From: Sminthopsis crassicaudata
Taxonomy: Eukaryota
NCBI RefSeq assembly: GCF_048593235.1
Contig: NC_133620.1
Location: 290,609,765 to 290,673,764 of the forward strand
Reading direction: 5' to 3'
DNA: 64,000 nucleotides
Shown: piece by piece, positions 1 to 64,000 of the stretch
Position numbering within the stretch: the first letter of the stretch is position 1
Layout: each line of letters starts with the position of its first letter
Program-made: the position numbers and the translations under genes
The notes under the pieces: model-generated
Databases searched by the model: none
What the model saw: only the letters and a program-made list of their open reading frames with translations
Told to the model about the DNA's origin: nothing

Positions 1-815
1 CTTGGGTAGATTTTGGAGATTAGTGCATCAAAGTTTGGATCTGGCCGAAGAGACCGCTTTGATACCAGTTTCTTCCTACAAGTAGGGCACTCTTTGTTCC
101 TGTATTGAGTTAGAGGAAGGAAACCACTTACAATACAAAATGGTAACTGGAAGGTTCTGTTACTTTTTCACACACTAAAAAGTGGATTAGAAGCTCATCT
201 GCAGACATGGAACCTCACCATCCTCTCACAGTCACCCCNNNNNNNNNNNNNNNNNNNNNNNNNNNNNNNNNNNNNNNNNNNNNNNNNNNNNNNNNNNNNN
301 NNNNNNNNNNNNNNNNNNNNNNNNNNNNNNNNNNNNNNNNNNNNNNNNNNNNNNNNNNNNNNNNNNNNNNNNNNNNNNNNNNNNNNGCATCTCCTGATAC
401 CCGCTGCGCAGAGCGGTGACAATGCAGTCTGAACAGAAGCGATGGAGACACTCCTTTGTGGTCATGGTATTCTTGAGCATGTCCAGACAGATCGGGCACA
501 TGAGCTCTGAATGGAGGGATCGTGGGGAAACGGCGATTTCGGTGCCATCCATGATGGCCTCCTGCAGAAAAGGAAGACAGACAGATCAGGATTGAGAAGC
601 ACACAAAATATGTAGTCTCCGGGCCTCCTACAAAGATGAGAACTCGGATACAGGCAAGATGGGGGAAGTTAACAGTAAACAGTAGAGGATGCAGTGCGGG
701 GAGAGGTGTGTGTGAGTGGGGATTCCCCCTTCCTCACCTGTGGAGTCCGATGTAGCTCATAGAGACTTAGTTCCCACGTTTTGCTGGCGCTCTGTGCATT
801 TGCTGGGGTCGCCAT
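1..815 (-). CDS. RING1: RING1 (PRC1 E3 ubiquitin ligase), 5' partial; coding exons 738-815, 401-561, 1-99 (continues off window)
   Basis: Spliced translation [26 protein letters not shown]|[54 protein letters not shown]|[33 protein letters not shown]3HC4 RING motif present; GT-AG boundaries; 78 and 161 bp exons. Confidence 0.97.
239..386. other. Assembly gap in RING1 intron
   Basis: Run of N. Confidence 1.
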
Positions 816-889
816 GGTGACAAGGAGCCGACCACCACTTCGGAGATCTGGGGGTAGACAGGGCCACTAAGGAGCTGCAGGAGTTTTCC

Positions 890-1990
890 TGGGGGTGGGG
901 ATGAGAGTGAGGGTGGGGGTTAGGGTCCACCTCCCTTCGCCCCGCCCCTTCTATACGCGCCCCAACCCCCGAGGCCCCGCCCCCTTACATTTCTTTCCCT
1001 TCCCCCTCCTCTTCCCTCCTCCTTCCCCACATCCCGCCCACCAGCCTAGGTTTCTCTTCCTGGGTTCCTCTGCCGCCAGCGTCCTACCCCATTCCCTGTG
1101 CCCTATCGTCGTGTACTTTCCGGGCCAAACTCACTCAATCCTCGGTCCCTCCCACTCAGGACCCCGGTCCCACCGCCGCCGATACATCTCCCGGTGCCGC
1201 CATGGCTGGGGCGCTCGGGCCCTTGCGTCACTTCCGCCTCCCCATTCCCTCCCCTATCTGACTCCGAACCATGGTTACGTCACCGGGCTGGTCAGAACGC
1301 GGGTGGAACTTGGATGGAAGGGGTGTCTCCCCCCCCCCTTTCGCACACGTGACACTTGCCCTCCACGTGAGGGTACGGGCCAGTGTGCTGCCTTCTGGAT
1401 CCACGTGGAGCTCCTTCCCGATGGTCCCGCGGGCCGGAGACGGGACGGGACGGGACGCACCTCCGCGGCTTCCTGCACCTAAATGCACTGGGAGCAGGGA
1501 CACCCTCCTCCCGGGGAGGCCTCCTCTTTTCGGAGTGGGCTGGAGCGGGGACCTCGCCCGCCTTCCGTGGGAAGAAGGCGGAGCGGCCCCAAGCTGCTGG
1601 AGACTAGAAGGGCCCTCCATCTCTGCCCTCCAGCCCTCCTGCCGCTCCTAGCCCACGCTTATCTTTGTCCTCATCTCTCGTCCCTCCCCCAGTACAAGCG
1701 CCCCCGGTCCCTCTGGCGCTCACGGAGTCTTCACTCCCTCCCACTCGCTCCGTTTTAGGGACTCGCTTCTTCTGTGTCAGGCGTCCGGAAGTCCCGGTGT
1801 CCGCGCCCCCTCTGCGAGGCGGGGGCCCGCGGCTCCAGATGTCCAGACCCAACTCTCGAGGGCCGGAGCCACGAGAATTGCGTTTGGACAATCAGGAGCC
1901 GCGGGCCGAGCAGGGTGGTTACTAGGGACAGAGAACCCAACCTATGGAGGGCCAGAGTCTGCTGTGGTGGGTAAGGGGGCCGCCCCGGGG
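890..1990. promoter_or_regulatory. CpG island / RING1 promoter and probable non-coding exon 1 (donor near 1133), also enclosing miR-219
   Basis: CpG-dense. ETS-CRE composite TGCGTCACTTCCG 1224-1236, CRE-like TTACGTCA 1275-1282, three CACGTG E-boxes (1346, 1364, 1402), YY1-like CCGCCATG 1197-1204. Confidence 0.8.
1824..1907 (-). ncRNA. MIR219A1: pre-miR-219-1 hairpin; mature 5p 1874-1894, 3p approx 1835-1856
   Basis: Minus strand contains the exact mature miR-219-5p UGAUUGUCCAAACGCAAUUCU. A perfect 13-bp basal inverted repeat (1824-1836 / 1895-1907) closes the hairpin. Position between HSD17B8 and RING1 is syntenic with human. Confidence 0.97.
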
Positions 1991-2918
1991 GGATGGAAAG
2001 ACTAAGATAAAGAGGAGAGCCGAGAGAGACCTGGATGTGTCAGGGGATGGGAAAGAGGGGAGGATGGGGAGGCAAAGATAGGGAGGGGATCCTAACTAAA
2101 AAAAAGTGGGAGCAGGAATGACACGGGAGGCGGAGAGGAGCCTGGACCTCCTTTCCACTGGAGCAGGTACACATGGAGCAGAGATCAAGTTGGGGACCGA
2201 GAAGGGGAATCTGTGGAGATGGGGGAGTTGTTCTTCCCACACCCCAACTCCCTAGCCCACCCTTTTTTGCTTCAGTCCCCCCTCCCTTCCGAACCCACCA
2301 CTTCCCTGTCCTCTCCTTCGTCCGTGGCCAGTCCTTAAGTGGGCTCCAGAGGCTATTCGCCCCTGGCCCCCTCATTTCCCCTCCCCATTACCCCTCCTTT
2401 CTTCTCCCCCTCAGTCCCTCTTTCATCCCCTCTGGCCCCTTTCAATGGCTGGTCCCTTCCCCTAATCCTGGCCACCTCCTCTAATCCCCCACCCCCTACT
2501 ATGATCTCGAGGCTGGCAGCACTATTGTGAAACATCAAGAAGAGGGGGGAGGAATAGAAAGGAGACAGAGAGAAAAAGGATGGAAGTTGAGGCATATATT
2601 CCATAATGTCCCCCTTTACACCAAGGCCAGAGTCAGAAATATGCCTTCATCCCAGTACCCCCTGTAGGACACAGGGATGGGAACAATTAGGGGGGTAAAT
2701 TCTGGGCTTGGGGGCAGTCTAAAGGAGTGGGGACAAGACCCCCTCCTTCTGCAGGCCCTGTATCCCACAACCTTTCCCTTTCACACCCGGTGGCTGGGGT
2801 TGCCCTGGGAAACGAGCCAGTGAATAGGAACAATCCCACCAGAAGGGAAGGAGGAAATGGGGAGGAGTCTGAAGATTTGGACACAAGAAGAAACCAGAGG
2901 TGGTACAAAGATTTGAAA

Positions 2919-2924
2919 TTTATT
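2919..2924 (-). terminator. HSD17B8 polyadenylation signal AATAAA
   Basis: TTTATT on + strand about 135 nt past the HSD17B8 stop. Confidence 0.6.
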
Positions 2925-3059
2925 AGGGTTACAGAACCCTTTTCATATAACTTGTCTCCCCAATATAAAGTTGCTGGTCTCCCATCCTATATTTGAATCT
3001 TCCTTTGTCTGACTGTAATACTGCTTGGGGGAAAGATGTGTCCTTGGACTCTGTGGGAG

Positions 3060-5215
3060 TTACATGAAGAGACCTCCTGGAAGGATCAGAAATAGAGAGA
3101 AAAGACAAGAGCTTGGAATAGGATTTCTCTAACCTCTCACTTCTTCACCAGTACTTCAAGACTTCCCCAATCCCTAAGAATTGTTTCAGAGGTATCCATT
3201 AACTCCCCAATTTATTGGGTCCTGTTTCCAATTTTCTTTTAATCATACCAGTGACCTCCAGAGTGGTCCCTGTTATGTATCCACTGTCATCTGATGCCAG
3301 GAATGCTACCACATCTGCCACATCTGGGGAAAAGGTTCGGACGTCTTATCACTGCTGCACATTGTATCTCAGAAGTATTACCCCCTCCCCGCAATAACCA
3401 AGACAAGGAACAACCATAATACTTAACTTCCAACCTTGGGGCCACCATCTCACAAACATCCTAATCCTTGTGTCTAAGGGTATCTTTCAGTCTCCACTTA
3501 CCTAAACTTCAATTTCTATTTCTCCCTTGCACTTATTCTTTCCCTTTCCATATTTTCTACCTTTTCTTTACCCTTGTTTCTCACCCTCTGGAAGCCCCAG
3601 ATGGCCCATGGGGATTTGTGGAGTTATCTGAAAGTAGAAAGTTTAAAATTATGATTAAGTAGTTTCTCTGTCCTGGGTCTTGTCCAGAATTTTCTCTATG
3701 ATAAGGTTTGATAAATGGTGAGGAAAGGGAGAGTTTAGGTGGCCCCTACCTTGTCCAATATTTTCTGTGGTACTTTCTTTGTCATGGGTGTTATGATGAA
3801 TCCTGGAAGAATAGAGTTACAGCGGATTCCATGTCTGTGAGGAGGAAGAATTATCACTAACCTCTGCCAATTGCTAATCCCCCATTCTGACACTAGCGAT
3901 TGCCAGGCTGGCATCAATCTATTACTATTAGCTGATCTGGGATCAAGCATATACAGGTGGCAGTTACTTTGCTGCTGTAAAAAGCAACCAGCTTAATGAT
4001 CCCTCTCGTCACCCAAGCTAACCGTCCAAGTTCTCGAGCCACACTTCTGGTCATTCCATCCACTCCAGCTTTGGATGCCGCATAGTTTGCCTGACCCAGG
4101 TTCCCCACCTGTGGAAAAGTCATGGTCAGAGATCACAGGGGAGGTCTCTCCTCCCATCTGCCTTGTCCCAGGCTGACCTTTCCTATGATACTGCTCATGT
4201 TGATCATGGAGCCACCACAGCCACTGGATACCAGAGCTCTAGCTGCAGCCTGCATGACCAAAAAGGTGCCCTGAAAATGAAGGGAAAGGATGACAAAGGC
4301 ACTGGGGTGGTCACAGTATTCAACACTTCCCTTATTTCGGGGACCCTGTCTCAATCTCTCCTAAGCAGATAAATTCGGTCAAGGTCAGGATGACCACAGG
4401 ATATGAAAGAATCGCTGTTCAAGACCTTGAGGTTGACAGCAATGACTTCATCCCAGTAATCCTCAGGCATTCGGAGCAAAAACTCATCCCGAATGATTCC
4501 AGCACAAGAGACCACCACAGACGGTGGGCGTGAGAAGCAGCCCTAGGGGAAGCAGGAAGGAGAGGAGATTACTGGCAGCGAAACACAAAAACAGACTTAG
4601 ACACACAAAAGCAATTGCTTTTTCCTTTCCCATTGGACAGCGGAGCTGCGCATGCTCTGTTCTCACCTGGATTTGCTCTATTACCCCGTGGGCGGCTCCG
4701 GCCTCGGCCACATCTACCTGAAAAGCAGCGTGATGCTTGGGAGCGGCCCCAGCCTCTTTCTCCATCACCTTCAAAAGCCGAATAGTCTCCTCGGCCTCTG
4801 CCCCATTCCGGTCACTTGCAGCTATTAGCGCTCCTTCCCTGGCCAGGCGCAGGCTGACTGCCCGACCGATGCCACTGCCTGCACCTGGGTGGTAGGGATA
4901 GGAAAGGAGTACAAACGCATGGTCCTAGCGTGCCGAGTCAAAAAGACGACCCAGGCATCGGAGGTGGGAGTACTCGGAGACCGCGCCAGCCCCTGACACT
5001 GGGCAACTGACCCAAACCTTGGAGCCTGACCAGAGAAGAGCGGAACTCTGGCACCTAAACACTTTCCTGGGAAACACTTTCTCGCGATCCTCGCGTGTCT
5101 CCCCCTCCTCACCCCTCCCCTCCCCCAAGTCGGGAAGGCGGATGGTGGAGTTTGATTAGGTTCCCTAACCTGTGACCAGAGCTAACGCCGAACGTAGTCG
5201 AAGCTGGGCCGCCAT
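3060..5215 (-). CDS. HSD17B8: 17-beta-hydroxysteroid dehydrogenase 8 / KE6 (SDR family), 9 exons, 259 aa
   Basis: Exons 5170-5215, 4667-4884, 4426-4542, 4178-4270, 4023-4108, 3750-3834, 3585-3627, 3249-3323, 3060-3076 (780 nt, all GT-AG). TGAGSGIG cofactor motif, catalytic S and YAASK, C-terminus EVTGGLFM*. Confidence 0.97.
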
Positions 5216-5234
5216 GGTAAAGAAAACTTCGGCC

Positions 5235-5290
5235 CCCAACCAATGGGAGCAGAGAAGAGGGCGGGGCTGAGAACTTGAAGCCAATCATAG
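5235..5290 (-). promoter_or_regulatory. HSD17B8 proximal promoter: two inverted CCAAT boxes flanking a GC box
   Basis: CCAAT at 5240-5244 and 5281-5285; GGGCGGGGC at 5259-5267; all immediately upstream of the ATG at 5215. Confidence 0.6.
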
Positions 5291-5450
5291 AGAACCGAGG
5301 CACATTAGTTCTCTGGAGCAACTAACAAGAGTTCTAGGAGACTCCAGGGAAGAAGCGGATAAACTCTCCTAGTACCATAGGCCGGGGTACACATCCATTC
5401 CTTCCCCAAAATTAAAACAAGAGACCAGATGGGATAAAAGAGCCGATGCC

Positions 5451-5456
5451 TTTATT
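5451..5456 (-). terminator. SLC39A7 polyadenylation signal AATAAA
   Basis: TTTATT on + strand about 530 nt past the SLC39A7 stop. Confidence 0.6.
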
Positions 5457-5986
5457 TCAGGTCACTACCTCTTCCCCCAATCCCCTCCCCCCCATGATAT
5501 AAAAAAAGCAAAACCTAAACAGTTATAAGATCAATAACAAGACTTCCCTCTTCCCCACTCCCAATCATTACACACGATTGATCTTAATCCTGACCCCTCC
5601 CCTCCATTCCTCGGTCTAGGGCTCTGAGGCCTATGAGAAAGGCACTCCCTCACGAGAGATGGGAGGTGCAGCTGGGGGCAGCTTAGTCCCTTGAGAACAG
5701 GGATGGGGAACACAGTGCCGTGAGTCCTCACTGTGTGGCTCCCTCTTCCTTCTTGGGGTCAATCACATTTAGTTAAAACCTAACTCAATTCTCAATACTA
5801 CAGTCATTCTTGCCTCTCATTCTCAAGACTATTGTTCCCTGAAACATTCAGCCCGACAGGGTTAACTCAAGTTCGCTAACCCTCTAGACGTGTCTTTCTA
5901 GTACTTGGCTCCTTCTCCCTTTGGCTAATGTCCCCCATCCAGGTGACCCTATTCTTCAAGGTTTAGGGGGAGGGGTCTCCCACCTC

Positions 5987-8899
<2,913 letters not shown>

Positions 8900-9794
8900 C
8901 GCGATTACCTACAAAGAGAGAGACAGTGATTCCTCTGGCTCCATCTCACGAGTCTATTCCCTAGTGTGGCTGGTTTCCTAGCCCCCTACCCATGGTCCTT
9001 AGAATGCCTCTTTCAGACTCCTTCCCCGCCCCCCTTCCCCATCCCTCTCCGGGCTCTCCGATCCCTGGGAAAAGCCTCCTCAGTCTCCAGGTCTTCCGGC
9101 TTATTGTTCCCTCTGGGCCACCGTCTCGATGGTACCTGGGGGAGGATACGGGGGCTGAGAATGCAAACCGAGGCTGGGGTCTCACGGCTCCGGAATCTCC
9201 TCTCCCCTCGATTCACACAGACGAACGTGGCACTCCCGCGATCCCCGATGCTGAGAGAAGAGGAAGTTCCACCCTTTCTCCGCCCCTTTCTTTTACCCAA
9301 ACATCGGCTCTCAGCTGCAGCTACGGGGATACGCGTCCTTTGATACGCATGCGTGTGCGGAGGAAGTGAGCCAGCCGGAAAGAACGGAGCGGCCTCCTCC
9401 ACCTTGGTGAAGGGCGGAAACTAGCTCAGCGGCTTCCTGGCCACGGTGCCGCCATCTTGGTTTAGGGTAAAGAGAAGTACCTTGTTCCGCCAGATCTGGC
9501 GCCCCATCCCAAGATCTTGGCAGTCTGTTATCCTTCTCTTCCGAGCCCAGAGCTCCGTAGGTGCCTTCCCCCAAGTCCTTGCACACTTCCTTCTGGGGAC
9601 CATGCCATGGGCAGCTTTGCCCTCTCCATCGATCCTTCTCTAGCTCCCATGCCGCAGGGCAGTGTGGGCCTGTGGGGGAGCGTGACGCGAAGCATTGTGG
9701 GGCCGGGACCCGGTGGTAGCGGCGGCGGGTGGAGGTGGCGGCCGGAGAACAACAAGCCCCGGAGCCGGAGCCGGGGGAAGCGGGACGGGACGGG

Positions 9795-16232
<6,438 letters not shown>

Positions 16233-17386
16233 CTTTGATAGAGGGAGGGAGGGTGGGAAACTCTCCCCTGAAGGGAGGCTGGAATGCAAGATGGGCCCTA
16301 AACTATAGGAGGTGATGGTGGGGAAGAAATCTTCAGGACTTTGGAAAGAGAACAAAACTAAACTGAAACCCCCAGGGGGGTTACAGCAGTTCATCTGATA
16401 CTACCATTCGAGGAGACCCTAGAACTCTGAAAGACATGGGGTGGTCCCTGTCTTCAGCTTGCCTGGTCCTCTAACTTATAGGGGGATATCCATGGTTTGA
16501 ACTGAGTTCTCTTATTGGTAAAGGAATCCCCCCATCTATTTCCCTCAATACAGCACCGGGGATCTGCTGTGCTTTTCTCCGAGGATCCCCTGTCTGGGGG
16601 ACCTTTTGAAATCTTCCCCCTTCCTCCCCATTTTTTGAATAAGACATTTGAAATGGGGGCTCTGTTTTTCACTCAGAGAAATGGACACTGGGGGGCAGGA
16701 CCCCTCCATGTGATGATGGACATTGGCCATGATACTCACCTCTCCCTTAGGAAGACATGGAAAGACTGTGGGAGATGATAATAGTGACATCATAGCCTTG
16801 CTTTTCACATCCTTTTTATGGCCATTTTCCTTTCTAGTCAGACTGAAAGAGAATAAGATGGGGAAGAAAATAGACTGGCTTTTCCTGTCCTTGATTTGCT
16901 GAGGTTTTACAGGAAGAGCCAGAGGTTAGTCTCAAAGTTCTTCCCACTAGTGAGAGAGAGACATTTTAGGGAAAGGGTGTAGGTTGTATCCATCCTTGAG
17001 GATCTCCAAGCATGAGTGATTTTCCTCCCAAAACTTCTTTTCTACCTGCCCAATCTAGTTGGGCAGCCAAACCAGAAAGAAAGGTGATTTGAATAGGGAG
17101 CTGTTCAAGAGAGGTTTTTGAGATGATACAAGTTATCCTTGACATCCCCCCCAATTCCTGATTACACCATCTACCCCCATAATCATGTCTTCCCAGTACT
17201 CACATAATTTTTTTTGCTCTGCCCTCCCTGACTGGGAAAGCTGATTTGAGGAGGCAGGGTTGCTGCAGGGATTGGAAGAAAGTGTCAATCCCAGGGAAAG
17301 GGGATGGGGTGTTTTCTGGGGCCTGCATGATTCTCTAGGTTCCAGCTGTCCCGCAGGACTCCCCCCCCCAAAAAAAATGCTTTCAA

Positions 17387-17392
17387 ATTAAA
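17387..17392 (+). terminator. RXRB polyadenylation signal ATTAAA
   Basis: Lies in GCTTTCAAATTAAAGCCGCTG, which resembles the mammalian RXRB 3' end (from memory); about 1.15 kb past the stop. Confidence 0.65.
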
Positions 17393-17588
17393 GCCGCTGC
17401 TTTTCTGGATATGGGGGTCTCTGTGGGGCGGGGCGGGTGGAGTGGGGGAATAGGGACTAGGAAAAGGATGTTGTGTTGTCCATATGTGGTGATTTCAATA
17501 ATGGGAGAAAAATAACCATTCCGATTTCCCTGACGCTGCGGCGTTTCCCTGGGGCTTGAGGGGCCGGGACAGGGTGGGAGTGGGGGGG

Positions 17589-17702
17589 ACAAGGAGTGCT
17601 TTGTCCGGGGGTGTGTGTGTGTGTGCCAGGTTAGGGGCGGGACAGGAGACCGTGGAATGGAGGGTGTGAGTGTGGAGAGTCAGCTTTCAAAGGCTCCTTG
17701 TT
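17589..17702 (+). promoter_or_regulatory. Two inverted paired Sox (SOX9 dimer) sites upstream of COL11A2, B/C- and D/E-like cartilage enhancers
   Basis: ACAAGG-agtg-CTTTGT 17589-17604 and TCAAAG-gctc-CTTGTT 17687-17702: head-to-head HMG-like sites with 4-bp spacers. Confidence 0.6.
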
Positions 17703-18739
17703 TCCCTGCCACCTCCGCTCCCCTCCCCGGCGGAGGCGGTGGCGAGCGGATAGTGTCTGCTCTATCCCAGTTTTTCACCCGGCGCACCGAGGGCGCCGGG
17801 TAGACCCTGGCAATGTGCACCCCGCTGGTGCAGAAGATCCCAGGACAGCAGCACTTGGTCACAATCCTGAGCCCATTTCTCCCAAATTCTTTTCTGTCCC
17901 CTTGTATGAACCTCCTCTATCTCATTTCTACTACTCAAAGTTTTGGGGATATGTGCCTTGGTCTCTACCCTGCAACTCTCGGACTTCTGGTCTCTTGGAG
18001 TCCTCCATACTTTCCGTTCTCTAGTACCCTTGATTCTCCGAGCCTCTGCCCTTTCAAGATCCTGCCCATCACTATCTTTAACTTCTATAAATACCTGGAC
18101 TCTGTAATTACCTCTGCGGGCAGGGGCGGGAGTGTATAACTATAAAGAACTAATTATAGGGGAGACCCCGCCCCCTGAAATCCGGACCCAACCCGCCAAA
18201 GCGGGATTGGAAATAGAATTCCTGGGTTCTCAGAAGGGAGGGAGAAGAGGAAGAAAAGTACCTGGACCCCCTAGAAAAGATAGAGATAAGAACAGAATGT
18301 CTAGATTTTTGGGAAGGCAAGAGGGGTAGGGTACCTGGGTCTTCGGAAGACCCTGGTTCCTTTGGGCGGAGCTGGGATTTCCCCTGAGAAAGTGTTAAGG
18401 TCGGGGTGGGATTTTCCCTTTCCGATTACGGGAGGGGCGTGGGGGCGGGGTCGGGGGCTCTTGACTAGTAGGGTGGCCGAGACACAAGTGCATGCAGCAG
18501 AGGAGGGAGCAGCCTCGCTGGAGCACTGACATCTTCCATTCAGTGCATGGTAATCTTAGAAGTTGCAGCGGTCCCCAACCTTCAACCAACTACCCCTCTT
18601 CAGGGGATCCAGGAGTTCCAGCACCAAGAGTGCTCTGCTCCTTCTCCCTGAGTTAGGTATCCTTGCGTTTATAATTACTCCGTCCTCCCTTCAACTCCGC
18701 TCCCTGGCTCTCGGGAACTGGGTTCCCGGCTGTCCAGTC

Positions 18740-52265
<33,526 letters not shown>

Positions 52266-52988
52266 GATGCTTGTCTGCCCTTCACCCTCCCAACCCTTAA
52301 AAAAGCCAGGATTCCCTATGGCTAAATCAGAGTCATTGCCTGAGAATCAATCCCCTTTACCATCCCAGGAGCCTCAGGGCAAGACGGAAAGTATCCTCTA
52401 TCCATGGGGGTACCATGGAGGGGGGGAATCTGGAGTGTTAGATCCCTTCACTCGATGGGGTTTTGGAGGACTTCTGTGACCTCCCTAAAACCCCTTTGCC
52501 CATTGGAAATGATATGTATATTTAAAATTACCTCAAGCAAACAGAAGAGGAGAAGAGAAAGAACAGCATGTATTTTATATTTTAAATTAATTATATTAAT
52601 TATTTAACAACCAGAAACTAAAAAGCAATTCCAACAGAGAAACCAGATGAAGGAGATGGGACTGAATGCTCCACCCCTACCTCCAATTCTTCAGCTCTCT
52701 CCTCTGTGACTGTAGGGAGAGGGGAGAGACCTCCCCCATAGGGTGGCACCTCTCCTCTGCCACCCTATCTGTTATCTCCAAGGTGGATGTTGGAATACAC
52801 TGTTTCCTTGTGTCCCTTGTGCTCTCAATATCTCTCCCACAGTCAAGACTTTTTTTTTTTTGATTCTCCTCCAAATTCTTATTTCATTCAACAAAATTTT
52901 TAATTAGTGTTTACTATTTTACTATGGCTCAGGATATTATTAACATCCCAAAAGAAAGAAGTTAGGGCAATCTGTTTTGGGGCTTCTC

Positions 52989-53330
52989 AATAAAAGTCCT
53001 TGTTCAGACAAGCTAGGACAGAGAAGAAATGGAAGACATCTTGCCTTCTGGGAGCTCATAGTCTAAATCAAGATGGGACACACAAATGAACCTGAATGAC
53101 TGTTACAAAGTCACCTGTTGACAAATGGAAAATTATATCACACAGTGACAGCCTGGGCATGCCCAGGAATCTCTCCCATCTGGTGGTCTTTATTTTTTTG
53201 TGTGGAAGATGGTTTGGGGGGAGGGAGTCCTTCCTGACCTCAGTCTCAAACATCTTAACTATGGCTCAGCTATGTTTACATTTCTCTAAGGTTTTACTGT
53301 CACAAAGTATTTGAACACACTTGTAATAAA
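52989..53330 (+). terminator. Candidate COL11A2 polyadenylation signals (AATAAA 52989-52994 and 53325-53330)
   Basis: Canonical hexamers 0.7 and 1.06 kb past the stop codon. Confidence 0.5.
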
Positions 53331-53574
53331 AACACACACACACACACTCAACTCTTTGATCCTCCCCAAGAACACTGTGAGTCAGCGTCCACATCATGAC
53401 CTCCGATCTTATAGATGAGGAATTCACTTTCAGAGACTTAAGGTTCAAGGTTATATAGATACTAAGTGACAGAGTTGAATTTGAACTCAAAGTTCAGTTC
53501 TCTTTCCATTATGAAGGGTCTTCCCACTCACATCGACAACCCTGCTGTCTGTACTTTCAAAGTAGCATCACATA

Positions 53575-53727
53575 GGGTCAGCTAGGTGGCGCAGCAGATA
53601 GAGCACCAGCCCTGAATTCAGGAGGACCCGAGTTCAAATCTGGCCTCAGACACTTAACACTTCCTAGCTGTGTGACCCTGGGCAAGTCACTTACCCCCAA
53701 TTGCCTCAGCACAAAAAAGAAAGAAAA
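53575..53727 (+). mobile_element. Full-length WSINE1-type SINE with 12-bp TSD
   Basis: TSD TAGCATCACATA at 53563-53574 and 53728-53739. Confidence 0.9.
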
Positions 53728-54216
53728 TAGCATCACATAATGAAAGACCTTGAGCCAAAGACTCTTCACAAACTAGTCTCACCCCTTCATTTTAGAATTG
53801 AGGCCTGGGGTTATTTTGTTCAGGGCTACACAGAGTGTGTCAGGGGCAGAAATTTAATCTAAGTATTTATATCGAGGTTGGTGCCAACTTCTAACCACTC
53901 TACATCACAATTTCCTGTGTTTGGAATAGGATAAACCTACTAGACCTTAGTTCATTTGAATATGCTATGTTACCATTACTAAGTTACTCCCCCACTCTCT
54001 GGGCATCAGGTTCTTCCCCTGTAAAAAGAGGAAACAGACAACTCCATCTTGAAGTCCTAGGATCTAAGTATTTATTTGATGTGACACACAAAGCATTGTT
54101 TTTTCTGTAACAATCCCAGCTTCTCTCAATACTCCTCTTGGGCATTCTCATGGTTGTCCTCCTCTCATCAGCTATCGATATCACACTGAAAGGAGAGTAC
54201 TCCTAGGAAAATATCC

Positions 54217-54576
54217 TGTAACCTCCCCCTCAGAGGTTGCCAGTCTTGCCTAGTCCCACGTCTTCAGAGATCTTTGACCACTGCCTCTCTGAGCGGTGGT
54301 TCTTGTGTTCAATAGAGTGCCCGGACACAGCAGCTTGCGAGCACAAGTCTTTATGCTACGTCATCACATCCTCCTCCTGTACTCCTCCTACTTTCTGGTC
54401 CCCACTGCTTATATAGGGTCTATGAGGTCACATGCACAGCCTATAAGAGGAGACAGTTCCCATTGATGGGTTCTCAATGAAGCCAGAGCTTCTGCCCAAG
54501 AGGCGGTCCCTGCTAGCTGCAGATCATCTCTGGGTTCCTCATTATATGATGTGAGGTTCCTCTCCAGAGTCTTACA
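54217..54576 (-). mobile_element. Probable solo LTR
   Basis: TGTAA...TTACA termini and a TATATAA box on the minus strand near 54410. No clean TSD. Confidence 0.5.
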
Positions 54577-56729
54577 ACTCCCTTTTCTTGTTTAGCCGGG
54601 ATGCTCATCTCATCAAAATCATTTTAACATCAACAACAGCTCACTTAATGAGATTACGTAGAACAAAGGCAGACAAAAAAATAAAACAGTAAGAGCTAGG
54701 CTGTAGAGGGCTGAAACTCCAAAAAGGTATGCTTGAATCAGACAACCAAGCACTTGAGGCTAATTACCTATTCAATGTGAGACAATGACTATTAGCATAT
54801 ATTTGGGTAAATGGCTCTTCTTACTGTTGGTGCTTGCTGAATGTTTGGTGTTAAGATAATCAGAGACAGGGATTGGAGAGTGGGGGGAGAGGGGTGAGAG
54901 AGGCTGGTGATTCTGGACTCCAGGATCCAGGACCCATCGTTGGTGAGCCTCGTGGCAGCTTGCCTGCCTCCTGCACTTCTCCCCCTAAAGATCAAGGACT
55001 TTTACTAATCCTGACTCTGACTGACCCTGAGGCCTTCCAGGGAGCTAGCCCATACTCTACATTAGGCCCAACAGGGATCCAAACCAAGAAAAGATTATGA
55101 TATCTTGGGTATTACAATACCCTTACAATATCCCAGTGTAGTGAAAAGAGTGTTAAACTTAGAATTCAGGTAGAATAGTGTATATAGATAGCACCAACCC
55201 TCAAGTCAGGATGAAGTCAGGCAGGCCTCAGACACTTACTAGCTATGTGACCCTAGGTAAGTCACTTAACCCCATTGCCTCCAAAAAAAGTCAAGGAGGT
55301 CTGAGGCCTAATTCTGATTCTAAAAAAGTCATGTTGTTGACCTCTTTGTAAACCTCAGTTTCCTTATTGATAAAATGGATGTAATCATGCTTTCCCTACC
55401 CATATTATGTTTTGAAAGCCTAAAAACATCAGAATATGAGCTATTTTTATAGCCTGGGCTGTTGATTAGAGAAAATAGTATCTCTGTTCTCTCTAGAATG
55501 TCCCACCCTCACCCCCTCCAAGACATCTCAATCTTGCCTCAGGTTCTTCTGTCATGGTCTTTATCTTCTTAACTTCCAGTACTCCCTCAGAATCAAAAAG
55601 GGAAATATGGAAAGAAATTGCTGCTTTCTGAAATAAACCAAACTAAAGAGGCAGGGGCCCTAAGGAAGTGGGCAGGAAGGGCAGAGTCAGGACACCCAGC
55701 CACAGAGCTATAGGAAATCTGAGCTCTTCCAAGTCAGTATTTTTCGGGTTTATGAGTCTGGAACGATACTGGGCACTGGGAGGGAGTACGAAAGAAGAAT
55801 CAGATAGTCTCTTTTTTTCAGGAGCTTTTTACATAGCAGAGACCAGCTGTAACCAGAGCAATAGTGAGAAGTGGTATAATCTAAATTCTGTTGGCATTCA
55901 GTAAAGGATGAACAGGGATTTCTGCCTTAGAAGCAATTAGCTAATCAGAGCAGGCTCTCAGGCTGGTGCTAACCAATCAGATGCATATTTTTTTTACTTC
56001 CTCTTTTCCCTCTTCCTCCTACTCCTCAGATCTTTCCTCCCTCTTCTCTAACCCCTCCTCCCCCAAGCATGTGGCTTAGGATATTAATAGCATCCCAGCT
56101 GCAGGAAGTGGGGGGGGGGCAAGTTTATGAGTGGAACAGGTCCTAGCTTTTTGGCCGTTCTATTTCTAGCCAATACGCAGCCTCTGGGGAGAGGGCGGAG
56201 GTGGGTTGGCTGAGTGAAAATTAGTTTCCAAGAAAGTCCACTGAGGGCCTGGAGCTAGTAAAGGGGAACTGGTGATCTGGAAAGCAGTCTTATATATCTT
56301 GATAAAGAAAGAGAACATTTCAGACTTGGAGAAGGGAACCATGAGAAAGGACCTCCAAACCAGAAGAAAAATCAGGCCAATAGAGGAATTGAGAAAGTTT
56401 TCCCCAAACCTAAAAAACATTAGGAAGTTGAAGAAAAATGTAGAATCTCCTTCAAACAGAAAAATGCAGGAAAGAGAATCAGGCAAAATACCTGAGGCTT
56501 GAGGAGTGAGGGGAAGGGAGAGAGCTTGAAACTTGGGAGGTGAAGAGCAAGTAAAGGATGCAGTGACCACTATGCTAGGCTGAGAAAAGCAAAAAAGATA
56601 AGACAAATGAGATTTTGATCAGACATCATCAGATCAAGCTAATTTATTAGCAATATAAATGACAGACTGAAACGATGGACTAGAGACAGGGGATTAGGAA
56701 GCTATTTGCAATGGGCTAGGGAAGTAGCA

Positions 56730-56960
56730 GGAATAGTTAGGTGGCACAGTGAATAGAGCTCTAATCCTAGAGTCAGGAAGACATCTTTCTGGGTCAAATC
56801 TGGCCTCAGATATTAATTAGTTATGTGACCCTGGGCAAGTCATTTAACCCCATTTGTCTCAGTTTTCTTATCTATAAAAATGATCTGGAGAAAGAAATGA
56901 CATGTCACTCCAGGATCTTTGCCAAGAAAATCTTAAACATAGTCACGAAGAATCAAGCAT
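56730..56960 (+). mobile_element. MAR1/MIR-type SINE
   Basis: AGGTGGCACAGTGAATAGAGC..GTGACCCTGGGCAAGTCATTTAACC..GGAGAAAGAAATGACA..CTCCAGGATCTTTGCCAAGAAAA. Boundaries approximate. Confidence 0.75.
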
Positions 56961-59200
56961 AACTGACCAACAAGACAGATAACAAGAAGGGCCTGGACTA
57001 GAGCCAACTGTGTGGGCAAAAAACAAATGAATGCTAGAGATGGATGTGGAATTATTAGAAATTAGTGATAGCTTTATTGTGAAAAGGGAGAGAAGGGAGA
57101 GTCTAATAATGCCAAAGTTTTCCAAATGAAGATAGCTGAAAGGTTATTTCCTTGAAAATAAAGAGATAGAGGGGAGATAATTTTAGTCTTGAATATTCAT
57201 CAATTCATTCAAAAGTATTTATTATGTAGCTACTTACCTACTAGCTAATGTGTAAAACTCTGAGGCTACCAAGTATCTATTTCCAGGTTGCTGACATTCT
57301 ATCAAGGAGAAAAACCACACATTTACCTGTTAAATTTGAGGTGCCTGTGGTATGTTCATGTGAAGGTGCTGAGATGTGAGAAATGAAGGGTGACAGATTA
57401 CTCTAGCAGCAATGGAATCCCCAGGCCAGTGTCAGTTTTTTTTGTGAAAGAATTCGAAGTTCTGATCTCCAGGCAAGGGTTTTTGGCAAAAAAAAAAAAT
57501 GGGTTTATTACACTGAGAAACAACTCTCAAAAGGAACTTAGCAAAAGTAGGTTTTGGCAAAGGTGGGTTTACACTGAGAAATAACTTCCCAGTGGGCCAA
57601 ACCCAGAAAGGAATTTTAGCAAAGGTTTTGGGTATAGTCTTTGATTATTTTGGACTTTTATGACCTGAGGCTAGGAGGTGGTCTTCAGATAAATTTGAGG
57701 CACTAATTTTCAATTCAATAAAGGATGGTGATTGTTTCCCAGACCAAAGTGATTATCAGATCACTGGGAGTGGGAGATTCCTATAGGAACCAGATAGCTT
57801 TCCCAAGGGAGATTCAGATGGGTGGGGATCATTTTTAGGAATTTCCCCAGGCCAGGTGGTCCACCCCTCACAAAGATCAGGGAGACATAGAGTCCTTATT
57901 ACATGAAAGGTACCTGTAGGTTGTTGGGGATGTGAAGCTGGCACAAAGAAGAGAAGTCATAGCTGGAGATACAGATTTGTGGATCACTCAAATAAAAGTA
58001 ATAATTGGAAGTCTTATGAGCCAATGAGATTGATAAAGAAGAGTAGAAGACAGAAGAGGGTTAAGGACTGAATCTTGGAGGAACACTTAAGGAAGAGAAT
58101 GAGTAATTAGAAAAGTGATTTAGTCAATGGAGAACCAGGAGTGTTTCTGAAGTCCAGGGAATAATGATTATTTAGTAGGACTCAATAATATCAAGGATTG
58201 TCAAGAGATGAAGGAGGATGGCCACTCAAAAAGGTGTTTAGACTTGTAAGTTAATGAAAGATTAATAGTGACTTTGATAAAACATTTTTAGTGAAATGAT
58301 GGGGATGAGAAGGGAGCAGTGAAAAAAAAACCATAAAATTCCAAGAAAGTCCATGAAAGTCCATATAAGATGCTAGTGGAATGACTGATGGAACAAGATT
58401 CTGAAGAAAGATAAAATAATAGGAGCTGGAAAACAAGTAAACGGCTGAGAGCACAGTAAGGATAGCTTTAAAAAAATAGATGGAAAAAAGTATAGGATGG
58501 CATTTTGGATAACAAAAGAAGGGAGCAGAGGCAGCTGATGTCAGGTGATCTCAGCTGTGTTGAAGAAATAGGGAGTTATGGCCTTTGATGGAAGTGGGGG
58601 TGGGGAATGGATCTTGGAATTTGAGAGGAAAAAAGGAATAGAGAATTGATGAGAACAGAACAAAAGGGTTTTCAAGCAACAGTTTCCTGTTTCCTTGGTT
58701 TGGCCCAGATTTTTTTTTTTTTTTTTGGTAGAGTTGTGATTTCATCCTTGTGAAGAGACTCTAGTGAAGGAAACTCCCTCCTCCAATGCATATGGATGAC
58801 TTGTCTTCAATCATAGCCTTAGAAGTTTGCTCAGGGCTCTGAGAAGTTTAAGTGGCTAACCCTCGATTGCACAGTGTTAGAAATAAAACTGGAGCCCAAA
58901 TTTTTCTGACTCCAAGAATGGCTTTCTAACTGCTGTGCAACATTGGCTCCTTCTTTACTATAAGTTATTGCAGATGAAATAATTCAATTTTGTGACTCTA
59001 GCAACATTAATAGTTTTGAAGTATCAGCAGAAAATTCAGAGTTGAAAATTAGCAGGGTTGGGAGTAGCAAAAGTTCATTAAAATAAGCATTTTCTGTGGA
59101 GTGTAATACATTACTATGTAGTATAGACTAGTACTTTACATTAGTGATATGATATAAAATAAAAAACAAAATGAGGGAAGCACATTGGAAAAGGAATGGA

Positions 59201-59712
59201 TGTTATGGACCAGAACTCTGTACTTAAGGATTCTTACAAGGTGCTAACTCAGTGGAATTGATAAGACAATGGTTATCTAATTTAGCATGGTGCTTAATAG
59301 TTCTCTAGTTCAGTACATGTACTTAGTACTACAAGATTCACACCTATGATGTAATTAAAATAGAGCATATAAAGCTGGGTCAGACTCGGCCAGAGACATT
59401 CATTCCATCATCCACCTTTGTGGAAGCTGGAGGCTGAAGCACAAGCCCTCAGGACTCAGAGAGATTCACTTCATCTCACACCACCGTGGTGGCTGGCCTC
59501 CTGCACTTATCCACTAAACCAAGACTTCAGAAGGACTCAAGAAAGCTAGCCCGAGCCCCAGGCAAGGAAACTAGATTGTGTAGGAGATAATAAAGGATTT
59601 GGACTTCAACACGTGGCTATTCTTATGGTGATTATTCAACTGAAAAGAAGGCTGGTTCAGAGACCTCCAGAAAACCAACAAGAACACTACATTTTGGCAC
59701 CCAATATGAGGC
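59201..59712 (+). mobile_element. ERV LTR (59201-59691) followed by a tRNA-Lys-type primer binding site (59695-59712)
   Basis: TG...CA termini, internal TATA-like box and AATAAA. TGGCACCCAATATGAGGC matches the PBS-Lys1,2 consensus TGGCGCCCAACGTGGGGC at 14/18, with mismatches largely at CpGs. Confidence 0.75.
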
Positions 59713-60024
59713 TGGGCAGCTTTCTGGAGAGTTTTTTAGACCGGCCTTGGTCTCAGTGGGGGAAGTGCAGGAGGCCAGCCACCACTGTGGTGTGAGATGA
59801 AGTGAATGAATCTGGCTCTGTGCCCCAGCTTATATATGCTCTACACTGAGTATAAACCAATCATTATATCACTAAGAAACCATTATTTGTTGTAAGATTA
59901 AATCAATCATACTGAATTTAGAGAACTATTAAGCATCATGCTAAACTAGATCACCATTGTCTTATCAATTCCACTGACTTAACACCTTGTAAGAATCCTT
60001 GTTTTAGAGTTCTGGTCCCTAACA
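59713..60024 (-). mobile_element. Second, 3'-truncated related LTR in inverted orientation
   Basis: Reverse complement TGTTAGGGACCAGAACTCT..GGATTCTTACAAGGTG..CAGTGGAATTGATAAGACAATGG aligns with the start of the 59201 LTR. Confidence 0.75.
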
Positions 60025-60089
60025 CTATAGTAAGCAAGTTCTGTTTTTTTGGTTTTTGTTTGTTTGTTTTTTGATTGTTTTGTTTTGTT

Positions 60090-60470
60090 TTTGTTTTTAC
60101 TTTTTTGAAAATCTGGACAACATTTACCTTTTCCCAATGAAGTAGCATCTCTTCAGATTTTTGTATCTTTCATATGACATTGACAATGACTCAGCAATCA
60201 CATCTGCCACTTCTTTCAGGATCCAAGCATATGGCTGTTTTGTTTGAGCAAGGTCATTGGAACTCATCAGTGGCAGCTAGGTATCTTCTTAATATCTCTT
60301 TACTTATCTTGGATATCAATACGATCATAGTAATTTCTATTCTGATTTTTTCCCCATTGTAGAGGTCATTCTACTTTGCAGAGAAAATATAACGAAGTTA
60401 GAATTTCTCTGCTTTCTCTATTGTCAGTTATCATTGTCCCATCTGCTCTAAAACAAAGTTCTATACTTCT
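60090..60470 (-). mobile_element. CR1/L3 LINE ORF2 remnant
   Basis: Minus-strand translation WEKVNVVQIFKK matches the CR1/L3 W..ANV.PIFKK motif. Boundaries approximate. Confidence 0.55.
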
Positions 60471-61200
60471 ACCTGTTAAGGGACAGGTCAATTCTCCGAG
60501 AGCCTCCACAGCTGTGGATCATAGCATCTGAAGGAGCTTCAGGGCAGCCTTTGCTGACACAAGTGTTGCAGATTGGGAATGAGATAAATTGGAGGCTCAG
60601 AGGGAAGAGGAGAGAGATCAGAGAACACAACTGCCTCTCAGTCTCCTTGTATCCTCCTCTCACAAGAGGAGATCCATTCTGGTTGGATCTCCAGCAGCTA
60701 CTGTCAGGTGGCTCTCATGTATTCTAACACCTACCAATATAATTTTTTTTTTTTTTTTTTTGAGAGGCAATTGGAGTTAAGTGATTTGCCCAGGGTCACA
60801 CAGTCAATGACTAAGGCTGGATTTAAACTCAGGTCTTCTTGACTCCAGAGCTGGGACTCTATCTACTGTACCATTATAATTTCTTTCTTCAACAAAGAAA
60901 CAATCATTTTATTACCCTTAGTTTCCTTGATCAAGCTCAGATCACTCTGAATCTTATCCTTCTTGACACTGAAGGGGATACCCGACTTAGAGCTTCTAAG
61001 TGAAATATGGGAATAATCCTAAGGTCCTCGACCTTAAAGTGCTATTATGCCTTAGGATAGTCCTACAAACGGTGCTGACTGTCTGATTTGTCTGATAAGA
61101 CAATAGTGAATACACCAATCCTCAGTTGTGGCTCTGGGCCATAAAATTAGCATATCAGTGACAGGAAAAATTGAATCTCTCTCTTATAAATTTGTCTTTT

Positions 61201-61336
61201 TTCCTGAGGCTGGGGTTAAGTGACTTGCCCAGGGTCACACAGCTAGGAAGTGTTAAGTGTGTGAGACCAGATTTGAACTCGGGTCCTCCTGAATTCAAGG
61301 CTGGTGCTCTATCCACTACGCCACCTAGCTGCCCCC
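61201..61336 (-). mobile_element. Full-length WSINE1-type SINE with TSD
   Basis: TSD TAAATTTGTCTTTT at 61187-61200 and 61337-61350. Confidence 0.9.
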
Positions 61337-61446
61337 TAAATTTGTCTTTTTGTCCCTGGTTCTTTGCTAAATCCTTTTGAAACTTAGCTCACTTCAATTG
61401 ACGTTATAATTACAGTAAACCTTGCCACTTAATTTGGAGATGGATT

Positions 61447-64000
61447 TGATGAAGTTAGTGGCAGTGCAGAGAATTATGGAAATCCCCTTTTGGTCAACAC
61501 AGGTTCTTCATGAAAGAATTCACAAACCTGAAATATTAATGGCAAAAATGGAGGTTTATTGTTGGATATATCGGAAGCCAGCTTTGTTAAGAGACTGACT
61601 TCCTCAATGACAGAGTCCTATTATTGAAATGGAGGCTGGCACTAAGAAGAGAATGCCTTCTCAGCAGGCAGGTTCCTACTTTGAACATTCTGCAAAGAAG
61701 TGAATAAAAGGAAACCTATTTTATGAGTAGCTGGGGGAGGGGCAGGGGCAGTTTGAGCTGATCAGACCAGGATCTCCCAAATGATATTGCTTTGAAGGTT
61801 TTTTTAGCCTCAATTTGAATGGGCATCTGGTTAGCAATGGCCAGCCTGAGAAACACAAACTCCACAGAGCCTAGGAGACTCTGATCACTTAGATCAAAAA
61901 AGGGACACAATTTCAGAGTGATAATTTTACACATTAAAGGGAACTCAGTTTCACTTCAAGGTTCGAGCCTACAAATTCTTTTGAGATACTTCCCAACACT
62001 GGTCTTGATGCGGGCGTAGCCCCCTTTAAGATTGCTTGTCTGATATACCTTTGGGACTGATCTTTGATTTACAAGATCTGGTCAAAACCCCAAGGGGAGA
62101 GATCAGTATCTGAGCCAGTTTGGGCTTGTACCCAACCCCCAACTATCTGCTCAGGTTTCCCCAAAACAGTTTCTTCATTATCTGAAAAGCCCACCAAAAA
62201 TCTGGCCTTCTAGGAATCAACCTGAGCTCCGCCCATATGCTCCTTCAAGCAGATAAAGGCAGCAAAGGTGGAGTTGTCTTTTGTCAGAGAGTTGATAGAT
62301 ACCAGCAAAGATGCTTTGCATCAGAGACTCTGTCCCGATGCTTTCAGAGTATATCTTCCTCTATCTAATGCCTTTTACTAACCAGATTTTAACCTTGCTT
62401 CCAAAACTTGCAATAAATCTTGTTTTTACCCATCTAGGTTTTCAGGCCTGTAAATTCCTTTACAGGGGACTCTCACCGCCACTAGACCTGATTTAACTTT
62501 GTATCCTTGCACCGAATCCTAAGGGGTTGCAGGGGAGCTCCATGTGACTCCCTGTACCCCAATCCTGCCACTAGACCTCAATTAATCCTATTGAGGTATA
62601 TACCTCACCATTAGGTATTTACCTCAATTATTTGGTTCCCTATTACCTCATCATTTTACCTCATCAGTCTGAGACCCTAACCTTTTGGGGTCCTTTCTGA
62701 ACCTCAACATTTGGGGCCTTGTACAGGGGAGTCTGGCCTCCCCTGGCTTTATCCCCTTCTTGTTGAGGTAAGCCCTCAATCCTATAGCTGGAACATCCCA
62801 AGCACCTGGGAGAAGGCTTGTCCAGGTTGTCTTGAGCCCCACATTTAGCTAGTGACTGCTGGGGATCTAATTCTGATCAGCAGAATAGATCATATTATTT
62901 GAGAGGATGATAGAGATACAAGGAGATGGAGAGACAGTTGCAGTGAAAATCTCTTAAATTCTCTCTTTATTCCATTCCCAATACAGAATACATATATATT
63001 CTTTCCCAAGCAACATCTGCATCAGTAAATTTGTTTTTATGAGCTCCAGACTTCTCTGGGTCATGTGGTCTTTCCTTGAGTTTGTCAGCTCTTCTCAGAG
63101 AGTTAGATAAAGATTACCAAAACATTCCTTTAGTTTCTCTAGTATGCTGTGATTCACAGCTGTGGGGATGGTGGTGGAGGAGAGGTTTGGAGAACTGAGC
63201 CAATCCTTAAAGGTGCAGTTCCCTTGAACTTTTTGACAGGCAATCTGAGTTCCACAAGTAAGCATGGTCCTCAACACTTAGGTAACCTTTGCCACTTTTC
63301 CACCTTCTCTGGGACATCAGAGGAGATGAGATGTTATAGGCTGACATTTGGCAAAGAAATTTTATGGCTTTTGGCAAAGATGTGACAGTCCTCCTTCATA
63401 TCAATTTTTTTTTCTGTGTCTAAGTCTTTGTGTGGAACATCTGAGTCATATTTGTTCTGTGAGCTAGATTTTGTTACCTGGAAAGATTTAAAATTCAACC
63501 AGCAAGAAAAAAAAAACTTCTATGCTGTAGTTGATATTCTCGGAAAGATTTCTTAACGTCCTTGATTCTCACATTAAAAGGGGAAAAAAGCCTGACTTTT
63601 TTTCCTGTGGACTGAATCTGGCCAAGCTGAGGGGCTACAGAAAAGAAATTAGCTAATTAAAAATATAGAACTGCTAAAATAACATCTTAGCAGATTCTTA
63701 AAGTTTTGAGAGCAATGACTAAGGAGCTTGGCAATTACTCATTTTAAGATTGCAAGAAAAAAATTCCTGAAACATTGGAGATAATTCCAGGAATTTACCC
63801 CATTCTGAAAGAAGGGAGTAAAAAAAAAGAAAGAAAAACAAATTAGGAAAATAGCAACTTTTTTGCTAACCCTTCTTGACACCTATTTTGTCTGGAGTCT
63901 CCTTCTTCTCCATTGGGAAAGCATCCCAGAAGGTATTCAGGGATCTTCTCCACAACCCTGATCACTCAGCATGCTCCATTCCCTGGAATCCTGAGTGCAA
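61447..64000. mobile_element. LTR/ERV-like remnant cluster (family and boundaries unresolved)
   Basis: LTR-like blocks with poly(A) signals on opposite strands (near 61555 minus, near 62412 plus), short internal repeats (CCACTAGACCT, TTACCTCA), no long ORF. Confidence 0.35.

What the first reader, a model, noticed from the sequence alone, without database searches (positions are those of the whole stretch)
9602..9813. Long RXRB N-terminus (RXRbeta1 type) is recognisable but broken by two stops and a frameshift
Seen in sequence: ATG 9602 gives MPWAALPSPSILL* (TAG 9641-9643), homologous to human MSWAARPPFL. One frame over, 9648 onward reads [54 protein letters not shown], with TAG at 9717-9719; human has HAAGQCGPVGVRKEMHCGVASRWRRRR...[23 protein letters not shown]. 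The first usable in-frame ATG is 9795 (GGGATGG, good Kozak), giving 461 aa versus 533 in human. Inference: either this lineage lost about 72 aa of the A/B (AF-1) region, or the eutherian extension arose from 5'UTR/promoter sequence that is conserved because it overlaps the shared SLC39A7 promoter.
Basis: partly seen in the sequence, partly recalled or inferred. Interest (0 to 1): 0.7.

Follow-up and report, generated by a model that had tools for sequence, protein, structure and literature searches.

The report
Dunnart RXRB cannot make long N-terminus
In this marsupial the retinoid X receptor beta gene is intact, but the upstream reading frame that placental mammals translate as an extra N-terminal tail of about 70 residues is cut by two stop codons and a one-base shift, so the protein must start at the older MGDSGR start used by birds, turtles and frogs.

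Summary
ATG 9602 opens 13 codons ending at TAG 9641-9643. One frame over, 9648 onward reads the HAAGQCGPVG... piece, which ends at TAG 9717-9719. There is no in-frame ATG before 9795, and exon 1 ends at 9813.

Two non-human placental contigs have the uninterrupted long frame. It evolves as coding sequence there (dN/dS 0.125) and is almost invariant across all four placental superorders. One opossum protein model (UniProt F6Y1I2) also has the frame open. Against it the window shows Q to TAG, one extra base, and W to TAG. The NCBI opossum model starts at MGDSGR, as do about 60 bird, reptile, amphibian, coelacanth and lungfish RXRB models, so the short start is ancestral.

Differences between the window and placentals show no codon pattern. 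Even so, 9648-9779 is 82% identical to placentals, against about 52% upstream. That stretch holds the window's only two matches to a Staf/ZNF143-site-like pattern, and a turtle has three at the same place. I read it as promoter-proximal or leader DNA that placentals also translate.

I also could not tell whether marsupials lost the tail or never used it. The scan holds no other note on this finding.

The parts
9602..9643 (+). Remnant of the long-form start. The ATG is homologous to the placental and opossum start codon. It opens 13 codons that end at TAG 9641-9643, and would be a short upstream ORF if transcribed.
   Evidence: Searches give the sequence and translation. One search aligns the ATG with the ATG of L001 and L002, and the TAG with their CAG. 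One search shows that opossum P0069 has Q at this codon.
9644..9647 (+). Zone of the frame shift. The ATG-to-CAT distance is 46 nt here, 39 nt in placentals, and 45 nt as implied by the 15 opossum residues before HAAG. That makes one extra base relative to opossum.
   Evidence: The exact inserted base cannot be named without opossum DNA.
9648..9719 (+). Second piece of the broken frame. Its 23 codons (HAAGQCGPVG...TRW) end at TAG 9717-9719.
   Evidence: One search aligns the TAG with placental CGG. One search shows opossum W there, implying CGG to TGG to TAG.
9720..9794 (+). 25 codons in frame with the main start, containing no ATG. This is untranslated leader unless a non-AUG start is used.
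9795..9813 (+). The working start codon (MGDSGR) and the end of exon 1. The donor GT is at 9814-9815, and the last base is the first base of the Asp codon completed in exon 2.
   Evidence: The same start is used by the NCBI opossum model P0180 and by non-mammalian RXRB models.
9653..9668 (-). Staf/ZNF143-binding-site-like motif 1 (CCCACACTGCCCTGCG). It lies under the HAAGQCGP codons.
   Evidence: One search finds only 2 matches in 64 kb, where 0.01 are expected. One search finds the homologous site in L001 and L002. The published features of the site are in PMC3082894 and PMC3627581.
9686..9701 (-). Staf/ZNF143-binding-site-like motif 2 (CCCACAATGCTTCGCG). It lies under the KHCG codons, 33 nt from motif 1.
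   Evidence: A turtle has three such sites at 31-nt spacing.
9607..9813 (+). An alternative frame that is open to the end of exon 1. ATG 9607 sits in GCCATGG, and there is a second ATG at 9649. It is the frame that the literature calls the RXRB ARF. It stops at TGA 10781-10783 if exon 2 follows, and is in frame with exon 3 if exon 2 is skipped.
   Evidence: PMC1868773. Openness by chance is 8% for a given frame.
10754..11001 (+). RXRB exon 2 (A/B region), 248 nt.
   Evidence: It matches opossum P0180 at 80 of 83 positions.
11354..11510 (+). RXRB exon 3.
12008..12187 (+). RXRB exon 4 (DNA-binding domain).
   Evidence: 100% identity to opossum over 60 aa.
13452..16232 (+). RXRB exons 5-10 (hinge and ligand-binding domain). 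The limits are approximate, taken from local tblastn.
8198..8899 (-). First coding exon of SLC39A7, head to head with RXRB. Its ATG at 8899 lies 896 nt from ATG 9795.
   Evidence: The same arrangement is seen in opossum and turtle.

Best explanation
The stretch is the 5' part of RXRB exon 1. In this animal it is not translated as RXR-beta. The receptor starts at ATG 9795 (MGDSGR...), which is the ancestral vertebrate start, and the gene is otherwise intact. The placental-type long frame is recognisable from its own start codon, but three lesions disable it: TAG 9641, a +1 shift near 9644-9647, and TAG 9717. I infer that the DNA stays conserved because it works as DNA, as promoter-proximal or leader sequence of the SLC39A7/RXRB CpG-island pair. 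Its core carries two tandem motifs of the Staf/ZNF143-site type, and a turtle has such motifs at the same place. I take the long N-terminus to be a frame opened over this old regulatory DNA. The upstream ATG is at least as old as the marsupial-placental split. The frame came under strong protein-level selection only on the placental stem, so the marsupial frame was never protected and is broken here. What is shown: the lesions, the intact gene, the ancestral short start, coding selection in placentals, and the motif matches. What is inferred: that the motifs are bound, where transcription starts, and that marsupials never used the frame.
For: Lesions and homology.

Intact gene.

Short start ancestral: 68 non-mammalian RXRB hits. 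In the ones inspected, the alignable N-terminus starts at or very near MGDS.

Opossum annotation: the NCBI opossum model is 462 aa and starts at MGDSGR.

The placental frame is truly coding. L001 versus L002 gives dN/dS 0.125 with differences by codon position of 3:3:11. The other two frames give 2.6 and 1.4. The extension is near-invariant in aardvark, sengi, sloth, armadillo, shrew, bat, pig, cat, pika, deer mouse and lemur.

No codon pattern in the marsupial comparison. Window versus placentals gives dN/dS 0.56-0.80, with differences of 5:10:9 and 5:10:7 by codon position. Opossum departs from the placental consensus at about 30% of residues.

Conservation starts at 9648, not at the ATG. 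Identity to placentals is 0.50 for the first 46 nt, the same as the 0.52 upstream, but 0.82-0.83 from 9648 on.

Motifs. The pattern CCCANNNTGCNNNGCG has 2 matches in the whole window, both here on the minus strand, against 0.01 expected. L001 and L002 each have one homologous site. The turtle has three in tandem 100-177 nt before its ATG, against 0.08 expected. The matches fit the published site description: CCCR at positions 3-6, C at position 12, and the example TTCCCATTATGCACCGCG.

Structured RNA: none found.
Against: No reads could be laid, so the three lesions rest on the assembly plus word shares.

One opossum model (P0069, built from an older assembly by an alignment-based pipeline) keeps the frame open from the same ATG, with length differences in multiples of three. 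This fits an ancestral therian coding frame that was later lost.

I wrote the motif pattern after seeing the sites, so its enrichment figure is partly circular.

No binding data were found.

The overall turtle-to-therian alignment is not significant (z of 1-2).

The codon-position counts rest on about 24 differences and mix the placental stem with the marsupial branch.

The transcription start is unknown. If it lies upstream of 9602, the ATGs at 9602, 9607 and 9649 would burden translation from 9795.
Confidence: 0.5

Rival explanations
1. True lineage loss. The long N-terminus was a translated, selected part of RXR-beta in the therian ancestor and is still translated in opossum. Selection was relaxed in the dunnart or dasyurid lineage, and the frame then collected three disabling changes.
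For: The start codon is positionally conserved in dunnart, opossum and placentals, reading M-x-W/L-A-A. The opossum model P0069 is open over about 70 codons, and its indels relative to placentals are in multiples of three. The conceptual translations of dunnart and opossum are about 90% identical. NOTCH4 decay in dasyurids, reported in another note of this scan (unchecked), shows that such losses occur in this clade.
Against: There is no codon-like pattern in dunnart-placental differences. Opossum has about as many private residue changes as dunnart. An open 64-codon frame in DNA of 70-75% G+C is not rare: a given frame stayed open over 308 nt in 8% of shuffles, and at least one of the three frames did so in 25%. 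NCBI annotates opossum from MGDSGR. The first 46 nt after the ATG are no better conserved than the promoter.
Confidence: 0.3
2. Assembly or sequencing artefact. The real dunnart sequence has an uninterrupted long frame.
For: No read-level check was possible. The region is G+C-rich (0.69), and the shift lies beside a short run of C.
Against: Three separate differences within 120 nt would all have to be errors. Two of them are substitutions and the run of C is only three long. An independent sample (X2, study P2) holds 0.99 of the 216 sampled words of 9000-11100, and seven further studies hold most of them. That leaves room for at most about one differing site.
Confidence: 0.06
3. The stretch still encodes protein by another route. 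One route is the alternative frame from ATG 9607 or 9649, joined to exon 3 when exon 2 is skipped; this is the published RXRB 'ARF' idea. The other is a near-cognate start after TAG 9717, such as GTG 9735, which would keep the conserved GEQQAPEPEPGE segment.
For: The alternative frame has no stop from 9472 to the exon end. ATG 9607 sits in GCCATGG. The frame ends on a codon boundary at 9813 and exon 3 begins in phase 0. PMC1868773 describes exactly this for placentals. The 25 codons before 9795 are open and nearly identical to opossum.
Against: The alternative frame evolves with dN/dS 2.6 between placentals and 0.74-0.78 between dunnart and placentals, so it shows no protein-level constraint. 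Openness by chance is 8-25%. No RNA evidence for exon-2 skipping in this animal could be obtained. The proximal block shows only 3 synonymous against 2-3 non-synonymous codon differences.
Confidence: 0.08
4. Recoding. Two stop read-throughs and a programmed frameshift would restore the long protein.
For: None beyond the conservation of the DNA.
Against: It would need three independent recoding events. No structured RNA was found: no Rfam match and a fold z-score of +1.1.
Confidence: 0.01

Closest known systems
Placental (eutherian) long RXR-beta, about 530-537 aa, with two possible ATG initiators (Fleischhauer et al. 1992, as cited in PMC9015987 and PMC1868773)
   Same: Same gene, same exon 1, homologous upstream ATG, and the same second ATG (MGDSGR). 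The nucleotide sequence is 82% identical from 9648 on.
   Different: In placentals the upstream frame is open, evolves with dN/dS 0.125 and is nearly invariant across orders. Here two stops and a shift break it.
Non-mammalian RXR-beta (kiwi, turtles, squamates, frogs, caecilians, newt, coelacanth, lungfish), about 440-455 aa
   Same: The protein begins at MGDS.. followed by [14 protein letters not shown], as in the window. SLC39A7 lies head to head upstream in the turtle.
   Different: These species lack the therian upstream ATG. The turtle has its own open upstream frame (ATG L003:2812), but it matches the therian frame only in part.
Opossum RXRB models: UniProt F6Y1I2 (530 aa, long) and NCBI XP_056673976.1 (462 aa, short)
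   Same: The conceptual N-terminus is about 90% identical to the window's broken frame, and exon 2 is 96% identical.
   Different: The long opossum model has Q and W where the window has TAG, and one base fewer before HAAG. The opossum DNA could not be fetched.
Staf/ZNF143 binding sites (SBS) of CpG-island and bidirectional promoters (PMC3082894, PMC3627581)
   Same: CCCA at site positions 3-6, C at position 12, TGC and a 3' GCG as in the published example. The sites are tandem copies in a head-to-head CpG-island promoter region.
   Different: The sites were not scored with the published matrix, and no occupancy data exist for this locus. In placentals the sites lie inside translated sequence.
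Dual-coding 'ARF' of RXRB exon 1 (Chung et al. 2007, PMC1868773)
   Same: The +1 frame is open in the window too, and would be in frame with exon 3 after exon-2 skipping.
   Different: No protein-level constraint is seen on that frame in my comparisons. The authors also report that the gene failed their substitution test.

Membership tests
RXRB (NR2B2) orthologue | Zinc-finger DNA-binding and ligand-binding exons collinear with a known RXRB protein | tested here: met
   A local tblastn of opossum P0069 residues 72-530 finds all exons at 87-100% identity, apart from one 66% hit that spans an intron between two exons. Splice sites of exons 1-4 were read directly.
RXRB (NR2B2) orthologue | Conserved neighbourhood (RING1, HSD17B8, SLC39A7 upstream on the other strand; COL11A2 downstream) | tested here: met
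ORFs. The SLC39A7/RXRB/large downstream gene order is seen in opossum, and Zip/RXRB in turtle.
Placental-type long RXR-beta isoform | Upstream ATG homologous to the placental start | tested here: met
   The ATG at 9602 aligns with the ATGs of L001 and L002.
Placental-type long RXR-beta isoform | Uninterrupted frame from that ATG to the MGDSGR codons | tested here: not met
   TAG 9641, a +1 shift, and TAG 9717.
Placental-type long RXR-beta isoform | Codon-level purifying selection on the extension | tested here: inconclusive
   Clear between placentals (dN/dS 0.125). Absent in window-placental comparisons (0.56-0.80), but those rest on few differences and on mixed branches.
Staf/ZNF143 binding site (SBS) | CCCR at positions 3-6 and C at position 12 of an 18-bp site (PMC3082894) | tested here: met
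   Both sites (9653-9668 and 9686-9701, minus strand) carry CCCA and the C of TGC at the right distance.
Staf/ZNF143 binding site (SBS) | Score above threshold with the published position matrix | not tested
   The matrix was not available. Only a hand-made IUPAC pattern was used.
Staf/ZNF143 binding site (SBS) | Occupancy by ZNF143 in cells | not testable with these tools
   No supplements were held and no paper links ZNF143 with RXRB or SLC39A7 promoters.
Upstream ORF (uORF) control | The upstream AUGs lie within the mature mRNA | not testable with these tools

The most novel reading that the evidence does not exclude
The almost invariant N-terminal tail of about 72 residues in placental RXR-beta was created by opening a reading frame over much older promoter-proximal DNA. 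That DNA carries tandem ZNF143-type sites already present in reptiles, so the same bases now serve as codons and as factor-binding sites. Marsupials preserve the state in which the frame is unprotected. The dunnart would then be a natural knockout of the long isoform, showing that a mammal does well with the short receptor alone.
Probability: 0.3. Interest if true: 0.55.

Novelty: new variant of a known kind. Interest (0 to 1): 0.38.

Why it matters
RXR-beta is a partner of many nuclear receptors. Its N-terminal A/B region carries the ligand-independent activation function. The placental-specific tail is conserved more tightly than the rest of that region, yet its role is barely studied, and reviews only note that two ATGs could give N-terminal variants. 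A mammal whose genome cannot encode the tail gives a natural comparison for what the tail does. The locus may also be a clean example of coding sequence born from regulatory DNA. In practice, marsupial RXRB models should start at MGDSGR, and the long opossum model deserves a second look.

Tried and rejected
**Reads.**
No read depth, splice junctions or transcript ends could be obtained.
- All window queries stop at 9779.
- For openness: the database proteins of other species that I used as word-search queries (kiwi P0003:1-79, opossum P0069:1-150) include residues homologous to that place.

**Spliced model.**
I therefore could not look up the animal's own RXRB product or compute its length directly.

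**Protein searches.**
- A word search with the exon-2 ORF found only two placental genomic ORFs.
- The large representative search with exon 2 found only those ORFs and a kiwi model.

**Fetching DNA from other species.**
- Opossum DNA was not fetched because the file is too large.
- The kiwi, and the window's own SLC39A7 exon ORF, are not on record.
- The wombat model P0082 starts inside intron 1 and has no contig on record.
- As a result, no second marsupial DNA sequence was compared, and the three lesions cannot be dated.

**Turtle comparison.**
- The overall turtle-therian alignment is not significant. Only the motif-level match holds.

**Other explanations tested.**
- A structured-RNA explanation is rejected: no Rfam hit and no excess folding.
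- The alternative frame as a selected protein is not supported.
- Splitting the stretch into distal and proximal blocks gave too few differences to say anything.

**Literature.**
- The original papers (Nagata 1994, Fleischhauer 1992) are not held.

**Human sequence.**
- Human proteins appeared in hit lists (P0080, P0108, P0109). I did not fetch or compare them.
- L001 and L002 are unnamed Logan contigs whose N-termini differ from the primate sequences seen, so I did not take them for human.

Full report
**What is in the sequence.**
- The window carries RING1, HSD17B8 and SLC39A7 on the minus strand.
- RXRB exon 1 ends at 9813 with a GT donor at 9814-9815. Exons 2-4 lie at 10754-11001, 11354-11510 and 12008-12187 with normal splice sites.
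- A local tblastn with the opossum protein finds the remaining exons up to about 16232. The gene is intact.
ATG 9602 gives MPWAALPSPSILL and then TAG 9641-9643. One frame over, 9648 onward gives 23 codons ending at TAG 9717-9719, followed by 25 open codons up to ATG 9795.
- The only ATGs in 9400-9779 are at 9602, 9607 and 9649. None is in the frame of 9795.

**Limits imposed on the work.**
No read-level check, splice evidence or transcript start could be obtained.
- All window queries end at 9779.
- The kiwi and opossum database proteins that I used as word-search queries contain residues homologous to that place. I state this for openness.
The 461-aa figure is therefore only shown to be consistent: the NCBI opossum model has 462 aa, and the window's exon 2 has one residue fewer.
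- Indirect support for the assembly comes from word shares. 18 runs from 8 studies hold at least half of the sampled words of 9000-11100, and an independent sample holds 0.99 of them. This leaves room for at most about one differing site among the three lesions.

**Placental comparison.**
- Two non-human placental genomic contigs (L001, L002) align with the window from the start codon onward.
- In that alignment the window's ATG sits on their ATG, TAG1 on their CAG and TAG2 on their CGG. The window has 46 nt between the ATG and the CAT of HAAG, where they have 39 nt.
- Their long frame is uninterrupted. Between the two contigs it evolves as coding sequence: 12 synonymous against 5 non-synonymous differences, dN/dS 0.125, and differences by codon position of 3:3:11. 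The other two frames give 2.6 and 1.4.
- The tail is almost invariant in aardvark, sengi, sloth, armadillo, shrew, bat, pig, cat, pika, deer mouse and lemur.
- The long form is therefore a real, strongly selected protein segment in placentals.

**Outgroups.**
- A word search seeded with a kiwi RXRB model returned 68 RXRB proteins of birds, turtles, squamates, crocodilians, frogs, caecilians, a newt, coelacanth and lungfish.
- Nearly all of those inspected begin at MGDS.. followed by DCRSPDSSS, at 440-455 aa.
- The short start is therefore ancestral.

**Marsupials.**
- UniProt F6Y1I2 (opossum, 530 aa) begins MPLAACPLSSILLQLHAAGQ..., and its frame runs open to MGDSGR.
- Against it the window shows three lesions: Q to TAG, one extra base before HAAG (15 codons plus 1 nt, against 15 codons), and W to TAG. 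There are also six residue changes.
- The NCBI model of the newer opossum assembly is 462 aa and starts at MGDSGR.
- Opossum DNA could not be fetched. The wombat model starts within intron 1 and says nothing about exon 1.
- Other notes of this scan name the genome as the fat-tailed dunnart. I did not check this.

**Why the DNA is conserved although it is not coding here.**
- Window-placental differences carry no codon signature: 5:10:9 and 5:10:7 by codon position, dN/dS 0.56-0.80.
- Identity is 0.82-0.83 from 9648 on. It is only 0.50 for the 46 nt after the ATG, and 0.52 upstream of it.
- The conserved core holds two tandem motifs on the minus strand, at 9653-9668 and 9686-9701. They fit the published description of Staf/ZNF143 sites: CCCR at positions 3-6, C at position 12, and the example TTCCCATTATGCACCGCG.
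- The IUPAC pattern that I wrote from them occurs nowhere else in the 64-kb window, with 0.01 matches expected. It occurs once at the homologous place in each placental contig.
- The pattern also occurs three times in tandem, at 31-nt spacing, 100-177 nt before the RXRB start of a turtle, where SLC39A7 also lies head to head.
- The pattern was chosen after seeing the sites, so the enrichment is partly circular. The overall turtle-therian alignment is not significant.
- ZNF143 is known to act at bidirectional CpG-island promoters (PMC3082894). I found no data for this locus.
- A structured-RNA explanation finds no support.

**The alternative frame.**
- Chung et al. 2007 list RXRB exon 1 as dual-coding. 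When exon 2 (248 nt) is skipped, only a start in the +1 frame restores the receptor frame.
- In the window that frame is open from 9472 to the exon end. It has ATG 9607 in GCCATGG and ATG 9649, ends on a codon boundary at 9813, and would run into a TGA at 10781 if exon 2 is present.
- It shows no protein-level constraint. Such openness arises in 8% of shuffles for a given frame, and in 25% for any frame. I record it as a side observation.
- If transcription starts upstream of 9602, these upstream AUGs would hamper translation from 9795. Either the start site lies further downstream, or translation is regulated.

**Verdict.**
- The dunnart cannot make the placental-type long RXR-beta. Its receptor starts at the ancestral MGDSGR codons.
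- My preferred reading (0.5) is that the stretch is promoter-proximal or leader DNA, that an upstream ATG of therian age opened a frame over it, and that only placentals fixed and protected that frame.
- A true loss of a once-functional tail in the dasyurid lineage remains a serious rival (0.3). An artefact is unlikely (0.06).
- The case is a modest but tidy piece of gene evolution. As far as my searches went, it is not described in the literature.

Noticed in passing
window 9607-9813 (+): The +1 frame of exon 1 is open to the exon end. It has a strong-context ATG at 9607 (GCCATGG) that placentals lack, and a second ATG at 9649 shared with placentals. It matches the published RXRB 'ARF', and would read into exon 3 in frame if exon 2 were skipped.
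   Followed up: partly
window 9448-9460; L001 about 2767-2777; L002 about 6024-6034; L003 2462-2600: A YY1-type box (GCCGCCATCTTGG) lies between SLC39A7 and RXRB. Its orientation is opposite to the AAGATGGC(G/T)GCC of the two placental contigs. The turtle has one copy in one orientation and three near-identical repeats (GGCGCCATCTTTGTGCGGGG) in the other. The motif identity is from my own knowledge. PMC3082894 lists YY1 among factors enriched at bidirectional promoters.
   Followed up: no
L003 2812-3000: The turtle also has an upstream in-frame ATG and 63 open codons before its annotated RXRB start. This frame corresponds to the therian long frame only around the HCG codons, and to the +1 frame further upstream. 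Open upstream frames in this G+C-rich leader therefore arise repeatedly.
   Followed up: partly
window about 250-410: A run of N lies inside the RING1 exon region (ORF translations show X).
   Followed up: no
window 8198-8899 (-): The first coding exon of SLC39A7 encodes a long histidine-rich array of near-repeats ([11 protein letters not shown]-like units).
   Followed up: no
window about 15900-15990: A (TG/CA)n microsatellite lies in the RXRB intron between the last two exons. It appears as THTHTH / CVCVCV translations.
   Followed up: no
P0069, P0082 (database proteins): Both alignment-based marsupial models look imperfect. The opossum model has an extra PFS in the ligand-binding domain. 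The wombat model starts from an intronic ATG and lacks part of the hinge. Marsupial RXRB annotation is inconsistent between sources (530 aa against 462 aa for opossum).
   Followed up: partly
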